NCBI GenBank assembly: GCA_019058445.1
Contig: JAHPZA010000010.1
Coordinates: forward strand, 480,001-544,000
Length of the DNA: 64,000 bases
DNA from: Promethearchaeota archaeon
GTDB taxonomy: Archaea; Asgardarchaeota; Lokiarchaeia; Sigyniarchaeales; SOKP01
Direction: 5' to 3'
Program-made: the position numbers and the translations under genes
Part shown: piece by piece, positions 1 through 64,000 of the stretch
How positions within the stretch are numbered: the stretch's first letter is position 1
Layout: the number at the start of each line of letters is the position of its first letter
Notes under the pieces: model-generated
Seen by the model: the letters and a program-made list of their open reading frames with translations, nothing else
Database searches by the model: none
What the model was told of the DNA's origin: nothing

Positions 1-650
1 ACTTGATCAAACCAGCCTAATTCTTTGAAGATATTAATTGCCTCCCTATAAAAACCCTTAGCCTCTTTAAATTTTTTATTTTCGATTGCCATTTTGGCGC
101 GATCCAATGCATTTTCCCCTTCTTTCATTAAAATTTCTTTGTTTTTTTCTTTTTCTGCATCAATCCTGGATTCTTCTTGACGAGCTTGTATTTCTTGTTT
201 TTTGAGGTTTTCTCTTTCTTTAATTTTTTGATCTTGAGATCGTCTAAATTCTGTTTCCTTTTCTCTCTTAATCATTTGTTCACGTATCCTTGCTCTTCTT
301 AATTCTGCCTCTGAAAGAAAGTCTTTTCGATTATCTAATGATTTTTTTTCTTGAGGCTCTATTTCTTCTATATCTTTATTAGCGGTGATTTCTTCTTTCT
401 TCTGTACCTGATTTATCATTCCTTTAATCTCAGTAGCTGGTTTTTTATTTGTTCTTTGTTCATATTCAATCACCCTCTTTATTTGAGCAAGTTGTTTTTC
501 AATAATATTAACTTTTCCCATATAATTTAGCTGAATATATATATCTCTTGCTTTTTCAAAAAGTGGTTTTGAAGTTTGATAATTTTTCTTTTTTAGTTCA
601 ACTTTAGCCTGTTTTTCTAATTCTTCAGCTTCGACTTCAGACTTTAACAC
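1..650 (-). CDS. Partial helical-repeat/coiled-coil protein (runs off window start)
   Basis: Manual translation from GTG at 650: MLKSEVEAEELEKQAKVELKKKNYQTSKPLFEKARDIYIQLNYMGKVNIIEKQL..., followed by a Glu/Lys/Arg-rich coiled coil and a second similar helical repeat near position 1-120. Not in the ORF track because it is incomplete. Confidence 0.75.
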   Translation of the reverse strand, partial: MLKSEVEAEELEKQAKVELKKKNYQTSKPLFEKARDIYIQLNYMGKVNIIEKQLAQIKRVIEYEQRTNKKPATEIKGMINQVQKKEEITANKDIEEIEPQEKKSLDNRKDFLSEAELRRARIREQMIKREKETEFRRSQDQKIKERENLKKQEIQARQEESRIDAEKEKNKEILMKEGENALDRAKMAIENKKFKEAKGFYREAINIFKELGWFDQ

Positions 651-855
651 TTACATCACTAAGGTAAATTAATTGATATATTTTAGATAGAAATTTTAGA
701 AAAAATAATATCCCTATAAATTTGAAATATAAATATACTACTCTAATTTAAAATTTGATAAAATGAAAAATTGTGAATTATTAATTTATGGAAGATTAAA
801 TATTGGATTTAGAAAAGAAACCATAATTTTGCCTAATTTGATAAAAATTAAATAT

Positions 856-873
856 TATGATTATTTAATCATA
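856..873. promoter_or_regulatory. Palindrome TATGATTA-TT-TAATCATA, candidate operator
   Basis: Perfect 8-bp inverted repeat in the divergent intergenic region, just before the candidate asd leader ORF. Confidence 0.35.
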
Positions 874-878
874 CTAAC

Positions 879-971
879 ATGATTATGAGACGATTAAAAA
901 GTTTGAAAACTCAAACAAAGGATAAAACCCTTAAGAAGGGGAAGTATTATAGCATGTGCTATATACAATAA
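879..971 (+). other. Candidate 30-aa leader peptide upstream of asd
   Basis: ATG879..TAA971 encodes MIMRRLKSLKTQTKDKTLKKGKYYSMCYIQ (7 K, 3 T, 3 M, 2 I), followed by alternative complementary segments. Confidence 0.3.
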
Positions 972-1200
972 TCCATTAAAAATTCGTCTCTGTTGATTTC
1001 TCTCATTCTTTTGATATTCTTTTGATTCTTTGCTTTTTACTGGGAGAGACGACTTTCATTAGGATTTGAACTTTATAATTTGTTGAGGTTTTAATAAGAT
1101 TTTGTAGAAAAATCGAGAAAATATGATTTAGTCTAATTTAGATTAAGGAAATTCACGATTAAAGCAAAAAATTTAAATAATATAATGTACTATAATAATA

Positions 1201-2295
1201 TTGATTATGAATAGAATAAAAATTGGTATATTAGGCGCTACCGGGATTGTTGGTACAAATTACATCAAATTATTACAAGAACATCCTTGGTTTGAAATAG
1301 TAGATCTAGCGGCATCACCACGATCAGCAGGAAAAACATATGAAGAAGCAGTTAAAGTAAAATGGCATATGACTATACCTATCCCTGAAGATTTAAAGAA
1401 CAAGATTGTAAGAGACGTTCAAGACTTCAATTCAATAGCTTCAGAACTTAGTTTTGTATTTTCAGCAATTAATATGCCGAAAAAAGAACAAATTAAAGAA
1501 GTAGAATTCGAATATGCTAAAAGAGGTATACCAGTAATAAGCAATAATTCCGCACATAGGTGGACGCCAGATGTCCCAATGATTATAGGTGAAATTAATT
1601 CAGAACATGTGAATGTGATTCCAATACAGCAAAAAAATAGAGGTTATGATAAGGGATTTATTGCTGTAAAACCAAATTGTTCACTTCAGAGCTATTTAAC
1701 TCCAATATTTGCACTCGAGAAAGCAGGTTATAAAGTTGATAAAATCATTGTTACCACACTTCAAGCGGTCTCTGGAGCGGGATACCCGGGTGTTTCATCG
1801 TTAGATATGATTGATAATATTGTTCCCTATGTTGGAGGAGAAGAGGAAAAAACCGAAAAAGAACCATCAAAAATTTTAGGAAGTGTGGGAGAAACAGGAA
1901 TTGTACCAGATGAGTCTATTCAAATTAGTGCAACTTGTACTAGAGTCCCTGTTACCGATGGGCATACTGCCAGTGTAAATGTAAAGTTTAAAGATAAAAT
2001 TCCTTCTCAAGAAGAAATAATTAAGATTTGGACTGAATTTAAAGCAGAACCTCAAAAATTAAATTTACCATATGCTCCCTCACAACCTATAATTTATCTT
2101 GACAATATAGATCGACCACAACCTAGAAAAGATAGAGACAATGATAAAGGAATGGCAGTAACAGTTGGCAGATTAAGAAAAGATAATGTATTTGATTATA
2201 AGTTTTTGTCTCTCAGTCATAATACTATTAGAGGAGCAGCAGGAGGTTCATTATTGACAGCAGAACTATTAAAGGCGAAAGGATTTTTAACATAA
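1201..2295 (+). CDS. asd: Aspartate-semialdehyde dehydrogenase (archaeal/fungal type)
   Basis: GILGATGIVG Rossmann motif, SNNSAHR, catalytic PNCS, QAVSGAG, RVPVTDGH, SHNTIRGAAG. Start may be ATG 1207. Confidence 0.96.
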   Translation: MIMNRIKIGILGATGIVGTNYIKLLQEHPWFEIVDLAASPRSAGKTYEEAVKVKWHMTIPIPEDLKNKIVRDVQDFNSIASELSFVFSAINMPKKEQIKEVEFEYAKRGIPVISNNSAHRWTPDVPMIIGEINSEHVNVIPIQQKNRGYDKGFIAVKPNCSLQSYLTPIFALEKAGYKVDKIIVTTLQAVSGAGYPGVSSLDMIDNIVPYVGGEEEKTEKEPSKILGSVGETGIVPDESIQISATCTRVPVTDGHTASVNVKFKDKIPSQEEIIKIWTEFKAEPQKLNLPYAPSQPIIYLDNIDRPQPRKDRDNDKGMAVTVGRLRKDNVFDYKFLSLSHNTIRGAAGGSLLTAELLKAKGFLT

Positions 2296-2446
2296 TCAAT
2301 AATTTATCTCCCAAATTTAAATATAAACAATCCTTTACCTAAAGCTTTTTAATACAGAAGTTAATATTATATACTAAATCAAATATTGTTATTTTTAAAG
2401 AAGTACAATTTATTTAACTATACAAAAAATCAAGGAGGATTTTTAA

Positions 2447-2623
2447 ATGACCTTAGAACAAATTTTAATTGGGGTTTTTATAATTATAGGAATTATAATG
2501 ATTATTGTTGGTCTTATTTTAGGATTTACTGGTGCGATATTAATTATTTATGCTGTTTTCTTGGTAATAGGCGGTATAGCTTTAATAGTGATAACCATAG
2601 TCATTGCTTTTATATTAATCTGA
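2447..2623 (+). CDS. 58-aa two-helix hydrophobic microprotein
   Basis: GGAGGA Shine-Dalgarno precedes ATG 2447. Product MTLEQILIGVFIIIGIIMIIVGLILGFTGAILIIYAVFLVIGGIALIVITIVIAFILI, followed by a T-run. Different frame from the listed 2386..2709 ORF. Confidence 0.75.
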   Translation: MTLEQILIGVFIIIGIIMIIVGLILGFTGAILIIYAVFLVIGGIALIVITIVIAFILI

Positions 2624-2715
2624 ACAGAATTTTTTTTTTTATTTTTATTTTTTCCTTCTTTAATACAATATTTATAATGGTTCTAAATTACTTAACTATA
2701 GGGATTTAGGTAATA

Positions 2716-4284
2716 TTAAAATTCATGCTTATCAATTAAAACAGGTAGAACCATTTTGAAAAAGCTTTTCATCCCTCTCTCTTTAATATACTTAAACTGG
2801 GGGATTTGAGGGTACATATTAAGGTAATATTCTTTTTTTAATAGATTAAATACCTTAAATTTAGAAAAAAGCTTGAATTTAGCTAGATCAGAACTAAAAT
2901 TCCCAATAATCTTATGCAATAAAAATTTATCGATGTTAATAACAGCCGAAACATACCCATATTTTTCCGACACTTTAGCTCGAATTACATCCAAAGAATT
3001 AATCTTATGCTCTGAAAAGAGTTCTTGCTTTTTGATTGATATAACTTTACTTAGTTTTCTATTTTCAATTTCAAATAAAACAGCAAATTTGAAAGTATTT
3101 TTTATATATTCAACTTTATTAAAATTCTTTTTATCTATTGAGGTTGTTATAATCAAAACTTTCGAATTTAAGCCAAAATTGGAATGTAATGAATTAAAAA
3201 ATAACTGTGGTATTGCCCAATGTGATAATTTTTTAAGATTTAGGTTAAATCGAAAGAGTCTTACCATAAACCGAAAGAAACTATTATAAATTTGCGGTCT
3301 TGGTATCACATACCACTTATTTTCAAAATTCCGTATGCCATATAAGATTTTCTGAAATATTAATTGTAATTTTTCTAATTTTAGGGGAAATTCTAATTCA
3401 AATATATCTAACAAGAGTGCGATTGCATCATTTTGATTGAAAGAATAGACTGTATCTGATTCAACTGTTTGTTTAATGATATTTAATTTATCTGGAATGT
3501 CTAATTTCTCCATCCCGATTCCTAATTTTTCAGGTGTAAAAAGCTTAATAAAGGAGTTAGAACCTTTTGATCTTGGCTTTTCTGTGTGTGCCTTTAAGAT
3601 AAAAGGTTGCTTATTTGTATTAAATAAGATTGATATCTTATACTTAGGTAATAAATTATGGAAGAAGGTAATAATCTCAGAAATTTTGATTCCATTTAAT
3701 AATGTAATATTCCCTTTTATAAAATTATAGAAGTTAGGGGTTGGATAAATATAAAACAAATCATTCTCTAATAATTCTTCTAGTAATCCCATTAACCTTG
3801 GAATAAAGCTAAAATTTGATATACTCTCGATTAAATCACAATGCTGATTTAATAACTCAATTGCTTTTTGCTTAAAAATACGTATTGTTGAGATTCTTAC
3901 GCCCTTTGTTTTCACTATAGCAAGTTGTATCTTATTAAAGAATTCATCTATATTTTTCAGATCTTCCTCTTGAAGTATAATTAATTCATTGGATAATTTT
4001 AGATAGGATTGATGTATACCTGCTTTTTGTGTTTCAAACAGATATACACTTAAAATCTCTTTTTTTTCATCAGAGATAATAATATCAAGAATATTTTGTT
4101 GGTCGTTTACAAATTTGGGGTAAAGAATTTCAAAGAGATAATATAATAAATACGCATCAATATTTACGGGAGTTAATGGAATTCTAACTAATTCCTTTAT
4201 TTTTGAAGGATCATCTAAGATTTGAATATTAGAATTATTTGCAATAATTTTTAACCAATTTGATTTAAACTTAGGATTAAACAT
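2716..4284 (-). CDS. Hypothetical protein (522 aa)
   Basis: Long ORF 3 bp downstream of the DUF362 gene; no recognised motif. Confidence 0.8.
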   Translation of the reverse strand: MFNPKFKSNWLKIIANNSNIQILDDPSKIKELVRIPLTPVNIDAYLLYYLFEILYPKFVNDQQNILDIIISDEKKEILSVYLFETQKAGIHQSYLKLSNELIILQEEDLKNIDEFFNKIQLAIVKTKGVRISTIRIFKQKAIELLNQHCDLIESISNFSFIPRLMGLLEELLENDLFYIYPTPNFYNFIKGNITLLNGIKISEIITFFHNLLPKYKISILFNTNKQPFILKAHTEKPRSKGSNSFIKLFTPEKLGIGMEKLDIPDKLNIIKQTVESDTVYSFNQNDAIALLLDIFELEFPLKLEKLQLIFQKILYGIRNFENKWYVIPRPQIYNSFFRFMVRLFRFNLNLKKLSHWAIPQLFFNSLHSNFGLNSKVLIITTSIDKKNFNKVEYIKNTFKFAVLFEIENRKLSKVISIKKQELFSEHKINSLDVIRAKVSEKYGYVSAVINIDKFLLHKIIGNFSSDLAKFKLFSKFKVFNLLKKEYYLNMYPQIPQFKYIKERGMKSFFKMVLPVLIDKHEF

Positions 4285-4287
4285 GAT

Positions 4288-5619
4288 TTATAATCCTCCC
4301 CATATTTTTAGTTTCTCATTGATTTTTTTATTTCTATATAATTTGAGCAAGTTTTGAAATAAGTAAAGTGATGGCACATTACTTTTTCTGTAGTATTTAA
4401 TCAATAAATCAATGCAGTCAAAGATGTTAGGAGGATTTCCGGGTAATTTAAGAATTTTAACATTTTTCTTTAGTTTCGTGCTCTTGATGGCACTATCACC
4501 AAAAATTATTACATTACTTAAATTCTCTGGCACGGGAGGATTGTCTCCTATAAGAAATGAAGTCTTAGATATGTACTTGACATCTTTTATCATATGTGTT
4601 TTTAAAAGATTTAGAAAATGATAAGCTTGTTCAAAATCTCCTAAACTTATGTTACCGGTTTTAATCGAAAAATTTGGAAGAATAATATCCTCTAATCTTG
4701 ATACACATTCTTGAATATTGATCTTTATCTCATTAAGATTCTCTCCAATAACTTGTATTTTAGATATATCATATATTCCTAAATTTCTGTTCCTCGCTTC
4801 TCTAAGTAAGAGATTTTGGTCAACATTATAACTTAATAAGGTGGAAGTAATTGTATCAACAGCAACAGCATCATTTCCTATAACCATTAATCCAGTCTTC
4901 TTTAATTTTGAATCCTTATATATATAGGGGCCAGCCCCCTCTAAAATATAAAATAAATCATTAATAATTAAATCTGGTTTTCTTACTGTGAATACATCTA
5001 TTACGTTTTGTATTAAATCCTTTAAATTTTTACTTTTAAGTACATTTAATTGAGACTTGTTAATGGATAATGAGTAAGAATTAAGAATAGACAATCTAAG
5101 CTTAAAAATTGGATCCACATTTACTTGATTTACAGAAATAAATTTATCTGAATCTAAAATTATTTTATGAACTTCAAATTTTTCATCATTTACATTAATT
5201 TGAGAAAAATTTTGAGTTTTAATTATTTTTAAATCTTTTTTTTTTATATCTTTAAGGAAATAATAATTACTGTAATCTAAAAACACTAATTCTGCTCCAA
5301 TTTTTAAGAAATAACTATTAAGACCAATCAAATCAGATATTAATTTAATCGTGAGTCCTTTTAACGGATAACTTCCAACATATATTTTTTTAGCTCCCGC
5401 TTTATGACAAGTATCAATAATTGCTTCAAGAGTGTCCATATTAGTGTTTACGGGAAAACCTTGGGGCAGTGTTAGATTGAATTTAATAAAAACTTGATCG
5501 CCATCTCTAATATAATTGGTAATCCCTCCAAGCTTTTCTATGCCTCTAAAAACGCACTCCTTAGGAGAAGCTTCTTTACTTATGACAACACTTGTAACTT
5601 TTGACTTTGACGGTTCCAT
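4288..5619 (-). CDS. DUF362 domain protein
   Basis: LGGI..I..GDQVFIKFNL N-terminus; PDLIINDL..LEGAGP and GNDAVAVD motifs typical of DUF362. Confidence 0.8.
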   Translation of the reverse strand: MEPSKSKVTSVVISKEASPKECVFRGIEKLGGITNYIRDGDQVFIKFNLTLPQGFPVNTNMDTLEAIIDTCHKAGAKKIYVGSYPLKGLTIKLISDLIGLNSYFLKIGAELVFLDYSNYYFLKDIKKKDLKIIKTQNFSQINVNDEKFEVHKIILDSDKFISVNQVNVDPIFKLRLSILNSYSLSINKSQLNVLKSKNLKDLIQNVIDVFTVRKPDLIINDLFYILEGAGPYIYKDSKLKKTGLMVIGNDAVAVDTITSTLLSYNVDQNLLLREARNRNLGIYDISKIQVIGENLNEIKINIQECVSRLEDIILPNFSIKTGNISLGDFEQAYHFLNLLKTHMIKDVKYISKTSFLIGDNPPVPENLSNVIIFGDSAIKSTKLKKNVKILKLPGNPPNIFDCIDLLIKYYRKSNVPSLYLFQNLLKLYRNKKINEKLKIWGGL

Positions 5620-5710
5620 AGTAATAGACTTCCATGGATAATTGATTTATTAATTAATACATTTTTATAATATTATAATTTTAATGTTAAATTAAATTAA
5701 ACCTTTAGCG

Positions 5711-6610
5711 ATGGTATTAAAAATCTTAAAAAAAAATATAATAAAAATTCAAATTACTCAATCAGACATTAATTTTCCTTTAAACGTAGTTGGAATCGAT
5801 CTCGGACAAACTCTTACAAAAATCGCATATCTTGAAAAAGAAAATGAATTGAACCTATTAATGTTATCAACCAATTTAGATTATAAGAAAATATGTGAGT
5901 TTTTAGAATCAGTTCTTATAAACAATAAGAGGATTAATTTTACAGGAGGGAGAGCTTTTACTTTTCATGAAATATTCTTGAAAAAAACAGAATCAAAACT
6001 GCTAAATGAATTTCAATCAAACGCTAAAGGAATAGAGGCTTTATATTTATTAAATAAAAAAAAGGTTTTACCTAATTCTTTAATAATAAACATCGGAACA
6101 GGAACTTTCGTACTTTTAAAGAAACAAGAATTTAAACATTTAGGAGGATCTGCACTCGGAGGAGGATTTTTTATGGGATTTATTAAATTGTTATATGATA
6201 TGGATGATTATCAGGAAGCAATTAAATTAGCAGAAAAAGGGGATAGATATAATATTGATCTAAAGGTTTCTGATATATATGCGCCAAAAGATCACAGAGT
6301 AAATTTAGTTTTTAGAGAATTTACTGCTGCCTCGTTTGGAAAGATTGAGCAGATTCTTGATACTAAATCTGTTAAGAAGAAAGATGTGATAAATTCTCTT
6401 ATCTGTTTAATTGGTGAGAATATAGGTTCCACAGCAAATTTGATGGCAAAGAATCATGATATAAATTCTATCATTTTTTGTGGGGGATTTTTGAGAGATA
6501 ATAAGATCTTACAAAGAATTTTTTCGGCTATATGTGGAATAAATAAAAATAAAGCAATATTTTTAAGAAATTCAGAATTCTGTGGAGCAATTGGGGCGCT
6601 TTTAAGTTGA
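5711..6610 (+). CDS. coaW: Type II pantothenate kinase (Fumble/CoaW family)
   Basis: GIDLGQTLTKI, FTGGRA, NEF, NIGTG, GGSALGGG, KGD...DLKVSDIY, AASFGK, F.GGF, GAIGA are the type II PanK motifs. Confidence 0.88.
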   Translation: MVLKILKKNIIKIQITQSDINFPLNVVGIDLGQTLTKIAYLEKENELNLLMLSTNLDYKKICEFLESVLINNKRINFTGGRAFTFHEIFLKKTESKLLNEFQSNAKGIEALYLLNKKKVLPNSLIINIGTGTFVLLKKQEFKHLGGSALGGGFFMGFIKLLYDMDDYQEAIKLAEKGDRYNIDLKVSDIYAPKDHRVNLVFREFTAASFGKIEQILDTKSVKKKDVINSLICLIGENIGSTANLMAKNHDINSIIFCGGFLRDNKILQRIFSAICGINKNKAIFLRNSEFCGAIGALLS

Positions 6611-6638
6611 ATTTAAGATGGGATATTAATAAAAAGAT

Positions 6639-7895
6639 TTAGTTAAATTCATTATCAATAAGTTTGACAAATTCTAAGCATATTTCAAGAAAGGTCATTT
6701 GTATTTCCTTTTTGATATTTTCGGGTGTATCATCAGGAGAATGCCAATGGGGAGCTTTATTTTTTCCTTTTTCTGTACCCATTATTACTGCAGCTTTATA
6801 TCCCTTATGAATATAGCGACAAGCATCGCTGGATCCTATAATTAATCTCCCAGTTCTTAGAGGTAGTAAATCTGGATTATCTTTCTTAATTTTAGCATGA
6901 ACACTTTGAATTTTTTCAATTATTTCCTTATCATAAACTGCCTTATGCATATCTTTTAAAACGGCGAGAATCTCTTCTCCATCCCCGCATTCTTCCAAAA
7001 TTAGAGCATAAGCATTATCTAATATTCCTAACTTTCCATATTTTTCTACAAAAGCTTTAGCTCCTTTATCTCCCACTTCTTCACTTCCTTGAGATCCCAC
7101 CCAGACTTCCACATTTTTCGGTCTATTTTGGCTTAAATATTTACCAACTGCTGCGGCTACTGCACTCGCAGCTAGATTATCATTTGCTCCAGGGACAACA
7201 GTTTTACCTAAAAATCCTCGTACGACCCAAATAAATAGAGGATATATAACAATAAGCGGAATGAAATAAAATAAATCAATTATAGTAAAAGAAAAAAATC
7301 CCCATCCTATTAAAACAATCGTCGGTCCATAAAATATTTGTGCTAGAAACTTCCAAATTGAAAAAATAATGGTATGAAACAAAAAATATATTCCAAGTAT
7401 AATTTTTATAAGGGGAGGCTTCTTCTTATACGTAGCGATTTTCATTTGTTTAGCGCTATCGCTATGACCTTCAAAAATTATACGGAATTTAACATCCCCC
7501 TTTGGTTTTATTATTCCGAATACATTACTAGAAGTTCCCTTTTTAAAAAGAATTTTAATCCATTCTTTCATCAAAACAAGCTCAGTATAGAGAACAAAAA
7601 GTCCAAAAAAAATAAAAATAGAAGATAAAATAGGAAAAGGAAACACTAACGGCATAAATATTACCGAAATAGCACACAGAGTTCCAGCTACCTTTAATAG
7701 CCCTTGTGGATAAAGTGAGGGATAAGTTTCAAATTCATCTATAAAAGTTTCGTTACAAAATTTCTCTAACTCTCCTTTAATCCACAAGTTTGCATCTTTT
7801 TCTGCCTTACTACAGGAATATCTTGGCCCAAACTTTTTACAAATCGTATTAACAAAATTATACATATAATCAGAATATGTATTATCAATTCTCAT
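6639..7895 (-). CDS. Membrane-embedded M28 family metallopeptidase
   Basis: GHSDS, GANDN, GSEEVG, SDA and WHSPDD Zn-peptidase motifs with inserted TM segments. Confidence 0.85.
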   Translation of the reverse strand: MRIDNTYSDYMYNFVNTICKKFGPRYSCSKAEKDANLWIKGELEKFCNETFIDEFETYPSLYPQGLLKVAGTLCAISVIFMPLVFPFPILSSIFIFFGLFVLYTELVLMKEWIKILFKKGTSSNVFGIIKPKGDVKFRIIFEGHSDSAKQMKIATYKKKPPLIKIILGIYFLFHTIIFSIWKFLAQIFYGPTIVLIGWGFFSFTIIDLFYFIPLIVIYPLFIWVVRGFLGKTVVPGANDNLAASAVAAAVGKYLSQNRPKNVEVWVGSQGSEEVGDKGAKAFVEKYGKLGILDNAYALILEECGDGEEILAVLKDMHKAVYDKEIIEKIQSVHAKIKKDNPDLLPLRTGRLIIGSSDACRYIHKGYKAAVIMGTEKGKNKAPHWHSPDDTPENIKKEIQMTFLEICLEFVKLIDNEFN

Positions 7896-8015
7896 AAAGA
7901 TCCTTTACCTCGTTTAAAGATTTATTAGTAAAATGTATGAAGTTTGATGCGTCGTTATATTTATATTTTGTCTTGAGAAGCTAGTAATTTAGGTCAATTT
8001 ATAGCAAGTTTTATA

Positions 8016-8098
8016 TATTAGTGTGCCCATGGAGACTTCTAATCATCGTAATAATTATAAATTAACCTCATAGAAACACTATAATGGGCACATTAATA
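8016..8098. other. Long intergenic stem-loop (15-bp outer stem, inner stem)
   Basis: TATTAGTGTGCCCAT (8016-8030) pairs with ATGGGCACATTAATA (8084-8098), one G-U; inner TTCTA (8037-8041) pairs with TAGAA (8071-8075). Confidence 0.55.
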
Positions 8099-8170
8099 GT
8101 AGGTTTTTAGAGCTATTAATTTTTATTGGTTAAAAAATAAAAAAAAAGGGAATTAAAAGAAAAAATGATT

Positions 8171-8815
8171 TTATTCTGCTACAGCATGCTTACCTAATAA
8201 ATCATCATTTGATTTACCTAGTCTAATTGCTAACTCAGCAATAATAGCATCCAGATATGTAAATGCAACTTGTTCAAAAGCAGTTCCCTCAGGAGTTAGA
8301 ATGGCCGTATCATCCCCTTCTTCAATAGCACGGTCTCTTTTACTCCTTCCTTTTAATTTGATGGTGATATCACCCATTCGACCAATTGTTGTTTCAGGAT
8401 GAGATGTTATACATACAATTCCATAGGGTTTTATCTTATTTACATAGCTATTTAACATACTTACTACAATTTCAGTCGTTCCTGAACCTGATAGAACGAT
8501 TAAAATATCTTTCTCACGCATAGCGGGATTACTAGTCAAATTGGTAATCATGTACGGTCCAGCGCCTAAATGAACCAATCTTGTAGCGAAACATTGTAAA
8601 ATAAATGCACTCCTGCCAGATGCTAACAAGAAAAACCGCCTTTTATTAAGAATCGCATCATGCATTAGTTCTATAAACTTTTGAGTATGTTGAAAATATT
8701 TAGGTTTATTGAGATGCGTCATATTATCTTGGAGATTTTTCATTATGAGTTCCATGGATTCAAATAGAATTTTTCTTGCCTTTCCATTTACCTTCTGATT
8801 TTCCTCAACCATCAT
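8171..8815 (-). CDS. hxlB: 6-phospho-3-hexuloisomerase (SIS domain)
   Basis: SGRSAF..FATRLVHLG, DILIVLSGSGTT, P.GTAFE, and C-terminal KH motifs. Confidence 0.85.
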   Translation of the reverse strand: MMVEENQKVNGKARKILFESMELIMKNLQDNMTHLNKPKYFQHTQKFIELMHDAILNKRRFFLLASGRSAFILQCFATRLVHLGAGPYMITNLTSNPAMREKDILIVLSGSGTTEIVVSMLNSYVNKIKPYGIVCITSHPETTIGRMGDITIKLKGRSKRDRAIEEGDDTAILTPEGTAFEQVAFTYLDAIIAELAIRLGKSNDDLLGKHAVAE

Positions 8816-8991
8816 TTTAAATATTTGATATTTTTTTAGGGTATATTACTAGTAAGTTAAATTTTAAAAAATAAGTTTGGGTATAGTTTAATTTTGAGTT
8901 TTTTATTTTTAAATACTAATATTAAGGGATTACTTATATTTCGAGAGCTTAATGATATTCTAACTCCGTTTTTTATTGGATTATAATATTG

Positions 8992-10461
8992 TTATTTTAC
9001 CTTTCTTAGTTTTTTATAACCGCCAATTATAAGTGGTGGAGCTCTTTCAGCTTCATAGCTCTTTCCATCGGGATACGAGGGTTGAGTAGTATCTTTAAAG
9101 AGTGTCCCACAACCGAAAAAGGACCTGCCAGGATATTCAAAAAATTTTAAAATTCTCCCTGGAATCTTTTGGAGTGCTTTCGCTAGAGTTATATAAACAG
9201 AAACATCCTTATACAACTGAATAGGATCAATTTTATCCCAAGTATCCTCTGTAGTGAGCATTAAATCACTCATAACTTGCATACACATGCATGGAACTCC
9301 GATATTATCAAATGGTCCCATTTCGCATAATGTCCATATCCGATTTATAGGAAGTACAAACGGCATTCTTCTATTTTTTAGCATTGAAAAATAGGTTAGA
9401 ATATAGATTATAAAATTATCTGATGTCAAACCTAATCTCATGGGAAACTTTTTTCTGCTAATTTTTTTACGTTCTACATAAATTGGGGCAGATATATGGT
9501 CCATCCATAGCATAGCTACCAAATTTGGCATAAAATCTTTATATTTTTCTATAAAACAAAGCGAAGATATATTGCAATTCAACCACACATGAGAGCCTGA
9601 AAATAAAAAGAGCATAGTCTTAGGTCTCTTTTTTATAGGGAGTTCTGAGAATTTACGGGCTAGTTCAAGTTCTCCGACAACTCCTACAGTATCACATATA
9701 GCCCCATCAAATGTAGAACAATAATGGGAATCAATTACTATCGTTTCCTTTTTGAGGCCAGGTAGGAGTCCTACAACAGTCCATACAGTGGAAACCTTTC
9801 TCTTTCCGTTAATATGTAATTGAGCTTTTACTTCTCCTTTTGAAAGCAGATCTTTGACGCATAGCGCATCTTTTCTACCAATATGGAGTACAGGCAACAT
9901 AAATTGTCTATCTTCTCCAATTTCTGCTGGTCCCGGAATATTACTTCCACCAGTAGGATTAATCCCAGGTTCAAGTATTTTAAGTGAATTTCCTGGAGTA
10001 TCTAAGAAATATCCCACCATACCTGCTGCTCCATGTGTCCAAGCAAGGTCATAAGAAGCGAGCAGTGGATATCGTTTTTTAAATCCACAAGGCCCTTCAT
10101 GGTCAGTTAATTTTCCCCAATTTATTAAAACAATTTTTCCTTTCACATCTTTCCCTTTATAATCTTTATTAGTTCCTCTACCCACATCAATTAACTCTGC
10201 GTTTACCGTTCCAAATCCCACATTATTCTGAGGACTTGAGATCATAATTTTCTTTTCTGGTGATTCTATACGAAATTCCCAATCTTGGTGAAATACACCA
10301 TTAAAATTAATAGGTTCGAGCCATGTCTTCAGACCAAAAATCCGTAATTTTTCAACAATAAGATCTCTAACTTTATCTATATTATTTGTTCCCGGAATTC
10401 TAGGAGAAAATTTAGATATTTCTCTACCCCATTGATACATATCATTTCTCAAACTATCCAT
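8992..10461 (-). CDS. PA-domain M28-like peptidase, possibly with degenerate metal site
   Basis: PR.PGT N-terminus, PA domain (DVGRG..DY.GKDVKGKIVL), IVIDSHY. Canonical D/EE ligands look altered (SHYCS, SGSHVW). Confidence 0.65.
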   Translation of the reverse strand: MDSLRNDMYQWGREISKFSPRIPGTNNIDKVRDLIVEKLRIFGLKTWLEPINFNGVFHQDWEFRIESPEKKIMISSPQNNVGFGTVNAELIDVGRGTNKDYKGKDVKGKIVLINWGKLTDHEGPCGFKKRYPLLASYDLAWTHGAAGMVGYFLDTPGNSLKILEPGINPTGGSNIPGPAEIGEDRQFMLPVLHIGRKDALCVKDLLSKGEVKAQLHINGKRKVSTVWTVVGLLPGLKKETIVIDSHYCSTFDGAICDTVGVVGELELARKFSELPIKKRPKTMLFLFSGSHVWLNCNISSLCFIEKYKDFMPNLVAMLWMDHISAPIYVERKKISRKKFPMRLGLTSDNFIIYILTYFSMLKNRRMPFVLPINRIWTLCEMGPFDNIGVPCMCMQVMSDLMLTTEDTWDKIDPIQLYKDVSVYITLAKALQKIPGRILKFFEYPGRSFFGCGTLFKDTTQPSYPDGKSYEAERAPPLIIGGYKKLRKVK

Positions 10462-10681
10462 GATTAACTGCCTTGCTTTTAAGTTTTTTATTTTTTTGTT
10501 TATTATAGGTTTTGTTAAAAGTAAATATAATATTAATAAAGTGAAGAAAACAAAATTGATAAAAAATATTAATTTACCCTTTTAAAACTTAAATTGAAAG
10601 AAGGTTTGAGATAAGTAAATAAGAAAAATATAGAAAAAAAATAATAATAATTTAAGTTATATTAGCGACCACGCTATCTTT

Positions 10682-10900
10682 CTATTTATATTTAATAGAA
10701 AGTAAAAGATCATTCTTAGTAATTTTCTTTCTGTTCGCATGCATGGTAAAGGCTCGAGCTTGTTCAGTTAATCCAGTTGCTGTTTTTTCAAGATGATCAA
10801 TTAGCAGATTTACTGCGTTTCGAGCGACGATTGACGCGCCTTGTTGTTTCATAAGCCTTCGAATTGGGCTCCATGCGAATGCATGTTTCTTTTTAGCCAT
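10682..10900 (-). CDS. Archaeal histone
   Basis: PIRRLMK..GA..V...A, HANRKKITKND histone-fold signature; GGAGG SD upstream. Confidence 0.93.
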   Translation of the reverse strand: MAKKKHAFAWSPIRRLMKQQGASIVARNAVNLLIDHLEKTATGLTEQARAFTMHANRKKITKNDLLLSIKYK

Positions 10901-11603
10901 TTTTTATTCCTCCATCCACAAATTTTTTAAAGTTTTTATTTTTAATTTTTTTTTAATTTATTTTAAAGTGTTCTTAGTTATTAATATAATCGAAGCTGTA
11001 TTTAAACTTATTGGAGAATGAGTAAATTCACACGAAGTTAAATCAAAAAAATATTGACAATATTCTTTATATCCACTCAAGTTTATAAATATTCTTATGA
11101 TTATGGATATGATCATATTACAAAATTTGAATTAGATTTTTTATAATAAAAATAATTGATATTTGGAAGTTGGTAAAATTGTATTCTTATTTTATTTCAT
11201 TAATATTTTATGGAGAATTAAAAAATTTTAAATAAAAACTTTTAATCCCGAATCTATGTTAAAGACTTAAATACCCGGTATATAAATTTATGTGATAAAT
11301 TAGATAATTAGTATAAATAGTTTTCAAAATTAGAATAAGGATAATCATAGTAACTCAATCATATACGAACGTATAAATTACATGATATATTAATTTAGAA
11401 CCAAAAATAAGTTTTAATTTAGAGATTTATATCATTAATTCGATATTATACATGATTAAAGGTATATTATAAAGTAATTTTGACTATATATTGCCAGAGT
11501 TACAATGAAATTATAAATTAAAACAAAAATTTTAATTAAGCTTAATATCTTTAATCTATTAAATAATTCAATAAACCAAGTATTATCAGAAAAGGTAGAA
11601 AAA

Positions 11604-12224
11604 ATGGCACAACAAATTATGGTTCCAGGTGCGTGTGGAGTAGCAATAAAGTGTAAAGATGGAGTTGTTCTTGGAAATGATCGAAGAGCGACTTGGGGGT
11701 ATACTGTTACGAATAAATCTACAAGAAAGGTATTTAAAATAACAGACCACATAGGACTCACAGCATACGGATTAATTGGGGACTTTCAGTTATTAGTTAA
11801 AATTTTAAGAGCTCAAGCGAATCTATATGAATTAGATGCAGGGGAAAGAATTTCCACTAAGAGTATGGGAAAATTGGTTTCTAATTACCTCTACTCCAGA
11901 AAAATGTACCCCTTATATACAAACTTAGTTATCGCTGGAATGGAAATAGATGGTATCCCTTCCCTATATACTTTGGATGCCATAGGTTCTTTAATGCCTG
12001 ATGATTATGGCACTGCCGGAACCGGGATGCTATTATCAATTGGAATTTTAGAAGCGGAATATAAGCCTGATATAACTGTTGCGGAGGGTGAAAAATTGGT
12101 GGAAAAGACAATCAGAAATTCAATAACGAGGGATGCGATGAGCGGAAATGGTATAGACATTTTGACTATTACTAAAGATGGTGCCAAAGAAAAGTATATC
12201 GATATTAACGAATTAGGAGAATAA
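11604..12224 (+). CDS. psmB: Proteasome beta subunit, non-catalytic type
   Basis: DGVVLG.DRRAT, RKVF.I.DHIG, G..GDFQ, RDAMSG; the G-T1-T motif reads G-A-C. Confidence 0.92.
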   Translation: MAQQIMVPGACGVAIKCKDGVVLGNDRRATWGYTVTNKSTRKVFKITDHIGLTAYGLIGDFQLLVKILRAQANLYELDAGERISTKSMGKLVSNYLYSRKMYPLYTNLVIAGMEIDGIPSLYTLDAIGSLMPDDYGTAGTGMLLSIGILEAEYKPDITVAEGEKLVEKTIRNSITRDAMSGNGIDILTITKDGAKEKYIDINELGE

Positions 12225-12283
12225 TTAGGTAATTCACTCTTTTTAATAATTAGGTTTAAAAAATTTCATTTTGATTTGGCTTT

Positions 12284-14371
12284 TTGAATGGTGCTTTTAA
12301 TTTGAGATTAATTAATAACAATTTTAACGATATTGAAGAAATAAACGGATTTTCGAAAGAAGAATTAATTGATATTAAAAGAAAACTAACAAAATTAAAC
12401 TTAGATAAAGCGGATCAAACAGAAATTGAAGGATATCTCTCTGAGAAATTTTCAAGTGAAATAATTGAGTTTTATTCTAATTATCTGAATGAAATAAAAA
12501 CCTTTATTTTTGAAAATCTATTATCGACAACGGATTCTCAAAATAGAATAAATTTTAATCACTTTCCTCTAAAATCTGGAATTAAAAATGAGATTAAAAA
12601 AATATATAATAATTTATTGAATTTAAAGGTAAATGCTCAAAATACGAAGAGATTTTTAAAGAATAGTGCTTTCCTTGATGAGTTGTTAATAACGATCCAA
12701 GATATCATGAAAGAATATCAGGATTTAACTTCTCAATTAAATGTTCCAGAAAATAGAGTTACGGATATTTATGATAATTATGCCTATATCTGGATTGAAA
12801 TTAATAAATTAAAAAATCAATACTTTAAAATCAATAACTTGACAGAAGATTTAACAAATTGGGATGAGTTCCAAGGGTTTTATGAATGTATTAGAAATAA
12901 TATCATCGAATCTACTAAAAAAAAAGAGCGCAAGAAAAAAAATTTCATCATAACTACCCATTTTAATGATATTTATTCATATTTCAGCAAGTTAAAAGGA
13001 GAAAATCCCGATATCTATACAGATTTAATCGCTTTCTTATACAATATAAATCTAATTGAGGAGTTTAAAGAAAAAATAGAGGATCTTGATGAATATGTAA
13101 ATATTCTTGATAGAAAGGAAATTAAAAATAGAATTAAATCTTTAATGAATCCAATAATTAAAAAGTTAATTGAGGATAAAATAAAAGGAACTTTAAACGA
13201 AATTATTGAATTAGATAAAACTTCCAGATTAGGAGATCAGAAAAAAGACATAAACATAAAGAGGGTTTTAGAACAGAAAATTGGTACGTATTTACCTCAA
13301 ATAATTGATTATTATTTAAAAGGATTAGAAAATAAGTATCAAGCTGCTATTAGTGATTTAAAGGGATATGATGAATTTAAAAATGTGGCAAAATTTTATT
13401 CTGAAAAAATAGATATTCTCAATTCTCAAGTTGAGGAAATAGAAAATTATTTTGCTAATTACACTTTAATTTTAAAACCTTATGAGGATATCATAAATAA
13501 ACATAAGAAAACTCTTTCGAATATAACTTCTGAAATTGAAAGAAGGAAAAATGAATATTTATTTTACCTCAAAACTATAAGAAAGGAAAGATTGAGGGAT
13601 AATATAAGAACATTTATTTTTGAGAAAATAACAGAAGTTAATACTTTAATGAGTAAATATCAAGATGAAACTTCACTGATTGTAAGGGAAGAATTTCCTC
13701 AGCTAAAAAAAATGCAAAATATTCTTAGTGAATACAAAGTAAATATTCAAAAAATAAAAGATGAAGTATATCAAAAAATAGATTCTTTTAAAGAAAAAGA
13801 CATTGATATCTATCAAATTATTAAGCAATGGGAGGATAATTTTACACTTAAAAAACAGCAATTAAGTTTTCTCCTGAGTCTGTTAATAAATAAATTGTTT
13901 AAAAGTTTTAAGGATATGATTGAAGAAGAAAAATTGTTATATGAGCACATTACTGATATTACTAATCAAAACGAGAATTATGATAATCTTCCCTTAAATT
14001 TCGCTATATCAAATCTTTTAGTTGACAAATTAACTGAAGATGAATTAGATGAAAGAATTAACGAGATTCACTCAAAAATTGAAAACCTCAATAAAGAAAT
14101 AGAACTTTACAGAGCAGAACTCTCCAATTTAAAAAGAACTTTAGCAAATAAGGTAAAGATCAGAGAGGGAATAACTAGTGATGATATCCAATGCGGTGTC
14201 TGCCGAAAAAAGTTTGATTTTTCGAAAGATAAAATAATAAAATGTCCGTTTTGCGGTGCTGTATTTCATTATTTATGCGTTGCGTCATGGCTCAGTAAAC
14301 ACAACGCTTGCCCTTCATGTCAGAATACTTTTCTTGATCCAAATGCAGGTATTTATTCTGATCAAGAATAA
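12284..14371 (+). CDS. Coiled-coil protein with C-terminal RING finger (C4HC3), putative E3 ligase
   Basis: C-terminal CGVC-x13-CPFC-x4-H-x2-C-x3-W-x6-CPSC preceded by a long helical/coiled-coil region. Confidence 0.85.
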   Translation: MNGAFNLRLINNNFNDIEEINGFSKEELIDIKRKLTKLNLDKADQTEIEGYLSEKFSSEIIEFYSNYLNEIKTFIFENLLSTTDSQNRINFNHFPLKSGIKNEIKKIYNNLLNLKVNAQNTKRFLKNSAFLDELLITIQDIMKEYQDLTSQLNVPENRVTDIYDNYAYIWIEINKLKNQYFKINNLTEDLTNWDEFQGFYECIRNNIIESTKKKERKKKNFIITTHFNDIYSYFSKLKGENPDIYTDLIAFLYNINLIEEFKEKIEDLDEYVNILDRKEIKNRIKSLMNPIIKKLIEDKIKGTLNEIIELDKTSRLGDQKKDINIKRVLEQKIGTYLPQIIDYYLKGLENKYQAAISDLKGYDEFKNVAKFYSEKIDILNSQVEEIENYFANYTLILKPYEDIINKHKKTLSNITSEIERRKNEYLFYLKTIRKERLRDNIRTFIFEKITEVNTLMSKYQDETSLIVREEFPQLKKMQNILSEYKVNIQKIKDEVYQKIDSFKEKDIDIYQIIKQWEDNFTLKKQQLSFLLSLLINKLFKSFKDMIEEEKLLYEHITDITNQNENYDNLPLNFAISNLLVDKLTEDELDERINEIHSKIENLNKEIELYRAELSNLKRTLANKVKIREGITSDDIQCGVCRKKFDFSKDKIIKCPFCGAVFHYLCVASWLSKHNACPSCQNTFLDPNAGIYSDQE

Positions 14372-14397
14372 GAACTAACTAAAATAAATCAAATAAA

Positions 14398-15588
14398 TCA
14401 ATATTTATATTTTGGAGGTGTTTTACTCTTAATATTATTATGAGGAGTTTTACTTTTAATATGATCTTTTTGTATTGCTTTAAATTTTTTTATCTCTGTG
14501 TCCAATCTCTTTTTTTCTTGCTGCAATTGCGCTTTCTCTTGATCTAATTTCTTTCTTTCGCGTTGTATATTCTTTTTTTCATTATTTATATTATTTTTTT
14601 CTTTTTCTATTCGATTTTTTTCACTCTCATTATAAGATTGAATTTTCTCTTTTTCATGTTGTAATCTTCTTAATTCATTTTTTAAACGTTCGATTTTATT
14701 CTCTAAATCTCGTGCCTTATTTTCTAATGAGCCTTTTCTTTTTTCTAATCCCGGGATTTTATTTCGTATATTTTTTACGAGAGCCTCCTCATTTTTTCTA
14801 TCTCTACCCAACGTCTGTTTTTCTCTGTTAATTTCATTTTTCAAGCTTTCTAACTCAATAGTTTTCTTTTTCATATCTTTTAATTTCTTATTGAGATCAT
14901 CGGTTTTTTTCCTAAGATTTTCTCTAGCATCTTTAAGTTTTTTCTTTTCGGCATTAATTAGAGCTTGGCTATTTATTACTTCTTTACGTATACTATCTAA
15001 TTCGTTTTTTAAACGGTTTCTATCATTTGAAAGGTGATCAATTTCAGTTGTTAAATTATCTACTTCTTTCTCTAGTTTAAATTTCTTGTTTTCCAGATCA
15101 TTTCCTCTTTTTTCTAACCCAGGGATTTTAGTTTTTATTTCTGTTAATTGCTTTCCTCTTTTTTGCTTTTCAAAATCCCAATCCTTTTTCTCATTATTAA
15201 TATCATCTCTTACCTTGTTTAACTCATCTCTTTGCTTATTAATTTCATTTATGATATTAGCATATTCCTGTTTCTTTCCTTGAATTTTTTTATTTCCATC
15301 ATTGATTATTTTTTTAATATTATCTAATTCGTTAGCTAATTGATCCTTTTCATAAATTAATTCCTTAATTTCATTTTCTCTTTCCTTTCTTTTTCTTTCT
15401 AAATCTTTAATCGCTTCTTGATATCCTTGTATTTTACTAACTATATTTTCCCATTCCCTACGTTCTTCTTCCAATTTTTGGCGCTCGAACTTAATTTTTT
15501 TGAGCAAAGTTTTATCAGCAGTTAATATTTCTTCTTTCTCAGGAGTTTTTTCTTGGATTTGATACTTAGGAGGTTTGTTATTCTTCAT
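14398..15588 (-). CDS. Long coiled-coil protein with internal duplication
   Basis: K/E-rich heptads; KIPGLEKR...LENK occurs twice; PPKY at both termini. Confidence 0.8.
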   Translation of the reverse strand: MKNNKPPKYQIQEKTPEKEEILTADKTLLKKIKFERQKLEEERREWENIVSKIQGYQEAIKDLERKRKERENEIKELIYEKDQLANELDNIKKIINDGNKKIQGKKQEYANIINEINKQRDELNKVRDDINNEKKDWDFEKQKRGKQLTEIKTKIPGLEKRGNDLENKKFKLEKEVDNLTTEIDHLSNDRNRLKNELDSIRKEVINSQALINAEKKKLKDARENLRKKTDDLNKKLKDMKKKTIELESLKNEINREKQTLGRDRKNEEALVKNIRNKIPGLEKRKGSLENKARDLENKIERLKNELRRLQHEKEKIQSYNESEKNRIEKEKNNINNEKKNIQRERKKLDQEKAQLQQEKKRLDTEIKKFKAIQKDHIKSKTPHNNIKSKTPPKYKY

Positions 15589-15797
15589 TTGTTTTTATTC
15601 CTTAAAGATATATTTATTAATATAAATTCTAATTTATTATATCAAGGTACTCGATATATTTATAAAAGATACAGTCAAAACTAAATAATTATAATAAATG
15701 ACTTTATTTATATAGTCGAGCTCTTATTATTTATATACTAGTATAAATATAAATAGGTATTTTATAGCTAAAATAAAGAAAAAAAAGGTTGATTATT

Positions 15798-16139
15798 ATG
15801 GGTTTTGATGATGAATTTGATGAGGATTTAGGAGAACCTGAGGAAAAGACCCCTATGAAGTCTAAAACTCCATCGACTCCCCCAGCAGGGGGAAAGAAGA
15901 TGAATCTCTACTTTACATCTACAATTGGACCTGGTGAGAAGCGACAGAAATTATTAGTTGATGACGGTAATACCGTCGGTGCTGTTAAACAGACAATTGG
16001 CAATATTTTTGGATTAGATCCAGCAGATTTTCATTTATCTTCGGGAGGAGTTACAATGGATGATAGCTCTCCTTTAAGCTCATATAATGTAAATGATGGC
16101 GATGAAGTACTTTTAATACCAGCAAGTACTGCTGGTTAG
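15798..16139 (+). CDS. Ubiquitin-like protein with acidic/Pro-rich N-terminal extension, C-terminus -STAG
   Basis: Beta-grasp pattern (TVGAVKQTIG..FG.....HL...G..MDD...LSSYNVNDGDEVLLI) ending PASTAG-stop; first gene of the E1-E2-JAMM cluster. ATG 15798 preferred to TTG 15789. Confidence 0.9.
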   Translation: MGFDDEFDEDLGEPEEKTPMKSKTPSTPPAGGKKMNLYFTSTIGPGEKRQKLLVDDGNTVGAVKQTIGNIFGLDPADFHLSSGGVTMDDSSPLSSYNVNDGDEVLLIPASTAG

Positions 16140-16186
16140 TTTAGTTATGAAAATTAGATTAATGATATCTAATAAAAAACTCTACA

Positions 16187-16201
16187 TTTTTTTTTATTTT
16201 T
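16187..16201 (+). terminator. Oligo-T tract after the Ubl gene
   Basis: T9-A-T5 run, typical of archaeal intrinsic termination. A TATA-like TTTTATATATATAAAA follows at 16224-16239, before E1. Confidence 0.4.
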
Positions 16202-16256
16202 AAATATATTTTTAAATTAAGATTTTTATATATATAAAAGGTTAAGATAAGATTAG

Positions 16257-17489
16257 GTGGAAGATTTGGAAGAGGATTCTAATTTTTTTAGTAAAGAATT
16301 AACACCAGACGAGAGAGATCTGTATGATCGTCAGTTTAGATTGGAAGGATGGGATCAAAAACTAATTAAAAATTCACGAGTATTGATAGCGGGGGTAGGA
16401 GGATTAGGTTGTGAAATTGCTAAGAATTTGGCTATGTTGGGAGTGGGTCATCTTGACTTAGTAGATTTAGATATAATAGAACATTCGAATTTGAATCGAC
16501 AAATCCTCTTTACTGAGGCAAAAATGGGTGAGGCAAAAGCTGTAGTTGCCGCGAGAAAATTAACACAAATTAATCCAAACATTACAATTAAAGGTTATCA
16601 CAGTTCATTAGAAAGGCTCGATCCTGCGATTTATAAAGCAGCTGATGTTATTATCGGAGGTTTAGATTCGATGAATGCGAGACTTAATTTAAATGCTCAG
16701 TGTGTACGATTTAAAAAACCGCTTATCGATGGAGGTGTTGCGGGGTATAATGGACATATCTATACAGTTTACCCTTACGAAAACGCCTGTTATGAATGTG
16801 ATCCGCTTCCAGTTGCAGATATGGATGAAATGGCCGCATGCACTGTAGTGGGTGTCCCTAGAAAACGGGTTCACTGTATTTTTAAGGCAAATATGCTTTT
16901 CAAGGATGAAAATGATAGAGATCCTGATCCAAAAAATATAGAAGATGTAAATTTAATTCAAAATGAAGCAAACAAATTTGCTCAGAAACATAATTTTTTA
17001 CCGCTATTTTCAAAAGCAGATATTATTAAAATCATAGATAGACATGATCCTGGGATAATTACGATAAATTCAATTATATCTGCACTTCAATCGCATGAAA
17101 CCATCAAGGTTTTGCATTGGTTGAAAGGAAATAACGCGTTGGGAGAGCCTATCAAGTCCTATATTATTTTTAATGGAATGACCATGAAATTTTTCCCTAT
17201 TGAAAAGAAAAGAAATTTACAATGTCTCCAATGTGGTGACGAGGTACGGAGGGTAGTAATTGAAATTAATCGCAATACCAGTTGTGAGAAAATTGTAAAT
17301 AAGTTAGAAAAGATGGGATTTAATAAAAATCCGGAAATGGAGCCAACTTTAACAATAATGGACTTCAATAATATAAATATAATAGATACTGATCTTACGC
17401 CTATTGAAAATGATTTAAGAGATTTAGAATTGATAACAGCCGTAGGTTTTGATGGGGGAGAAATTTTTATAACTCTAAAAATCGTATAA
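16257..17489 (+). CDS. Ubiquitin-like activating enzyme E1 (UBA2/UBA3-like)
   Basis: YDRQ, GVGGLG, DLDIIEHSNLNRQ, CYEC and CLQC Zn sites, catalytic ACTVVGVPR...HC, PGIITIN, C-terminal ~80-aa UFD-like domain. Confidence 0.93.
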   Translation: MEDLEEDSNFFSKELTPDERDLYDRQFRLEGWDQKLIKNSRVLIAGVGGLGCEIAKNLAMLGVGHLDLVDLDIIEHSNLNRQILFTEAKMGEAKAVVAARKLTQINPNITIKGYHSSLERLDPAIYKAADVIIGGLDSMNARLNLNAQCVRFKKPLIDGGVAGYNGHIYTVYPYENACYECDPLPVADMDEMAACTVVGVPRKRVHCIFKANMLFKDENDRDPDPKNIEDVNLIQNEANKFAQKHNFLPLFSKADIIKIIDRHDPGIITINSIISALQSHETIKVLHWLKGNNALGEPIKSYIIFNGMTMKFFPIEKKRNLQCLQCGDEVRRVVIEINRNTSCEKIVNKLEKMGFNKNPEMEPTLTIMDFNNINIIDTDLTPIENDLRDLELITAVGFDGGEIFITLKIV

Positions 17490-17591
17490 ATTTTATTTAA
17501 ATTTCTTGTTTTAATTTAATTTATAATTGGTTATTATTATATTATATTCATAAGAAAATTAATAAAAAAATCAGAGGTTTGATAAAATAAA

Positions 17592-18119
17592 ATGAGTTTA
17601 AGAAGTAGTCGAGTTTCTCAGGATTTTGCTTCGCTTAAAAAGTTACTTAAGGATGGAACCATCGCTCAACTAAAACCTTTTAATCCAAAACAGAAAAGTA
17701 TTGATCATTTAGCTGTCCTGCTTAAAGGTCCTAAGGGGACCGCTTATCAAGGAGGAGTATTTAAACTGGAAATCAAATATCCCCCTACGTATCCCAGACA
17801 TCCACCATTCGTTCGCTTACATACTCCTATTTGGCATCCTAATTTTTGGCCAAAACCTTCTGAGTATCCTGGTCAGCGAAATATTTGTCTAGCGCTCGTA
17901 GATCCGAGTTTAGTAGGGAAAAAAGGAGGTTGGAGCCCATCAAAAACAATTGTCACTGTAATACAAGCAATTACAGCAATGTTTAATACGCGAGGTTTAT
18001 TCATTAATCCTACTGATGTATTTAACAAAAAAGCAGCTCTCGAAATGATGAATGATCGCAAAAATTTTGAGAAAAAGGTAAAGCATTTAGTTAAGAAGTA
18101 TGCTAATCAAAAATGGTGA
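17592..18119 (+). CDS. Ubiquitin-conjugating enzyme E2 (UBC)
   Basis: GPKGTAYQGGVF, YP..PP.V...TPIWHPN, catalytic ICL, WSP. Confidence 0.95.
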   Translation: MSLRSSRVSQDFASLKKLLKDGTIAQLKPFNPKQKSIDHLAVLLKGPKGTAYQGGVFKLEIKYPPTYPRHPPFVRLHTPIWHPNFWPKPSEYPGQRNICLALVDPSLVGKKGGWSPSKTIVTVIQAITAMFNTRGLFINPTDVFNKKAALEMMNDRKNFEKKVKHLVKKYANQKW

Positions 18120-18940
18120 ATAGAAAAATGGAAAATGAAAAATCTGATGAAGATGCCATTAAAGAGGCCATAAAAAAGAGAATTAAAAATAAAATTAAGA
18201 AAGAACTATTGGAAGAAATCTATAATGAATTAAAGTTGGAGGAAGATGAATTAGCCGATGAGATTTCTTCATCACTTAGTAAAAATACAAAGAAAATTCC
18301 TACAGAATTACCCCTTTCCACAGAGATAATAAATGATATTAAAACTGAAGAAGTTGCGCCAAAAGATTTAGAAGATGATAAAACAGTAACTATATCAGTG
18401 AAGGCTATTCTCAAAATTGCCAGCCATGCACTGAAATATGCAAATCCAAATATTTCAAAAGATAAATGGGTTGAAGTCATTGGACTTTTGGCAGGTAAGC
18501 AGTATAATTACGGGCCTAAACTCCATATTGAAGATGCTTACCCTATGGGGCACGGCACTGCTGTTTATGCGGAAATTAAAGATTATAAAAATTTTGTAAG
18601 AGCGTTCAATGATATTAAGAAAAAGAAATTATTTATCTGTGGATGGTATCACTCTCATCCGTCATACGGAACATGGATGAGTGATGAAGATATTGGGACT
18701 CAAGCACGATATCAGAAGTTATGGGATAAAGCAATCGCACTTGTGGTTGATCCTTATCAAATTGATGGGACTTCATTAGGTTTTGATATTTTCAGAGCTA
18801 ATTTAAACACGAAAAAGTGGTTTTCTATACCATTTAGCGTCGAGGGTTCGCTTGATGTAAGATTATTACCTGAAATTTTAAATTTTATGAATCCTATAAT
18901 CGAGGGAAAGGCAGCATATCTCGAATATGATGAAGATTGA
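18113..18940 (+). CDS. JAMM/MPN+ metalloprotease (CSN5/Rpn11-like)
   Basis: EVIGLL.G, GWYHSHP.YG.WMS..D..TQ, ALVVDP; ~90-aa charged N-terminal extension. Confidence 0.94.
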   Translation: MVNRKMENEKSDEDAIKEAIKKRIKNKIKKELLEEIYNELKLEEDELADEISSSLSKNTKKIPTELPLSTEIINDIKTEEVAPKDLEDDKTVTISVKAILKIASHALKYANPNISKDKWVEVIGLLAGKQYNYGPKLHIEDAYPMGHGTAVYAEIKDYKNFVRAFNDIKKKKLFICGWYHSHPSYGTWMSDEDIGTQARYQKLWDKAIALVVDPYQIDGTSLGFDIFRANLNTKKWFSIPFSVEGSLDVRLLPEILNFMNPIIEGKAAYLEYDED

Positions 18941-19084
18941 TTTTAAAGTAGCAACTAGGAATTTGGTGAGCATTTTATCGCGGTTAAAAAACAGAATCTT
19001 ATCATCTTATTAATTTTTTTTGGTATCGGTGTATTTCACGGTGTATTAATTTCAAATTCATTAAATAATTTTTTTTCTTGGTTA

Positions 19085-20155
19085 TTGGTTGGATGTTGGA
19101 TTCTCTTTACAATTAAATTTTTTGAAAAAAGAAAAGAATATAATGAATATAATTCACAAAAAAATACATCATTCTTTCTCTTAGGTCCTTTAAGTGTGGG
19201 CCTATTTTATAACTTATGGGGTTATTTTACAGGATTATGGGGTGAAAATCTTTTCGAAAATACATTACCATTTTTATATATAAGCCTCTGGACTCTTATA
19301 TTTGCTTTTCCATACTTAATATACGGTTTATATACAATTCGAGCATGTTATACAAAATTTCATGTAGTATATCTCATAAAAACTAGATCTCTAAGTGCCC
19401 GCAAATTCGGAACATTTTATACGCTTTTACTTCTATTTGGAATTTTATTTTATATTGTATTTTTCAATATTATTCTGAATTATTTTTATATCATTGTAGA
19501 GCAAGTTTATTTCTATTTTGATATAATGCTCGTGGTAATATTTTTAACCTTAATTTATATATTCATAAGACACGGAATCTTTGGTTCAGCACGCTCTATG
19601 CCTGAGATTTCTCAAGATTATATAAACCGCCGAAGACAGCGCTTAAGAACAATGACCACTACTCCAGTTAGGGCTGCTCCAAGTAGACCTAAAACTACAA
19701 GAACCACATCACGACCAGCTCCAAGTAGACCTAAAACTACAAGAACCACATCACGACCAGCTTCAAATAGACCTAAAACTACAAAGACCGTTTCACGACC
19801 AGCTCCAAGTAAGCCAAAAACTACAAGAACAACAGCTCAAAAACCAAAAGTCGCTGCAAGTGCTGTCTTTGAGAAATATAAACCAAAAGCAGGAATTCTT
19901 TCATTAGAGGACTTTAAGTGTATATTTTGCTTTCAACTTCCTAAACTTCCTGCTGATACTCATCGTGGAATTGTTTTATGTCCAAATTGTAAACACCCAG
20001 CTCATGCGGATGAATTTAAAGAATGGACTCATGATTCTCCTCTCTGTTCTCGGTGTGATGCCCCAATTCCACCAAGTTTTAGGAGAAATCCCGTGATTAT
20101 CTCTGTCAAACAGTATGTTGATGTAATTAACGAGTATAAAAGAAGAAAGACATAG
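19085..20155 (+). CDS. Polytopic membrane protein with Ser/Thr/Arg/Pro repeat linker and C-terminal RING-like finger
   Basis: Several TM helices, (APSRPKTTRTTSRP)x4, then CIFC-x16-CPNC-x4-H-x2-E-x3-W-x6-CSRC. The frame is open upstream to 18959. Confidence 0.8.
   Translation: MVGCWILFTIKFFEKRKEYNEYNSQKNTSFFLLGPLSVGLFYNLWGYFTGLWGENLFENTLPFLYISLWTLIFAFPYLIYGLYTIRACYTKFHVVYLIKTRSLSARKFGTFYTLLLLFGILFYIVFFNIILNYFYIIVEQVYFYFDIMLVVIFLTLIYIFIRHGIFGSARSMPEISQDYINRRRQRLRTMTTTPVRAAPSRPKTTRTTSRPAPSRPKTTRTTSRPASNRPKTTKTVSRPAPSKPKTTRTTAQKPKVAASAVFEKYKPKAGILSLEDFKCIFCFQLPKLPADTHRGIVLCPNCKHPAHADEFKEWTHDSPLCSRCDAPIPPSFRRNPVIISVKQYVDVINEYKRRKT
19676..19834 (+). repeat. 42-bp intragenic tandem repeat, ~3.8 copies
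   Basis: Units start at 19676, 19718, 19760 and 19802 (GCTCCAAGTAGACCTAAAACTACAAGAACCACATCACGACCA); the first two are identical. Confidence 0.95.
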
Positions 20156-20185
20156 TATAACAGTATTTTTTTTTATGTTTTATAA

Positions 20186-20935
20186 TCATTTAAGTCTTAA
20201 TTTATTTAGATTTTTACGGGCTTTCGAATTATTTGGGTCAATTCTTAAGGCTTTTTTATAACAATTGATTGCTTCTTCTAAAAAATTTAATTTTTCCAGT
20301 GCATATCCTTTATTATTCCAAGCCATGGAATTCTCTGGTTCTATTTTTATAGTATTTTCAAAGCATTTCACGGTTTGTTCATATTGACTTAAATCTGCAT
20401 GTAATAGTCCTTTTTCAAATAGAGCATGTGAATTGTCAGGATTAATTTTTAAAGCTTCATTGTAAAAAAAAATCATCGTTTTCTGCCAGTCAGAATCTTC
20501 ATTTGTGCAATCCCACATCAGAACTTCAGCTGGATGTTTATCTTTCCACCATTCAACATAATGCTTACAAGAACAAAATAATTTGATTTCCTTAGCATCT
20601 TTTATCTCTATACCATTTTCAAAGTCAGTATCACAAATAAAGCAAGTTCCATCTGTACCTACTAGAGGCATGATATTATTATGCCAAGGTAACCGATAAT
20701 CCCCTTCAGAATAAATTCCATAAATGTACATAGGTCCTTGAGCGATTCTACACCTTGTGTACCAATTGGCGCAATAAGTATATCCAGAATTTATAATATG
20801 TACGTTTCTTATGGGGCAATAATTTTCAATCCAGGGTTCTTTACGTTCATCTTTATCTAATTTTCGTTTAAAAATGCAGGTTGCACAGCAATCTGAACCA
20901 CCATTTGGCATTGAATTAACCTTCTTGTACTGCAA
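20186..20935 (-). CDS. Cys-rich N-terminal domain plus C-terminal TPR repeats
   Basis: MPNGGSDCCATC start with several Cys pairs; TPR consensus AWNNKG.AL..L...EEAI.CY.KAL.IDP. Confidence 0.82.
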   Translation of the reverse strand: MQYKKVNSMPNGGSDCCATCIFKRKLDKDERKEPWIENYCPIRNVHIINSGYTYCANWYTRCRIAQGPMYIYGIYSEGDYRLPWHNNIMPLVGTDGTCFICDTDFENGIEIKDAKEIKLFCSCKHYVEWWKDKHPAEVLMWDCTNEDSDWQKTMIFFYNEALKINPDNSHALFEKGLLHADLSQYEQTVKCFENTIKIEPENSMAWNNKGYALEKLNFLEEAINCYKKALRIDPNNSKARKNLNKLRLK

Positions 20936-20956
20936 TTTTAAATTTGAAGTATTAAA

Positions 20957-21616
20957 TCATATTTGAGGAGGGAAAATAATAATATTCACAGCTAAAAATA
21001 TACCAAAACCAATCATAAATAATCCGCAGCCAATTAAGACATATTTATAGATATTTGGATTTAATGACTTCCCACCAAGATATACAAATATTGAAAGAGG
21101 AACATAAAATATAAAATCGCCTAATATATGGCCAAAATAAAACAGTAGCAAACCTATTGGATTTTCAAAGCTAATTCCAAAATTAATCATGAAACTTAAA
21201 CCGATAACAGCCCACCAAAAAGTCCAAAAAGGATTAGAAAGGCTTACGACAATACCCCCGATGAAGCTATTTCCCTTAAAACCTTTAATATCTGCTTCTT
21301 CAATTGATTGAAAATCAAACTTAAGCGGATTATTAATGGTATCTCTAATCACAAAACCTCCAAAGATAACTAACAATATACCTCCTACAACACCAATAAT
21401 TGTTAAAATTAAAAGGTCTCTTAAAAATAAAGAAGCACCTAATAACAATAGACATATCATTCCAAATTCTAAGGTAGCATGGCCCAAAATAATAAAAATT
21501 CCGGATAAATATCCTCTTTTTTGAACGGACTTGTAAATAGTAAATGTTAAAACTGGTCCAGGAGATAATGCTCCCGTTAATGCTATCAGAAAGGAAAAAA
21601 TAAAAATTTCAATCAT
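20957..21616 (-). CDS. LysE-family translocator
   Basis: GALSPGP, GH..LE, G..VSLSNP.W..WW; hydrophobic throughout. Confidence 0.88.
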   Translation of the reverse strand: MIEIFIFSFLIALTGALSPGPVLTFTIYKSVQKRGYLSGIFIILGHATLEFGMICLLLLGASLFLRDLLILTIIGVVGGILLVIFGGFVIRDTINNPLKFDFQSIEEADIKGFKGNSFIGGIVVSLSNPFWTFWWAVIGLSFMINFGISFENPIGLLLFYFGHILGDFIFYVPLSIFVYLGGKSLNPNIYKYVLIGCGLFMIGFGIFLAVNIIIFPPQI

Positions 21617-21768
21617 ATTAAAAAAGAGAGTTTTTATGCAAATAAATCTGAAATTTGATAAAAACTTTATATGTATAAATTCAAAATAAAAACAAATATA
21701 AGGTAAAATTAAGGTTAATTTCTTATAAGTCGGTTTAAGAAAATAATTAGACTATTATTTATAAAAAA

Positions 21769-22659
21769 ATGTCCGAAGAATCTCTTGATAATGATGATAA
21801 TTCCAAGTCGGAATTCGTATCGAGACTATACAATTGTCCGAAGTGCAGATTGATGCATACAGTAAAGCTCCCTAAAGATATCGCCCAAAATAAACCTGTT
21901 TTTCCTTTTCCATACGTATTTTTACATTCTTCTGAGGAAGGACTTGATGATATCCTTACTGTTCTTTATATTGATGTAGAACTTCATATACGTGCTGTTG
22001 AAGTTATGGAAGTTGACGAAACCAATATTTTTTCTGAAGATCTTACTAAACAAATTACTGAAAAGTTAATGGATAAGATTGTGAGCTTAGAAGAAGAAAA
22101 TTTACAGTTAAAAGACCTAATTCGCAAAATGGAGTTAGTTAAAGTAAGTGGATTAGAGGGAAAGAATCCAAGAGTTATGAGCATTCCGAAATTGGAATAT
22201 GAATCTGAGATAAAGGAAAAACCAATCACTTTGGAGCCTCAAATTCCAAAACTAAAGGAGATAAATGAAAAAAAGCCATTATTTGATTTACAGGAAATAC
22301 CCATGCCTGAGATTGAGTCTAAAGAACCCATGCCTGAGATTGAGTCTAAAGAACCCATACCCGAGATTAGATCTAAACAACCCATCCTAGAGTCTGAAGA
22401 CTTTTTCGATATAATTAAAGTGTATATTACATCTACGGTTGGACCAGGAGAAAAAAAACAGGATTTACGGGTAAAATTAAGTAATAAAGTCATTGATATT
22501 AAAGATACAATCGGAAAGATCTTTGGTTTAACACCCTCAAATTTCCATCTTTCCTCGGGAGGAATTACATTTGATGAACAGCTGCTCCTAAAGGATTATT
22601 ATATTGAAGAAGGAGACGAAATTCTTATTATTCCTTCAAGCACAGCAGGATTTTTTTAA
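21769..22659 (+). CDS. Zn-finger + coiled coil + repeat linker + C-terminal Ubl (ends -STAG-FF)
   Basis: N-terminal CPKC...H..PFPYVFLH; the C-terminal ~80 aa closely matches the Ubl at 15798 (TSTxGPGEK, IFGL.P..FHLSSGG, GDE.L.IP.STAG). Confidence 0.88.
   Translation: MSEESLDNDDNSKSEFVSRLYNCPKCRLMHTVKLPKDIAQNKPVFPFPYVFLHSSEEGLDDILTVLYIDVELHIRAVEVMEVDETNIFSEDLTKQITEKLMDKIVSLEEENLQLKDLIRKMELVKVSGLEGKNPRVMSIPKLEYESEIKEKPITLEPQIPKLKEINEKKPLFDLQEIPMPEIESKEPMPEIESKEPIPEIRSKQPILESEDFFDIIKVYITSTVGPGEKKQDLRVKLSNKVIDIKDTIGKIFGLTPSNFHLSSGGITFDEQLLLKDYYIEEGDEILIIPSSTAGFF
22300..22398 (+). repeat. 27-bp intragenic tandem repeat (PMPEIESKE)
   Basis: CCCATGCCTGAGATTGAGTCTAAAGAA identical at 22300 and 22327; degenerate copies at 22354 and 22381. 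Confidence 0.92.
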
Positions 22660-22680
22660 TTGGAGATAGAATAATTCAAA

Positions 22681-23541
22681 TTAAGGCTTTTCATGTCCAA
22701 AAATTACTTTTATTTGAGGAAATATTTTAACAAGACTAATAAGTTGCTCTATGGATTTTTGTGCTGAATCAATACTATAACATCCTAACCCCGGACCGAC
22801 GCAATTCTTAAATCCCAATTCAAGATCACATGCATCTCCAGTAAGAAGAGTGATTTGTTCCTTACCATTAACTAAATAGCTTACATGCCCTTGTGTATGT
22901 CCTGAAGTCGAAATTGCCCATAAGGAACCATCACCAAAAATATCGACAGATGGACCTACAGGTTTTTTATCTTTAATTGAAGTAAAATCTATCTCATAAA
23001 TGGTTTCAATACCTTTAAAATGGTCTTGAAAAAATCTTTTCCCTGAACAATGATACGGCTCATCTTTACCAACGATTATTTGAAGATTTTTAGGAAGGTT
23101 TTGAACACCTGCAACGTGATCAATATGTAAATGAGAAAGAAAAACTCCTTTTATCTCAATATTTCTTAATAGAAGCTGTGTTGCTATATCTTGTCCTTTA
23201 TCTTGATAACTTTTAAGAGGCCATAGCAGTTCGCGGCGTTTACCTTGAATATTGCCATATACATCAAATTGAAATGAACGATCCAATCCCGTATCGATTA
23301 AAAAGTTCCCATGAACACTGTGTTGAATTAGATGGCAATAAACAGGTATAGTTAATTCCTCTTCTTCTATATGTTTGGCATTTGGATGAGAAAGATTTAT
23401 CATCAATTTATTTGAAAAAGTTAATCTTCCCGTTTCAATGGTTTCTATTCTAATATCACTTGGATTTGCAAATACATCCTCCCAATCATTCTGAGATTGA
23501 ACTGGTAATTTAAAAAATTCTCTAATTGGCTGATGCATCAT
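22681..23541 (-). CDS. MBL-fold metallo-hydrolase, AHL-lactonase-like
   Basis: LIDTG, SHLHIDH, DIFGDGS, GHTQGH, GDA, GHE. Confidence 0.87.
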   Translation of the reverse strand: MMHQPIREFFKLPVQSQNDWEDVFANPSDIRIETIETGRLTFSNKLMINLSHPNAKHIEEEELTIPVYCHLIQHSVHGNFLIDTGLDRSFQFDVYGNIQGKRRELLWPLKSYQDKGQDIATQLLLRNIEIKGVFLSHLHIDHVAGVQNLPKNLQIIVGKDEPYHCSGKRFFQDHFKGIETIYEIDFTSIKDKKPVGPSVDIFGDGSLWAISTSGHTQGHVSYLVNGKEQITLLTGDACDLELGFKNCVGPGLGCYSIDSAQKSIEQLISLVKIFPQIKVIFGHEKP

Positions 23542-23655
23542 TATAATTTTCTCCTCTTTATGATTCCAAATTAAAAAATAAAAATTTAAGATATTTTATA
23601 GGATTAATGTTGCGCTCTATATAAAATTAGAAATATTTTGCGGAATTAAAGGTAT

Positions 23656-24918
23656 TTATTCCCTAATTTGTCCATTCCCATAAATTATATATTTTGTTGA
23701 AGTGAGTTGATTAATACCCATCGGACCTCTTGCGTGTAATTTCTGAGTTGAGATCCCGATTTCAGCGCCTAAACCAAATACTCCACCATCAGTTAATCTT
23801 GTTGCAGCATTAACATACACCGCTGCAGCATCCACTTCATATAAAAACTTTCTCGCGTCATCATAATTTTCTGTTAATATTGATTCTGTATGTTTGGAGT
23901 CGAATTTAGTAATTATTCCTATTGCCTCATCAATATCTTTTACTACCCTAATACATACTTTTAAAGATAAGTATTCAGCACTCCAATCTTCTTCAGTAGC
24001 GGGAATTACATTAGAAGCTAATTTTTGGGAAGTTTCACATCCCCTCACCTCAACGCCATTCTCTACCAACGCATTAACTATAAATGGTACGAATTTTTCC
24101 TTTTTTTTCTCATGAACTAAAATCTTATCTAACGCATTACAAACAGCTGGATAGGAACATTTAGAGTTAATAATTATCTTTTTGGCCATTTCAAAATCAG
24201 CGTCATGGTTTACGAAAATGCTTACGATTCCTATGCCCGTTTCTATAGTAGGGACTGTTGAATTTTGAATCACTCGCTGAATTAACGCTTCTCCTCCTCT
24301 TGGGATAATAACATCAATATAATCTTTAAGTTTTAACATTGCATCAACATATTCTCGACTAGTGTCTCTTATGATTTGGATGCAATTTTCTGGAAGCCCC
24401 TCGGAAACAGCCGCATCATGTATAATATCAGCTATTACTATGTTAGAATTAATTGCTTCACTTCCTCCTCTTAAAATAATGGCGTTTCCAGCTTTTAAGC
24501 ATAAGCCAGCTGCGTCGACAGTAACATTTGGTCTGGATTCGTATATAATTCCAATTACCCCTAGAGGTACTCTGATTTGGCCGATATCCATTCCGTTTGG
24601 TCTACGCCACATCGAAATAACTTCATTTATCGGATCTGGAAATGCAGCAATTTCCCTTAATCCATCGGCAATTTTATGGATTTTCTCAGAATTTAGCACT
24701 AAACGATCTACTTTTGCCTGTTCTAAATTGTTTTTCTTAGCATTTTCAAGATCGATTTTATTCCTTTCAATAATTTTTTCGACTTGTCTTTCTAATTCCT
24801 CAGCCATTTTTAGTAATGCTTTATTCTTTGAATCAGTGGAGGCGTTTTTCAGAATAAAAGCTGCATCTCTCGCTTTTTCTCCAAGTATCCGCATTTCTTC
24901 TTTTATCGTCATATTCAT
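23656..24918 (-). CDS. proA: Gamma-glutamyl phosphate reductase
   Basis: VPLGVIGIIYESRPNVT, LRGGSEA, IPRGG, CNAL, FGLGAEIGISTQKLHARGPMG. Confidence 0.97.
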   Translation of the reverse strand: MNMTIKEEMRILGEKARDAAFILKNASTDSKNKALLKMAEELERQVEKIIERNKIDLENAKKNNLEQAKVDRLVLNSEKIHKIADGLREIAAFPDPINEVISMWRRPNGMDIGQIRVPLGVIGIIYESRPNVTVDAAGLCLKAGNAIILRGGSEAINSNIVIADIIHDAAVSEGLPENCIQIIRDTSREYVDAMLKLKDYIDVIIPRGGEALIQRVIQNSTVPTIETGIGIVSIFVNHDADFEMAKKIIINSKCSYPAVCNALDKILVHEKKKEKFVPFIVNALVENGVEVRGCETSQKLASNVIPATEEDWSAEYLSLKVCIRVVKDIDEAIGIITKFDSKHTESILTENYDDARKFLYEVDAAAVYVNAATRLTDGGVFGLGAEIGISTQKLHARGPMGINQLTSTKYIIYGNGQIRE

Positions 24919-25150
24919 AATCTACTCATCGTAGAAGTTAGAGACTTAATATCTCGTATCTATAATCTTCTAAATAATTTTGCCTTAAATTAGTTTTAGT
25001 TTTTTAAATTTAAAACAGTGTTTTTAAAATAGTATGGATGCCTAAAGTTCTTTGTCGGAATAGGAACCGAATAGATGGTTGTAACCTGTAAATATTAAAA
25101 AAATAAACCCTAAGACTGTCTACCTTACCAATCGTCTTGATACGTCGTGA

Positions 25151-25885
25151 TTATAACTTTAGTTTAAACTCTTCTAAGTTATCTGGAGGCCATGCCTGAG
25201 GTGTTTTGTAATTTTTTACGTATCTGTGATCACAGATAGGAGCTCCATTCCCTAAAGTTTGTGTACGAGTAAAACCAAATCCTAAAACATTTGCTTCAGA
25301 AAAGTCTGATAAACATACAAAGGGAACGTATTTTTCTGCACTTAATCTTTTATAAACATTATGAATGCCACACTGTTGAAAATCAAACCCCCACTCGAAA
25401 GATTTACCATCTCCTTCCACAAAATCCATAATCCAATCATCGGGATAGTTACTCTTCTGCGATTTTTCGCTCATGCTTTTCACCACACCAATATATTCTT
25501 GTTCAAATGGATAATTACTCGGATCTTTGCCAATTTTTTCTAAATTCCTTGTTCTTATTTTATTGCGCTCATCACTAAACTCATAATGTAATTGCCCGAT
25601 CTCGCGAAGTGTGAATCCTTCTCTTTCTAAAATTCTGAAAATTGCTAGGTCAGACATAGCACCAATAAGGAGTATAGTCATGGGATTCTTTTGGCCTCCA
25701 ATGTAGGGAATTTCGGGAATTATCTTCTCAAATTCCGCTTTCATTTGATTGAGCATTCCATCGGTCTTCGCTTTATCAACTTTTTTCTTGAGTAAATTAC
25801 TCAGTATTGCTAATTGTTTTTCAAAATTTGTCATCAATTTTCTTTTTCTCTTAATATAATAATCCTTTATTAATTTTACAGACAT
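25151..25885 (-). CDS. L-2-amino-thiazoline-4-carboxylic acid hydrolase family protein
   Basis: PYIGG..NP, CG.....C..D, RTQTL..GAP.CD.R signature. Confidence 0.8.
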   Translation of the reverse strand: MSVKLIKDYYIKRKRKLMTNFEKQLAILSNLLKKKVDKAKTDGMLNQMKAEFEKIIPEIPYIGGQKNPMTILLIGAMSDLAIFRILEREGFTLREIGQLHYEFSDERNKIRTRNLEKIGKDPSNYPFEQEYIGVVKSMSEKSQKSNYPDDWIMDFVEGDGKSFEWGFDFQQCGIHNVYKRLSAEKYVPFVCLSDFSEANVLGFGFTRTQTLGNGAPICDHRYVKNYKTPQAWPPDNLEEFKLKL

Positions 25886-25972
25886 AACTTATTTCACCTA
25901 TTTAAAATAGTACTAACAAGTATTTATAACTTATATATTAATGTTAACTAGGTAAAAAGGACGAATTTTAAT

Positions 25973-26782
25973 TTATTTTTGAGCAACAAAATATGTACCT
26001 AATTCTTCCCCGTTTAGCAATCTTTTTAATAGATTTTCATTATTAAAAGATGTAATAATAGCAGGGATACCAACTATGGTGGCTTTCTTAACTGCTTGAA
26101 TTTTAGATTGCATGCCACCGAATGTAATATCTCCATCGATATCCTCAACAATTTTCTCTAACTCGTCTGAAATTTTATCAATCTGTCGAATAATTTTACC
26201 ATCATCATGAATTTTAGGGTTTTTATCGAAAAGACCTTCCACATCTGTCAATATGATTAATAGATCTACATATAATAAAATTGAAACTAAAGCTGAAAGC
26301 GTATCATTATCTCCGTAGCTCAACTCTTCAATAGCAACTGAATCATTTTCATTAATTATAGGCACTATACCTTTTTCAAGTAATACTTCTAATGTATTTC
26401 TCACGTTGGATTTCCTTGTAGAATCACGAGTATCATCCGCAGATAATAATATTTGTCCTATCTGTAATCCATGTTTATTGAATTCTTGTTGGTATAAACT
26501 CATCAAATGTATTTGGCCTACAGATGCTAAAGCTTGGAGTTTTTTATACTCTTTCGGTCGGGATTTAAGCCCTAGTTTTGCGAGTCCACAGCCTATTGCC
26601 CCACTGCTAACAATTATTACTGAATATCCATCGTGAATTAATTCAGCAACGTCTTTTACAAAAATCCGCACTTTATCTAAGTAAATCTCAGCAACGCCAT
26701 CTGTGATCATGTTTGTAGAAACTTTTATAACAATTTTTTTAATATTGGAAGGAAATGTTCTCATGAAAGGCGACCTATCCAT
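25973..26782 (-). CDS. proB: Glutamate 5-kinase (no PUA domain)
   Basis: IVIKV, VSSGAI, QALASVGQ, VPIINENDSV, GDND.LSA, LTDVEGL, GGM.SK. Confidence 0.95.
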   Translation of the reverse strand: MDRSPFMRTFPSNIKKIVIKVSTNMITDGVAEIYLDKVRIFVKDVAELIHDGYSVIIVSSGAIGCGLAKLGLKSRPKEYKKLQALASVGQIHLMSLYQQEFNKHGLQIGQILLSADDTRDSTRKSNVRNTLEVLLEKGIVPIINENDSVAIEELSYGDNDTLSALVSILLYVDLLIILTDVEGLFDKNPKIHDDGKIIRQIDKISDELEKIVEDIDGDITFGGMQSKIQAVKKATIVGIPAIITSFNNENLLKRLLNGEELGTYFVAQK

Positions 26783-26883
26783 ATAGTACAGAGAATATAA
26801 TTGAAATAAAATTCAATAAAATTTAGCTTTTTGTAAATGAATATATTTCCTATTATACATAAAAAATGAAAAAAATAATCTAA

Positions 26884-27351
26884 TTATGTAGGTACTAAAT
26901 TTAAGAACTGGGTTATAACCCATATAACTAAGACTAATACGATAATAACAGGGACCATGACGATTAGGAACATATATGCCCCTTTTACTACACTGCGATT
27001 CCAAGTTTTAACTCCATCTTTCCAATCATTCCGTGTTTGATCTTGCCATTTTTCCACTTCCTTTTTAATTTGTGCTGTTTGTGCTTCCCATTGCTCTTGA
27101 TTTTCAATTTGCATTTTTTGTATGTCACCTGTCCATTTTTTAACTTGGTTATTCCAGTTTTCCCCAATTTTGCTAAAGAATTTATTTACATTATCTTGAC
27201 TCTTTTCCCAATCCTCAACACTCTTTTTTGATTGTTCTTCTAATGATTTTTGAAAGTTTTCAAATCCGCCCTTAATACCTGAAACAAAATCATTCCATCC
27301 TTTTAAGAAAGGATTGTCTTTTTCCTGTTCTGGATCATTTTCATTACTCAT
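26884..27351 (-). CDS. Trp-periodic amphipathic helical protein with a single C-terminal TM anchor
   Basis: Polar helical body with recurrent Trp; hydrophobic stretch FLIVMVPVIIVLVLVIWVI near the C-terminus. Confidence 0.75.
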   Translation of the reverse strand: MSNENDPEQEKDNPFLKGWNDFVSGIKGGFENFQKSLEEQSKKSVEDWEKSQDNVNKFFSKIGENWNNQVKKWTGDIQKMQIENQEQWEAQTAQIKKEVEKWQDQTRNDWKDGVKTWNRSVVKGAYMFLIVMVPVIIVLVLVIWVITQFLNLVPT

Positions 27352-27477
27352 AATTACAAATATGTTTTTTCTACTATTTTTATTTAACTAAATTTTAAAT
27401 TAGAGTAATAATAAAATACAAGAATGATAAAATACAAGAATAAATTTAATATTTATAAATAAATTAATGAGAATAAT

Positions 27478-28854
27478 ATGCAATTTAAAATTATACAGAA
27501 GACTCCATTATATAAGGCATTCTCTGAGTTAGGAAAAAGAATATTTCTACCAGATGGTATCTTTTATTGGTCGGGAAGGGCAAAAAAAGAGGCAGAATTA
27601 ATAGGTACTATAGGTTCGGCTTTTGGTTATGAAAAGGACTTTATTGATGGAGGTTCATCTGAATGGGTCCCTTGCTATTTAAAGGATATAAAAAGGTATA
27701 CTAACTTAAGCATTAAAGAAATTGTTCCTTACGCTTCAATTGCAGGTTTACCTGAAATTAGAGAAACATGGAAACAATGGATAATAAAAAAATCCGAATA
27801 TAATGAACGAACAGAGAGTGAGAAATTATCTCGACTTGAGAGATTTATGACAACTCCAAGTATTACAGCGGGGGTTACGAACGGGATTTTCCTTTGTTGC
27901 TCATTATTTCTAAATCCTGGGGAATATATTATCTGTCCAAATAAACGATGGGGAAATTACGATAATATCATCGTAAAAAATATCGGAGCTAAGATAAAAT
28001 CATTTGAGTTTTTCAAGGATGGTAAGTTTAATAATGAGAGTCTAAAGGATGCCATTGATGAAGTTTCAAATGTTCAAGATAAAATTATTATCCTTCTAAA
28101 TTTGCCAAATAATCCAACTGGATATATCCCAACTATAACTGAAGCAAATGAGTTTATAAATTTACTTAGAGAAAGTCAAACATTGGAAAAACCAATCGTT
28201 GTTTTAGTAGATGATGCATATGAACCATATATCTTTGGAGATGACGTGATAGATAAGTCGATCTTCTATAATTTACATCAATTAGATGAAAATATTATCC
28301 CAATCAAATTGGATGGTATAACTAAGGAACTTTTATTATATGGTGGTAGAATAGGTTTTGTTACAATAGGACTTAAACCAAGTTGGGTTTCTAATGATGA
28401 AGAATTAGAAATGTTAAAAAATGAGATAATTAATAAATTAGAAGGTATAAATCGTAGCAGTATTTCGAATTGTAATCATTTTTACCAAGCTATTACTCAA
28501 AAAATCTTTGAAGAAAACAGTATGGATGAAATTTTAGAGACACGTAATAAAGTAAAAACCTTACTTAAAAAGAGGTATGAAAGAATTAATGCTGAGCTTG
28601 CAAAAATTAATAATCCAAATATTTCGGTTGATCCAAATTCAGGCGGGTTTTTCCTGTTTGTAAATCTTAATCCACAAAAAATTAAAGCCTCAGAATTTGC
28701 TGATCATCTTTTAAAAAGATATAAAGTTGGAGTAATACCAATAGAGAAGCTTAATGATAATATAAACGGGATAAGAATTGCTTATTGTTCAATAGACATT
28801 GAGAAAATACCCGAATTTATAAAAAGAATTCAATTAGCACTTCAAGATTTTTAA
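27478..28854 (+). CDS. PLP-dependent aminotransferase class I/II
   Basis: WGNY, PNNPTGY, DDAY, DGITKE...GGRIG, GGFF, RIAY. Confidence 0.9.
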   Translation: MQFKIIQKTPLYKAFSELGKRIFLPDGIFYWSGRAKKEAELIGTIGSAFGYEKDFIDGGSSEWVPCYLKDIKRYTNLSIKEIVPYASIAGLPEIRETWKQWIIKKSEYNERTESEKLSRLERFMTTPSITAGVTNGIFLCCSLFLNPGEYIICPNKRWGNYDNIIVKNIGAKIKSFEFFKDGKFNNESLKDAIDEVSNVQDKIIILLNLPNNPTGYIPTITEANEFINLLRESQTLEKPIVVLVDDAYEPYIFGDDVIDKSIFYNLHQLDENIIPIKLDGITKELLLYGGRIGFVTIGLKPSWVSNDEELEMLKNEIINKLEGINRSSISNCNHFYQAITQKIFEENSMDEILETRNKVKTLLKKRYERINAELAKINNPNISVDPNSGGFFLFVNLNPQKIKASEFADHLLKRYKVGVIPIEKLNDNINGIRIAYCSIDIEKIPEFIKRIQLALQDF

Positions 28855-29017
28855 GTTAATACGATTATCTATTATTGATTTTTTTTTAACTTATTTTTAA
28901 AGATAAATCAAAACATAAGTAGATTTTTAAATAAGAATTTTGTTATTGTAAATATAACTTTAAAAAAAAAAGAGTTGATGTTATATCACAAAATTATACC
29001 TTATTAATAAAGGGGAA

Positions 29018-29977
29018 TTGAACGAAATAAAGAATCCCGTATTCTCTACTGGTGACGTCTATCTCTTAGATGCTGAAAATACAATATATGTATGGATTGG
29101 TACTAAATGCAGTGTCGATGAAAAAACCACTGGCGCTGCAAATGCCCGAAAGTTAGATCAAGAGAGAGGTGGAGCTGCAAAGATTATCACGGTTGATGAG
29201 GGTCAAGAAACTCCAGATTTTCTGAAATCTGTAGCTTCTATGGGAGCAATGAAAGTAGTAACAAAAAATATTGCTAAAACCATGTTGAAAGACGTCGTTA
29301 CAGGTGATTGGGCTCAATTTGCCGAACATAAAAATGTATTATATCGTGTATCGTCTGAAGAATTCGAAAGTATTAATACGATGAAAATGGTTCAAGTACC
29401 TTTCTCAAAAGATCAATTAGACTCCGAGGATTGTTTTGTTGCTGATTTAGGGACTAAAGTATATATTTGGCAAGGTAATGCATGTAGTGTAAAGGAAAAA
29501 GTAAAAGCTGGTGAATGGGCTCGAAAAATTGATGCTGAACGTGCTGGTGCTCAAAATGAAGTGATTTTTGAGGAGGGGAGTGATGCCGAATTTCTTGCTG
29601 CAATTGATAAGGGTGAGGATTATAAAGAATCTGATGCAGTCCAGCTAAGAGCTGAATCAGAACTAGAGCCCGAGACCGAGGCAGATAAAGCTGCTGCTGC
29701 CATTGAACCAGAAATTAAAGCTGAAATAAAAGAAACCCCTGAAATACAAAAAGAGATATCTTCAAGTGCTGCACCGGGAATACCTGGGCAAACTGATGAT
29801 TCCATTATGACAGTCGAAAAAATGGAAGGAAGACGTAAATGTCCTAACTGCGCTAATGAAGATAAGATGATGATTCACGAGTCAGTTGATAAGAGTAATA
29901 TAATTCTTGATTATCCGCGAATGTACGGCAAGAAATATAGATGTGGTCTTTGCGGATGTCTATGGAGAGAAAAATAA
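29018..29977 (+). CDS. Two-domain gelsolin-like protein with C-terminal zinc ribbon
   Basis: Two gelsolin repeats (FSTGDVYLLD..IYVWIG..S.DEK; LDSEDCFVAD..VYIWQG..S.KEK), LKDV linker, and a CPNC...CGLC tail. Confidence 0.9.
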   Translation: MNEIKNPVFSTGDVYLLDAENTIYVWIGTKCSVDEKTTGAANARKLDQERGGAAKIITVDEGQETPDFLKSVASMGAMKVVTKNIAKTMLKDVVTGDWAQFAEHKNVLYRVSSEEFESINTMKMVQVPFSKDQLDSEDCFVADLGTKVYIWQGNACSVKEKVKAGEWARKIDAERAGAQNEVIFEEGSDAEFLAAIDKGEDYKESDAVQLRAESELEPETEADKAAAAIEPEIKAEIKETPEIQKEISSSAAPGIPGQTDDSIMTVEKMEGRRKCPNCANEDKMMIHESVDKSNIILDYPRMYGKKYRCGLCGCLWREK

Positions 29978-30142
29978 AAATTTTATATATTTTCTTTTTA
30001 TCTTTTTTAATTCTTGAAACGGAATAGATTGAATTAATTAGTTTTTGACCTATCTTAATACTTTAGTTTGTTTTTTTAATGAGGAATAAATTATTAAAGT
30101 ATCTAAGTTATTTTGAGAATAATTCATAAGGAGCAAATTGCT

Positions 30143-31411
30143 ATGAAAGAAAGGATTGAAACCCTTTATAATATTGCAACTAAAAAATATGAAGAGTTAG
30201 GGATTGATACTGAAGGAGTGTTAAGGAATTTACAGAAAATACCTCTTTCAATTCATTGTTGGCAAGGAGATGATGTTGGCGGATTTGAAAAACCAAATGC
30301 GAAGTTAAGCGGCGGTGGAATTCTTGCGACAGGGAATTATTTGGGAAAAGCAAACACTATACAAGAACTCCAACAAGATTTCGAAAAAGTAATGTCTTTA
30401 GTTCCAGGAGAAAACCATCGTTGGAATTTGCATTCCTCTTATGGAGATTTTGGTGGGAAATTTATTGAAAGAAATGAGTTTTCGCCTGAACATTTCCAAG
30501 GCTGGATTGAGTGGGCAAAAGAGAATAAAGTGAAGTTGGATTTAAATAGTACTCTCTTTTCTCATCCTAAAGCTAATGATGGTTTTACATTAAGTAGCAA
30601 ATCGAAAGCTATTCGAGAATTTTGGATTGAACATGTACAGAGATGCAGGGAAATAAGCGCTGAAATAGGAAAAAAATTGGGAGATCCTTGTATTCATAAT
30701 TTATGGATTCCTGATGGATCTAAGGACATCCCAGTTGACCGCATGGGACATAGACAGTTATTAAAAGAATCTCTTGATGATATTTTAGGAAAAAAATACT
30801 CGAATTCAGTGATGAAAGATTCTTTAGAGGGTAAACTATTTGGTATTGGAAGTGAAGCTTTTGTAGTAGGGAGCCATGAGTTTTATTTGAGCTATGCTAT
30901 TGCCAATAAAATAATGGTGACTATTGACACGGGTCATTTTCATCCTACAGAATCAGTTGGAGATAAAATTTCAGCAATAATGCCGTTTTTACCCGAATTA
31001 ATGCTTCATATTAGTAGAGGTTTACGATGGGACAGTGATCATGTAGTAATTGTGAGTGATGATTTAATTCAGTTATTTGAGGAAATAATCAGAAGTCAAG
31101 CGTTAGAAAGAATTCATTTAGGGTTAGATTTTTTCGATCCTTCTATTAATCGTATTGGTGCGTGGGTTATAGGGGCTCGAGCCACGAAAAAAGCGTTATT
31201 ATATGCACTTTTACAACCAATTGAAATTTTAAAAGAATATGAAGAAAATGGCCAAAACTTCCAACGACTCGCACTTTTAGAAGAATTAAAAATCCTTCCC
31301 TTTGGTGCCATATGGGATTATTTTTGCCTTACCAATGATGTGCCAGTGGGTATTAAGTGGATAAAAGAAATTGAGGATTATGAAATAAACGTATTAAAGG
31401 AGAGAATCTAA
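30143..31411 (+). CDS. rhaA: L-rhamnose isomerase
   Basis: SIHCWQGDDVGGFE, WIPDG, KLFGIG.E..VGSHEF, GHFHPTE, RWDSDHV, GLDFFD.SINRI. ATG 30143 preferred to TTG 30113. Confidence 0.95.
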   Translation: MKERIETLYNIATKKYEELGIDTEGVLRNLQKIPLSIHCWQGDDVGGFEKPNAKLSGGGILATGNYLGKANTIQELQQDFEKVMSLVPGENHRWNLHSSYGDFGGKFIERNEFSPEHFQGWIEWAKENKVKLDLNSTLFSHPKANDGFTLSSKSKAIREFWIEHVQRCREISAEIGKKLGDPCIHNLWIPDGSKDIPVDRMGHRQLLKESLDDILGKKYSNSVMKDSLEGKLFGIGSEAFVVGSHEFYLSYAIANKIMVTIDTGHFHPTESVGDKISAIMPFLPELMLHISRGLRWDSDHVVIVSDDLIQLFEEIIRSQALERIHLGLDFFDPSINRIGAWVIGARATKKALLYALLQPIEILKEYEENGQNFQRLALLEELKILPFGAIWDYFCLTNDVPVGIKWIKEIEDYEINVLKERI

Positions 31412-31418
31412 AGAGATT

Positions 31419-32852
31419 ATGTTAGATCTAAAATCTAATAAATTTGGAATAATAGATCCACTTGCAAGAGCACGACTTTTAGTTCATTCTGACATAGGAA
31501 ATGAACCAGATGATCAACAATCTTTAGTGAGATTACTTACCTATGCAAACGAATTCGACATTGAGGGCTTAGTCCCATGTACATCTATGTGGCAAAGAAA
31601 TATCTTAAGGCGAGATTTGATGGAGCAAATAATTGAAGCTTACAGCGGAGAACCACGGGATAATTTGATGAAACATACAGGAGATTATTTTCCAACAAAA
31701 GAAGAACTTTTTGCCATTTTAAAAGATGGCTCTACTGAATATGGAATGGCAGGAGTAGGTCCTGGGAAAGATACTGAAGGATCTGAATTGACGATTAAAG
31801 TCATAGATAAAGAGGATCCAAGACCTATTTGGGTGACTCTTTGGGGCGGTGCAAATGTATTGGCTCAAGCAATATGGAAAGTACGAGAAACACGCACAGA
31901 AAAAGAATTGACTAAATTTATCCGTAAAATAAGGGTATATTGTCATGTTGATCAGGATCATGCATCCCATTGGTTAAAAGATACATTTCCAGAGTTATTT
32001 TATATCAATACTCCTTTTGATATTCCCCATACAGAGGTCAATAAAGAATTTATAGCAGTTGCAGGGGAAAATCATCGTAAGGCAACGTGGGCAGGAATAT
32101 CTGGAGAGTTGTTCTATAGATTTAAGGGAGGTCCAGATTCTTCTTTAATAACAAATAAGTGGTTAAGAGACAATATCCGGAAGGATCATGGTCCCTTAGG
32201 TAAAGTTTATCCAAGAACGTTATTTGCAATGGAAACAGATACACAGACGTATCTGTGGCTTATTCCCAACGGCTTAAGAAGCATTCAGAGCCCTACTTTT
32301 GGAGGGTGGGGCGGAAGATATGAACTCCGTCAACCTAATAGAGAAAAAAGACCAATTTTTACGGATTCCTGGGATGAGGTAGTGGTTGGAGATGGTCCAG
32401 GAGAACTTAAAGGGGATGTTCCTGGAGTATATCGCTCGAATCAGGCGACAATTTGGCGCTGGAGGGAGGGGTATCAGCATGACTTTGCCGCACGCATAGA
32501 CTGGGCAGCTACATCGAATTATAACAAAATAAACCATCCTCCTAAAGTTGTTGTTAAAGGTGATTTGGACAAAGAAGTAAATGGGAATGATATCATTCAA
32601 TTGGATGCTACTGAAAGTTCAGATCCCGATGGGGATGACCTTCATTTCCACTGGTTCTATTATAAGGAGGCAGGAACCTATTCAGGTGATGTAAAGATTC
32701 GAGAGCCCTTTAAAGCGAAAACTACGATATCATTTGAAAATACCAAAAAGTCAGGTCTCGTTCACATCATTTTAGATGTGAAAGATAATGGTAAACCATG
32801 CCTTCACAGATATGCACGTTTTATTTTATTAGTTGAGGAGAGTAAAATATAA
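31419..32852 (+). CDS. DUF1593 (nucleoside-hydrolase-like) protein with C-terminal Ig-like domain
   Basis: DIGNEPDDQQSLVRLL.YANEFDIEG, WGGANVLAQA, GGWGGRY, DFAARIDW, SSDPDGD. Confidence 0.88.
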   Translation: MLDLKSNKFGIIDPLARARLLVHSDIGNEPDDQQSLVRLLTYANEFDIEGLVPCTSMWQRNILRRDLMEQIIEAYSGEPRDNLMKHTGDYFPTKEELFAILKDGSTEYGMAGVGPGKDTEGSELTIKVIDKEDPRPIWVTLWGGANVLAQAIWKVRETRTEKELTKFIRKIRVYCHVDQDHASHWLKDTFPELFYINTPFDIPHTEVNKEFIAVAGENHRKATWAGISGELFYRFKGGPDSSLITNKWLRDNIRKDHGPLGKVYPRTLFAMETDTQTYLWLIPNGLRSIQSPTFGGWGGRYELRQPNREKRPIFTDSWDEVVVGDGPGELKGDVPGVYRSNQATIWRWREGYQHDFAARIDWAATSNYNKINHPPKVVVKGDLDKEVNGNDIIQLDATESSDPDGDDLHFHWFYYKEAGTYSGDVKIREPFKAKTTISFENTKKSGLVHIILDVKDNGKPCLHRYARFILLVEESKI

Positions 32853-32904
32853 TTTAACTTATTCCAAAATAAATGTGATGAATAGAAAAGGAGAGAAAAT
32901 TTAA

Positions 32905-34236
32905 TTAAGTACCTTTTGCCAAATCTCTACGCATTAATTTAATTTTCTTTTTGAGATCAACTAATTCGTTATCCTTTTCATCTAGTTTTGTTTCAAGTTT
33001 TAAACTTTCATCTTTAGCTTTTTGTAAATCATTCAATATTTTATCTTCAATTCTTTCTGACTCATATAATTTTTTGCTTAGTTCATCATTTTTTTGGTTT
33101 AGCGAATCTATCTCAGAATCTTTTTCTTGTATCATTTTGTCTTTTTCATTCAATTGAATATCAAATTGAGCTGAACCTTTCTGAGTATTATCAAGTTTCT
33201 CTTCAATATGGCGGATTAACTCTTCATTTGCAATTAGTTTTTGGGTTTTTTCTTCAATTTCAATAGCCAATGATTTAATTCGTTCTTCTTTTTTTTCTAA
33301 GTCCTTTTTTAATAGATTAAAAGTTTCTAATTGCTGCTGCAGATCAGCAATTTTTTGATTTGCTGAAGTCAGATTTTTTTCATTTTCAAAAATAGCTTTT
33401 TCTTTCTCTGTGATAATTTCATCTTTTTTCTCTAATAATAGCTGGGTCTTATCGAATTTAGATTTTTGAACCGTATCCTTTTCGAGATAACTAATTTGTT
33501 CTTCTAAAGTTCTAATTTTTTTCGCTTTTTCTTCTAATTGCTTAATTAAGTTTTCATTTTCAACTTTATTTTGATTAATTTGAGTGGTTAAATCTTCAAT
33601 TTTTTGATTTTGATTAGTTATAGTTATATTTAAATTTTCAAGTTGAGCAATATGATCTTCCATAACCTTAATTTTATTATCTTTTTCCTGAAGTGATGAG
33701 TATATCTCTTGGATATATTTTTGCTTATCTTCAACTGAAATACTTAACTCCTCAATTTTATGAGATTGTTCATTTATTAAAGAAGTCAAATTCATTATTT
33801 CTTCATCCTTGTGCTTTATGATTTCATTTAATTCATGGATGGCTTGAACCTGAGCTCCACTTGCCTCGTTACTTTTTGAGTAATTTTGAATTTCATTTTC
33901 TAATTGTTGAATTCTTACATTCCTTTCAGCTATAACTTTATCTTTATCTTTTAAAATTTCAATATTAGCCTCTCTATGATCCTTTAAATTCCTCTTAATT
34001 TCCTCGATTTCACCTTGCAAATTTGTGTTTTTTGTCTCTAACGCTTCCTTCTCTTTAAGAACGTCATTTATTTGATCAGTTAACTTCTCATTTTGCTCAG
34101 TTAATAAATTGAGCTGTTCTTGAAGAGGTTTTTCGGATTTAATTTGTTCTCCTTTGTCCTTTTCTTCTTCAACCCATCCTAGGGCAGAGAGTGCTTCAGT
34201 GATAGATTTTTCCTCACTTTCACGGTCATCTGGCAA
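32905..34236 (-). CDS. Long coiled-coil protein
   Basis: About 400 aa of heptad-rich E/K/Q/L sequence behind a short ALSALGW N-terminal motif. Confidence 0.82.
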   Translation of the reverse strand: MPDDRESEEKSITEALSALGWVEEEKDKGEQIKSEKPLQEQLNLLTEQNEKLTDQINDVLKEKEALETKNTNLQGEIEEIKRNLKDHREANIEILKDKDKVIAERNVRIQQLENEIQNYSKSNEASGAQVQAIHELNEIIKHKDEEIMNLTSLINEQSHKIEELSISVEDKQKYIQEIYSSLQEKDNKIKVMEDHIAQLENLNITITNQNQKIEDLTTQINQNKVENENLIKQLEEKAKKIRTLEEQISYLEKDTVQKSKFDKTQLLLEKKDEIITEKEKAIFENEKNLTSANQKIADLQQQLETFNLLKKDLEKKEERIKSLAIEIEEKTQKLIANEELIRHIEEKLDNTQKGSAQFDIQLNEKDKMIQEKDSEIDSLNQKNDELSKKLYESERIEDKILNDLQKAKDESLKLETKLDEKDNELVDLKKKIKLMRRDLAKGT

Positions 34237-34461
34237 ATTTATATCCTCTCTTTTAACACTATATTCTTAACAAATAATTACAATTGATTATATCGTAATT
34301 AAATCTATTAAATTTTTTCATTCTTATTTGTAATTTACACCTAAAAAGTCATAATTTACGAATGAGAATCTTTCTACTCATCATCTAATTTGAATTTTAC
34401 TTCTAATATATCTTTCTTTATTTGTTTGAGCTCTTTATATTCACATTTCTTGTTTATTTAG

Positions 34462-34956
34462 CTATTTTAGTATAAAAACGTACTTGCGATCTAATAGGAA
34501 TTTAGTTAAGTAACCACAAGATAAGGCTACCACCATACTTATTTCTAATGGAGTGTGTAAGAAATTAGTCATTAGAAACTGTATCCCTATATTCTCAATA
34601 GTAGTAATAATAGCAAAAAAGAAATATTTAAAGAACTCCTCCGAAGTTTCTTTTAATTGAAACGCAGTACTTTTAAAAACTATAAACTTATCTAATATGA
34701 ACTTTACGAGGTATGTTACTCCTACGGCAACGATCGAACCAATCAATTCAGGCATATTATATGGACTAGTTGAACAATAAAAATTTTGAATAAAATCAAT
34801 ATCACTAAAATTTTGACAAATAATTGGAGCAAAATACAATTGATTTGATTTTTGAATTAAGTAATTTAAGCAAATCATAGCTATAGCAAATGAAAAGTAG
34901 AGAATCATTTGCTTTTTAATATTTTCATGATTTTCAATATCTTTGTTTTCTTGCAT
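34462..34956 (-). CDS. GtrA-like membrane protein
   Basis: Repeated KFILDK.IVF / KFLLDRKYVF motif; four TM segments. Confidence 0.75.
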   Translation of the reverse strand: MQENKDIENHENIKKQMILYFSFAIAMICLNYLIQKSNQLYFAPIICQNFSDIDFIQNFYCSTSPYNMPELIGSIVAVGVTYLVKFILDKFIVFKSTAFQLKETSEEFFKYFFFAIITTIENIGIQFLMTNFLHTPLEISMVVALSCGYLTKFLLDRKYVFILK

Positions 34957-34959
34957 ATT

Positions 34960-35262
34960 TTACCTCATTTCATCATTATTTAGCTTAGCACCACAATGAT
35001 AGCAAAATTTAGCAACTGATTCTTTGATTTCGCCTCCGCATACAGGACACTTTCTTAAAGTTTGAACATACGGTTCATAAAGAGATTGCTGTGTAGCGTA
35101 GGGCCGGCTTCTCTTTTTAAATAAAAATGGTAACCAACAGATTATGGGCAAAAAGAAAAAAGGAATTGCATACCATACATTAAGTATTAAGGATAATACC
35201 AAAAAAAAGATAGTTATTATAATAAATATAATGTTAATGAGTATAATTCGTCTTCTATTCAT
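34960..35262 (-). CDS. Small membrane protein with double zinc ribbon
   Basis: Two TMs followed by CPVCG...AKFCYHCG. Confidence 0.8.
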   Translation of the reverse strand: MNRRRIILINIIFIIITIFFLVLSLILNVWYAIPFFFLPIICWLPFLFKKRSRPYATQQSLYEPYVQTLRKCPVCGGEIKESVAKFCYHCGAKLNNDEMR

Positions 35263-35292
35263 TTTTATAGCTTTTACTTCTGTAATTCTTAA

Positions 35293-35919
35293 TTATTCAT
35301 CTTTTATTTTATCTTTCCAAGATTCAGTTTGCTCATTCTCATCTGGTTCTTGAGCTTCCATATCAACAAGAGGAAGTGTTTGAGAATCAGAATTTTCTAA
35401 GGTTGTATCTTGGATTGGGCTTGATACATGAAATGGTCCCATTCCTTGTTGAGTCCCTCCTAAAGAGCCCATAAGATCTCTAAATTGGTCTTTCTTGGAT
35501 TCTTTTCCAGTGAGTTTCAAAACCAATTTCCTTATTCCAAACGCTAATAAGGAAAATCCTAAAGAAAAGCCAAAATAAACCCAAAACCAGTATTCATACA
35601 TTCCAAATTGAAAAGAGAGTAAAGCAAATATCCCCAAAAATATAACGCATCTAATAGCCATAGGAGCTAATTGCTTTTTTAACATAGTTTTCATTAATTG
35701 CATTGTTTCTTGCTGCAATTGAAGCATAAGAGTTTGATCTCCTAAAATTTGAGCCTGTCGTAATCGTTGTTGAAGATTTCGTGCATCATCCCTTATTTTT
35801 TTCATCACGTCTGGTTTTAAACCAAGTATCCAATTCAAGATATATCCAAATAAGACTAATCCAATGGAAATCCACATTAATTGAAAAATGATATCCGTTG
35901 TTAGTGGTTCAAGAGCCAT
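35293..35919 (-). CDS. DUF106 / EMC3-TMCO1 (Oxa1 superfamily) membrane insertase-like protein
   Basis: TM1, coiled coil (LQQRLRQAQILGD...LQQETMQLM..M..Q..PM), TM2, W.W.Y...S, TM3. Confidence 0.75.
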   Translation of the reverse strand: MALEPLTTDIIFQLMWISIGLVLFGYILNWILGLKPDVMKKIRDDARNLQQRLRQAQILGDQTLMLQLQQETMQLMKTMLKKQLAPMAIRCVIFLGIFALLSFQFGMYEYWFWVYFGFSLGFSLLAFGIRKLVLKLTGKESKKDQFRDLMGSLGGTQQGMGPFHVSSPIQDTTLENSDSQTLPLVDMEAQEPDENEQTESWKDKIKDE

Positions 35920-36033
35920 AATAAAATCACTATATTAAAGAAATTAGTATAAAATAATAATTTTTGTATAAAGTACTACCAGAACTTAAGATTTTAAGCT
36001 AAACGTATTGCTTTCTATTAACTGTATCATGAT

Positions 36034-37059
36034 TTATCTTAAGTTTCCTGATAAGTAGCCCATTAAATATTTGGAATAAAGAGTTTTAAATTTAGTAGGT
36101 ATTGAAGCCATTATAGCACACCCTAACCGGCATCCGTCACAAAAATCAAAATTATCATGATTTTTCATGATTTCTGTTACTTCTTCACTATTATAGACAT
36201 TGGAAAGCGTATGATTAAACGGATTAAAGCTTAATATTGGATGAATTTTACATGGATAATCTATGTCCCCATTATGCCTAATAAACATATATGTTTCAGC
36301 GACATGGCAACGCAGAATTTTTTGATGCTTTGGAACTCCACCAAACCCCCCTTTTTCTACAATCTCAATACTTACAGGATCAGTTAAGATATTTCTAAAT
36401 TTGGTTCTCAACTCTCGGATCTTATTTGCCCAAATAGACAGATCTGGAATTAATTCTTGTATATGTTCTACTCGATAACTCTCTCCTGAAATGTCCCAAA
36501 CGATATCTTCTGCGGGATATAATTCTACAGAACACGCTAACTTTTCTGCTAATTCACAGATATTTTCTAATAAATGTAGATTATCTTTCATTACTACGGT
36601 GCTTATAATGACTTTGATATCTTTTTTGTTAGCTATGTTAATGGATTCAATAACTTTATCGAATACTTTAATTCCCCTTGATTTGTTATGCATTTCTGCT
36701 GTTGGATAATCTAGTGATGTTAATATAAAGTCTAATCCTTCCAATTTTGGTAATATTTTTGGAAGTAAATAGCCATTAGAAGTGATTCCATTAATAAAAT
36801 TATGCTCAACTCCCATATGATAGACTATTTCAGGGAGATCTTTTCTCAATGTAGGCTCACCTCCAGTTATGGAGAGGGTATTTACTCCGATTTCAGCCAA
36901 TTGATCTATTAGATTTTTTATCTGTACTGTATTCATCTCATTGTGTATATATGATTCTGGTAGGGAACTTACAGTACAAAATGAGCAATAAGCGTTACAC
37001 CTTAGAGTGATCTCAATTTGGGCTGAATACGGTGTTTTTCTACTTGAAATGTGATTCAA
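36034..37059 (-). CDS. Radical SAM protein with C-terminal SPASM/twitch-like Cys
   Basis: CNAYCSFC, TGGEP, TSNG; C-terminal C...G...PC...CDGC...C. Confidence 0.9.
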   Translation of the reverse strand: MNHISSRKTPYSAQIEITLRCNAYCSFCTVSSLPESYIHNEMNTVQIKNLIDQLAEIGVNTLSITGGEPTLRKDLPEIVYHMGVEHNFINGITSNGYLLPKILPKLEGLDFILTSLDYPTAEMHNKSRGIKVFDKVIESINIANKKDIKVIISTVVMKDNLHLLENICELAEKLACSVELYPAEDIVWDISGESYRVEHIQELIPDLSIWANKIRELRTKFRNILTDPVSIEIVEKGGFGGVPKHQKILRCHVAETYMFIRHNGDIDYPCKIHPILSFNPFNHTLSNVYNSEEVTEIMKNHDNFDFCDGCRLGCAIMASIPTKFKTLYSKYLMGYLSGNLR

Positions 37060-37308
37060 TAAGTAGGTTCTTAAGTATTGTAAGTAAGTTTTTAACCGAA
37101 TATGTGGAATATGATAACACCGTACTTTTTTGAATTAAGATAATTTAGTCTGTTAAATTTAAAAAATTTTATTTGAGAGGTATTAAAAAAATTGCTATTA
37201 AACTACTTAAATATAATTTTAATATATTATTCTTAGAATTTGATAAAAGATTATTAGTAAAAAAGGAAAAAAAAGAAAATAAATTTAACCTAGAGTGCTT
37301 TAAAAGCC

Positions 37309-37656
37309 TTAAGATTCATTTCCACAACTTTTACATATATAGCGTTTAGCATAAATCTTGATTCCTCCCATCTGGTGGAGGACATTGCTCTTATCTTCCT
37401 CTGTCTTGAAAGCTGTACCACCGCATTTTGTACATACTCTTCTCCCCTCTACAGGTGGCTTTTCTTTCATTTTTTCTTCTTCCTCTTGTTTTTCAACAAG
37501 AGCTGAAGGTTTAACAGTAGAAGCTGCTGATGCTGTACTTGTAGCAGCGGGTGTTGGTTGAGGAGCAGGCGCTTTACTTCCCATCTCCAGGACTTTATCA
37601 AGCTTTTGATCTATTTTTTTTAACATTTCTATTACTTTTTCTTCGAACTCTGACAA
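37309..37656 (-). CDS. Short coiled coil + low-complexity linker + zinc ribbon protein
   Basis: EGRRVCTKC...DKSN...YAKRYICKSCG; the same module ends the gelsolin protein. Confidence 0.82.
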   Translation of the reverse strand: MSEFEEKVIEMLKKIDQKLDKVLEMGSKAPAPQPTPAATSTASAASTVKPSALVEKQEEEEKMKEKPPVEGRRVCTKCGGTAFKTEEDKSNVLHQMGGIKIYAKRYICKSCGNES

Positions 37657-37887
37657 AATTAGTCTCCTCTTTTTTTTAAGAATTTTGTTTCTAAAAAAGA
37701 AGTAATAGAAGTTTTTTAAAAATTTAAGTAAAAAGAAAAATGGGATTTTGTGAATTAAATAAGAGAATATAATTTAGAAAACCACAAAGAACGCATTAAA
37801 ACATTAAAGATATAAATAGTGAGAAAACAAACTTTATTTAATATCAATTTAAATGTTTAAACTATAATAAAATGGAGTAAAAACACA

Positions 37888-38547
37888 ATGTTTTTAATGA
37901 CTGAAGCATCAGGAAAAGCGCTTAGTGGTTTAAGGGATCTGACCATGTTAAAATGGTATTGGATTCCTTTAATGGTGATTGTAATGTATATCTATGCCAA
38001 TGAGATGAAGAAAGCGAGAGAATCAGGGGACTGGAATGCTATATATTCCGGATTGACCGTATTTGGACTGGATTTTTTCAATGAGACATGGAACGGATGG
38101 GTATTTGCCATTACACAACACTCTGCGTTTTGGACAACGCCAGGAGATACCGCATTTCGCGTAATGGTTGGTTGGAATATTGAAATAATCTTTATGTTTC
38201 TAATAGCAGGTATTGTTTTCTATAATATGCTAGATGAAGACAAAGATAAAAAGATGTTTGGATTACCTAATCGCTGGGCAATGGCTATCGGATTTGCTGC
38301 ATTTGCTGTGTTCATCGAATGCATATTAAACATAGGTGGTCATCTTGTGTGGGAATATCCATGGTGGAATCTTTCTATTATGGGAATATGGTTAATTTTT
38401 ATTATCGGTTATTTCTTCTTTTTTGCAGGCGCTGTTATAGTTATTAATATGGATGAAGACAAGCATAAAAAGATAGCACTAGCTATTATTTATGCAGTAC
38501 CAATCATTATGAATATTATAGCACTTGGTCTTGGTTTGCATTATTAA
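37888..38547 (+). CDS. Uncharacterised polytopic membrane protein
   Basis: About six TMs, Trp-rich; D..NE.WN and VGWNIEI conserved-looking motifs. Confidence 0.8.
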   Translation: MFLMTEASGKALSGLRDLTMLKWYWIPLMVIVMYIYANEMKKARESGDWNAIYSGLTVFGLDFFNETWNGWVFAITQHSAFWTTPGDTAFRVMVGWNIEIIFMFLIAGIVFYNMLDEDKDKKMFGLPNRWAMAIGFAAFAVFIECILNIGGHLVWEYPWWNLSIMGIWLIFIIGYFFFFAGAVIVINMDEDKHKKIALAIIYAVPIIMNIIALGLGLHY

Positions 38548-38674
38548 AATTTTATAAATATTATAAAAAAATCAGGGTGAAGGAGATATTATTCACCTTT
38601 TCTTTTTTTCTTTTTCTAATAATTTTTTTTTTGATCAACAAAATTATAAAAATAAACAGAATAAATGATTAACT

Positions 38675-39877
38675 ATGGCATTTAAAGGTCTTTTTCCGAA
38701 ATTACATCCCATTAAAGAATTGAAAAATTCTCGGTTAATGGAAATTGCTCCCGATGTTTGGGAAATAGAAGGTTATATTTCTACACAATTTTTTATAAAA
38801 CCTGCATCTAGTAATATTTTTATCTTTAAGGATAATGATGATGTCCTGTTACTAGATACTGGACTGTATCCTTATTATCGAAAAATAATTATTGATGTCC
38901 TCTCAAAATTTAAAAGCCAAGGGGCAAAAAATCTAACATTATTAGTATCCCAGGGTCATTTTGATCATGTAGCAAATAATGATGTTATATTAGAAGCTGG
39001 TTATGATAATGTGCGATTTTTACTGCCTAAAATTGAATTGGGAACAATTGATTTATTTAATCATTTTACTGGGGATTTTGAAGAACTTGAAAATTATTAT
39101 AATCCCTATTCGATGCTTCCATTGCCTGTAAAGATGGCGAGTAAGATTTCTATAAAATTCGCTCGATCATTAATAGTACGTATGACTAAAAAACTGTTTA
39201 ATGGTATTGAAACTCTGGTCGATAAAGCAGAACTTCTTTCAATGGATTCTCGAGTAACAAAAAAAATTGGAGAGGTTGAATTTATGGGATGGGATGTTGG
39301 TCGATTTTTTGCGATTCATGATGGTGCTCATAGCCCAGGTCATATTTCTTTATATGATCCTAAAAATAAACTGTTAATGACTGGTGATTCTACTATTGAG
39401 ATTAATCCCCCCTTTTTCAATAGTAGGTTAGTAAAATGTATAGAGCTCATGGAAAAGTTTCGCAAAATAGCAGAACAGGGTTATGTTAATATTGCAATTG
39501 ATTCCCATCACAGCTCTACCTATTTTAGAAAAATTTTTGATAAATTTAATATCGATCCTTTACATCCTATTCAAATTGCAGATCTAGCTCATGGTAAAGA
39601 TGAATGTGTAGCATATTTTACTATGTTTGAAAATTATTATAGAGATTTGAAAGATGAAATACTCGCAGCACTTTCAAACCTAAAAGAAGCAACAATTCCC
39701 GAATTAGTGAAGGAATTCAAGAAATCTGACAATGAAGCTGTGAAAATGAAAATAGCTATGAAATTTCCAAATTTTCCCTCTCGCTTAGATGTGCTAATTG
39801 CTGTAGTATTAGATGAACTCAAAGTGCCGTATAGAAGAAAAGGTAAAAAAGTAATATTTACATCAATTAGTTCCTAA
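38675..39877 (+). CDS. MBL-fold metallo-hydrolase
   Basis: LLDTG, QGHFDH, HSPGH, GD, SH. Confidence 0.83.
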   Translation: MAFKGLFPKLHPIKELKNSRLMEIAPDVWEIEGYISTQFFIKPASSNIFIFKDNDDVLLLDTGLYPYYRKIIIDVLSKFKSQGAKNLTLLVSQGHFDHVANNDVILEAGYDNVRFLLPKIELGTIDLFNHFTGDFEELENYYNPYSMLPLPVKMASKISIKFARSLIVRMTKKLFNGIETLVDKAELLSMDSRVTKKIGEVEFMGWDVGRFFAIHDGAHSPGHISLYDPKNKLLMTGDSTIEINPPFFNSRLVKCIELMEKFRKIAEQGYVNIAIDSHHSSTYFRKIFDKFNIDPLHPIQIADLAHGKDECVAYFTMFENYYRDLKDEILAALSNLKEATIPELVKEFKKSDNEAVKMKIAMKFPNFPSRLDVLIAVVLDELKVPYRRKGKKVIFTSISS

Positions 39878-39940
39878 AAGAGGGATTTTGGAAGTTGATT
39901 TGTGTTTTAGGATTATAAAATGTAATCTACTATTTTTTTA

Positions 39941-42268
39941 TTAATTTCTTTGTTTTACTGGGTTTAAGACATTGAAAAAATCTCGTCTTACATTCACATT
40001 TGCTTGAAATTTAACAATAATCTTATTTCCTGAAAGAGTAGTGGCTAGAAAGTTTTTATAATTACTTCCGAATCTCGAGAATGAAATTATATCACCATCT
40101 TTTAACTTTGAATCCAATCTCGAAGCATCCTTGACCCTAAGATACATCCCGGGTTTTAAATCATTTAAATCATTAATATTATGAATACTAGAAAAGGAAT
40201 AAGAACCTGAATAATTTTCTACTATATAATCATATAATTGCTTTAAGGGTTTTTTTTCTAATTTGATTATCTCCCCTTTTAAGCCTCTTTTAGCAATAAG
40301 AAGCGCTGCAATCGCATGATCTACAAATCCTTTAGATCTTACTTCACTCACTAATTCACCTTTCTGCAGATGAAACAACGCTTCTTTAGTGGTTTTAAAC
40401 TCATCAACCAAGAAAATCTCGGCAGGAGCAAAACGATTCTTAGCATTTATGTCCGATTCCTCATATTCTTTAACAGTAGATAAGTCAGTTATTACACATG
40501 AGTTATCCTCACAGGGAATATTGAAAAATTCGATAAAAAAATCAATAATGAAATCTGAACCAGGTCCATTTCCAACAAAGATCTTATTAATTAAATCTCT
40601 TTCATTTCTTAAAAAACTCGTCAATTCCATATTTAATTGTCTTTTTAGGATATTATGGCTTCGAAGATTTTCTATATTGTTTTTCAGATTTACAAACCAT
40701 AGTGAAGGTAATTCACCTTTTTCAATTAAACAAAATCCGAAATGTCGAGTCCCAGGATCAACTGCGAGAATCACGTCATTCTGTTCGAATTTAAATAGAT
40801 GAATTTCAGCTCTTCCCTCAGATACTTTCATTAAAGAATTAAAAAAATTCTCGAAGTGATCATTCTTCACCTGCAAAAAAAAAGTATCTGTTTGGGATTG
40901 AAATAGAACCTCTATATTATATTTTTCAATTAAAGGAAACACATCAGTATAATTTTCTATTTTTATTATGATGTCTTGAGAAGGAACAATTTTGAGTATT
41001 TTTACCTTCTCAATTGCTTTTGCGATTGCTTGAGCGATATCGTCTTCATTTTTCCCTGAATATATGTCTACATGGAGCCCATCTAAATGAAATGCTTCGC
41101 AAGCAGCAGTGGCGGCTAAAATATCGTAAAGTTTCGTTACCTGATTATGTTCTCTTGATACTGTTAGTGCCTTTCTACATCTTGGAACAACACGGACAGA
41201 AGCAGATTTATGAGTTCCTTTACTGACTTTGTTAATAGTTATGATTCCTTTTATTTTTGAGCCAACCACTTTAAAGTCTATCAAGTCTTCAAGCCTTTCT
41301 TTAATAAATTCAAATTGTAAATCACCTACGACTAAGAGATTTATTATATTTCGTTCAGTATAATAATCGAATGGAATAATTCGTTTTAATTTTTCAAGAA
41401 TTTCTAAAGATAGTTTAAACTTATGAGAATCATTAATCTCAATAAAAAATTCCTTCCTTGGAAGAACCTCCGCCATTATACTTTTTATTTTTGGAGATAT
41501 AAACTTTCCATGATAATATTTAGTACCTAAACTGAATTTAGGATCAATATTTAGTAATAGTTGGACTATTTCTCCTTCAGAGGCTTGTTTAAGCGGTCTT
41601 CTCTTTAAGGAATAAATGGCCTTGGTTTTTACTTCGGAAGTTAGAGTCCTTTTAGATTCTAATTCTCCTGAAAGAATTCCAACATTAATTATATTTCCAA
41701 GTCCTTTCCTATATACATAACCTAGAATGATAAATGATAAATCTTCTTCTATTTTTTTCCTATGTGTTGTATAAATTGAGATTTTGGAAATTAATTCTTC
41801 AATCCCTATATTTTCTCTGGCAGAAGTTTGAATTATTGATATCGCGCGAGCATTAAGTTTTTCCAAATCTTTTTTTATTTTATCAACGTTCGCAGTTGGT
41901 TGGTCCATTTTTGTAGCTGCAATTATGATTGGTATATTCTTTTCCTTTGCTTTTTCAAAAAGCCAGAATGTTCTTGCTTGAAAACCCTCCGTGCCAGAAA
42001 CTACTAAAACTAATAAATCAGCAAATTCAAGCCCTAATGCCGGACTGGCTTTAAAATCGGAATGTCCAGCAGTATCGAGTAGATTTAACAAAAGTTTTGA
42101 TTTTTTTATTTCGAATTGAATTACTTTTAGACTTACAGTTGTTCCATGGGCTAGTTCAAAATCAAGATTATCAGGAAATTTACCTACAATTACCTCTATC
42201 AAAGAGCTTTTTCCTGCTTGGGCATGTCCTGCAAAAAGTACATTAAGGACTCTATACTTTTGTTCCAT
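39941..42268 (-). CDS. EF-G-like translational GTPase fused to a YqgF/Tex-type RNase H domain
   Basis: G1 GHAQAGKS, G2 E..HGTT, G3 DTAGHSDF, G4 TKMD, G5 TSA; GDLQFEFIKERL (domain III-like); SEGRA (domain V-like); then ILAVDPG, VGNGPGS, LVDEFKTT, DHAIAALLIA. Confidence 0.85.
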   Translation of the reverse strand: MEQKYRVLNVLFAGHAQAGKSSLIEVIVGKFPDNLDFELAHGTTVSLKVIQFEIKKSKLLLNLLDTAGHSDFKASPALGLEFADLLVLVVSGTEGFQARTFWLFEKAKEKNIPIIIAATKMDQPTANVDKIKKDLEKLNARAISIIQTSARENIGIEELISKISIYTTHRKKIEEDLSFIILGYVYRKGLGNIINVGILSGELESKRTLTSEVKTKAIYSLKRRPLKQASEGEIVQLLLNIDPKFSLGTKYYHGKFISPKIKSIMAEVLPRKEFFIEINDSHKFKLSLEILEKLKRIIPFDYYTERNIINLLVVGDLQFEFIKERLEDLIDFKVVGSKIKGIITINKVSKGTHKSASVRVVPRCRKALTVSREHNQVTKLYDILAATAACEAFHLDGLHVDIYSGKNEDDIAQAIAKAIEKVKILKIVPSQDIIIKIENYTDVFPLIEKYNIEVLFQSQTDTFFLQVKNDHFENFFNSLMKVSEGRAEIHLFKFEQNDVILAVDPGTRHFGFCLIEKGELPSLWFVNLKNNIENLRSHNILKRQLNMELTSFLRNERDLINKIFVGNGPGSDFIIDFFIEFFNIPCEDNSCVITDLSTVKEYEESDINAKNRFAPAEIFLVDEFKTTKEALFHLQKGELVSEVRSKGFVDHAIAALLIAKRGLKGEIIKLEKKPLKQLYDYIVENYSGSYSFSSIHNINDLNDLKPGMYLRVKDASRLDSKLKDGDIISFSRFGSNYKNFLATTLSGNKIIVKFQANVNVRRDFFNVLNPVKQRN

Positions 42269-42419
42269 TTTAATTATTAAAATGAAATATGAAATCTAAA
42301 AATATGTAATAATGTAATTTTGAAATTCAATACAAAATTATAAAGACAGTCATGCAATTTAAGATATAAGGAACGCTTTTTAATAATTGACGTTAAATGG
42401 GATATTGGAGTTCTATTAA

Positions 42420-43535
42420 ATGCCACTTGAAAAAATAACTAATTTACCTAGAGCCGTAACACTCCAATTAACAGAAGCATGTAATCTCCGTTGTAGAATG
42501 TGTTATTATTGGGGTGACACAGGTTGTTATTCTAATGCTGAAGCTGGAATGAAACCAAAAACACTAGAATTTGAACTCTTGAAAAAAGTTATAGATTATT
42601 TAGCCCCTGCAAAACCTTTTTATAGTCTTTTTGGTGGAGAACCTCTGCTATATCCGGAATTAGAAGAATTAATTCTTAAGATAAAAGGTTTAGGTTCAAT
42701 TATAGACACACCGACTAACGGAACGCTGTTAACAGAATTTGCACCTATGATCGTGCGGTATGGATTTGATTCTGTGAGAGTGTCCATTGACGGACCCCGT
42801 GAAATTAATGATTCCCAAAGGGGCAAAGGAAGTTATGATAAAGCGATGGCAGGAATTGAAGCACTTTACCAAGAAAAAATAAGAACTGGAAAACGCATTC
42901 CATATATTGATATAATATATACGATAACTCCTACAAATTATCAATCAATCAAACAATTTTTTCTACAAGAACTCAATCTTTCGGCCATTGATAGAGTATC
43001 AATTCAAATGGAAAATTTTCTAACAGAGGAAATGGGGCAACAATATTCACAATTTCTTAAATCCGAATTCGGTCTCACAAGTGAGAGATATTGGAGAGGG
43101 CTATTACGTTCTCCTGAAGATTTCAAAACAATAGATGTGAATTTGTTGGCAACCCAAGTGAATTCGGTTTGTAAACGCTTAAGTGGTCTTGGAAAGACTA
43201 TTATGCTATTGCCCCCAACTTTTTCTCAAGAGAATCTTTCTGCGTATCTTAAAGCGGATTGGAAAAATATGACTGATCAATATCATAGTTGTTTAGTTCC
43301 TTGGTTTGGAGTAGATATAACGGCTAACGGAGATTTAGCTCCATGTCATGTATTTTATGATCTCGTAATGGGTAATCTGCATGAACAGACTTTTGAAGAA
43401 ATATGGAATGGAGATAATTATCAAAGATTTCGAGAATATATGCTGCAAAATAAATTTTTAAAAATTTGCCGAGGTTGCTGCATTCTTTATCTGGCAGGGA
43501 AGAAAAAAAGAAAAAGAGATCTCAAAAAGCAATGA
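42420..43535 (+). CDS. Radical SAM/SPASM protein
   Basis: CNLRCRMC, FGGEP, TNG, SIDG; CLVPW...G...PC, GN...EIWNG, C.GCC. Confidence 0.92.
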   Translation: MPLEKITNLPRAVTLQLTEACNLRCRMCYYWGDTGCYSNAEAGMKPKTLEFELLKKVIDYLAPAKPFYSLFGGEPLLYPELEELILKIKGLGSIIDTPTNGTLLTEFAPMIVRYGFDSVRVSIDGPREINDSQRGKGSYDKAMAGIEALYQEKIRTGKRIPYIDIIYTITPTNYQSIKQFFLQELNLSAIDRVSIQMENFLTEEMGQQYSQFLKSEFGLTSERYWRGLLRSPEDFKTIDVNLLATQVNSVCKRLSGLGKTIMLLPPTFSQENLSAYLKADWKNMTDQYHSCLVPWFGVDITANGDLAPCHVFYDLVMGNLHEQTFEEIWNGDNYQRFREYMLQNKFLKICRGCCILYLAGKKKRKRDLKKQ

Positions 43536-43644
43536 AAAAAACTTAAGTTAGAACCATTTTGAAATTGATTTAATCTTACTCTCATTTCTTAAAATGGTTT
43601 CATTAAAAACTAAAATTTAATATTTACAGTAAATATTTTGCATT

Positions 43645-44331
43645 ATGAAACGAGATGAAGGACTTTTTAATCACTTTTTATTTAATTGCAAGTTAGAATT
43701 AAAAAAATTGCTTAATTTCCCCCATAGAATTACTCGTAGATCTAAGATTAAGAAATATTATAAGACTCATGATGAGATAAAGATCCACTTTGGAGGGGGA
43801 AAAGATAAGTTAGAGGGATTTCTCAATACGGACATTATTGGAAAGATTCCAATTAATATCACAAAAAAATTGCCTTTCCCTTTAGAATCAGTTAATATAA
43901 TTTACTCTTGTCATGTTATAGAACACCTTTTTTATAAACATTTTAAAAATTTTTTAAAAGAATCCTTTAGGGTATTGAAAAAAGATGGAAAGCATATCAT
44001 CATGACTCCATCTTTAACACGCTTAATCAATGCCTTGTATTATGAGGAGGATTTAAAATCTCCTCTATTAAAAGGACATGAAAAATTAGCAGGTGTTGAG
44101 CTTGATCCAGCACTATTATTAAACCGTATGATGAATACTTATTATGGTCATAGATTTATTCATGATTTGGAATCAATAAATCGCGTTGCAGAAAAGATTG
44201 GATATTCTGAAATAAAAATAATTAAGATCCCAGATATCCCTGACGAAATCATAAAAAAATATGCAATTATGAGGGAGAATAAGGGCGAAAGATGGAAAAT
44301 TGAAACAGAAACATATTTACTCATTAAATAA
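43645..44331 (+). CDS. Class I SAM-dependent methyltransferase-like protein
   Basis: IHFGGG...GFLNTD, LPF...V..IYSCHVIEH, E..RVLK.DG. Confidence 0.8.
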   Translation: MKRDEGLFNHFLFNCKLELKKLLNFPHRITRRSKIKKYYKTHDEIKIHFGGGKDKLEGFLNTDIIGKIPINITKKLPFPLESVNIIYSCHVIEHLFYKHFKNFLKESFRVLKKDGKHIIMTPSLTRLINALYYEEDLKSPLLKGHEKLAGVELDPALLLNRMMNTYYGHRFIHDLESINRVAEKIGYSEIKIIKIPDIPDEIIKKYAIMRENKGERWKIETETYLLIK

Positions 44332-44341
44332 TAAAATTAGT

Positions 44342-44803
44342 TTAATAATTTCTTCTATACCCTTCTATTGATTCAAGATAATCTAAAATAGATTCTCGTA
44401 TTTCAATGGCAGGTAATATCTGATGCGACTTCCATACATAATTCATAGCATCACGCCAGCTCCATGAAGGATTTTCTTTTAATAACCACGCGACTACTAA
44501 TCCTCCACTCCGTGATATACCCATTGCACAGTGCACTAAAACCTTCCCTTTCTTTTCTTTAATATGTTTATCCATGAAAGCTAAAATATCTTTAATAAGT
44601 TCATGAGGTGGATATGTATTATCTGGAAATCCTTTATATAAGTAAGCATATCTTCGAAAAGGAGGCATATAATGTTTTTTTTCCATCAAGTTTACAATCG
44701 CAGTAATGCCTTCTTGTTCCAACTTATCAAAATTTAATCTTGGCCAATAAGCACCTATATAAAGGTTCTCAATAACTTTATATATCTCATCCATATCAGG
44801 CAT
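44342..44803 (-). CDS. Dual-specificity protein phosphatase
   Basis: NLYIG, FPD, VLVHCAMGISRS (HCx5R). Confidence 0.92.
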   Translation of the reverse strand: MPDMDEIYKVIENLYIGAYWPRLNFDKLEQEGITAIVNLMEKKHYMPPFRRYAYLYKGFPDNTYPPHELIKDILAFMDKHIKEKKGKVLVHCAMGISRSGGLVVAWLLKENPSWSWRDAMNYVWKSHQILPAIEIRESILDYLESIEGYRRNY

Positions 44804-44932
44804 TAATTAATAAAAAGAATTTTCTAAGAAAATTAAATTTTTTGAGTATTAATTTTAGTAATCATTCTTAAAGCAGATTATAAGATATGAAAATGCAAAA
44901 AAATAAAAAATTGATATTATCTATAAACTTAT

Positions 44933-45319
44933 TTATTGAATTTCACTTAAATCGCGACTAGCTATTATATTGGCACCAGAACCTAAAATATTTTCAATTA
45001 AAATGTCACCGGCTTTTATAGGAGCTTTTATCTGTTTCACAGCAATTTCTTTTACAGCTTCTTCAAGTTTATCTTTCAAAATAGGCACATCCGTTCTAAC
45101 AGGAACTAACGGCAGAAATCCATTTTGAACTCTCATGGTTGTCGTCAAAATCCTTTTTGGTTCATAATATTCTTGTTGTGCATATTCTAAACCTCTCTTG
45201 CATGTATATCCCTCAAAACTGATATCTCCACTCTCATTTTTTTTCACTTGAATTTCACAACCTGTAGGACATACGATACAACGGATCACCCGGACTACAC
45301 TTTGGCTACTTTCTTCCAT
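44933..45319 (-). CDS. DUF1667 domain metal-binding subunit
   Basis: CIVCPTGC, C.RG..YA..E...P.R.LTTT. Confidence 0.9.
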   Translation of the reverse strand: MEESSQSVVRVIRCIVCPTGCEIQVKKNESGDISFEGYTCKRGLEYAQQEYYEPKRILTTTMRVQNGFLPLVPVRTDVPILKDKLEEAVKEIAVKQIKAPIKAGDILIENILGSGANIIASRDLSEIQ

Positions 45320-45325
45320 CTTTTA

Positions 45326-46639
45326 TCAATCCTCCTCAATTAATACTTCAGGTCGAGGTATAACTTCGATTTCAATGCGTTTACAATCCTTATTTAAACC
45401 GATTTCTTCCAAATTTAGATTTAATTCGATCATTTCACTTGGTATAACATAAATTTTCTTTTTTTTATAGATAACTCCATTTTCGTCTTTAAATTGAATA
45501 AGCACTCTTCTATCAGGATATCTTACTCTAAAAGTAAATATGATCTCTTTTGCTATATCACTTTTATTTATTACATCCGGTTTGACGTAATTAACATTTT
45601 CTCCGGCAATACATTTTATTTGTCCGTTCTTTTTTGTATCATTTCCATATCTATTATTAATATAATCAATAGCATAGTTCCCCGCTCGTTTTGCTTCTGC
45701 AGTTACTAAATCAACTAAATCATGTACTTGTAGTACATTTCCGCAAGCGAAAACTCCTTCTATTGTTGTTTCCAAATTGTTATCGACAATTGGACCATTA
45801 TTAGAGGAAAGTTCTGCTCCTGCGTTGAATGTCAATTCATTTTCGGGAATTAGTCCAACAGATAACAAAAGCGTGTCACATTCTATAAATTTATCTGTAC
45901 CAATAACTCTATCAAAATTTCGGTCGACTTTTGAAATTGTGACTCCTTTTATCCTATTTGCACCGTGGATCTTTGTTACCGTATAGTTTGTAATTAGGGG
46001 AATATCATAATCTTCTAAACATTGTACTTGATTTCTTAATAAACCACTGACGTATGGCAGAATCTCAACAACTGCCTTGACTTTACAGCCCTCCCAAGTT
46101 AATCTTCGCGCCATAATCATCCCAATGTCTCCGCTTCCTAAAATCACGTATGTTTTTCCAGGCAACCACCCCTCCATATTTACAAATCTCTGGGCTTGAC
46201 CAGCAGTGTAGATCCCTGAGGGTCTAAAACCAGGTATATTGATTGCGCCTCTTGGTCTTTCACGACATCCCATTGCTAAAATTACGGCTTTTGCTTGTAT
46301 ATTAATAACTCCTTCTCGTTTATTTATAGCAATTAATGTTTTATATTGTTTCTCAGGCGTTCCCGGCTTTATTTCAATAACCATAGTATCAAGTTCATAG
46401 GGGATTTGTAATTTATGAACTTCATTGATAAATCTTTGAGCATATTCAGGACCAGTTAATTCTTCATTAAACTCTTTTAATCCAAAACCATTATGAATGC
46501 ATTGCAAAGTAATACCCCCCAATTCTCTATCTCTTTCTAATATTAATACACCTAGCCCCGCTTTTTTAACTTCAACTGCCGCTGCAAGACCTGCCGCTCC
46601 TGATCCGATTACTGCGACATCAGTTTCATATTTAATCAA
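45326..46639 (-). CDS. FAD/NAD(P)-dependent oxidoreductase (partner of the GlpA-like enzyme)
   Basis: GSGAAG, QCIHNGFG...ELTGPEY, MGCRER, GSGDIG, CDTLLLSVGLIPENEL, CGNVLQVHDLVD. Confidence 0.9.
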   Translation of the reverse strand: MIKYETDVAVIGSGAAGLAAAVEVKKAGLGVLILERDRELGGITLQCIHNGFGLKEFNEELTGPEYAQRFINEVHKLQIPYELDTMVIEIKPGTPEKQYKTLIAINKREGVINIQAKAVILAMGCRERPRGAINIPGFRPSGIYTAGQAQRFVNMEGWLPGKTYVILGSGDIGMIMARRLTWEGCKVKAVVEILPYVSGLLRNQVQCLEDYDIPLITNYTVTKIHGANRIKGVTISKVDRNFDRVIGTDKFIECDTLLLSVGLIPENELTFNAGAELSSNNGPIVDNNLETTIEGVFACGNVLQVHDLVDLVTAEAKRAGNYAIDYINNRYGNDTKKNGQIKCIAGENVNYVKPDVINKSDIAKEIIFTFRVRYPDRRVLIQFKDENGVIYKKKKIYVIPSEMIELNLNLEEIGLNKDCKRIEIEVIPRPEVLIEED

Positions 46640-48108
46640 TCTTCGACCCCTCCCTGTTCCATGTTTTTCAGGATAAAATCTTTTGTTCTTCCTACTAAGA
46701 AGTTAGTATCTTCTCCTCTTTTCGTAACCTCATCATAAGGAATATTTAATTCTCGTGAAAGTATTTCAATCACGCGTGGCCGACAAAATCCACCTTGACA
46801 TCGACCCATCCCAGGTCTACACCTAAACTTCACACCATCTACCGTTCTTGCCCCTACCGGAGAATGAATTGAGTCAATAATTTCTTTCTCAGAAACAGTC
46901 TCACAACGGCAAATGATATTACCCCACGCAGGATCGTCTTTAATTTTTTGATCAAGCTCTTCCATAGTAAAGTCATGAAACCGTTCAGGTTTAGGCCTAA
47001 AAGGATTATAAGTTTCTTTTATTTTTAATTCTTCTCCGAGCAATTCAAGAAAACTTTCGACTTTTTCGGCGATTGCAAAACAGGAAGTTAAACCAGGAGA
47101 TAAAATTCCTGCTACATTAATAAAGCCATATACATCTGTATTGTCAATAATAAAATCATAAGTATCTGGGACAGCTCTAAGACCAGCAAAATTTCTGATA
47201 GCACTCCGTTCTGGGATATTTGGAACCAAACTTCTGGCGCCTTCCAGAATTTCTTTTAATCCCGCCGTTGTAGTTGCGATATCTTTTTTATCAGTAATAT
47301 TTTGGGCATTTGGACCAACAAATGTATTTTCATGAATCGTAGGACATACTAAGATACCTTTTGAGATTTTAGTGGGAGTCGGAAATAAGATTTTATTTAG
47401 ATGAAGAACATTTCGATCGAATAAGATATATTCCCCTTTTCTGGGCATAATATCAAAATAATCAAGACCTACCATTTTAGAAATCTTCCTAGCATATATT
47501 CCAGCGGCATTTATGACATTACGCCCTTCAAATTCATCTTGTTTTGTTTTAACCGTGAAAGTGTAATCAGAATGACTTATCTTTGAGACCTTATGGTTTC
47601 TGAAGAACTTAACACCATTCATCGCGGCGTTTTCTGCCAAAGCGAAAGTCATTTCATAGGGACTTACAATTCCAGCCGAAGGCGCATGCAAAACTCCCAC
47701 AACTTCCTCTGTTAAGCTGGGTTCCATATGTAATATTTTTTTCTGATCTAAAATTATCTCTAATCCGAGAACACCATCCTCCGTTCCTTTTTTTCTATAT
47801 TCTTCCAAAGTTTTTATTTGGTTATCTTCTAAAGCAACCACAAAAGAGCCAATTCTTTTAAAAGGAAAATTTAGCTCTTCTGCTGCTTGAGTATACATTT
47901 TATTACCTTTAATGCATAAGTTTCTTTTGACATACTCTCTTTCAGCAGCATATCCCGCATGAACAACACCAGAATTCGCTTTAGTAGTTCCCGAAGCTAA
48001 GTCTGCTTCTTTTTCTAATAAACATATTTTCAGATCATATTTTGATAAAGTACGTGCGATGGTGCAGCCGCTAATTCCTCCACCAATAATTATAACGTCA
48101 TAGATCAA
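46636..48108 (-). CDS. FAD-dependent glycerol-3-phosphate dehydrogenase-like oxidoreductase with BFD-like [2Fe-2S] domain
   Basis: GGGISG, TTKANSG.VHAGY, RKGEY, FAGLRA, SPGLT, ICRCE...GMGRCQGGFC. Confidence 0.88.
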   Translation of the reverse strand: MIYDVIIIGGGISGCTIARTLSKYDLKICLLEKEADLASGTTKANSGVVHAGYAAEREYVKRNLCIKGNKMYTQAAEELNFPFKRIGSFVVALEDNQIKTLEEYRKKGTEDGVLGLEIILDQKKILHMEPSLTEEVVGVLHAPSAGIVSPYEMTFALAENAAMNGVKFFRNHKVSKISHSDYTFTVKTKQDEFEGRNVINAAGIYARKISKMVGLDYFDIMPRKGEYILFDRNVLHLNKILFPTPTKISKGILVCPTIHENTFVGPNAQNITDKKDIATTTAGLKEILEGARSLVPNIPERSAIRNFAGLRAVPDTYDFIIDNTDVYGFINVAGILSPGLTSCFAIAEKVESFLELLGEELKIKETYNPFRPKPERFHDFTMEELDQKIKDDPAWGNIICRCETVSEKEIIDSIHSPVGARTVDGVKFRCRPGMGRCQGGFCRPRVIEILSRELNIPYDEVTKRGEDTNFLVGRTKDFILKNMEQGGVED

Positions 48109-48315
48109 GTTTTTTTAACCCCCACGATGGAATTTTTCAATGATTTAATATTAAATACCACTATTTTAATTATTAAATTACAATATATCTTTAAAACTTA
48201 TTTGAAGGGAGAATGTTTTCCTATTGATAAGATTAATTTTAAAGAAATTTTTTCTCTAAAAGTTAAGAATTTATTTTATTACATTTTGGACTACGATATC
48301 TTTCCTAAAGGCAAT

Positions 48316-48600
48316 CTATGGGATGAAAAGTAGAAGTAACCAGATGAGGTTAAAAATAATTGTTATGAGGATGAGAACTTTTGTTACGGGATTAAATAAT
48401 GTATTTTTTAAGGATTTATTAATTCTCATTTCAAGATCACCATTTAATAAATTCTCTACAGAGCTGAAATTACTCACTAATTCTTTATTCATGTGGATAG
48501 AGCCTAAAAATCTTGGTTTTGATAAATTATTTATAGAATTGGCGAGTGCATCTGAAGTGAAAAGACCGTTAGGTCTCTTTTTCTTATCAGTTTCTTTCAT
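48316..48600 (-). CDS. Small protein with C-terminal TM helix
   Basis: ORF ending in a hydrophobic segment; same strand as its neighbours. Confidence 0.55.
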   Translation of the reverse strand: MKETDKKKRPNGLFTSDALANSINNLSKPRFLGSIHMNKELVSNFSSVENLLNGDLEMRINKSLKNTLFNPVTKVLILITIIFNLIWLLLLFIP

Positions 48601-48714
48601 TTTAACTTTTTAAATTTTCTGTATATTCAAGAGAAAGTAATTCTTTTCTTCTTAAATTATTTACGATTGTGAAATATAAAAAACCATAAATCGGGTAAAA
48701 CAGTTAATATTAAT

Positions 48715-49125
48715 TTACCAAAATGCTTTTTGAAACTTCTTTAAAGTGTCTTCTAAACTATCTTCAATATCTTCATTAAAGTTAGCAAAAACGTTTACGT
48801 CAGAATCCCAAGATTCTAAAATAGTTGAATATTTATTAAAAAACTTTTCTGCTATGATCTTGAGTTCTTCTTGCACTCTTTTCTCTTTAACCTTTTTCCC
48901 TGAGTTTGCGACAAATAAATAACCCTTATCTTTATAAATTGTAAATCTTATAGAACTCAGTTCAAAATTAGAAAGTCCTCCTTTAGCTAGTTCAGTTGCG
49001 AATGAATTTAAAGCAGTCATTAGTGCGCCAAAAAGCTGTTCATTTACCTTAGGATTAAACACCCTGCTAAATACTACTATCCCACTTTCGTTAAGAATCC
49101 ATATATCTTGAAGGACTTTTACCAA
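48715..49125 (-). CDS. Longin/roadblock-like small domain protein
   Basis: WILNESGIVVFSR, QLFGALMTALNSFA.E, EL..IA..F...Y..W..DV..F..F pattern. Confidence 0.72.
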   Translation of the reverse strand: MVKVLQDIWILNESGIVVFSRVFNPKVNEQLFGALMTALNSFATELAKGGLSNFELSSIRFTIYKDKGYLFVANSGKKVKEKRVQEELKIIAEKFFNKYSTILESWDSDVNVFANFNEDIEDSLEDTLKKFQKAFW

Positions 49126-49291
49126 CTGTATCCCCGCACTTAATTGAGCATTTTATTTATTTTAAAGTTATAAGATGATAGAAATAAAACATTTATATAA
49201 ATTTTCTTTTATGATTATAAATGATAATTAGACACTTAAAATAAGAACAAAGCTCATTTTTCATGGAATTGTTTAGGATATACAGATGAAA

Positions 49292-50608
49292 CTAAGTCAA
49301 TTTTGTGATAGTAATATTATCAATTAAGTAAAGGGGTCCAAAATCGTTAGGCATCCCCCAGGATTCTAAAGAGATAGTCATTTTTGCAATTTCTTTCTTT
49401 ACGTCAACGAGAATAAAATGATAAGCTTCTTCTTTTTCTGCTATAAAATCATAATTATAAACAGAATATAAAGGGGCCCCAGCACCACCTGTGACTATAT
49501 AGATTGAATCATTTAAGTTTGTATAATTATATTGTTCTGAATTATCATAATCATCTAACTTACTAGAATTAATCATAGGATAACTGCGCTCATAGTGATG
49601 ATTATGTCCACATAAAATAAGAGAAACATTATATTTATCAAAGAGCGGCTTCCAATGTTCTTGATGGTAGTCAGAAGATCTACTCGTGTGCAATAAGGGA
49701 TGATGCAAAAACACAAAATTGAAAGTATTTTCTTGAGATAGCTGAATTAGGGTTTGGTTTAGCCAATTTGTTTGATCATCATCGCCTACAGTATAATCAT
49801 TTGAATTAAGAATAATAAAACCTACTCCTCCATAATTAAAGTAGTAATAACGTTCAGTGTCAGTGCCATACATAAGTAGATTATTATACATCTTAGTAGA
49901 CAAGCCACCTTCATGATTACCCTCAACGTATACTCCTTGTTTATAAGCAGTTAAAGCTTCTGTATCATCAAAATATTCATTCCATTCATTTTGTTCTGTG
50001 CCTATTTCTACTATATCTCCCGTATGAACAATGAACTCGAAATTATTTCTAAATGATGCCATTATTTTTTCTACTAAAGTTCTTCGTTCAAGCCTCTGTG
50101 TTCTACTATCTCCATAAACTAAGAAGGATATATTTGATATGTCTCTATTTGCTAATGTAGTAAAGTTCATGATTTCTCGTTTAGTAATATTGTCTGAACG
50201 CACTTGATAATGATAAGTAGTATTGGGCGATAAATTAACAAGTTCAGCATAATAAATATAAGTGGAACTTGTGAGTTGCGTAGAGTTTGGTGTGATTTCT
50301 GTAGCTGAAGACAAATCTGCACTCATAGAATATGATAATTTTGGTTCTGTTGCGTTTTTTTCCGTATACCAAGAAATTACAATCGAATCATTATAGTTAT
50401 AAATAAAAGTTAACCTTATTCCTTTTGGTGTAAGCGTTAAGGGTGATAAAATTATTGAGTCTGAATCATCATCATTACTAGAATTAGATTTTGAATGTGT
50501 TTCATTTAAAATTGTTATATAATAAATTGTAGAAAAAATTAATAAAAAAGAGATAAATCCAATAGCGATTATTTTTTTTAATCTCGTAGGACTAACTGAA
50601 ACATTCAA
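49292..50608 (-). CDS. Purple acid phosphatase-like metallophosphoesterase with FN3 domain and N-terminal anchor
   Basis: L.P.T.Y.Y.V, GDS, HTGD, GNHE, HHP, GHNHHYER, GGAGA. Confidence 0.9.
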   Translation of the reverse strand: MNVSVSPTRLKKIIAIGFISFLLIFSTIYYITILNETHSKSNSSNDDDSDSIILSPLTLTPKGIRLTFIYNYNDSIVISWYTEKNATEPKLSYSMSADLSSATEITPNSTQLTSSTYIYYAELVNLSPNTTYHYQVRSDNITKREIMNFTTLANRDISNISFLVYGDSRTQRLERRTLVEKIMASFRNNFEFIVHTGDIVEIGTEQNEWNEYFDDTEALTAYKQGVYVEGNHEGGLSTKMYNNLLMYGTDTERYYYFNYGGVGFIILNSNDYTVGDDDQTNWLNQTLIQLSQENTFNFVFLHHPLLHTSRSSDYHQEHWKPLFDKYNVSLILCGHNHHYERSYPMINSSKLDDYDNSEQYNYTNLNDSIYIVTGGAGAPLYSVYNYDFIAEKEEAYHFILVDVKKEIAKMTISLESWGMPNDFGPLYLIDNITITKLT

Positions 50609-50754
50609 ATTTATCTATTCATACCAAACTTATCACTTCTTAAAAATTTATGCGCTAATTTTTTTAACCACGAAATAGAATAAATTTATTTTCAATTATA
50701 TATTAGCCTCTACTTTAAGGTTGAAAAAAAAATAAGAAGTTTAATCACAAATTT

Positions 50755-51501
50755 TCACTCTTCGGTTGCTTTAGGGCGAATATACCCAAGGTAAGCTCCT
50801 AAGAATCCAATAACAACGAAACTCCATGCTAAATAATAGAATATTGTAAAACCTTGACTTCCCATGATAATTGTTATACGGTCGATTAAAACGAATATAA
50901 ATGTTAAAATGAAGCTAAGATTCATAATTGCCAATGATAGAAATGCCCTTTTATACATAGGATCGTTAACAGTCTTATAAGCACTTATTAATCTAATAGT
51001 GAAGGAAATGTAAATTACACCCATAAATATTAAAATATTTAAAAAATTAATCGCATCCAATAATGTGTTCCCACGTTCATAGATAAAAATTGTAAAGAAT
51101 ATAACATAGCTTCCAAATACAAAAACTAGGATTCTTTGATTTTTGTTATAATCTTTCTCAAAGACCCCTACTTTTAAGAAGTAGGAGTAGATTACAGAGA
51201 TGGTTACGAATAAAATAGTAATTCTAAAGTCTACAATCCTAAAAAGAAACCAATTTAAAGGTGTATTTGGGAATTTAACATTAGGTTGATTATACACATA
51301 ATCAATATCAGTAGTGAGTACAATTATTTTTGAAATCCAAGCGAATACTATTGCGATTACCATGCTAATAAAGATTATAAATAAGTATAATGTGAGTTGA
51401 TGTCTCTTAATCAAATACTTTCTAAGTATTAACCATGAAATAATAGCTCCAATTATTGAAACTATCATTTCAAAAATCATTCCTACAAAAACGGGGTTCA
51501 T
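50755..51501 (-). CDS. Seven-TM membrane protein
   Basis: About seven hydrophobic segments ending YLGYIRP. Confidence 0.78.
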   Translation of the reverse strand: MNPVFVGMIFEMIVSIIGAIISWLILRKYLIKRHQLTLYLFIIFISMVIAIVFAWISKIIVLTTDIDYVYNQPNVKFPNTPLNWFLFRIVDFRITILFVTISVIYSYFLKVGVFEKDYNKNQRILVFVFGSYVIFFTIFIYERGNTLLDAINFLNILIFMGVIYISFTIRLISAYKTVNDPMYKRAFLSLAIMNLSFILTFIFVLIDRITIIMGSQGFTIFYYLAWSFVVIGFLGAYLGYIRPKATEE

Positions 51502-51616
51502 AGATTGACTATAATAGATTTTTTATTTAAAATTTTTTATTTTTCTTTATGTGCTTCGTATTTCAATTTGATATTTTAAAAAAATATTTAAGTTTAAAAG
51601 GAGAATAAATGTTATT

Positions 51617-52465
51617 ATGAAGTTAGATTATGATGAAAAGTTCATAATTGTAATAACGCTTTTTTTTGCGCCCGTCGTAGTTATTTCAACAATAGTACAT
51701 CATTTGTTTCCGGAGGTTTTAGGAGTTCCAAATGTTCTCGGACCATACTTTATTGAACCGATATGGGTAGACTTAGTGATAGAGGATTTAATTACCGCAA
51801 TTTTGGCAGCTATAGTAGTATATCACGGAATTAAAACGCAAGGGAAATACAAAACTATGTGCTTTCTTTATGGAGCGATTATATTTGCTGGTCTTGAAGA
51901 AATACAATGGATATTGCTAGGCAGATTCAATCTTACACCAACTGAGACATACTTTTTTACGAGAGGAGGATTATGGTTTGTTGCAATTCCTATTTATACT
52001 TGCTTGAGCTGGTTTATACTTGCCTGGTGCTGTAATTACGTATCGGAAGTGATTTTTCCGAACAAGAACTATATGTTTCACGCTTTTATTGCAGGAATTA
52101 TAGCAGTTTCCCTCGATCTCTGGATAGATCCTGTAATGGTTAATCTTGGTTCTGCTTCAATATATTCCAATTCCGCTGGAATGTGGGTGTGGTCAGGAGA
52201 TCCAAAAGATACATTTTCTGTCTTTTCAATACCATTCTTCAATTTTGTAGGCTGGTTCTTAGTAATAATGTTATTTTTAATTCTTTATGGTTATGCCTTA
52301 AATGATAAAAAGATTGAAATACAGGGCAAAACAAAATCCGCTCTCATTTTCTTCGGATTGATCCCAGTGTTCATAGCAATCACTACTAGTATTCTTTATT
52401 TGGCAAGTGCATTTACTCCTCCTTTTTTAATCGGAGTTGATGTAATCCCTATTAAATTATTGTGA
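51617..52465 (+). CDS. CruF/DUF422-like (carotenoid hydratase family) membrane protein
   Basis: EE..., IP.....W, DLWIDP, W.W, IP..NFVGW. Confidence 0.75.
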   Translation: MKLDYDEKFIIVITLFFAPVVVISTIVHHLFPEVLGVPNVLGPYFIEPIWVDLVIEDLITAILAAIVVYHGIKTQGKYKTMCFLYGAIIFAGLEEIQWILLGRFNLTPTETYFFTRGGLWFVAIPIYTCLSWFILAWCCNYVSEVIFPNKNYMFHAFIAGIIAVSLDLWIDPVMVNLGSASIYSNSAGMWVWSGDPKDTFSVFSIPFFNFVGWFLVIMLFLILYGYALNDKKIEIQGKTKSALIFFGLIPVFIAITTSILYLASAFTPPFLIGVDVIPIKLL

Positions 52466-52478
52466 AAAGGAGATAATA

Positions 52479-52670
52479 ATGAAAAAAAATGAAAAATATA
52501 TTCCTATCGTTATTTTAATCATATTTTATTTAAACGTGTTAAGAAGCGCAGTTGATGTAGCAATCGCCCAAAACAACATTTCCTTCATTATTTTAGGAAT
52601 TACTGCTCCAATACCGTTCCTTATTGCCATATTCATTGCTTTCATAAAGCTCATTAAAAAAGAGAATTAA
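52479..52670 (+). CDS. Small two-TM protein
   Basis: GGAGA SD; 13 bp after the CruF-like gene; hydrophobic. Confidence 0.7.
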   Translation: MKKNEKYIPIVILIIFYLNVLRSAVDVAIAQNNISFIILGITAPIPFLIAIFIAFIKLIKKEN

Positions 52671-52790
52671 TAATGAATCTTATATTTAAAATAATTAAGT
52701 TTTTTATTATTGAACCGTGAAGAGATTGACTTGGAAAAATCAAAACACCATTTGAATTAAAAAGAGATTAGAGATCAAAGATAAAAAAAA

Positions 52791-53231
52791 TTATTTTAAA
52801 TCATAATCCGTGAGATTACTAAGTATTCTAGATAAATATTCTTCAAAAATATCTATTTCAATATTTGAGAACCCTTTGTAGAAGATACCGTTCATTTTTT
52901 GAGAGATTTTAACAAAATTATCAGATAAATTCCTATTTTTCTCAGTAAGTTCAATTAAGATTTTCCGTCTATCTGTTTTTGAATGCACACGTTTAATATA
53001 GTTCATGTTTTCAAGTCTATCAAGCATTGATGTCAAAGTAGATTTACTTAAGGAAGTTTTTTTTGCTAATTCTTTAATTGCAAGCCTTTTATTTTGCCAA
53101 AGAACAAATAAAATTCTCCCTTGAGCAGAATTAATTTCAATTTGATAATCTTTCAATATTTTATTAAAAATGCGACCTCCAAGTTGATGAATTTTAGCGA
53201 TTAAGAATCCACCTGAACGTATTTCCTTCAA
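52791..53231 (-). CDS. MarR family transcriptional regulator
   Basis: Q..ILF.LW, ELA..T.L.KSTLTSMLDRLE..YI.R....DRR...I.LT. Confidence 0.93.
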   Translation of the reverse strand: MKEIRSGGFLIAKIHQLGGRIFNKILKDYQIEINSAQGRILFVLWQNKRLAIKELAKKTSLSKSTLTSMLDRLENMNYIKRVHSKTDRRKILIELTEKNRNLSDNFVKISQKMNGIFYKGFSNIEIDIFEEYLSRILSNLTDYDLK

Positions 53232-53425
53232 TTTTTATCCCTTACCTCAATTATATATGTTTGTAATCTATAAAATGCCTTAATATAGTTTGAGATCAAC
53301 TGAATTAAAGTGAAATCCGGATCTTCTATACCTTTTGAATAATAGATTTTCATACGCTTTTCCCATATTTTTTTCTTAATTTCGAGGTTACTTTCAATTT
53401 CAGCGTATCCTCGCTTTGGTTCTTG
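53228..53425 (-). pseudogene. 5'-truncated pyridoxamine-5'-phosphate-oxidase-like (FMN split barrel) gene remnant
   Basis: Frame reads GYAEIESNLEIKKKIWEKRMKIYYSKGIEDPDFTLIQLISNYIKAFYRLQTYIIEVRDKN-stop, with TGA overlapping the marR TTG. An in-frame stop lies five codons upstream of GYAE, with no start codon in between. Confidence 0.7.
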
Positions 53426-53499
53426 TCATTAAATCAAGCGTGAATTTTCTTAATTCTTAATAATTCATTTTTATCACTCAAAATAGCTTAATGGCAAGT

Positions 53500-53967
53500 C
53501 TAATTACTAATGTCATAATACTCTCTCTCTGCTTTCTGTTCATTTATAAAAAGGAACTCTCTCAATGGTTTTTTGTCGATGTTTTTCCATAAAGTAATTA
53601 ACCTTGGCTCAATTGTAATTACTACAGAATTTTCGAGATGCGAGTATAACTGAAATGAGTAAGGATGGTCTTTTTTATATAATTCTATAAATTGCTTATT
53701 TGATTCATCAAGGGGATGTTTACCTAATTTAGCAATTCCTTCAATTTGAACATTTTTAGCACATAAGGCTACATTTGGATTTATCATTATTTGTTTGTAT
53801 TTACCAGACCTTTTATCAGTTTCAAACATCATTTTTAACCCGATATTAACACAATCCATTGATCTTGCCGAAACTATATTATTAGCAGACGTTGCTAATA
53901 CAAAATTCTTATTCTTCTTAAAAAAATTTAAAATTTCCATTTTTAATTCATTATATTCAATATTCAT
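53500..53967 (-). CDS. Pyridoxamine 5'-phosphate oxidase family protein
   Basis: VLATS....SAR, F.TD..S.K..QI..NP.VAL, QIEG.A. Confidence 0.85.
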   Translation of the reverse strand: MNIEYNELKMEILNFFKKNKNFVLATSANNIVSARSMDCVNIGLKMMFETDKRSGKYKQIMINPNVALCAKNVQIEGIAKLGKHPLDESNKQFIELYKKDHPYSFQLYSHLENSVVITIEPRLITLWKNIDKKPLREFLFINEQKAEREYYDISN

Positions 53968-54007
53968 ATTAATTTCACTATTGTTTTTTATATTTTAATA
54001 AATTGTT

Positions 54008-54032
54008 CTATATAGGATAGTACTATATAGTA
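54008..54032. promoter_or_regulatory. Tandem CTATATAG palindromes, candidate MarR operator
   Basis: CTATATAG at 54008-54015 and TACTATATAGTA at 54021-54032, upstream of the PNPOx-marR unit. Confidence 0.35.
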
Positions 54033-54243
54033 TAAAAATTTTCATATTTTCATTTTTTTTCGATGTACTAAAGAACATTAATGATGTAGCTAATGTTGAA
54101 AAAACATTTCCTACATTATTATAAAAAAATCAGCTCTAATACATTTCCTTTTTGCCATCATTAGAGTTATAATAAAGCTTTTTAAAAAAAGAATTAATAT
54201 TGAATCTAATATTTATAGTAATTACTTCTTTTATTTAGGATCC

Positions 54244-55155
54244 GTGAAAATATTGATTTGGAAAACAAAATTAACAGAGATGATGGGAACGAAGTACCCC
54301 ATAATCATGGGTGCTTTCGCTATTATTGGAAAAGCAGAATTTGCTGCTGCATTTTCCAATGCGGGAGGATTTGGAATTGTAACTGCAATAAATTTTCGTA
54401 CAAACGAAGAATTCCAAAGCGAACTTGAAAAAATGAATACTCTAACAGATAAACCATGGGGAGTAAACTTTTCCGTTATGCCACCTTATGTTGTTAAAGA
54501 TAAACAAAAAGGCAGTTGGGTAAGAGATGAAGATTCTTATTTAGAATTTGTCGATATCGCCATAGATGCTGGGGTAAAAGTTTGTACTACATCAGCTTAT
54601 CAGGCCCCGAAAATCGGAAAAAAATTGCATGACGCGGGGTGCTATTGGTTTCATAAATGTGCTACAATGAAACATGCAATCTCAGCAGAAAGTTTAGGAG
54701 TTGATGCTGCTACTATCGTGGGGCTTGAAGGCACGGGTTTTAAAAATCCAAATCAAAATACTACCCTCGTGAATGTTACAATGGCAAAAAAGTTGCTTAA
54801 GATTCCAATAATAGCAGCAGGAGGGATTGGAGATGCCAGAGGATTTCTTGCAGCGCTTGCCATGGGTGCAGACGCAGTTTGTTTTGGAACTGCAATCATG
54901 ACTACAAAAGAAAGCCTTGCGTCAAATATATGGAAAAAAAGGATTATAAATCAAGATATATTCGATAAAGATTATTATAAAAAAATATATCATTTACAAT
55001 TAAGAGATTCACCAGTACATTCTATGGCGGCAGGACACTGCGACGAGATTCTCTCTATGAAAGAATTTATAGAAGAGAAGATCATAAAAAAGGCAGAGGA
55101 TATATTAAGATCTTGGGGTTTTGGCAGTAATGAAGTGAATACCACTTCCGTATAG
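54244..55155 (+). CDS. Nitronate monooxygenase / FabK-like flavoprotein
   Basis: KYPII.G, AAA.SNAGG.G, TDKP.GVN, G.EG.G, PIIAAGGIGD.RG..AALAMGAD.V..GT. Confidence 0.9.
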   Translation: MKILIWKTKLTEMMGTKYPIIMGAFAIIGKAEFAAAFSNAGGFGIVTAINFRTNEEFQSELEKMNTLTDKPWGVNFSVMPPYVVKDKQKGSWVRDEDSYLEFVDIAIDAGVKVCTTSAYQAPKIGKKLHDAGCYWFHKCATMKHAISAESLGVDAATIVGLEGTGFKNPNQNTTLVNVTMAKKLLKIPIIAAGGIGDARGFLAALAMGADAVCFGTAIMTTKESLASNIWKKRIINQDIFDKDYYKKIYHLQLRDSPVHSMAAGHCDEILSMKEFIEEKIIKKAEDILRSWGFGSNEVNTTSV

Positions 55156-55220
55156 TGAAGTATTCTTATAAATTATAAGAAATAAAATTATTAACTTATA
55201 TGTCCACTTAATCTCTAGAA

Positions 55221-55310
55221 AGCCCCACCCCCTATTGGTGGGAAAAAGTGGGGAAAAATAAGTTTGTTACGACCACTACAACAAAGTAAAAGTAAAAAGT
55301 TTTTAAATAT
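55221..55310 (+). promoter_or_regulatory. GC-rich inverted repeat and BRE/TATA-like element upstream of tfb
   Basis: CCCACC-7nt-GGTGGG at about 55224-55242, a further GTGGGG, then AAAAAGTTTTTAAATA at about 55294-55309. Confidence 0.4.
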
Positions 55311-55440
55311 TGGCGTGGTATATATTAGCATTAGATAACAAAACTATTAAAATAGTAAAAATAGTTTTTAAAAAAAAATAAAAACTGACTAAAAACAACA
55401 AGAAAAAGTACCAACTTGATCAATAGAGGAATGTAAGAAA

Positions 55441-56361
55441 ATGGCAAATAATTATAGAGATCGATTGCGCTCTAGTCGCGATACACCAACCACCGCAGAT
55501 TCATGCTGTGATAATCCATGCATTGAATCTCGAGAAGGTGACAACGTTTGTCTTAATTGTGGAATGATCATCGGCCGAAATCTCGTCGGAAACGAGAGAA
55601 GGGCCTATACTGTCGAGGAAGTTAATAAAAGGAGACGCACGGAACCTCGATGGAGAGAATTCGGACCCCGAACAATGCTACCTAATAGTAAAATAGATTC
55701 AAAAGGAAGGCTCATCGGGGCCAAGGGGAAAACCCTTTTTAGTCGTCTATCTAAAATTCAAAACTCACTTATCTCTTCAATTGAAAGAAATTTTTGGGAA
55801 GCAAAACCTAAGCTTAAGATGCTCACTAGCAAAATGAATATTCCTGAGTATATTAAAGAAACGGCATGGAAGATATACTCAGTTGTGGCAAAAAAGAAGC
55901 TCACAATGGGCAGATCCATTGATGGATTTATTGCCGCTTCACTTTATGCTGCAATAAGAGTACACGAATTTCCACGCTTACTTGAGGAGGTATGTGATGC
56001 GTCTATGACTCCAAGACGCACTGTACACCGTTCCCTTGGAATGGTGGTAAAAGAAGTTTTACCAGAGTTAAATTTAAAATATAAACCAATTACCGCAGAG
56101 CAACTTGTCTTTAGATTTGGTAATGATTTAGGACTTCCAATGGAGGTTCAAAAGAAGGCAATTAACATGCTTGTTCAAGCATCCAAAAATGGCCTTTTAC
56201 GAACAGGAAAAGATCCTAAAGGATTAGCAGCTTCTGTAATTTACATGGCAGCTAAAGCAAGTAATTGTCGTAAAACTCAAGCTGAAGTTTCCGAAGTTGC
56301 AAAGGTGACAGAGGTCACTTTGAGAAGTAGGTCTAAGCAAATTAAGGGCAAATTAGTATAA
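55441..56361 (+). CDS. tfb: Transcription initiation factor IIB (TFB)
   Basis: Zn ribbon VCLNCG, two cyclin repeats (GRS.....AASLY.A.R...PR.L.E; GKDPKGLAAS.IY.A...TQ.EV..VA.VTEVTLR.R). Confidence 0.95.
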   Translation: MANNYRDRLRSSRDTPTTADSCCDNPCIESREGDNVCLNCGMIIGRNLVGNERRAYTVEEVNKRRRTEPRWREFGPRTMLPNSKIDSKGRLIGAKGKTLFSRLSKIQNSLISSIERNFWEAKPKLKMLTSKMNIPEYIKETAWKIYSVVAKKKLTMGRSIDGFIAASLYAAIRVHEFPRLLEEVCDASMTPRRTVHRSLGMVVKEVLPELNLKYKPITAEQLVFRFGNDLGLPMEVQKKAINMLVQASKNGLLRTGKDPKGLAASVIYMAAKASNCRKTQAEVSEVAKVTEVTLRSRSKQIKGKLV

Positions 56362-56459
56362 AATTGGAGTCGTTACAAATAGATAAAAAGGAAATTGGCA
56401 AGTTTCTTTTTATTTGTTTATTATTCTTTTTTTTTAATTTTTTACAGCGTCAAAAGAGT

Positions 56460-56825
56460 TTATTTTTTAAGTTTATAATAGTCTAAGACTTTTAAAGCGA
56501 ATCGGCTGGCAACTGTTGCAGGTCCGCCACCCATTTCGATACCTACTTCAATTGTTTCGATAATTTCTTCAAAGCTTGCACCTGATTTTAAAGCCTCATT
56601 AGTATGCCATTCCATGCAAGATTCACAATTTTTAACTATCCCGATTCCTAATGCTATTAATTCTTTATATTTTTTTGGAAGTTCTCCATCAGAAAATGTA
56701 TTCTGCTCTAAATCAACAAAAGTGCGATAAACTTTTGAATTTTTTTGAAAGAAATCATGAGCATACTTTCTTTCCTTGATAATACTCTCAATTTTTTCAA
56801 AATCTTTATTAACCATAATTTGCAC
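56460..56825 (-). CDS. Carboxymuconolactone decarboxylase / AhpD-like protein
   Basis: KYKELIALGI....CESCMEWH...A...GAS.EEI.E.....MGGGP. Confidence 0.9.
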   Translation of the reverse strand: MQIMVNKDFEKIESIIKERKYAHDFFQKNSKVYRTFVDLEQNTFSDGELPKKYKELIALGIGIVKNCESCMEWHTNEALKSGASFEEIIETIEVGIEMGGGPATVASRFALKVLDYYKLKK

Positions 56826-56902
56826 AAATTTTCAATTCTAAAAAATAAAATAAATTAGAAATTCAAATCTTTGATTTTTTTTAAAATCTATTTTTTTTCT
56901 AT

Positions 56903-57319
56903 CTAGGCTTTACAAAGATCACAATTTCTATACACATCAATACGCTGACTTATTGGCTCAAAATCAAATTCATTTTTTAATTTTGACCAGAATTTAACCA
57001 CATTATCAGAATGATAATCTTCAATCTTTCCACAAATCGGACAAATTAGATTTACATGAGGTGTTTTATTAGTTTCAAACCTTGAACTTTGATTGCCAAA
57101 TTTCAATTCCGTAATTTGTCCTATATCTTGAAGTAAGTGGAGTACTTGATAAACAGTTGATAAGCTTATACTTGGAAACTTTTTACTAATTTCATTATAT
57201 ATTTGTTCGGCAGTTGGATGTTCGATGCTTGATAAAATTATTTCAAAAATCGCTAATCTTTGTGGAGTTGCCTTATAACCATTTTTTCTTAAAACCTTAG
57301 CAAGTTCCTTTCTATTCAC
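56903..57319 (-). CDS. Fur/PerR family regulator
   Basis: TPQR..I, HPTAEQIY, SLSTVY, H..L.CPICG, C-terminal CDLC. Confidence 0.93.
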   Translation of the reverse strand: MNRKELAKVLRKNGYKATPQRLAIFEIILSSIEHPTAEQIYNEISKKFPSISLSTVYQVLHLLQDIGQITELKFGNQSSRFETNKTPHVNLICPICGKIEDYHSDNVVKFWSKLKNEFDFEPISQRIDVYRNCDLCKA

Positions 57320-57321
57320 AC

Positions 57322-57345
57322 ATAAATTATAGTTTTATAATTTAT
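57322..57345. promoter_or_regulatory. AT-rich palindrome, candidate Fur/PerR operator
   Basis: ATAAATTATA-GTTT-TATAATTTAT between divergent fur/perR and prx; a second palindrome GTAAA-TAG-TTTAC at about 57416-57428. Confidence 0.4.
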
Positions 57346-57454
57346 AAAATTAGTTTTTAAATAATATAGATTTTTAGTTAGTAATAGTTATTAATTAAAA
57401 TTAATCTAATCAAAAGTAAATAGTTTACAAATAAAAGAACGAAAATTAAAAAGA

Positions 57455-58129
57455 GTGATAAAAGATATGAGTGGTGAAGAAACAGTAGGTATACCTCTTA
57501 TAGGAGATAAATTTCCGAAAATGGAAGTTACTACTACATTCGGGCCAATAACTCTGCCTGATGACGCTATTAAAGGCGGAAATTGGTTTGTGTTATTTAG
57601 CCATCCAGCTGATTTTACGCCTGTATGTACTACTGAATTTCATGCTTTTGCAGTAAGAAATAACCAATTTCAAGAGCTCAATACTAGATTAATCGGACTT
57701 TCAATTGATCAAGTCTTTTCTCATATTAAATGGACTGAATGGATAAAGGATAATTTGGATACGGAAATACCATTTCCAATTATCGCAGATCATGGCGCTG
57801 TAGGCAAAAGACTTGGGATGATCCACCCGGAAAAAGGGTCTAATACAGTAAGAGCTGTATTTATTGTAGATTCGAATGGAATTATCAGATTAATTATTTA
57901 TTATCCTCAAGAAATCGGCAGAAATATGGACGAGATCGTAAGAGCTGTGAAAGCTTTACAATTAGCAGATAAGGAAAAAGTAGCGATCCCCGCTAATTGG
58001 CCTAATAATGAATTAATCGGAGATCATGTAATAATACCTCCTGCTAAGGATGTAAAAACTGCGCAAGAGAGGCTTAAATCAAAGGAATTTGAATGTTATG
58101 ATTGGTGGCTCTGCCATAAAAAATTATAA
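57455..58129 (+). CDS. Peroxiredoxin (archaeal Prx6-type)
   Basis: [27 protein letters not shown]-terminal CYDWWLC. Confidence 0.96.
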
Positions 58130-58157
58130 TTAATTTACTTTATAACTTTTTTTTTAT

Positions 58158-58943
58158 TTGATTAATGTTATAAAGGACTGTATTCATTCTATTTATAGGA
58201 TGAGTTACATTGAGAATAAATATCATCAAAAAATTCACGAGATTTTTAAAGAATTACCTGAAAAAGAAGGAGATCTCCTTGAACTTTTAAATAAGAAGTC
58301 TTTAACAATTTCAGATGATATTGCGAAGTTGTGCGCCCACTTTAATAAAAATATTAATCAAATCCTTAAAAAATTTTATCCAGAAATAAAAAATATGGAT
58401 GATAAGTTGGATATTAAGTCCACCTTAAAATTTTATTATGATTTAATTGATAAACTAACTGATTTCATACGAATAATAGAAAATTTTCAAAAGATTGATG
58501 ATAATTATTATGAGGCACTTATAGATTTTATAGAGGATAAAGAAAATTTAATTTCAGGAAAATATAGGCAAATTTGTAGACGAGAGTTAACTGCGTTTTA
58601 TGATAAACGTTCACGAGACCATTTAGAAAAGATTATAGCTGCTAAATTCGAGAGAAGGAGTAGGCAATTCTTCACTATGGGTCCTTTAGAAGAAGAGATA
58701 AAAAAAATCGCAAAAACTGCTGGCGCTGATGAGGTATATATTGATCTCGCAAAAAATTTTGATAAATCTGATTCATTTGAGTCAGCTCAATCTGTTATAA
58801 AATTTGCTACTTCCCCTGAAGATCAAAACAGACTAAATAGAGTGGGAGAGGAATTAAGAAAGTATTTAGAATCTAAAAAATATAAAGTAGAAGTAAAATC
58901 CAGTTTAGTGATAACCGATGCAAAACTCCTTCCAGATAATTGA
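58158..58943 (+). CDS. Hypothetical helical protein
   Basis: 261-aa ORF; no recognised motif. Confidence 0.72.
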   Translation: MINVIKDCIHSIYRMSYIENKYHQKIHEIFKELPEKEGDLLELLNKKSLTISDDIAKLCAHFNKNINQILKKFYPEIKNMDDKLDIKSTLKFYYDLIDKLTDFIRIIENFQKIDDNYYEALIDFIEDKENLISGKYRQICRRELTAFYDKRSRDHLEKIIAAKFERRSRQFFTMGPLEEEIKKIAKTAGADEVYIDLAKNFDKSDSFESAQSVIKFATSPEDQNRLNRVGEELRKYLESKKYKVEVKSSLVITDAKLLPDN

Positions 58944-58960
58944 TACTGTAACTTGATTTT

Positions 58961-59503
58961 CTAATTGTTGTTCAGAACAATTTTATGGGTAAATTTATGA
59001 GAGCGCAGAAAAGTGCCTCCCACTGGGCAAACTTGCTCTACTCGTTCTAAAACTTTTTTAATTGTACTTAATTTTTCAGTCGAATCAATAAACCAAGTTT
59101 GAGTTATATTAAAGAATCCCGGTAAAGGAGCCTTTTTACTTAACATCGCGGATCGTTTATCTAAAGTAGCTTCAACCCTTACCTTAATAGAATTTGCCTT
59201 AATATTCGAAAATGAAAAATAGAGAAGGGTGGTAATTTCTAAGCAGTTCGCGTAGGTTGCCAGTAACGATTGCATAGGAGAAGGATTTCCACTCTTCCCT
59301 CCCAGGTCTTGAGGTCCATCATTTTCAATTTCAAGATCATTAATTTTTGCTTTTACATGTAAATTCTCAATTTGTTCAGATTCAGCAACCAATTTTGAAA
59401 TAAATACTTTATCTCCCTCTTCAGTGAACCCTAATTCTTGCATTTTATTAAATCTATTTATATAGGCAGTTCGAGATTCCTCTGTTATTAATTTTTTACT
59501 CAT
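58961..59503 (-). CDS. OsmC/Ohr family protein
   Basis: D.P..LGG....PSP...LLA..A.C and CPV Cys pair. Confidence 0.87.
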   Translation of the reverse strand: MSKKLITEESRTAYINRFNKMQELGFTEEGDKVFISKLVAESEQIENLHVKAKINDLEIENDGPQDLGGKSGNPSPMQSLLATYANCLEITTLLYFSFSNIKANSIKVRVEATLDKRSAMLSKKAPLPGFFNITQTWFIDSTEKLSTIKKVLERVEQVCPVGGTFLRSHKFTHKIVLNNN

Positions 59504-59550
59504 AACCGATTTAATTAAAAGAAAAATTAATAATTTTTGAAATAACTGAT

Positions 59551-60072
59551 TTAGTCTTTCTTAAGATTAAGCGGTTGTTTTGCCAAGAATTCTATTATTT
59601 TTTTACGATACTTCTTAGTGTATTCATTACTTGGCCTGGACTTGCATGATCTGCATTGAAAATCGTAAGCAGAATTTATTGTGCCACATTTAGCGCAAGA
59701 ATAATAATCCTTCATATCATCCAGCCATTTCTCATATCCCTTGGTTTTGATTTGTTCTTGTGCATCCCATAAGTCAAATCGATGTGGTGCTTGAGCTTGG
59801 AATTCTTTTATATCATCGCAGGGATATTCATCACATTCACCACAGAAATCTATTCCTTTTTCCTTAACACAGGGATATAGTTTACACATTGTATCACAAT
59901 ATGGAAGACGTTTATCAGATCGACAACCATTACACTTTATTTCTTCTTCAGTGAAGCCAAATTGTTTAGCAAGAAATTTAAGACGGACTGGATCCTCTTG
60001 TGTAGCAATAAATATTGAGCAGCCTGGACAATAAAGACCACAAACAGCCGCATGTGTCTTGTCATATTTCAT
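59551..60072 (-). CDS. DUF3795 Cys-rich protein
   Basis: CGLYC.GC, C.GC.S, C...C...KG..FCGEC.EYPC, C-terminal CAKCG..C..C. Confidence 0.87.
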   Translation of the reverse strand: MKYDKTHAAVCGLYCPGCSIFIATQEDPVRLKFLAKQFGFTEEEIKCNGCRSDKRLPYCDTMCKLYPCVKEKGIDFCGECDEYPCDDIKEFQAQAPHRFDLWDAQEQIKTKGYEKWLDDMKDYYSCAKCGTINSAYDFQCRSCKSRPSNEYTKKYRKKIIEFLAKQPLNLKKD

Positions 60073-60224
60073 AGTAAGAACTAATTTTTTCTGTAAATTT
60101 AATCTTATCCTTTATTCTGATAATTTTATTATTCAAAAATAAATTTATATCCCTAAATTAAACATTTTTTTTGAATACTTTGAGACAAGACATTAAATAT
60201 TTAATTTTTGAAATATTTTAATGG

Positions 60225-61709
60225 TTGATTGTTATGGCAAAAAAGAAAAAAGAAGCGCCTATTACGGGAATTACAGTTTCGAAAGACGAGGATTTTTCTG
60301 CGTGGTATACTGAAATAATTGAGAAAGCTGAATTGGCAGATATTAGATACAATGTAAAAGGGTTTGTATGTTATAGACCGTGGGCAACTATTAGCATTAG
60401 AAAGATGTATAGAAAATACGAAGACCTTCTGGAAAAAAATGGACACTTACCACTCACAATGCCTTCCTTAATTCCCGAAAGCAATCTTATGCTAGAGGCT
60501 GACCATGTGGAAGGTTTTGCTCCTGAAGTGTTTTGGGTAACCGAGGCAGGAAGCTCTGGTCCTTTAAGCGAGAAATTAGCGCTTCGCCCTACTAGTGAAA
60601 CGGCGCTATATCCAATGTATAGCATTTGGATTAGAAGTTATAAAGATTTACCATTCAAAAGATACCAATCGTGTCAAGTGTGGCGATATGAAGGGAAAAT
60701 GACTCGTCCGTTTTTTAGAGGTAGGGAATTTCATTGGATAGAAGCCCACGATGTTTTTGCAACTGAGGAAGATGCAATGGCTCAAGTTCATGAAGATATG
60801 GAAATGACTTATCAAATGCTTCAAGATGAATTCTGTATTCCAGTAATCTTTTTTGAACGCCCACAATGGGATAAATTTTCGGGAGCAGAAAAAACTTTCG
60901 CAGCAGACGCGCTTATGGGATCTGGAAAAGTACTTCAACTCCCTTCAACTCATTTACTTGGTCAGAACTTCTCTAAACCATTCAATGTAAAATTTATTGA
61001 TAAAGATGGAAAGGAAAAATATGGTTATCAAACTTGTTACGGTCCCGCTATAAGTCGGATTTACGGTGCAATGATAGCTTATTTAGGAGATGATAAAGGT
61101 TTAATCTTACCGTTCGAATTAGCACCTACTCAGATAATAATCATACCAATCCTAGTAAAAGGAAAAGAAAAAAAAGTATTGGAAAAGTGTGAAGAAGTTT
61201 ATGAAAAGCTTAAAGAAAAATATATAATAAAATTGGATGATTCCGATGAATCACCTGGAAGTAAATTCTATTATTGGGAGATGAAAGGTGTTCCTTTTAG
61301 AATTGAAATTGGACCAAAGGATATCCAGAAAAATCAAGTGGTAATTGTAAAAAGGCATGATGGACATAAGTATTTCGTAAGCGAAAAGGATTTAGAAAAT
61401 AAAATTGAAGATCTTGCTAAAAATTATACCAAGGAGATAAAAGAGAAGAAATTACTTGATTTTGAAGATCAAATCGAACTATGCTATGAGCGAGATTCTG
61501 CGAAAGAAGCCATTGAACAAGGTAAAATTGTGTGCTGCGGGTTTTGCTCAATTGATATGAAAGCCTATCACTGTGCTGAAGTTATTGAAAAAGAGGTTGG
61601 TGGTTTTGTAAGAGGAAAGCGGGTTGATGAAGAAAAGCACGAATTCGCAAGTTGTATAATTTGTGGAGAACCTGCCACTTGCACAGTCTATATTGCTAAA
61701 AGTTATTAA
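60225..61709 (+). CDS. proS: Proline--tRNA ligase (archaeal/eukaryotic type)
   Basis: DFSAWY, HVEGFAPEV, LRPTSET, RYE..TRPF.R.REF.W.E.H, H.LGQNFSK, GDDKGL.LP, C-terminal Zn site and AKSY. Start likely ATG 60234. Confidence 0.97.
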   Translation: MIVMAKKKKEAPITGITVSKDEDFSAWYTEIIEKAELADIRYNVKGFVCYRPWATISIRKMYRKYEDLLEKNGHLPLTMPSLIPESNLMLEADHVEGFAPEVFWVTEAGSSGPLSEKLALRPTSETALYPMYSIWIRSYKDLPFKRYQSCQVWRYEGKMTRPFFRGREFHWIEAHDVFATEEDAMAQVHEDMEMTYQMLQDEFCIPVIFFERPQWDKFSGAEKTFAADALMGSGKVLQLPSTHLLGQNFSKPFNVKFIDKDGKEKYGYQTCYGPAISRIYGAMIAYLGDDKGLILPFELAPTQIIIIPILVKGKEKKVLEKCEEVYEKLKEKYIIKLDDSDESPGSKFYYWEMKGVPFRIEIGPKDIQKNQVVIVKRHDGHKYFVSEKDLENKIEDLAKNYTKEIKEKKLLDFEDQIELCYERDSAKEAIEQGKIVCCGFCSIDMKAYHCAEVIEKEVGGFVRGKRVDEEKHEFASCIICGEPATCTVYIAKSY

Positions 61710-61878
61710 ATTTGTTAAATAAATACTGTATTTCTTTAAAGAATTCATCCAGTTAATGAAAAAACAATAATTTAACACCTAAAAAATAAGAAAAAATTAA
61801 TGAATTAAAGGCGGAAAGCGAAAACTATCCAAAGAAGATATTCAAGATTTAGAATTTAAAGAAAAATAGAATCATCGC

Positions 61879-62052
61879 TTAGGTTGGGCGTTTTGGAAGA
61901 GGTGTTAGTGAAAGTCTTTTATCTTCTTTTTTAAAGAAATCTTGTTCATCCCCTCTTTTACCGCACTTTAAGCACTGGTAAATTAGAGGTGGAAAATGGA
62001 TAATTATTTTAGGAGTTTCTTGGCTCCCACATTCAGGGCATTCATACTTCAT
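61879..62052 (-). CDS. Zinc-ribbon microprotein, copy 1 (57 aa; not in ORF track)
   Basis: MKYECPECGSQETPKIIIHFPPLIYQCLKCGKRGDEQDFFKKEDKRLSLTPLPKRPT. Confidence 0.85.
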   Translation of the reverse strand: MKYECPECGSQETPKIIIHFPPLIYQCLKCGKRGDEQDFFKKEDKRLSLTPLPKRPT

Positions 62053-62194
62053 TTCTTTTTAATCACTTTTAGCTTTTAAAATACATATATAATAGATCAT
62101 TCTATCAACATGATTGTTGGGATAAATTAAATAATTTATAAAATATGTTATTATTTGTTAAAGTAAGAATATCATTTGTTTTTTTATATTTTAT

Positions 62195-62386
62195 TTAAGA
62201 AATATAGTGAATAGGTGCTGCTCTAGCTTGATCCTCTTTAATAAACTCCTTTTCAGATCCTTTTTTTTTGCATTCTATACATTCAACTATTATTGGAGGG
62301 TAATATTGAACTATTTTTGGTTTTTTCATACACCCACATCTAGGACATTGATATCTCATTGTTTTTTGATCACTTTTTTTTTTCAT
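62195..62386 (-). CDS. Zinc-ribbon microprotein, copy 2
   Basis: MRYQCPRCG....PKI...YPP....C.EC.KKG.EKEF.KED, homologous to both flanking copies. Confidence 0.85.
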   Translation of the reverse strand: MKKKSDQKTMRYQCPRCGCMKKPKIVQYYPPIIVECIECKKKGSEKEFIKEDQARAAPIHYIS

Positions 62387-62831
62387 AATTAGAATTATTT
62401 TAAATGAACCTTATTGAGCCCAATAAATTTTATATAATGCACATTTAAAATATGCGATTTTTTTCTTAAAACATTTAAATTAATCATAATCGTTTGTTTC
62501 AATATTTAAAACCATCTATAAAATTTTTGAATGATTAACTTTTCATAATTCAATTCAAATCAAATTCTTTAAAAAGTTCGCTAAATAAGAGGAGTTGCTT
62601 AAAGATTTTATTAAAATGCGAATATAAATTACAATTTTTTAGATATAGTATTAAAATTAACCTAACTATCCTTAGAGAAATTTTAACCTTTTCAAATATT
62701 CCATATTAAATCCAACTCTTTCTCATCAATTATTAGATAATAGTGCTCTCTGAAGAAATATAATTATTGGTTAATTGAAATTACATAATCTTTCATATCA
62801 GCTAACTTTCAATTTTAAAAAAAAGATAAAA

Positions 62832-63005
62832 TTAAGAAGGACGTTTAGGGAGGGGTGTAAATTGAGGGGTTTTATCCTCCTTTTTAAAGAATTCTTTTTC
62901 ATCTCCTTTTTTACCACATTCTACACATTGATAAATTGGAGGAGGAAAATGACTAATTATCTTGGGTGGTTCTTGGCTCCCACATTCGGGGCATTCATAC
63001 TCCAT
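62832..63005 (-). CDS. Zinc-ribbon microprotein, copy 3 (57 aa; not in ORF track)
   Basis: MEYECPECGSQEPPKIISHFPPPIYQCVECGKKGDEKEFFKKEDKTPQFTPLPKRPS, with a GAGGAG SD; 43/57 identical to copy 1. Confidence 0.87.
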   Translation of the reverse strand: MEYECPECGSQEPPKIISHFPPPIYQCVECGKKGDEKEFFKKEDKTPQFTPLPKRPS

Positions 63006-63360
63006 TTTTTTTAATCTCCTCTATCTTTTACAAACACATTTAATATTAAACCTTTTTATCCATACCATCTATTTAAACCAAAAAGTGTTTTAAGTAACCT
63101 TGCTTTATCCCATTAACCCTTACTTAATGGTTTTATACTGAAGAAATATGAGTATAAAGTTTTATTTATAGTTTTGTCTTTGTTTTTGAAAAGCATCTTG
63201 ATTTGTCCTTGATTAAGATATATACGTTTTCTAATCAAGTTTTAAAATTGAATATAAAAAATTTCATTTGTGTAAAATTGTTTGTTATACTATAACAAAA
63301 TGTAAAAAAAAAGTGTGTCAATAAAAACTCCAATTAATTTTATACTAGTAAGAGAACTTA

Positions 63361-63939
63361 ATGGTAACTATACGAATGATAACTACAATATCTAACGACC
63401 TAAAATCAGTGTTTCTTGAAGATTATACTTGTGAAAAATTAGGATTAATTTTATCAAAATTAGAAATTCCGCCTTTTTTAGGCTGTTTTGTAGCGGATAA
63501 AAATGGTAAGACATTAATCAAATTCGAGATATTTGAAGGAGCTTTAGATTTCTTTATAAAAAAAGGTTTAAATAATAGAGAGAAGAATAATTGCCTTGAC
63601 ATCGAGCTTATTCCTATGTTTATTAGCGCCCTTGAACGGTTTTCAGCGGAAATAAATATTAAAGACTTAGCTGGCTTCAAATTAGAGGGCAAAAACATCA
63701 AACTTCAAACTTTTTTTGATTTTGAAGATTATTCTGTAATTTTTTTATTGAATCCTGAAGTTGATATCAAATTGGTAGATTCACAGATAAGGACCTACTT
63801 TTCCTTTCTATTCGAAGTATATCATACTGAATTCCAGAATTTTAAGAAAATGAGTTCAGTGGATTATGTTTCGCATTTAGAATTAATCGGAAGGATCTGG
63901 TTAAAAGATTTAAATAAGATTTATTTACAGAATAGCTAA
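63361..63939 (+). CDS. Longin/roadblock-like domain protein
   Basis: FVADKNGKTL, LIPMFISALERFSAEI, F.LEG; resembles the 48715..49125 protein pattern. Confidence 0.6.
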   Translation: MVTIRMITTISNDLKSVFLEDYTCEKLGLILSKLEIPPFLGCFVADKNGKTLIKFEIFEGALDFFIKKGLNNREKNNCLDIELIPMFISALERFSAEINIKDLAGFKLEGKNIKLQTFFDFEDYSVIFLLNPEVDIKLVDSQIRTYFSFLFEVYHTEFQNFKKMSSVDYVSHLELIGRIWLKDLNKIYLQNS

Positions 63940-64000
63940 ATAGAGCTATAGAACAACAAATATTAGCCATTAAATTTCATAACTCTATTTGTTTAGTTTT

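What the first reader, a model, noticed from the sequence alone, without database searches (positions are those of the whole stretch)
11604..22659. Complete ubiquitin-type conjugation system built on a single-glycine (-STAG) modifier, with soluble and membrane RING partners next to a proteasome subunit
Seen in sequence: Ubl, E1, E2, JAMM and a TM-RING-like protein are co-oriented (15798-20155). They are flanked by psmB plus a coiled-coil C4HC3 RING (11604-14371) and by a second Ubl-bearing protein (21769-22659). The modifier ends IPASTAG, not the LRGG/di-Gly of ubiquitin, NEDD8, SUMO or SAMPs. Established: Ub-E1-E2-RING-JAMM operons exist in Caldiarchaeum and Asgard archaea. Single-Gly modifiers (UFM1, ATG8, ATG12) in eukaryotes use non-canonical E1s (UBA5, ATG7). 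Inference: a mono-Gly modifier is paired here with a canonical UBA2/UBA3-style E1, an HPN-type E2 and RING E3s, a combination that could be a distinct modifier pathway.
Basis: partly seen in the sequence, partly recalled or inferred. Interest (0 to 1): 0.9.

Follow-up and report, generated by a model that had tools for sequence, protein, structure and literature searches.

The report
Asgard Ala-Gly ubiquitin-like conjugation operon
This Asgard archaeon carries a complete ubiquitin-style protein-tagging gene cluster whose tag always ends in Ala-Gly rather than Gly-Gly and runs alongside a separate Gly-Gly ubiquitin, so several parallel tagging pathways probably existed before eukaryotes.

Summary
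Window 15798-20155 encodes a Ubl ending IPASTAG-stop, a canonical Cys-bearing E1, an HPN/Cys E2, an intact JAMM protease and a membrane protein with a C-terminal RING-type domain. A divergent coiled-coil gene is a conserved neighbour.

The operon is syntenic in Asgard loci down to about 43% E1 identity. The tail IP-x-S-T-A-G is essentially invariant. The Ubl was found in 192 of 400 genomes sampled from the phylum.

It is not UFM1. The fold and profile match ubiquitin, best of all Caldiarchaeum Ub. A separate UBA5-like/JAMM/Ufm1~UFC1 locus lies elsewhere in this genome.

It is also not "the" Asgard ubiquitin. This genome and four distant Asgard genomes also encode a di-Gly Ub. The operon's E2s form their own clade (99/98), apart from the other E2s of the same genomes.

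Tandem two- and three-unit precursors found elsewhere require cleavage exactly after Ala-Gly.

Most likely this is a dedicated second conjugation pathway with a membrane E3. All biochemistry is inferred. I found no paper describing the tail.

This scan had already reached the same core conclusion on other genomes (e1-3051191, e1-3191408, e1-2299499). I rate it a new variant of a known kind, of moderate to high interest.

The parts
15798..16139 (+). Ubl modifier, 113 aa. It has a disordered N-terminal tail (acidic FDDEFDEDL motif, KSKTP motif, GGKK), a ubiquitin-fold core and the tail LLIPASTAG followed by the stop codon.
   Evidence: PF00240 5.9e-7. The AF2 core has block-mean pLDDT 88-94, and residues 1-28 are mostly below 50. 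The Foldseek top hits are Caldiarchaeum Ub 6fno/6fnn/6fj7 at 30-31% identity. In the family alignment P108, S110, A112 and G113 are invariant.
16257..17489 (+). E1 activating enzyme, 410 aa, canonical UBA2/UBA3-like single chain. It has a catalytic-type Cys in AACTVVGVPRK, two CxxC pairs and a C-terminal domain of about 80 aa (presumed UFD).
   Evidence: ThiF 1.3e-60. phmmer against PDB gives Uba1 138 bits, UBA2 136, UBA3 116, MoeB 110 and UBA5 62, and the Cys aligns with GCTIRNTP of UBA2 and PLCTLRSFP of Uba1. The Cys and CxxC motifs are conserved in all full-length orthologues.
17592..18119 (+). E2 conjugating enzyme, 175 aa, with an HPN motif and a Cys in NICLAL. Its stop overlaps the JAMM start by 7 nt.
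   Evidence: UQ_con 1e-24. H82, P83, N84 and C99 are invariant in 13 orthologues. Operon E2s form one split at 99/98.
18113..18940 (+). JAMM/MPN+ (Rpn11-like) metalloprotease, 275 aa, with a charged N-terminal extension. It is the presumed maturase and deconjugase.
   Evidence: JAB 1.2e-13. E...GWYHSHP-x7-S-x2-D is conserved in nearly all of 13 orthologues (one reads GWAHSHP).
19085..20155 (+). Membrane protein, 356 aa. It has at least 3 strong TM segments, a basic Thr/Arg/Pro repeat linker and a C-terminal RING-type domain with the pattern C-x2-C-x16-C-x2-C-x4-H-x2-E-x3-W-x6-C-x2-C. It is the presumed E3.
   Evidence: TM segments and linker. C12, C15, C32, C35, H40, E43, W47, C54 and C57 of the domain are invariant. 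AF2 pLDDT is 91. All top 50 Foldseek hits are RING/U-box domains at E 2e-3 to 0.1. The predicted complex with the E2 scores 0.69 against a best control of 0.00.
14398..15588 (-). Divergently transcribed coiled-coil protein, 396 aa. Its termini carry PPKYQIxEKTP and [KR][ST]KTP motifs like the Ubl tail. It is a conserved neighbour whose role is unknown (candidate substrate or adaptor).
   Evidence: It lies next to the Ubl in 11 of the 13 related loci that cover the Ubl's 5' side, and elsewhere in the locus in two more (L035, L036). The terminal motifs are conserved. It is the only ORF in the genome with two SKTP motifs.
12284..14371 (+). Soluble coiled-coil protein, 695 aa, with a C-terminal C4HC3-spaced RING. 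It is a candidate second E3.
   Evidence: zf-RING_2 9.7e-8, residues 636-680. It is present in 55/60 genomes of the family. It lies within about 1-4 kb of the STAG Ubl in genera g1, g4, g6 and part of g13, and elsewhere in g7, g10, g11 and g12.
11604..12224 (+). Proteasome beta-type paralogue lacking the Thr1 nucleophile (VPG-ACGVAI instead of G-TTTVG). It forms a conserved gene pair with the coiled-coil RING.
   Evidence: PF00227 1.6e-49. Comparison with the genome's two canonical beta subunits. Orthologues at 71-87% identity are adjacent to the ccRING gene in nearly all genomes sampled. The Ala start is conserved in 3 other genomes.
21769..22659 (+). 296-aa protein with an N-terminal CxxC region, a coiled coil, PEIESKE repeats and a C-terminal paralogous Ubl ending IPSSTAG-FF.
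   Evidence: PF00240 6.8e-5. It is 56% identical to the operon Ubl over 81 aa. An orthologue is present in L029. Many 226-570 aa proteins in other organisms carry the Ubl at their extreme C-terminus.

Best explanation
This is a dedicated ubiquitin-like conjugation pathway of Asgard archaea. It runs in parallel with a separate di-Gly ubiquitin rather than replacing it. The proposed mechanism has five steps. (1) The modifier is either made ready-to-use, as here where the stop codon follows Ala-Gly, or it is released by the operon's Rpn11-like JAMM protease from capped, tandem or fused precursors. (2) The single-chain E1, presumably a homodimer, adenylates Gly113 and takes the modifier onto its conserved Cys. 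(3) The modifier passes to Cys99 of the dedicated HPN-type E2. (4) The polytopic membrane protein recruits E2~Ubl through its C-terminal RING-type domain, which carries Glu in place of the sixth Zn ligand, and directs transfer to lysines of membrane-proximal targets. In some genera the neighbouring soluble coiled-coil RING may be a second E3. (5) The JAMM enzyme also reverses the modification. Shown by computation: gene content, catalytic motifs, conservation, synteny, fold, and a separate E2 clade. Inferred: every chemical step, the role of the membrane RING as E3, and the substrates. The conserved KSKTP motif is shared by the Ubl tail and both ends of the divergent coiled-coil protein. It may be an acceptor or docking motif, but that is speculative.
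For: The gene set and motifs are complete. The core order divergent coiled-coil/Ubl/E1/E2/JAMM/TM-RING recurs in the related loci that span it. The enzyme block is conserved down to 43% E1 identity in five further Asgard families. In one locus (L080) the genes are reordered. The tail is invariant. Of 120 close clusters, 87 (72%) end at the Gly and the rest add 1-4 residues. Of 80 named genome records, 76 read PASTAG, 3 PSSTAG and 1 PTSTAG, and 63 end at the Gly. P108, S110, A112 and G113 are invariant in alignment A1. Nearly all diverse 50%-identity representatives end IP-x-S-x-AG plus 0-6 residues. Tandem precursors P0139 (3 units) and P0140 (2 units) start each next unit directly after the Gly, and P0139 occurs in two independent assemblies. 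That requires cleavage after Ala-Gly. The pathway looks separate for five reasons. This genome also has a di-Gly Ub (QAGG-I), a second canonical E1 (528 aa) with an E2 (171 aa), a JAB-E1-E2-like locus and a UBA5-like/JAMM/Ufm1~UFC1 locus. The di-Gly Ub has a different phyletic pattern. Four distant genomes with the operon also encode ...GG ubiquitins. Operon E2s form one split at 99/98. The STAG Ubl and the di-Gly Ub give no BLASTP hit to each other. For the E3, the RING fold is supported. Complex prediction scored 0.69 against a best control of 0.00; that mark was reached by 58 of 80 solved complexes and 2 of 110 mismatched pairs, runs agreed in at least 94% of contacts, and the partner pLDDT was at least 88. 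The interface is the canonical one, with E2 helix 1 and the loops at 108-118 meeting the RING Zn loops and Trp47. E2-RING complexes are well represented among solved structures, so this pass shows likeness, not binding. A paralogous RING of the same Glu type follows the second free STAG Ubl on contig C6.
Against: There is no biochemical or expression evidence. All E1-family members I know of that sit closest to this E1 act on di-Gly substrates (my own knowledge), so whether this E1 accepts an Ala-Gly tail is untested. The RING domain lacks one canonical Zn ligand, and its sequence match to RING models is weak (0.03). In this genome the di-Gly Ub has no adjacent E1 or E2, so I cannot exclude that the operon E1 also charges it. 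The genome's own 171-aa E2 groups weakly (83/41) beside the operon clade rather than with the other non-operon E2 clade.
Confidence: 0.78

Rival explanations
1. This is simply the already known Asgard ubiquitin system. On this view the STAG protein is the lineage's ubiquitin orthologue with a drifted tail, or the operon enzymes serve both it and the di-Gly Ub, so there is no separate pathway.
For: The gene content equals the published Caldiarchaeum and Asgard Ub operons (PMC5654768; bioRxiv 10.1101/2023.07.25.550441). The Ubl's closest solved structure is Caldiarchaeum Ub. The di-Gly Ub of this genome has no adjacent E1 or E2. Hatano et al. describe discrete Ub and ESCRT regions in Lokiarchaeota, and the Ub region may be this operon.
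Against: A di-Gly Ub coexists with the STAG Ubl in this genome and in four distant genomes. The two have different phyletic patterns. A separate canonical E1/E2 pair exists in this genome. Operon E2s form a distinct clade at 99/98. The tail is invariant rather than drifting.
Confidence: 0.1
2. It is the Asgard UFM1 system. The tail (IP, four residues, a single Gly, sometimes a 2-residue cap) mirrors UFM1's IIPRDRVG-SC.
For: Ufm1 homologues are reported in nine Asgard clades (PMC12962969).
Against: PF03671 (Ufm1) does not hit this Ubl anywhere in the genome. UFM1 is absent from the 60 best profile hits listed against PDB sequences and from the top 50 structural hits. The E1 scores 138 bits to Uba1 but 62 bits to UBA5. 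The E2 matches UQ_con and keeps HPN. A separate locus, C6:731.6-734.6 kb, encodes a small E1, a JAMM and a Ubl (...IIDRGIVG) fused to a UFC1-like domain.
Confidence: 0.03
3. It is an antiviral Ubl system of the bacterial Bil / CBASS Cap2-Cap3 kind.
For: It has the same kinds of parts (Ubl, E1, E2, JAMM). The E1 adenylation core hits PADLOC 'E1-E2' models at 1.8e-17.
Against: That hit is 61 bits, against 205 bits to ThiF, and it covers only the Rossmann core. The Ubl, E2, JAMM and RING protein hit no defence model. The system is near-universal in its family (119/134) with stable chromosomal synteny, unlike patchy defence islands.
Confidence: 0.03
4. The Ubl is not conjugated through its C-terminus. 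It would instead be a non-covalent Ubl or a sulfur carrier.
For: The tail is atypical, and ThiS gives a faint hit on a tandem relative.
Against: The Ala-Gly end is invariant and in most genes lies directly at the stop. Tandem precursors exist. A dedicated E2, a JAMM protease and a RING protein are always linked. The E1 shows no Pfam domain other than ThiF.
Confidence: 0.04

Closest known systems
Caldiarchaeum subterraneum ubiquitin operon (Rpn11, Ub, E2, E1, small RING finger protein), reconstituted in vitro (PMC5654768, PMC6043591)
   Same: It has an operon-encoded Ub-fold modifier, a single-chain E1, a UBC-type E2, a RING E3 and an Rpn11-like JAMM that matures the modifier. The CsUb structures are the best structural match at 30-31% identity.
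   Different: CsUb ends in di-Gly followed by a 9-residue propeptide. Here the end is an invariant Ala-Gly with no cap or a 1-6 residue cap. The Ubl carries a conserved disordered N-terminal tail with acidic and KSKTP motifs. The conserved E3 candidate is a polytopic membrane protein whose RING has Glu at ligand 6. A divergent coiled-coil gene is part of the conserved neighbourhood. Tandem multi-unit precursors exist.
ESCRT-linked di-Gly ubiquitin cascade of Asgard archaea (Helarchaeota Ub GG-SPKN with E1, E2 and RING E3, bioRxiv 10.1101/2023.07.25.550441; Hatano et al. 2022, PMC9192718)
   Same: It is in the same phylum and uses the same enzyme classes. Both systems coexist in this genome and in the four distant genomes checked.
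   Different: The modifier family differs (no BLASTP similarity). The E2 clade differs. The phyletic pattern differs. The STAG operon is not next to the Vps28 hits in this genome.
Eukaryotic UFM1 / UBA5 / UFC1 pathway
   Same: It has a single C-terminal Gly five residues after an Ile-Pro, and some precursors carry a 2-residue cap.
   Different: There is no sequence or fold preference for UFM1. The E1 and E2 are canonical-type, not UBA5/UFC1. A separate UFC1-containing locus exists in this genome.
Eukaryotic membrane RING ligases (Hrd1, MARCH/Doa10 type)
   Same: A polytopic membrane domain is combined with a cytosolic RING-type domain. The HRD1 RING is among the top structural hits.
   Different: The RING is C-terminal, follows a basic Thr/Arg/Pro repeat and has Glu in place of the sixth Zn ligand. 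No homology of the membrane part was detected.

Membership tests
Archaeal eukaryote-type ubiquitin operon (Caldiarchaeum/Asgard type) | Ubiquitin-fold modifier of the PF00240 family | tested here: met
   PF00240 5.9e-7. The top structural hits are CsUb, Ub and ISG15.
Archaeal eukaryote-type ubiquitin operon (Caldiarchaeum/Asgard type) | C-terminal di-glycine exposed by processing | tested here: not met
   The tail is an invariant ...STAG, and the penultimate residue is Ala in all family members examined.
Archaeal eukaryote-type ubiquitin operon (Caldiarchaeum/Asgard type) | E1 with an adenylation domain and a catalytic Cys at the canonical position | tested here: met
   The alignment to UBA2 and Uba1 places the Cys of AACTVVG opposite their Cys-containing motifs. 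The Cys is invariant in orthologues.
Archaeal eukaryote-type ubiquitin operon (Caldiarchaeum/Asgard type) | UBC-fold E2 with HPN and an active-site Cys | tested here: met
   UQ_con 1e-24. H82, P83, N84 and C99 are invariant.
Archaeal eukaryote-type ubiquitin operon (Caldiarchaeum/Asgard type) | JAMM/MPN+ protease with E...HxH-x7-S-x2-D | tested here: met
   The motif is intact in all 13 orthologues.
Archaeal eukaryote-type ubiquitin operon (Caldiarchaeum/Asgard type) | ATP-dependent E1~ and E2~ thioesters and isopeptide conjugates | not testable with these tools
   This needs biochemistry.
RING finger E3 (membrane protein 19085-20155) | Eight Cys/His Zn ligands in cross-brace spacing | tested here: not met
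   Seven ligands are conserved. Position 6 is an invariant Glu.
RING finger E3 (membrane protein 19085-20155) | RING/U-box fold | tested here: met
   AF2 pLDDT is 91. All 50 best Foldseek hits are RING/U-box domains, although the E-values are only 2e-3 to 0.1.
RING finger E3 (membrane protein 19085-20155) | Binds its E2 through the Zn loops and the central helix | tested here: inconclusive
   Complex prediction scored 0.69 against a best control of 0.00 with a canonical interface. The pass may reflect likeness to solved E2-RING complexes.
UFM1 system | Modifier matches the Ufm1 family | tested here: not met
   PF03671 gives no hit on this gene. UFM1 is absent from the listed profile hits and the top 50 fold hits.
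UFM1 system | UBA5-type E1 and UFC1-type E2 | tested here: not met
   The E1 scores 62 bits to UBA5 against 138 bits to Uba1. PF08694 hits only C6:734 kb, not this E2.
SAMP/Urm1-type modifier | MoeB-like E1 acting without an E2, with a di-Gly tail | tested here: not met
   A dedicated E2, a RING protein and a JAMM are present. The tail is Ala-Gly. The SAMP E1 model scores 109 bits against a cut-off of 450.
Bacterial Bil / CBASS Cap2-Cap3 defence Ubl systems | Components match the defence-system profiles | tested here: not met
   Only the E1 Rossmann core matches, at 61 bits. The Ubl, E2, JAMM and RING protein have no hits.

The most novel reading that the evidence does not exclude
The Ala-Gly Ubl system is an ancient, independent Ubl lineage with its own E1, E2, membrane E3 and maturase. 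It would have diverged from the di-Gly ubiquitin system before the Asgard classes split. It would work as a membrane-protein tagging pathway (ERAD- or MARCH-like) fed by polyubiquitin-style tandem precursors. If so, the multiplicity of Ubl pathways, a hallmark of eukaryotes, began in archaea. This lineage might also be sister to one of the eukaryotic non-ubiquitin canonical-E1 pathways (NEDD8 or SUMO).
Probability: 0.22. Interest if true: 0.85.

Novelty: new variant of a known kind. Interest (0 to 1): 0.6.

Why it matters
Eukaryotes run several parallel ubiquitin-like pathways, each with its own E1 and E2, and when that multiplicity arose is an open question. This locus, together with the rest of its genome, shows one Asgard archaeon carrying at least four Ubl/E1/E2-type gene sets. 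One of them is a widespread, tightly conserved set built on a non-di-Gly modifier with a membrane RING partner. The proteins are small and soluble apart from the E3, so the pathway could be reconstituted directly.

There is also a practical consequence. The last 49 residues of the modifier contain no Lys or Arg. Standard tryptic di-Gly-remnant proteomics would therefore be blind to its conjugates.

Tried and rejected
UFM1 reading. I tested it with the Pfam Ufm1 and UFC1 models on the whole genome, with a family profile against PDB sequences, and with a fold search. I rejected it for this operon.

Defence-system reading. I tested it with PADLOC and rejected it.

Expression. The look-up of sequencing runs (kind rna) over 15700-20200 listed no RNA holder.

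ESCRT linkage. The Vps28 hits lie on other contigs. The ESCRT-II Pfam search found nothing anywhere, including the control genomes, so it is uninformative.

Literature. Six full-text searches and five papers read found no description of an Ala-Gly or STAG Asgard modifier. Spang et al. 2015 could not be read under the id I tried. The supplements of PMC12962969 are not held, so I could not see which proteins that paper calls Asgard Ufm1.

E2 tree. The first tree was distorted by a long-branch E2-like protein and lacked two E2s that my motif filter missed. I rebuilt it without the long branch and with both added.

Fused forms. The word-based 'longer' search found few of them. The exhaustive profile search found many.

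Eukaryotic placement. I could not place the E1 and E2 relative to named eukaryotic families by phylogeny, because no tool returned named eukaryotic sequences. Bit scores to PDB chains are the only proxy I have.

NCBIfam has no family for the Ubl, the E2 or the fusion protein.

Full report
OBSERVATION

The window is about 30% G+C and equals G000:C10:480001-544000 of a 4.6-Mb, 10-contig genome that is 92.6% complete. Named relatives are Promethearchaeota/Lokiarchaeia MAGs.

These are:
- a proteasome beta-type gene (11604-12224);
- a 695-aa coiled-coil protein ending in a RING (12284-14371);
- a Ubl (15798-16139);
- a ThiF-type E1 (16257-17489);
- a UQ_con E2 (17592-18119), overlapping the next gene by 7 nt;
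- a JAB protease (18113-18940);
- a membrane protein with a Cys/His-rich C-terminus (19085-20155);
- a 296-aa protein with a C-terminal Ubl (21769-22659).

The Ubl ends ...LLIPASTAG directly before the stop codon. Homologues begin MGFD/MSFD, so the ATG at 15798 is the start.

WHAT THE PARTS ARE

The E1 is canonical in type. Against solved structures it scores highest with Uba1 (138 bits), UBA2 (136) and UBA3 (116). MoeB scores 110 and UBA5 only 62. The alignments put the Cys of its AACTVVGVPRK motif opposite the Cys-containing motifs GCTIRNTP of UBA2 and PLCTLRSFP of Uba1, which from my own knowledge hold the catalytic cysteines. That Cys and two CxxC pairs are conserved in all full-length orthologues.

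The E2 keeps HPN and Cys99 invariantly. The JAMM motif E...HSHP-x7-S-x2-D is intact in 13 orthologues.

The Ubl model has a confident beta-grasp core (block-mean pLDDT 88-94) and a disordered N-terminal region of about 30 residues. Its best structural matches are Caldiarchaeum subterraneum ubiquitin (30-31% identity), ubiquitin variants and ISG15. A family profile hits ubiquitin, the 8hm1-3 'putative ubiquitin' entries, the Caldiarchaeum Ub chain, ubiquilin and ISG15.

The membrane protein has at least three strong hydrophobic segments and a basic Thr/Arg/Pro repeat linker. Its C-terminal domain has the invariant pattern C-x2-C-x(13-16)-C-x2-C-x4-H-x2-E-x3-W-...-C-x2-C. This is the register of the neighbouring soluble C4HC3 RING, but with an invariant Glu at ligand 6. 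The domain folds confidently (pLDDT 91). All 50 best structural matches are RING or U-box domains, though with modest E-values.

A complex prediction of this domain with the operon E2 and two Zn scored 0.69 against a best control of 0.00. That mark was reached by 58 of 80 solved complexes and 2 of 110 mismatched pairs. The runs agreed in at least 94% of contacts and the partner pLDDT was at least 88. The interface is the textbook one: E2 helix 1 and the loops at 108-118 against the two Zn loops and Trp47. Many E2-RING complexes are solved, so this shows likeness rather than binding.

CONSERVATION

The Ubl has 839 homologous clusters at 90% identity, and those that carry a name are Asgard. In 80 named genome records the tail is PASTAG in 76, PSSTAG in 3 and PTSTAG in 1. 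Sixty-three end at the Gly and 17 add 1-3 residues. In alignment A1, P108, S110, A112 and G113 are invariant. The N-terminal acidic motif and the KSKTP motif are broadly conserved.

The order divergent coiled-coil/Ubl/E1/E2/JAMM/TM-RING recurs in the related loci that span it. The enzyme block is kept down to about 43% E1 identity, with the genes reordered in one locus.

In a 400-genome sample of the phylum the Ubl was found in 192. The counts are 119/134 in the window's family and 24/31, 9/12, 18/22, 2/2 and 4/5 in five other families. None was found in several further families, including groups of 12, 19 and 89 genomes. Submitters' labels on carrier records include Promethearchaeia, Hermod-, Hod-, Odin- and Thorarchaeota, Sifarchaeum and Sigynarchaeum.

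An exhaustive profile search found 2092 representatives at E <= 1e-3. Among the best 150, nearly all single-domain members that match through the tail end IP-x-S-x-AG plus 0-6 residues.

Two representatives are tandem precursors. P0139 has three complete units and P0140 has two. Each unit has the acidic motif, KSKTP, the Ubl and a STAG-type tail, and each next unit starts immediately after the Gly. P0139 is present in a JGI metagenome and, independently, in a Logan SRA assembly. As with polyubiquitin, this demands cleavage exactly after Ala-Gly. It also implies that the N-terminal tail is part of the mature modifier. Many proteins of 226-570 aa carry the Ubl at their extreme C-terminus, like the 296-aa protein in the window.

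A DISTINCT PATHWAY, NOT THE UBIQUITIN AND NOT UFM1

The same genome encodes:
- a free 74-aa Ub ending QAGG-I (C9:758 kb);
- a second canonical E1 (528 aa) with an E2 (171 aa) at C10:384-387 kb;
- a JAB/E1/E2-like set with a RING at C9:220 kb;
- at C6:731.6-734.6 kb, a small E1, a JAMM and a 270-aa protein whose N-terminal Ubl (...IIDRGIVG) is fused to a UFC1-like domain.

The last set is the natural candidate for the Asgard Ufm1 homologues reported in PMC12962969. I could not confirm this, because that paper's supplements are not held. Pfam's Ufm1 model does not hit the STAG Ubl.

The di-Gly Ub is about 90% conserved within the window's class. With that query it was not found in five of the more distant families that carry the STAG Ubl (f13, f15, f16, f17, f28). 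Those families have their own di-Gly ubiquitins, ending ...TRTTGG-FPN...ARTKGG-S...TRTEGG-NI and ...VRTEGG. Some of these have an E2 and a UEV-like gene nearby.

In a maximum-likelihood tree, the 14 operon-type E2s from six Asgard families form one split (99/98) on a long stem. They are separate from a clade of six non-operon E2s (100/99), which includes the two that lie near a di-Gly Ub, and from a third clade (100/99).

Within this genome, the STAG Ubl and the di-Gly Ub give no BLASTP hit to each other. The two E1s share 48% identity over the N-terminal 152 aligned residues and 27% over a second segment. The two E2s share 39%.

The operon is not next to the Vps28 hits. PADLOC gives only a generic E1-core match, and the system's near-universal presence in its family argues against a defence island.

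FLANKS

The divergent coiled-coil gene (14398-15588) is part of the conserved neighbourhood. Its termini keep PPKYQIxEKTP and [KR][ST]KTP motifs that echo the Ubl tail. It is the only ORF in the genome with two SKTP motifs; genome-wide there are 17 SKTP occurrences against 12 expected.

The soluble coiled-coil RING occurs in 55/60 genomes of the family. It lies within about 1-4 kb of the STAG Ubl in genera g1, g4, g6 and part of g13, but elsewhere in g7, g10, g11 and g12.

The psmB paralogue lacks Thr1: it reads VPG-ACGVAI where the genome's two other beta subunits read G-TTTVG. Its orthologues (71-87% identity) sit beside the ccRING gene in nearly all genomes sampled, wherever that pair lies. 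The Ala start is conserved in three other genomes. So 'next to a proteasome subunit' really means a conserved inactive-beta + RING gene pair that is linked to the operon in some genera only.

MECHANISM AND VERDICT

The best-supported reading is a dedicated conjugation pathway with these steps:
- JAMM maturation where it is needed;
- E1 adenylation and thioester formation at Gly113;
- transfer to E2 Cys99;
- a membrane RING-type E3, possibly joined by the soluble ccRING;
- JAMM-mediated reversal.

All chemistry is inferred. The kind of system is known: the Caldiarchaeum operon has been reconstituted (PMC5654768), and a Helarchaeota di-Gly cascade has been described (bioRxiv 10.1101/2023.07.25.550441). 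The following features were not found in the literature I could search:
- the invariant Ala-Gly tail on canonical-type enzymes;
- the conserved N-terminal tail;
- the tandem precursors;
- the Glu-variant membrane RING;
- coexistence with a di-Gly Ub.

Earlier follow-ups in this scan reached the same core conclusion on other genomes, so the family is not new to the scan.
- the four-system inventory of this genome, including the separate Ufm1~UFC1 locus;
- the phylum-wide distributions of both modifiers;
- the E2 clade test;
- the tandem precursors;
- the RING fold and E2 interface prediction;
- the conserved psmB-like/ccRING pair.

Noticed in passing
G000:C6:731631-734586 (L026:7631-10586, + strand): This locus is a separate UFM1-type system. 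It encodes a small ThiF E1 (275 aa), a JAMM protease (405 aa) and a 270-aa protein whose N-terminal Ubl ends ...FDIIDRGIVG and runs directly into a UFC1-like domain (PF08694, 5.7e-5). It is probably the Asgard Ufm1 homologue reported in PMC12962969, here fused to its E2.
   Followed up: partly
window 11604-14371, and the orthologous pairs: A proteasome beta paralogue lacks the Thr1 nucleophile (VPG-A[CV]GVA). It sits next to a 695-aa coiled-coil RING protein in nearly all genomes sampled from the family, whether or not the pair is near the Ubl operon. An inactive beta subunit paired with a RING E3 is unexplained.
   Followed up: partly
P0139 (L189:59-1177; also L190) and P0140, from other organisms: These are tandem poly-Ubl precursors with three and two complete units. 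Each unit includes its own acidic N-terminal tail, and the units are joined directly after the Ala-Gly, analogous to polyubiquitin genes.
   Followed up: partly
window 14398-15588 (-) and Ubl residues 17-27: The short motif [KR][ST]KTP is shared by the Ubl N-terminal tail and both termini of the divergent coiled-coil protein, and it is conserved across lineages. That protein is the only ORF in the genome with two SKTP motifs. The motif could be an acceptor or a docking site.
   Followed up: partly
G000:C6:372359-375265 (L023:8359-11301): This is a second STAG locus with four genes. One is a two-TM protein with a C-terminal Ubl ending IPSRIPQK (no Gly). Next is a wHTH regulator. Then comes a free Ubl ending STAG-YE. 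Last is a 222-aa protein with Thr/Arg repeats and a paralogous Glu-variant RING (58% identical to the operon's RING domain). No E1 or E2 is nearby.
   Followed up: partly
G000:C9:220391-225227 (L022:6391-11227): A third compact set has JAB (162 aa), E1 (292 aa) and an E2-like protein (193 aa, weak UQ_con match), with a 361-aa RING protein on the opposite strand. No Ubl was identified next to it.
   Followed up: no
G000:C10:379141-387082 (L020:3141-11082): The second canonical E1 (528 aa) and E2 (171 aa) flank a HAD hydrolase. They lie beside a 1653-aa protein with MIT domains and TPR repeats.
   Followed up: no
L180 and L182 (G067 and G033): The non-operon E2s fetched from these two distant genomes read HVN and HAN in place of the canonical HPN motif. 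The G067 copy lies about 5 kb from that genome's di-Gly Ub.
   Followed up: no
window 10682-10900 (-): A 72-aa ORF about 0.7 kb upstream of psmB looks histone-fold-like by eye. I did not run it against any family library.
   Followed up: no

Follow-up and report, generated by a model that had tools for sequence, protein, structure and literature searches.

The window, a stretch of 64,000 nucleotides from a Promethearchaeota archaeon (Lokiarchaeia; contig JAHPZA010000010.1), contains a ubiquitin-like (Ubl) operon on the forward strand, on which all features described below lie. It comprises a Ubl gene whose product ends in -STAG (15789..16139; Pfam ubiquitin, 29.6 bits), an E1 of the ThiF family (16257..17489; Pfam ThiF, E 1.3e-60), an E2 (UQ_con) with the HPN motif and Cys99 (17592..18119; Pfam E 1e-24), in which H82, P83, N84 and C99 are invariant among 68 sequences, and a JAB/MPN metalloprotease (18113..18940; Pfam JAB, E 1.2e-13), whose translation carries the motif HSHP...S..D. 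The next gene (18977..20155) encodes a protein of about 390 aa with transmembrane helices and a RING-like finger. It had been described originally as the last gene of the operon, and this is borne out by the order Ubl-E1-E2-JAB-finger, a run of nine T residues downstream (20166-20174) and a following gene on the opposite strand. A coiled-coil protein with a canonical C-terminal zf-RING_2 (12284..14371; Pfam zf-RING_2, 32.6 bits) is encoded upstream and is treated here as a comparison domain, not as a fixed partner. The stretch is contained in 13 sequencing runs, all of DNA, with no RNA run on record among them.

The reading frame of the membrane-RING gene is open from 18959, which is the first codon past an in-frame TAG and not an initiation codon, and closes with the stop at 20153-20155. 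The mechanical start of the open reading frame is TTG 19085; if this were the true start, the first transmembrane helix would be lost. The starts of the orthologues (MVKKK/MIKK) align with window position 18977-18983, and the probable start is a non-canonical ATC at 18977, an in-frame codon common to the window and loci L001-L003, while L004 and L005 have TTG. A Shine-Dalgarno-like box (GGTGA, 18965..18969) is located 7 nt 5' of the probable start, and its GGTG is kept in 6 of 6 aligned upstream regions. Residues are numbered on the 398-aa read of the frame.

The linkage of the finger gene to the E2 and JAB genes is strict across several Asgard classes. Among 80 loci, the upstream genes are JAB in 78 (directly adjoining), E2 in 74, E1 in 67 and Ubl in 63, always in the same order and on the same strand, and the missing operon genes all fall at contig ends save in L046, which retains E2-JAB-finger only. 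Eight of eight distant Asgard genomes keep Ubl-E1-E2-JAB-finger, even at about 25% identity. At E<=1e-5 the finger was detected in 219 of 400 genomes across the phylum; for the window's own family the figure is 115 of 134. The coiled-coil RING, by comparison, is encoded near 8 of the 80 loci only, all in the closest clade, and is absent at the 8 distant five-gene loci. Elsewhere in the same genome, on contig 6, a 222-aa paralogue, consisting of linker and finger without transmembrane helices, is encoded beside a Ubl gene.

Membrane domain and linker

The multiple transmembrane segments of the original prediction are confirmed as a six-helix membrane domain (18986..19579; residues about 10-207), for which hydropathy and positive-inside loop charges indicate that both termini are cytoplasmic (N-in/C-in). 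The K+R counts of the successive loops are 2/0/3/0/5/0/24, and the AlphaFold2 helices span residues 2-31, 35-64, 71-87, 110-132, 147-167 and 189-207 with pLDDT 90-98. Loop charges and model agree in placing a cytoplasm-facing finger on a polytopic anchor. Whole-model searches retrieved no credible solved fold for the membrane domain, the best value (Z 9.4) belonging to generic helical bundles; Foldseek with the whole model gave no match for this domain, and a protein atlas search with it was blank. One chain of an HRD1 complex (9uav_B) ranks 28th in a list of unrelated helical bundles, its Z of 6.5 and rmsd of 5.9 being within the noise. The polar motifs EYNSPxNTxFF and GENL are kept in the membrane domain within the class, while in the wider family the domain has diverged almost wholly, with Phe73 invariant and Pro118 nearly so, and the finger is invariant.

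The membrane domain is followed by a basic linker rich in Thr, Arg, Ser and Pro (19592..19864; residues 212-302), which is predicted to be disordered (pLDDT <50 over residues 247-298). Across the family the linker measures 70-108 aa, has a net charge of +11 to +27 and is Arg-rich and Lys-poor (K/(K+R) 0.23). It contains a 42-bp tandem repeat of 3.8 copies (19676..19834; Tandem Repeats Finder score 241, 84% matches), which encodes the 14-aa unit APSRPKTTRTTSRP, and the length differences among close relatives (342, 356 and 370 aa) correspond to whole repeat units. The basic Ser/Thr-rich repeat tether noticed earlier is thus recovered both by translation and by Tandem Repeats Finder.

The C-terminal finger and its glutamate

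The finger core (19919..20056; Cys321-Cys366) contains the motif C-x2-C-x16-C-x2-C-x4-H-x2-E-x10-C-x2-C; its translation is FKCIFCFQLPKLPADTHRGIVLCPNCKHPAHADEFKEWTHDSPLCSRC, which reads CxxC-x16-CxxC-x4-H-x2-E-x3-W-x6-CxxC, the codon of Cys321 being 19919-19921. AlphaFold2 places a C-terminal helix (20105..20152; residues 383-397) beside the finger. Homologues number 236 at E<=1e-3, and in four alignments, of 34, 78, 107 and 34 sequences, the Cys, His, Glu and Trp positions show no exception. Trp356 (codon 20024..20026), four residues past ligand 6, is Trp in 231 of 233 cores, in agreement with the earlier view that the E2-contacting Trp is kept, and at the hydrophobic position before ligand 2, Ile322 is invariant and Phe323 is conserved in at least 90%. 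Cys366 is followed by Asp, Ser or Asn, so that a basic linchpin is absent, and the closest arginine is Arg365, inside the last CxxC.

The ligand-by-ligand match to the soluble RING of 12284-14371, which had been read from the two sequences, holds at the profile level, as hhalign with a profile of 78 finger sequences gives a probability of 90.4 and E 1.4e-6, with the eight ligands and the Trp in register; Glu is paired with Cys, and loop 1 contains a single gap of 3 residues. Single-sequence BLASTP of the finger against the soluble RING gave nothing significant (E 0.42). No Pfam family scored above threshold, whether the whole protein or the 78 finger domains were scanned; the sub-threshold families in these 78 include zf-RING_16 (35) and Prok-RING_1 (25), the best of the RING models, as well as zf_UBZ (61), Zf_2nd_IFT121 (15) and PHD (4). 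A sequence-profile search of the PDB likewise returned nothing significant, the best entry being IFT144 (E 0.29). The finger profile has 120 matches at E<=1e-3 among 1.84 billion representative proteins, and its weak matches include short soluble proteins, of which 14 were scanned and all 14 match zf-RING_2, above the gathering threshold in seven. For the relative P0100, the protein atlas gave its own cluster only, plus leads below 0.9 to bacterial Prok-RING clusters.

The finger is predicted to adopt the RING/U-box cross-brace. In VIA-align the best 50 rows of the finger model (AlphaFold2, pLDDT 81.7) are RING/U-box in 50 of 50 cases at Z 8.0-5.1, although Z 8 is the usual best value of the tool for unmatched models, and Foldseek also places RING/U-box entries on top, with 3lrq (annotated as U-box) first at E 4e-3 and probability 1.00, all E-values of this model being >1e-3. 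The highest-ranking structural matches are RING/U-box domains that possess flanking helices. Both searches agree with the original classification of the finger as a RING variant, its predicted fold being RING-like and not PHD-like.

Metal-ligand position 6 is occupied by Glu352 (codon GAA, 20012..20014; finger residue 50). Among the 233 cores this position is Glu in 214, His in 16, Cys in 1, Asp in 1 and Ala in 1 (the family member P0145), and is thus a potential zinc-binding residue in 232. Conservation of the Glu in orthologues, proposed earlier as a check, was found down to 18% identity, where Glu352 is still invariant, so that it is a hallmark of the family and not an isolated case of degeneration. 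The nearest relatives are soluble Asgard zf-RING_2 proteins (P0220-P0236; C-x2-C...CPxC-x4-H-x2-H-x3-W...CPxC), which share the ligand spacing and the Trp, have no six-helix domain and in many cases contain an N-terminal zinc ribbon and a coiled coil. In 18 cores of the nearest soluble relatives, position 6 is occupied by His in 16, by Cys in 1 and by Asp in 1; the three fingers of P0221 differ from one another there, one bearing Glu, one Cys and one Asp. The soluble RING of the window carries H-x2-C, and a Cys-to-Glu swap had been postulated, but with His in 16 of the 18 nearest soluble cores this direction of change is not borne out. Asp351 was considered as the ligand and rejected, as it varies in distant members (HELEF, HISEW, HKSEF), and the His of CKHPAH, which would replace Glu in a C-x-H-x2-H arrangement of RING-H2 style, was rejected because family members carry either His or Tyr at this position.

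The last zinc ligand of Rbx1 is Asp. The plant RING-D type has Asp at ligand 5 or 6 (available part of PMC5240574). The present finger resembles both in that an acidic residue occupies one of the zinc-ligand positions while the RING is otherwise complete, and differs from them in that the residue is Glu and not Asp, that it is fixed across a deeply diverged family and not sporadic, and that its metal binding is putative.

The RING-E2 modelling suggested with the original prediction gave a predicted complex of E2, finger and two zinc ions with ipSAE 0.72 (runs 0.71-0.73; best control 0.01), a mark which, in the calibration of the tool, 116 of 157 solved complexes attained, as against 2 of 215 mismatched pairs, although the run used custom alignments and a riding zinc, both outside that calibration. 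Partner pLDDT is 92 and contact agreement between runs is 100%. The predicted interface comprises residues 3, 6-7, 10, 68, 108-112 and 115-118 of the E2 and residues 20-24, 50, 54 (Trp356), 57-58, 60, 62-63 and 65 of the finger, which is thereby predicted to sit on the canonical E3 surface of the E2, formed by helix 1, loop 4 and loop 7. As solved RING-E2 complexes are abundant, this result may reflect likeness to, or memory of, those pairs. In the predicted complex, finger Glu50 touches E2 Pro116, and the conservation of the Glu could thus stem from E2 contact instead of metal binding.

As a six-helix membrane protein with a cytoplasmic RING-type tail containing an invariant Glu, the protein is probably the membrane ligase of the operon. 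It is provisionally identified as a membrane-anchored RING-type E3, a prediction held with fair, though by no means full, confidence.

Alternative readings

The finger may instead be a pseudo-RING docking module, which holds E2, Ubl or JAB at the membrane without activating transfer and makes the protein a receptor or scaffold and not a ligase. U-boxes do not require zinc, and site 1 would here be zinc-free or half-filled and stabilized by hydrogen bonds of Glu or Asp in the U-box style, with which the U-box annotation of the best single structural match, 3lrq, is consistent. So is the lack of a basic residue past the last Cys, as the Caldiarchaeum E3 requires Arg69 (available part of PMC5654768). 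A weak likeness to the non-catalytic scaffold fingers of IFT-A and GATOR2 points the same way, with 8bbg at probability 0.97 and 9lvj listed in Foldseek, besides the IFT144 entry of the PDB profile search and the sub-threshold Zf_2nd_IFT121 hits given above. However, none of the seven Cys/His ligands varies, and position 6 is metal-capable in all but one core, a conservation which is unexpected of a zinc-free site and counts against this reading; moreover, the predicted E2 interface is of the catalytic type, and most loci have no other nearby RING to serve as E3, the coiled-coil RING being found near 8 of 80. A docking module is on balance unlikely, while retaining some weight.

The membrane domain could also be the working part, as a transporter, sensor or assembly factor, in a protein that serves the Ubl system mainly as a regulated target or as an adaptor, with its finger used for self-association or regulation. 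The high pLDDT of this domain (90-98) and its conserved polar motifs EYNSPxNTxFF and GENL suit such a role, as does the fact that the best structural matches of the finger (Ring1b/Bmi1, TRIM, Rad18, CHIP) dimerise via their flanking helices. It is nevertheless a rather improbable explanation, since across the wider family the domain is almost fully diverged while the finger is invariant, the paralogue in the same genome dispenses with the membrane domain next to a Ubl gene, and the domain matched no solved transporter or enzyme and drew a blank in the protein atlas. Heterodimeric RING pairs occur among the same structural matches, the two fingers of the window are homologous and in register, and their genes are less than 8 kb apart, all of which would accord with an obligate heterodimer with the coiled-coil RING (12284-14371), similar to the BRCA1-BARD1 or Ring1b-Bmi1 pairs, in which the Glu finger is the inactive partner. 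This pairing, raised with the original prediction, is not upheld by the distribution of the partner gene, which is restricted to 8 of 80 loci, all of the closest clade, and missing at the 8 distant five-gene loci, and must be regarded as very improbable. Hardly to be expected at all is a treble-clef finger of PHD or other non-RING type, acting as a reader of peptide, lipid or nucleic acid, with a basic linker that may bind anionic lipid or RNA: the spacings ml3-x2-ml4 and ml4-x4-ml5 do fall in the PHD range in the available part of PMC5240574, and PHD (4/78) and zf_UBZ (61/78) occur among the sub-threshold Pfam families, but ligand 6 is Glu and not Cys, the ml6-ml7 spacing is 10, no PHD entry is present among the Foldseek rows listed or the best 50 VIA-align rows, and the operon context is that of an E2.

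Relation to known systems and proposed function

The gene lies inside an archaeal Ub-E1-E2-JAB operon, like srfp of Caldiarchaeum subterraneum, a RING gene in a Ub-E1-E2-(Rpn11/JAB) operon (available part of PMC5654768). According to the same part of PMC5654768, the soluble RING of that operon is a working E3 that requires Ile30, Trp58 and Arg69 as well as loop 4 of the E2. The present finger shares with srfp a hydrophobic residue preceding ligand 2 and the central-helix Trp, both needed for srfp activity. A further common trait is an extra Cys near ligand 3/4: C3/H4 of srfp are called out of register in that paper, with a 'C3B' cysteine, and in the present finger, as in its soluble Asgard relatives, ligands 3 and 4 are provided by a CPxC knuckle. 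Unlike srfp, which is small, soluble and active, the present protein contains a six-helix domain and a basic linker of 70-108 aa, its activity is a candidate one, its ligand 6 is Glu, and no Arg or Lys is found past the last Cys.

The ERAD ligases Hrd1 and gp78, which are of the RING-H2 type, consist of a multi-pass membrane domain at the N terminus and, after it, a RING in the cytosol. The present protein resembles them in domain layout and by analogy may act in ubiquitylation at a membrane site, but the membrane domains show no kinship detectable above the noise and the finger is not C3H2C3. The earlier term 'ERAD-like' is narrowed to an analogy of layout. In MARCH and Doa10 the RING-CH domain is N-terminal, whereas the present finger is C-terminal. 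The proposed kinship with these ligases finds no support either in Pfam, where RINGv gave no match at E<=0.1 on the whole protein or the 78 fingers, or in the membrane domain, which matches no solved fold above helical-bundle noise. The RING-v spacings ml3-x1-ml4 and ml4-x7-ml5, as given in the available part of PMC5240574, also differ from the x2 and x4 found here. Shared with MARCH/Doa10 are the membrane location, a C4-H-x2-X finger and a Trp four residues past ligand 6 (RING-v in the same part of PMC5240574).

The supplement of PMC5654768, in its available part, lists small proteins only as the archaeal RINGs identified so far, and the E3 of archaeal ubiquitylation is treated as a small soluble RING in the available parts of PMC5654768 and bioRxiv 10.1101/2023.07.25.550441. 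No published description of the membrane RING was found in the archaeal ubiquitin literature surveyed, some early prokaryotic-RING work lying outside the survey; it is undescribed in the available parts of PMC5654768, PMC9192718, 10.1101/2023.07.25.550441, PMC13734099, PMC13328587, PMC11188069 and PMC12962969.

As a membrane-anchored RING-type E3, the protein probably serves as the ligase by which Ubl tagging reaches the cell membrane. The RING-fold finger would be tethered on the cytoplasmic side of the membrane as the operon's own E3-type component and would bind two zinc ions, one at site 1 through Cys321, Cys324, His349 and the carboxylate of Glu352, and the other at site 2 through Cys341, Cys344, Cys363 and Cys366. 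The Ubl-charged E2 would be docked by Ile322/Phe323, Trp356 and the Ser364-Arg365 loop, which are predicted to meet helix 1, loop 4 (Pro68) and loop 7 (Ser115-Lys118) of the E2, and the finger would then stimulate transfer of Ubl onto lysines of membrane-embedded or membrane-associated proteins, a mark that the JAB protease may reverse or edit. The membrane domain or its bound neighbours may determine the choice of substrate, while the long tether would fix the reach of the finger.

A wider extension, which is put forward only as an improbable conjecture, is that the core Asgard Ubl operon is in essence membrane-directed, its sole fixed RING being built into the membrane with a polytopic domain that picks membrane substrates, which would make it a prokaryotic precursor of the ubiquitylation through which eukaryotic membrane proteins are fed into ESCRT sorting and ERAD, and that the Cys2-His-Glu site is labile and makes the ligase a switch tunable by metal, pH or redox state. 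The invariant Glu is in itself a natural experiment on the tolerance of a RING zinc site for a carboxylate ligand. By contrast with the small soluble RING of that literature, the RING-fold gene invariably accompanying E2 and JAB in Lokiarchaeia and several further Asgard classes encodes a polytopic membrane protein. If this protein is an active ligase, relatives of the eukaryotic ancestor would attach a Ubl tag at the membrane, and the ubiquitin-ESCRT link proposed for Asgard archaea (available part of PMC9192718) would become testable with a defined set of enzymes.

Terminal gene of the Ubl operon and its protein

Five successive genes on the forward strand encode a ubiquitin-like protein (Ubl; 15789–16139; Pfam ubiquitin, 29.6 bits), an E1 (16257–17489; Pfam ThiF, E 1.3e-60), an E2 (17592–18119; Pfam UQ_con, E 1e-24), a JAB/MPN protease (JAB; 18113–18940; Pfam, E 1.2e-13) and the TM-RING protein, whose frame is open from 18959. 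Nine consecutive T lie 3′ of the TM-RING stop codon and the next gene is on the opposite strand, in agreement with the original prediction that this is the final gene of a Ubl operon. The window is AT-rich (G+C about 30%), and its nearest relatives are metagenome-assembled Promethearchaeota (Lokiarchaeia-type Asgard archaea). Just upstream (11604–14371) are a proteasome beta subunit and a 695-aa coiled-coil protein with a canonical zf-RING_2 domain at its end. A Lys/Glu-rich coiled-coil protein of 396 aa (14398–15588, reverse strand), divergent and just upstream of the Ubl gene, may be part of the Ubl system; a relative is found upstream in 53 of 80 related loci. Downstream are a TPR protein with a Cys-rich N-terminal half (20186–20935, reverse strand) and a 296-aa protein with a second Ubl domain at its end (21769–22659, forward strand).

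Position 18959 was rejected as the start codon. The mechanical ORF start, TTG 19085, would remove the first membrane helix, and the residues upstream of it are conserved as protein, with the orthologue N-termini MVKKK or MIKK falling opposite 18977–18983. In the DNA alignment, an invariant GGTG (GGTGA in the window, 18965–18969) is followed 7 nt on by TTG in the related loci L004 and L005, at which site the window (18977) and L001–L003 carry an in-frame ATC; an AUC start is thus probable, as judged from sequence, in the clade of the window and L001–L003. Gene callers place the starts of the closest relatives too far in, as the homologues P0002–P0015 are called from internal Met/Leu and lose TM1.

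As predicted, the TM-RING protein contains multiple membrane helices, six by hydropathy and loop charge (K + R per successive loop 2, 0, 3, 0, 5, 0 and 24), with both termini cytoplasmic, and the AlphaFold2 model (107 sequences) agrees with all six at a membrane-domain pLDDT of 90–98. The tandem-repeat linker (19592–19864) is also present, with a 42-bp unit repeated 3.8 times (19676–19834), and length differences among close relatives (342, 356 and 370 residues) amount to whole 14-residue units. The positive charge of the linker, and of the same region in 107 homologues, comes from Arg and not Lys; for the linker the K/(K + R) ratio is 0.23, against 0.56 for the remainder of the protein and 0.70 for the long ORFs of the window, in an AT-rich genome. 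One possible reading is that the protein, as a ligase, would avoid lysine in its own tether.

A probable RING-type finger with glutamate at ligand position 6

The C-terminal finger (19865–20152) contains, exactly as originally described, the motif CxxC-x16-CxxC-x4-H-x2-E-x3-W-x6-CxxC in the frame from 18959, after the hydrophobic helices and linker. No curated Pfam profile matches the whole TM-RING protein or any of 78 orthologous finger domains at its threshold. Profile comparison, transitive homology and predicted fold all point to a RING. The 78-sequence finger profile aligns with the zf-RING_2 domain at the end of 12284–14371 (hhalign probability 90.4, E 1.4e-6) with the Trp and each of the eight ligands in register and Glu facing Cys, bearing out the alignment first drawn from sequence alone. 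Only 120 of 1.84 billion representative proteins match the profile at E ≤ 1e-3; strong matches share the layout of membrane domain, linker and finger, and weak ones include short soluble proteins, of which 14 of 14 scanned match Pfam zf-RING_2 (7 above the gathering threshold). For the predicted fold (pLDDT 81.7), the best Foldseek matches are RING or U-box (3lrq, E 4e-3, probability 1.00; none at E ≤ 1e-3), the top 50 rows of an independent fold search are all RING or U-box (Z 8.0 to 5.1), and no PHD entry is among the listed matches of the fold searches. By the tables of PMC5240574, the spacing ml3-x2-ml4-x4-ml5 (ml, metal ligand) is PHD-like or RING-C2-like, but that source gives Trp four residues after ligand 6 as the mark of RING-H2 and RING-v. 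The finger also shows a weak, sub-threshold likeness to the C-terminal zinc fingers of IFT144/IFT121 and the GATOR2 RINGs of protocoatomer-type scaffolds (PDB profile E 0.29; Foldseek probability 0.97 for 8bbg; Pfam Zf_2nd_IFT121 in 15 of 78).

Membership of the MARCH/Doa10 ligases, to which the original prediction had likened the protein, fails on three counts. Their finger is N-terminal and that of the TM-RING protein C-terminal, and neither this protein nor the 78 finger domains match Pfam RINGv. The ligand spacing is x2/x4, in contrast to x1/x7 in RING-v according to PMC5240574. Among solved structures, nothing matches the membrane domain convincingly, the best hits being generic helical bundles (Z 9.4), with an HRD1-complex chain at rank 28 (Z 6.5, rmsd 5.9) in the whole-model fold search, and Foldseek with the whole model returns matches of the finger only; 'ERAD-like' thus holds for the layout and not for kinship.

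Conservation of the proposed glutamate ligand in orthologues was confirmed. The six Cys, His349, Glu352, Pro347 and Trp356 are invariant over 34 sequences (down to 18% identity), among which Asp351 varies and the membrane domain retains almost nothing. The core motif occurs 233 times in 228 of the 237 proteins retrieved, nine being fragments or weak matches of no relation, with Glu 214, His 16, Cys 1, Asp 1 and Ala 1 at ligand position 6. The 18 cores with His, Cys or Asp reside in 14 short soluble proteins, including the 452-aa P0221, whose three fingers of TM-RING type carry Glu, Cys and Asp, and the sole Ala (HADAF) is in P0145 (418 residues), where it could reflect either a genuine loss or an error in sequencing. 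A potential zinc ligand is hence present in 232 of 233 cores and Glu is fixed in the TM-RING family, which fits, but does not prove, a Cys2-His-Glu first zinc site, as the predicted complex has the Glu in contact with the E2. The first His of 'CKHPAH' was ruled out as a ligand, as family members have either His or Tyr at this position. The direction of a 'Cys-to-Glu' swap is not established, since the nearest relatives carry His. The original observation stands, and its interpretation does so in part.

Linkage across Asgard genomes

One genome per species was scanned; 135 genomes encode a relative, and the best 80 loci were kept. Upstream of the finger gene, with order and strand conserved, JAB is present in 78 loci, E2 in 74, E1 in 67 and Ubl in 63, all misses lying at contig ends except in L046 (JBHLMB010000018.1, 4309–6820), one genome's second copy. 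As this copy keeps E2-JAB-TM-RING alone, after unrelated genes, these three look like the tightest unit. A soluble coiled-coil RING is nearby in only 8 of the 80 loci and a proteasome beta subunit in 7. The order Ubl-E1-E2-JAB-finger recurs in eight of eight genomes that belong to other families and classes within the phylum, in some of which the last protein shares only about 25% identity. Of 400 genomes from the phylum, 219 have a match to the finger profile at E ≤ 1e-5, as do 115 of 134 of the window's own family, the weakest matches probably being soluble RINGs.

A full Asgard Ubl-E1-E2-JAB-TM-RING operon is also found in L056 (DATKTW010000176.1), filed as bacterial Nanopelagicaceae, probably through a binning error. 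In the genome of the window itself, L083 (G000 contig 6: 366000–380000; 8193–9302) contains a second Ubl gene (120 aa, ending -STAGYE) directly before a 222-aa paralogue with a basic S/T/R-rich linker and Glu-bearing finger, without the membrane domain; upstream on the opposite strand are a membrane protein with a terminal Ubl-like domain, a Rab-like GTPase and an FtsZ/tubulin-like gene.

Predicted E2 docking and putative function

The structure prediction suggested for the RING–E2 pair, run with E2 (n = 68) and finger (n = 78) alignments and two zinc ions, docks the finger on the E2 at ipSAE 0.72 (runs 0.71–0.73), versus 0.01 for the best control, with a partner pLDDT of 92 and contacts agreeing 100% between runs. 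In calibration, this ipSAE mark was attained for 116 of 157 solved complexes and for 2 of 215 mismatched pairs; the alignments and accompanying zinc used for this pair fall outside that calibration. As many solved structures are RING–E2 complexes, the modelled pass shows likeness and not binding. The predicted interface comprises E2 residues 3, 6–7 and 10 (helix 1), Pro68 (loop 4), 108–112 and Ser115–Lys118 (loop 7), and finger residues 20–24, Glu50, Trp54, 57–58, 60, 62–63 and 65, with the ligand-6 Glu contacting the E2. PMC5654768 describes the same surface for the Caldiarchaeum pair and probes it with mutants. The main rival explanation, a docking module that has the RING fold but does not act as a ligase, is considered rather unlikely; consistent with it, the best structural match is U-box-like, the finger weakly resembles the non-catalytic RING-like fingers of IFT-A and GATOR2, and no basic residue follows the last Cys, in contrast to Arg69 of the Caldiarchaeum E3 (PMC5654768).

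In the portions examined of the literature on archaeal ubiquitylation, the E3s are small soluble RINGs only, explicitly so in the supplement of PMC5654768, with no mention found of a TM-RING membrane protein. The TM-RING protein is classed as a putative E3 of RING type whose membrane domain is new and whose fixed Glu would bind zinc. As the membrane-anchored E3-type component of the operon, it would recruit, and may activate, the Ubl-charged E2 through the finger on its long basic tether and promote Ubl transfer to membrane or membrane-proximal proteins, a mark that JAB would edit.

What the first reader, a model, noticed from the sequence alone, without database searches (positions are those of the whole stretch)
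21769..22659. Multidomain pro-modifier: Zn-finger/coiled-coil protein ending in a paralogous Ubl capped by two residues (-STAG-FF)
Seen: the last ~80 aa clearly match the operon Ubl (TSTVGPGEKKQ vs TSTIGPGEKRQ; IFGLTPSNFHLSSGG vs IFGLDPADFHLSSGG; GDEILIIPSSTAG vs GDEVLLIPASTAG), but the Gly is masked by Phe-Phe. Established: pro-UFM1 carries a two-residue cap, and JAMM proteases mature archaeal Ubl precursors. Inference: JAMM removal of FF could let a whole ~33-kDa cargo protein be conjugated to targets. Uncleaved, it could be a decoy or adaptor for E1, JAMM or the proteasome. The FF codons lie in a T-run (GGA TTT TTT TAA), so the cap may also be evolutionarily labile.
Basis: partly seen in the sequence, partly recalled or inferred. 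Interest (0 to 1): 0.8.

Follow-up and report, generated by a model that had tools for sequence, protein, structure and literature searches.

The report
Asgard ubiquitin-like tag carrying a cargo domain
An Asgard archaeon encodes, beside its ubiquitin-type operon, a 296-residue protein with a zinc-binding domain, a long helix and a ubiquitin-like domain whose conserved end (-STAG) is followed by two throw-away residues, so it is probably a ubiquitin-like tag that attaches a whole extra domain to its targets.

Summary
ORF 21769..22659 (+) is real. Its last 79 residues before the FF are 56% identical (E 3e-30) to the operon Ubl at 15789..16139, and it ends GGA TTT TTT TAA.

It belongs to a conserved family with 92 clusters in metagenomes. 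In the 301 reference genomes sampled, the N-domain occurs in one order only. The architecture is:
- a CCHH beta domain with no known fold match;
- a helix of about 37 residues;
- a disordered linker with Phi-x-S-K-x-P motifs;
- a ubiquitin-fold domain (Z 14.2).

The tail IPSSTAG is nearly invariant. What follows the Gly varies from 0 to 19 residues, and 24 of 85 proteins end exactly at Gly. The free Ubl family shows the same pattern. Orthologues lie 0-9 kb from Ubl-E1-E2-JAMM operons in four of the five further contig sets examined.

On a tree, the fused Ubl domains form their own clade (support 99/96) together with Roadblock-fused forms. A stand-alone N-domain paralogue is paired with a small GTPase gene.

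Best reading (0.55): an N-terminally extended pro-modifier, trimmed by a JAMM protease and conjugated through Gly294. Cleavage and conjugation are untested. The main rival is a non-covalent adaptor or decoy (0.28). Bacterial Bil Ubls with coiled-coil N-extensions are the nearest precedent, so this is a new variant of a known kind. First readers of this scan also noted a Gly-to-Glu relative in another genome.

The parts
21769..22659 (+). Whole gene: 296-aa Zn-beta / helix / linker / Ubl protein, ending -STAG-FF plus stop
   Evidence: 92 homologous clusters, with N-termini starting alike.
21811..22014 (+). N-terminal beta domain (residues 15-82) with invariant C23, C26, H30, H53, a putative CCHH zinc site
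   Evidence: AF2 gives five strands at pLDDT about 90. Invariant columns. No Pfam hit.
22036..22146 (+). Long helix (residues 90-126), heptad-like, with invariant E110 and N111: a possible coiled coil
   Evidence: The only structural matches are coiled coils, Z<6.
22147..22401 (+). Disordered acidic/Pro linker (residues 127-211) with three Phi-x-S-K-x-P motifs. Includes a 27-bp x3.2 tandem repeat at 22299-22385
   Evidence: pLDDT<50. TRF. Motif counts.
22402..22650 (+). Ubiquitin-fold domain (residues 212-294) ending I-P-S-S-T-A-G294
   Evidence: pLDDT>90. Z 14.2, rmsd 1.7, 77 aligned to the ISG15 C-terminal domain, and Z 13.2 to ubiquitin chains. Pfam ubiquitin E 6.8e-5. 56% identical to the operon Ubl.
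22651..22659 (+). Two-residue cap (Phe-Phe) and the TAA stop. The T7 run at 22651-22657 may double as an archaeal oligo-T terminator signal (inference)
   Evidence: Cap variability.
15789..16139 (+). Free operon Ubl, ending -STAG directly at the stop: paralogue of the fused Ubl
16257..17489 (+). E1-like activating enzyme (ThiF domain)
   Evidence: Pfam PF00899, E 1.3e-60.
17592..18119 (+). E2 (UQ_con)
   Evidence: Pfam PF00179, E 1e-24. HPN...C is present in the translation.
18113..18940 (+). JAMM/MPN+ metalloprotease with intact E...HxH-x7-S-xx-D motif: candidate cap-removing enzyme
   Evidence: Pfam PF01398, E 1.2e-13. Motif read from the translation.
19085..20155 (+). Membrane protein with a C-terminal RING-like domain, last gene of the operon
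   Evidence: weak zf-RING_16 hit. A paralogue follows the second free Ubl.
12284..14371 (+). Soluble coiled-coil RING protein upstream of the operon
   Evidence: Pfam zf-RING_2, E 9.7e-8.

Best explanation
The gene encodes an N-terminally extended ubiquitin-like pro-modifier. The C-terminal beta-grasp domain belongs to a dedicated 'fusion-type' paralogue of the operon's single-glycine (-STAG) Ubl.

Proposed steps:
- The two residues after Gly294 (FF) are a disposable cap, removed by a JAMM protease. The one in the adjacent operon is the obvious candidate.
- The exposed Gly294 is adenylated and thioesterified by an E1. This could be the operon E1 or the second E1/E2 pair of the genome.
- Gly294 is passed to an E2 and ligated to target lysines with RING help.
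- Each conjugate then carries, on a flexible linker of about 85 residues, a zinc-binding beta domain plus a long helix.

That N-terminal module also exists as a stand-alone protein encoded next to a small GTPase. In sister proteins it is fused to, or replaced by, a Roadblock/LC7 domain. It is therefore probably a protein-protein interaction handle of the small-GTPase network.

Shown here: architecture, paralogy, tail conservation, cap variability and synteny. Inferred: cleavage, charging, conjugation, zinc binding, dimerisation and the GTPase link.
For: 1. Tail conservation. I288 and P289 are invariant, and S290, S291, A293 and G294 are at least 90% conserved in 44 sequences down to 40% identity. 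77 of 85 tails end in Gly with a matching motif, 62 of them IPSSTAG.
2. After the Gly, conservation stops. Cap length is 0 (24 proteins), 1 (3), 2 (33), 3 (9), 4 (5), and up to 19, with 44 different cap sequences. 74 of 85 caps are 4 residues or shorter. About 34% would be expected from random stop spacing at 30% GC (my calculation), so caps are kept short.
3. The free operon Ubl family behaves the same way. A second free Ubl in this genome ends -STAGYE.
4. Relatives that lack the Gly have lost the whole motif: IPALK, IPARYNLK, VPAQN.... So STAG is maintained as a unit where it is kept.
5. Synteny. Orthologues lie 0-9 kb from Ubl-E1-E2(-JAMM) operons in four of the five further contig sets examined. 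The fifth contig ends before any operon. In one genome two tandem copies follow the membrane RING gene on the same strand.
6. The fold is ubiquitin-like: Z 14.2, rmsd 1.7, 77 aligned.
7. The JAMM motif, the E2 HPN...C and the E1 ThiF domain are intact.
8. A relative (P0214) is a three-unit poly-Ubl with -STAG at each junction, which implies endoproteolysis after -AG in this Ubl family.
9. Precedents. The Caldiarchaeum pro-ubiquitin must be cut by its Rpn11/JAMM before E1 can use it (PMC5654768). An Asgard pro-ubiquitin carries a 4-residue cap (10.1101/2023.07.25.550441). Bacterial Bil Ubls are pre-processed by a DUB, and some have N-terminal coiled-coil or disordered extensions (PMC10557695).
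10. From established knowledge: N-terminal fusions to ubiquitin, such as tags or GFP, remain conjugatable.
Against: There is no biochemical or proteomic evidence for cleavage, charging or conjugation. The fused Ubl domains form a separate clade on a branch of 0.39 substitutions per site, so they may have left the E1/E2 pathway. One cluster has Glu at the Gly position (IPSRVAE; also noted in another genome by e1-5519212). A sister family with the same N-module has a degenerate tail. So the protein can evidently function without conjugation. The genome holds at least two further E1/E2 sets, so the cognate enzymes are uncertain. In this genome the gene is separated from the operon by two genes on the opposite strand. 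A conserved tail could also serve non-covalent docking to E1 or JAMM.
Confidence: 0.55

Rival explanations
1. A non-conjugated Ubl-domain protein acting as adaptor, shuttle or decoy. The C-terminal Ubl docks non-covalently on E1, E2, JAMM, proteasome or Cdc48-type partners, and the N-module binds something else. The cap keeps it permanently uncharged, so it regulates or competes with the free Ubl.
For: 72% of family members are capped, against 27% of free Ubls. One cluster has Gly replaced by Glu, and sister families keep the N-module plus Ubl with a degenerate tail. The fused Ubl clade is separate from the free Ubls. Uncleaved pro-ubiquitin is refractory to E1 in Caldiarchaeum (PMC5654768), so a capped protein would be inert unless it is processed.
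Against: A purely non-covalent domain has no evident need to sit at the extreme C-terminus, to keep an invariant Gly, or to tolerate only short and unconstrained residues after it. 24 of 85 members end exactly at the Gly. Eukaryotic integral Ubl domains generally lack the terminal Gly (established knowledge).
Confidence: 0.28
2. The Ubl acts in cis as a delivery or degradation signal for the N-terminal module, like a ubiquitin-fusion degron. Alternatively, the protein is a precursor cut upstream of the Ubl to release a free modifier.
For: A proteasome beta-subunit gene and RING genes lie in the same neighbourhood. The linker is long and disordered. Poly-Ubl relatives show that units can be released.
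Against: There is no -STAG or other conserved cleavage motif upstream of the Ubl in this family. A cis degron would not need a conserved terminal Gly. The N-module is under strong conservation: 61% mean column identity.
Confidence: 0.1
3. An artefact: a homopolymer error or a mis-joined ORF created the FF cap or the fusion.
For: The cap lies in a T7 run. A 27-bp repeat in the linker breaks short-read contigs.
Against: Contigs from three runs in two studies reproduce the T-run without indels. 92 homologous clusters share the same architecture.
Confidence: 0.02

Closest known systems
Caldiarchaeum subterraneum pro-ubiquitin / Rpn11-JAMM / E1 / E2 / small RING operon (PMC5654768, PMC6043591), and the Helarchaeia pro-ubiquitin system (bioRxiv 10.1101/2023.07.25.550441)
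   Same: An archaeal eukaryote-type operon. The modifier is encoded with extra residues after the reactive Gly, which a JAMM protease removes before E1 activation.
   Different: Those modifiers are small and end in Gly-Gly. Here the tail is -STAG with a single Gly. The modifier domain sits behind about 210 residues comprising a folded zinc-binding domain, a long helix and a linker. Nothing has been tested biochemically.
Bacterial BilA-type Ubls of BilABCD operons (PMC10557695)
   Same: The Ubl is pre-processed by an operon JAMM-type DUB. Some Ubls carry extended N-terminal regions predicted to dimerise through coiled coils or to be disordered. Multi-beta-grasp forms exist.
   Different: This is a different lineage. 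The E2 here matches eukaryote-type UQ_con (PF00179), the E1 lacks the Bil N-domain, and RING E3s are present. The context is not an obvious defence island. The N-module is a distinct CCHH beta domain.
UFM1 and ATG12 (eukaryotic single-Gly modifiers)
   Same: UFM1 has a single reactive Gly masked by a two-residue cap. ATG12 has a Ubl at the C-terminus behind a long N-terminal extension and ends in a single Gly.
   Different: There is no specific sequence relation. The ATG12 extension is unstructured and ATG12 needs no trimming. UFM1 has no N-terminal domain and is processed by Cys proteases. These comparisons rest on my own knowledge and were not tested here.
Integral Ubl-domain proteins (Rad23, Dsk2, parkin and the like)
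   Same: A ubiquitin-fold domain joined to other modules in one polypeptide.
   Different: In those proteins the Ubl is usually N-terminal or internal and lacks a conserved terminal Gly. Here it is strictly C-terminal with a conserved Gly and a variable cap.

Membership tests
Ubiquitin-fold (beta-grasp) domain, Pfam PF00240 | beta-grasp fold superposable on ubiquitin | tested here: met
   AF2 pLDDT>90 for residues 212-294. Z 14.2, rmsd 1.7, 77 aligned to the ISG15 C-terminal domain. Z 13.2, rmsd 1.4, 75 aligned to donor ubiquitin in 8q7r.
Ubiquitin-fold (beta-grasp) domain, Pfam PF00240 | Score above the Pfam gathering threshold | tested here: inconclusive
   23.0 bits against a cut-off of 25.4, E 6.8e-5. 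The paralogue P0002 scores 29.6, and many orthologues carry a precomputed PF00240 hit.
Conjugatable (type I) ubiquitin-like modifier | Conserved Gly at, or exposable at, the C-terminal end of the tail | tested here: met
   G294 is conserved in at least 90% of 44 aligned sequences. 24 of 85 homologues end exactly at it.
Conjugatable (type I) ubiquitin-like modifier | Cognate E1 and E2 encoded with it | tested here: met
   E1, E2 and JAMM lie 2.8-5.5 kb upstream in the window. The linkage is conserved in four of the five further contig sets examined.
Conjugatable (type I) ubiquitin-like modifier | E1 thioester and isopeptide conjugates demonstrated | not testable with these tools
   Needs biochemistry or proteomics.
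Ubl precursors with a C-terminal propeptide (pro-Ub, pro-UFM1, CsUb) | Residues beyond the reactive Gly that are not conserved among orthologues | tested here: met
   FF here. Elsewhere 0-19 residues and 44 different cap sequences.
Ubl precursors with a C-terminal propeptide (pro-Ub, pro-UFM1, CsUb) | A processing protease with an intact active site is available | tested here: met
   The JAMM at 18113..18940 has E...HSH-x7-S-xx-D in its translation. Five further JAB-domain matches elsewhere in the genome.
Ubl precursors with a C-terminal propeptide (pro-Ub, pro-UFM1, CsUb) | Cleavage after the Gly shown | not testable with these tools
   Needs an intact-mass assay.
Integral Ubl-domain proteins (Rad23/Dsk2 type) | Ubl without a reactive C-terminal Gly, placed N-terminally or internally | tested here: not met
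   The Ubl is at the extreme C-terminus with a conserved Gly. Sister families P0087 and P0089 do meet this feature.
Bacterial BilABCD / Bub Ubl systems | Bil-type E1 (with the PF14459-like N-domain) and Bil-type E2 in the operon | tested here: not met
   The E2 matches eukaryote-type UQ_con, E 1e-24. The E1 shows only ThiF. RING proteins are present.
Zinc ribbon / zinc finger | Four conserved metal ligands | tested here: met
   C23, C26, H30 and H53 are invariant in 44 sequences and kept in the stand-alone paralogues.
Zinc ribbon / zinc finger | Match to a described zinc-finger family or fold | tested here: inconclusive
   No Pfam hit on residues 1-128. PDB profile search E>0.08. Foldseek E>0.3. 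VIA matched only the helix.
Roadblock/LC7 (MglB-like) domain | Sequence-profile similarity of the N-domain to Roadblock | tested here: inconclusive
   hhalign of A2 against the Roadblock part of P0091 gives probability 1%. Roadblock is fused to, or replaces, the module in relatives.

The most novel reading that the evidence does not exclude
Lokiarchaeia-type Asgard archaea keep a dedicated Ubl paralogue whose job is to be a conjugatable adaptor. Through its C-terminal Gly it covalently plants interchangeable small-GTPase-network modules on target proteins: the CCHH beta/helix module, or Roadblock/LC7. Its linker Phi-x-S-K-x-P motifs may serve as acceptor or docking sites that allow chains or networks. 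That would be a direct pre-eukaryotic link between ubiquitin-type tagging and GTPase-based trafficking or signalling.
Probability: 0.2. Interest if true: 0.85.

Novelty: new variant of a known kind. Interest (0 to 1): 0.62.

Why it matters
Ubiquitin-type modifiers are normally small tags. If a 33-kDa protein with its own folded domain is conjugated through a C-terminal Ubl, then tagging in the closest archaeal relatives of eukaryotes can also act as covalent recruitment of a functional module.

The family is large, unannotated ('hypothetical protein') and tightly linked to the Asgard E1/E2/RING/JAMM operon. It comes in natural variants with no cap, with caps, with Gly replaced by Glu, and with the tail lost. 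Together these form a ready-made experimental series.

The family also defines a previously undescribed CCHH beta domain associated with small GTPase genes, and a conserved linear motif upstream of every Ubl unit of this type. All pieces can be tested in vitro with proteins encoded in this one window.

Tried and rejected
- Complex prediction, homodimer of residues 1-128 with alignment A2: no verdict (score 0.28, mark 0.42). Dimerisation through the helix therefore remains an untested inference.
- Fold of the N-domain: VIA-align wide returned only coiled-coil matches to the helix (Z<6). Foldseek PDB gave nothing with E<0.3. The PDB sequence profile gave only E 0.087 to a Rab11-FIP3 coiled coil, which is not significant. 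No known fold was assigned. This does not show that the fold is new, because the beta domain could not be searched without the helix.
- hhalign of the N-domain against a Roadblock segment: no similarity.
- RNA evidence: no RNA holder was listed among the sequencing runs, so expression was not assessed.
- Small GTPase genes near the fused gene: none in the window. The GTPase link rests only on the stand-alone paralogue and on domain fusions.
- Genome-wide enrichment of the Phi-x-SK-x-P motif: none (25 found against about 27 in shuffles). Only its clustering in the Ub-locus proteins is notable.
- Slippage in the T-run as the special source of the cap: rejected as unnecessary. Relatives change caps by ordinary substitutions and stop-codon shifts.
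The library is incomplete.

Full report
**What is there**

The window is about 30% GC. It is part of contig C10 of a 4.6-Mb, 93%-complete genome. Its closest protein relatives are labelled Promethearchaeota / Lokiarchaeota in public records.

ORF 21769..22659 (+) encodes 296 residues. BLASTP against the free Ubl of the adjacent operon (15789..16139) aligns residues 216-294 to 38-116. The match has 44/79 identities, no gap and E 3e-30.

The gene ends GGA TTT TTT TAA. Logan contigs from three runs in two studies cover the seven-T run without an indel, so the cap is not an assembly error.

**Context**

Upstream on the same strand lie, in order:
- a proteasome beta subunit;
- a coiled-coil RING protein (PF13639, E 9.7e-8);
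- the free Ubl;
- an E1 (ThiF, E 1.3e-60);
- an E2 (UQ_con, E 1e-24);
- a JAMM protease (JAB, E 1.2e-13, with an intact E...HxH-x7-S-xx-D motif);
- a membrane protein with a RING-like end.

A TPR gene and a LysE gene on the minus strand separate this operon from the gene under study.

**Anatomy**

An AlphaFold2 model built from a 44-sequence alignment shows four parts.
- A five-stranded beta domain, residues 16-81, pLDDT about 90.
- One long helix, residues 90-126.
- A disordered stretch, residues 127-210, pLDDT below 50.
- A beta-grasp domain, residues 212-294, pLDDT above 90.

The beta-grasp domain matches the ISG15 C-terminal domain at Z 14.2, rmsd 1.7, 77 aligned. It matches ubiquitin chains at Z about 13.

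In the N-terminal part, C23, C26, H30 and H53 are four of only fourteen invariant columns. I read this as a CCHH zinc site, which is an inference. No Pfam family matches this part. PDB searches gave no convincing match. The helix dominated those searches, so I make no claim that the fold is new.

The linker carries a 27-bp x3.2 tandem repeat. This repeat gives three copies of a Phi-x-S-K-x-P motif.

**The comparative test**

A search of the 5.8-billion-protein collection found 92 clusters. Identities to the query run from 88% down to about 31%, and almost all are annotated 'hypothetical'.

In the 44-sequence alignment I288 and P289 are invariant. S290, S291, A293 and G294 are at least 90% conserved. 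Immediately after the Gly all conservation ends.

Among the 85 proteins with a recognisable tail:

| Residues after the Gly | Proteins |
|---|---|
| 0 | 24 |
| 1 | 3 |
| 2 | 33 |
| 3 | 9 |
| 4 | 5 |
| 5-19 | 11 |

There are 44 different cap sequences, rich in F, L, I, Y, N and K. That composition is what AT-rich, T-rich 3' sequence encodes.

At the DNA level this genome has GGA TTT TTT TAA. A congener has GGT TAT TTC TTT TAA. Another genome sampled in the same genus has GGA TAA. So the cap drifts by ordinary changes of the stop position.

Caps are much shorter than random stop spacing predicts. 87% are 4 residues or fewer, against about 34% expected at 30% GC by my calculation. The sequences are not independent, so this is indicative only.

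This is the signature of Ubl precursors: a conserved reactive tail followed by a short disposable extension.

**The free Ubl behaves the same way**

This genome's second free Ubl, on contig C6, ends -STAGYE and is followed by a RING-like gene.

A metagenomic relative, P0214, is a three-unit poly-Ubl. Each unit reads acidic tail, I-K-S-K-T-P, beta-grasp, -STAG, and then runs directly into the next unit. That architecture implies endoproteolysis after -AG in this Ubl family.

Published work supplies the mechanism by analogy.
- Caldiarchaeum pro-ubiquitin is refractory to E1 until its Rpn11/JAMM removes nine residues (PMC5654768).
- A Helarchaeia pro-ubiquitin has a four-residue cap (10.1101/2023.07.25.550441).
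- Bacterial BilC pre-processes BilA. Some BilA proteins have N-terminal extensions predicted to dimerise through coiled coils (PMC10557695).

**Linkage**

In four of the five further contig sets examined, orthologues lie close to Ubl-E1-E2(-JAMM) clusters.
- About 6-9 kb away in L005/L006.
- About 2.3 kb downstream in L007.
- Between the proteasome/RING genes and the Ubl-E1-E2-JAMM genes in L011.
- Directly after the operon's membrane RING-like gene on the same strand in L009/L019, as two tandem copies ending -STAGAFYFG and -STAGIHSITSR.

In the fifth contig (L010) only a RING-sized protein, LysE and an aldehyde dehydrogenase gene are near before the contig ends.

**A separate Ubl paralogue with swappable heads**

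I built a maximum-likelihood tree of 100 Ubl domains over 80 columns, so it is only partly resolved. It places all 45 Zn-module-fused Ubls on one side of a branch with 99/96 support and length 0.39. Two Roadblock-fused forms (P0216, P0091) and one helical-N form (P0092) sit with them. All 41 free Ubls are on the other side.

An exhaustive HMMER search with the Ubl domain further shows -STAG-type Ubls at the extreme C-terminus of other proteins:
- HerA-like ATPases;
- CDC48_N+VWA proteins;
- others of unknown type.

Related Ubl domains with degenerate, non-Gly tails occur in two settings. One is membrane proteins, including one in this genome next to a Rab-like GTPase. The other is Roadblock + Zn-module + Ubl proteins such as P0089.

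**What the N-module may do**

A profile of residues 1-128 found the module in 36 of 301 sampled genomes of the phylum. All 36 belong to two families of the window's own order. Most matches are stand-alone ORFs of 114-138 residues.

The fused form was seen in the window's genus and in one other genus of that sample.

This genome's stand-alone copy is 38% identical (E 5.5e-16). It sits directly downstream of a small GTPase gene. Its orthologues are adjacent to the orthologous GTPase, within about 100 bp on the same strand, in all nine loci of that subfamily examined. These are syntenic loci and not independent events.

Together with the Roadblock fusions, this suggests a module that belongs to the small-GTPase network. 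That is guilt by association and was not tested. No GTPase gene lies near the fused gene itself.

**Weighing the readings**

The pro-modifier reading explains the following:
- the strictly C-terminal position of the Ubl;
- the invariant Gly within an invariant tail;
- the short unconstrained caps, and the 24 uncapped orthologues;
- the parallel behaviour of the free Ubl;
- the operon linkage.

Several points stand against it.
- Nothing has been shown biochemically.
- The fused Ubl is a diverged paralogue.
- One cluster has Glu at the Gly position. An earlier first-reader note of this scan on another genome, e1-5519212, describes the same state.
- Sister families have lost the tail altogether, so the protein has value without conjugation.
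- The genome has at least two further E1/E2 sets. One E1/E2 pair has no Ubl gene in the 10 kb inspected around it.

I put the pro-modifier at 0.55, a non-covalent adaptor or decoy at 0.28, a cis degron or upstream-cleaved precursor at 0.10, and an artefact at 0.02.

**Comparison and novelty**

The operon type, the C-terminal caps and JAMM maturation are known in archaea. N-terminally extended, possibly dimeric Ubls are known from bacterial Bil systems.

The new points are these:
- a large, unannotated Asgard family in which a dedicated Ubl paralogue keeps a conjugation-type tail behind a folded CCHH beta domain and a helix;
- N-modules exchanged with Roadblock;
- a conserved Phi-x-S-K-x-P motif upstream of every Ubl unit, present in 72 of 82 fused proteins and (as S-K-x-P) in 116 of 120 free ones.

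I class it as a new variant of a known kind, with interest 0.62.

Noticed in passing
window 22299-22385, 15850-15870, and 14398-14460 (minus-strand gene 14398..15588): A linear motif Phi-x-S-K-x-P (consensus I-K-S-K-T-P) lies within 60 residues upstream of the Ubl domain in 72 of 82 fused proteins; as S-K-x-P it is in 116 of 120 free ones. It also sits in each unit of a poly-Ubl and twice at the C-terminus of the divergently encoded coiled-coil protein. Genome-wide it is not enriched (25 against about 27 expected). The only two ORFs with two or more copies are in this locus. It may be an acceptor or docking site.
   Followed up: partly
G000 C6:374192-374554 (L002 1384..1746) and L002 1825..2493: A second free Ubl (120 aa) ends -STAGYE, a two-residue cap. 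It is followed by a RING-like protein paralogous to the C-terminus of the operon's membrane RING-like protein.
   Followed up: partly
G000 C10:658786-659714 (L013 1453..2384, minus strand): A stand-alone paralogue (121 aa) of the CCHH beta/helix module lies directly downstream of a Rab/Ras-like small GTPase gene. The pairing holds in all 9 loci of this subfamily examined (this one and eight orthologous loci in other genomes).
   Followed up: partly
L004 720..2313 (G000 C6, minus strand): A membrane-anchored protein (275 aa) has a C-terminal Ubl-like domain that lacks the Gly (ends IPSRIPQK). It lies next to a Rab-like GTPase gene. Similar TM-Ubl proteins with basic tails are common among the representatives (P0246-P0256).
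   Followed up: no
proteins P0214, P0215, P0221, P0225, P0230, P0216, P0091 (metagenomic relatives): -STAG-type Ubls occur in several other architectures: three- and two-unit poly-Ubls, and C-terminal domains of a HerA-like ATPase, of CDC48_N+VWA proteins and of Roadblock/LC7 proteins.
   Followed up: partly
G000 C10:384298-387082 (L042 3799..6583): A second eukaryote-type E1 (528 aa) and E2 (171 aa) pair has no Ubl gene in the 10 kb inspected around it. It may serve one of the orphan Ubls, including the fused one. A third JAMM-E1-E2-like cluster lies at C9:220-222 kb.
   Followed up: partly
window 22299-22385: The 27-bp x3.2 repeat encoding P-E-I-E-S-K-E-P units breaks short-read contigs and shows raised word depth. 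Unit number differs among the aligned orthologues: most shown have one unit, and P0037 has several.
   Followed up: partly
window 20186..20935 (minus strand); L009 12102-12833; L010 12167-13321: A TPR protein gene recurs near the fused Ubl gene in three of the loci examined. In the window it has a Cys-rich N-terminal half.
   Followed up: no
run X1, contig record 5, over window 22591-22640: The sample that may be the source also holds a related organism. Its copy of the gene ends ...AGTAGCTGGATAA, which reads -VAG plus stop with no cap, as in L007/L041.
   Followed up: no
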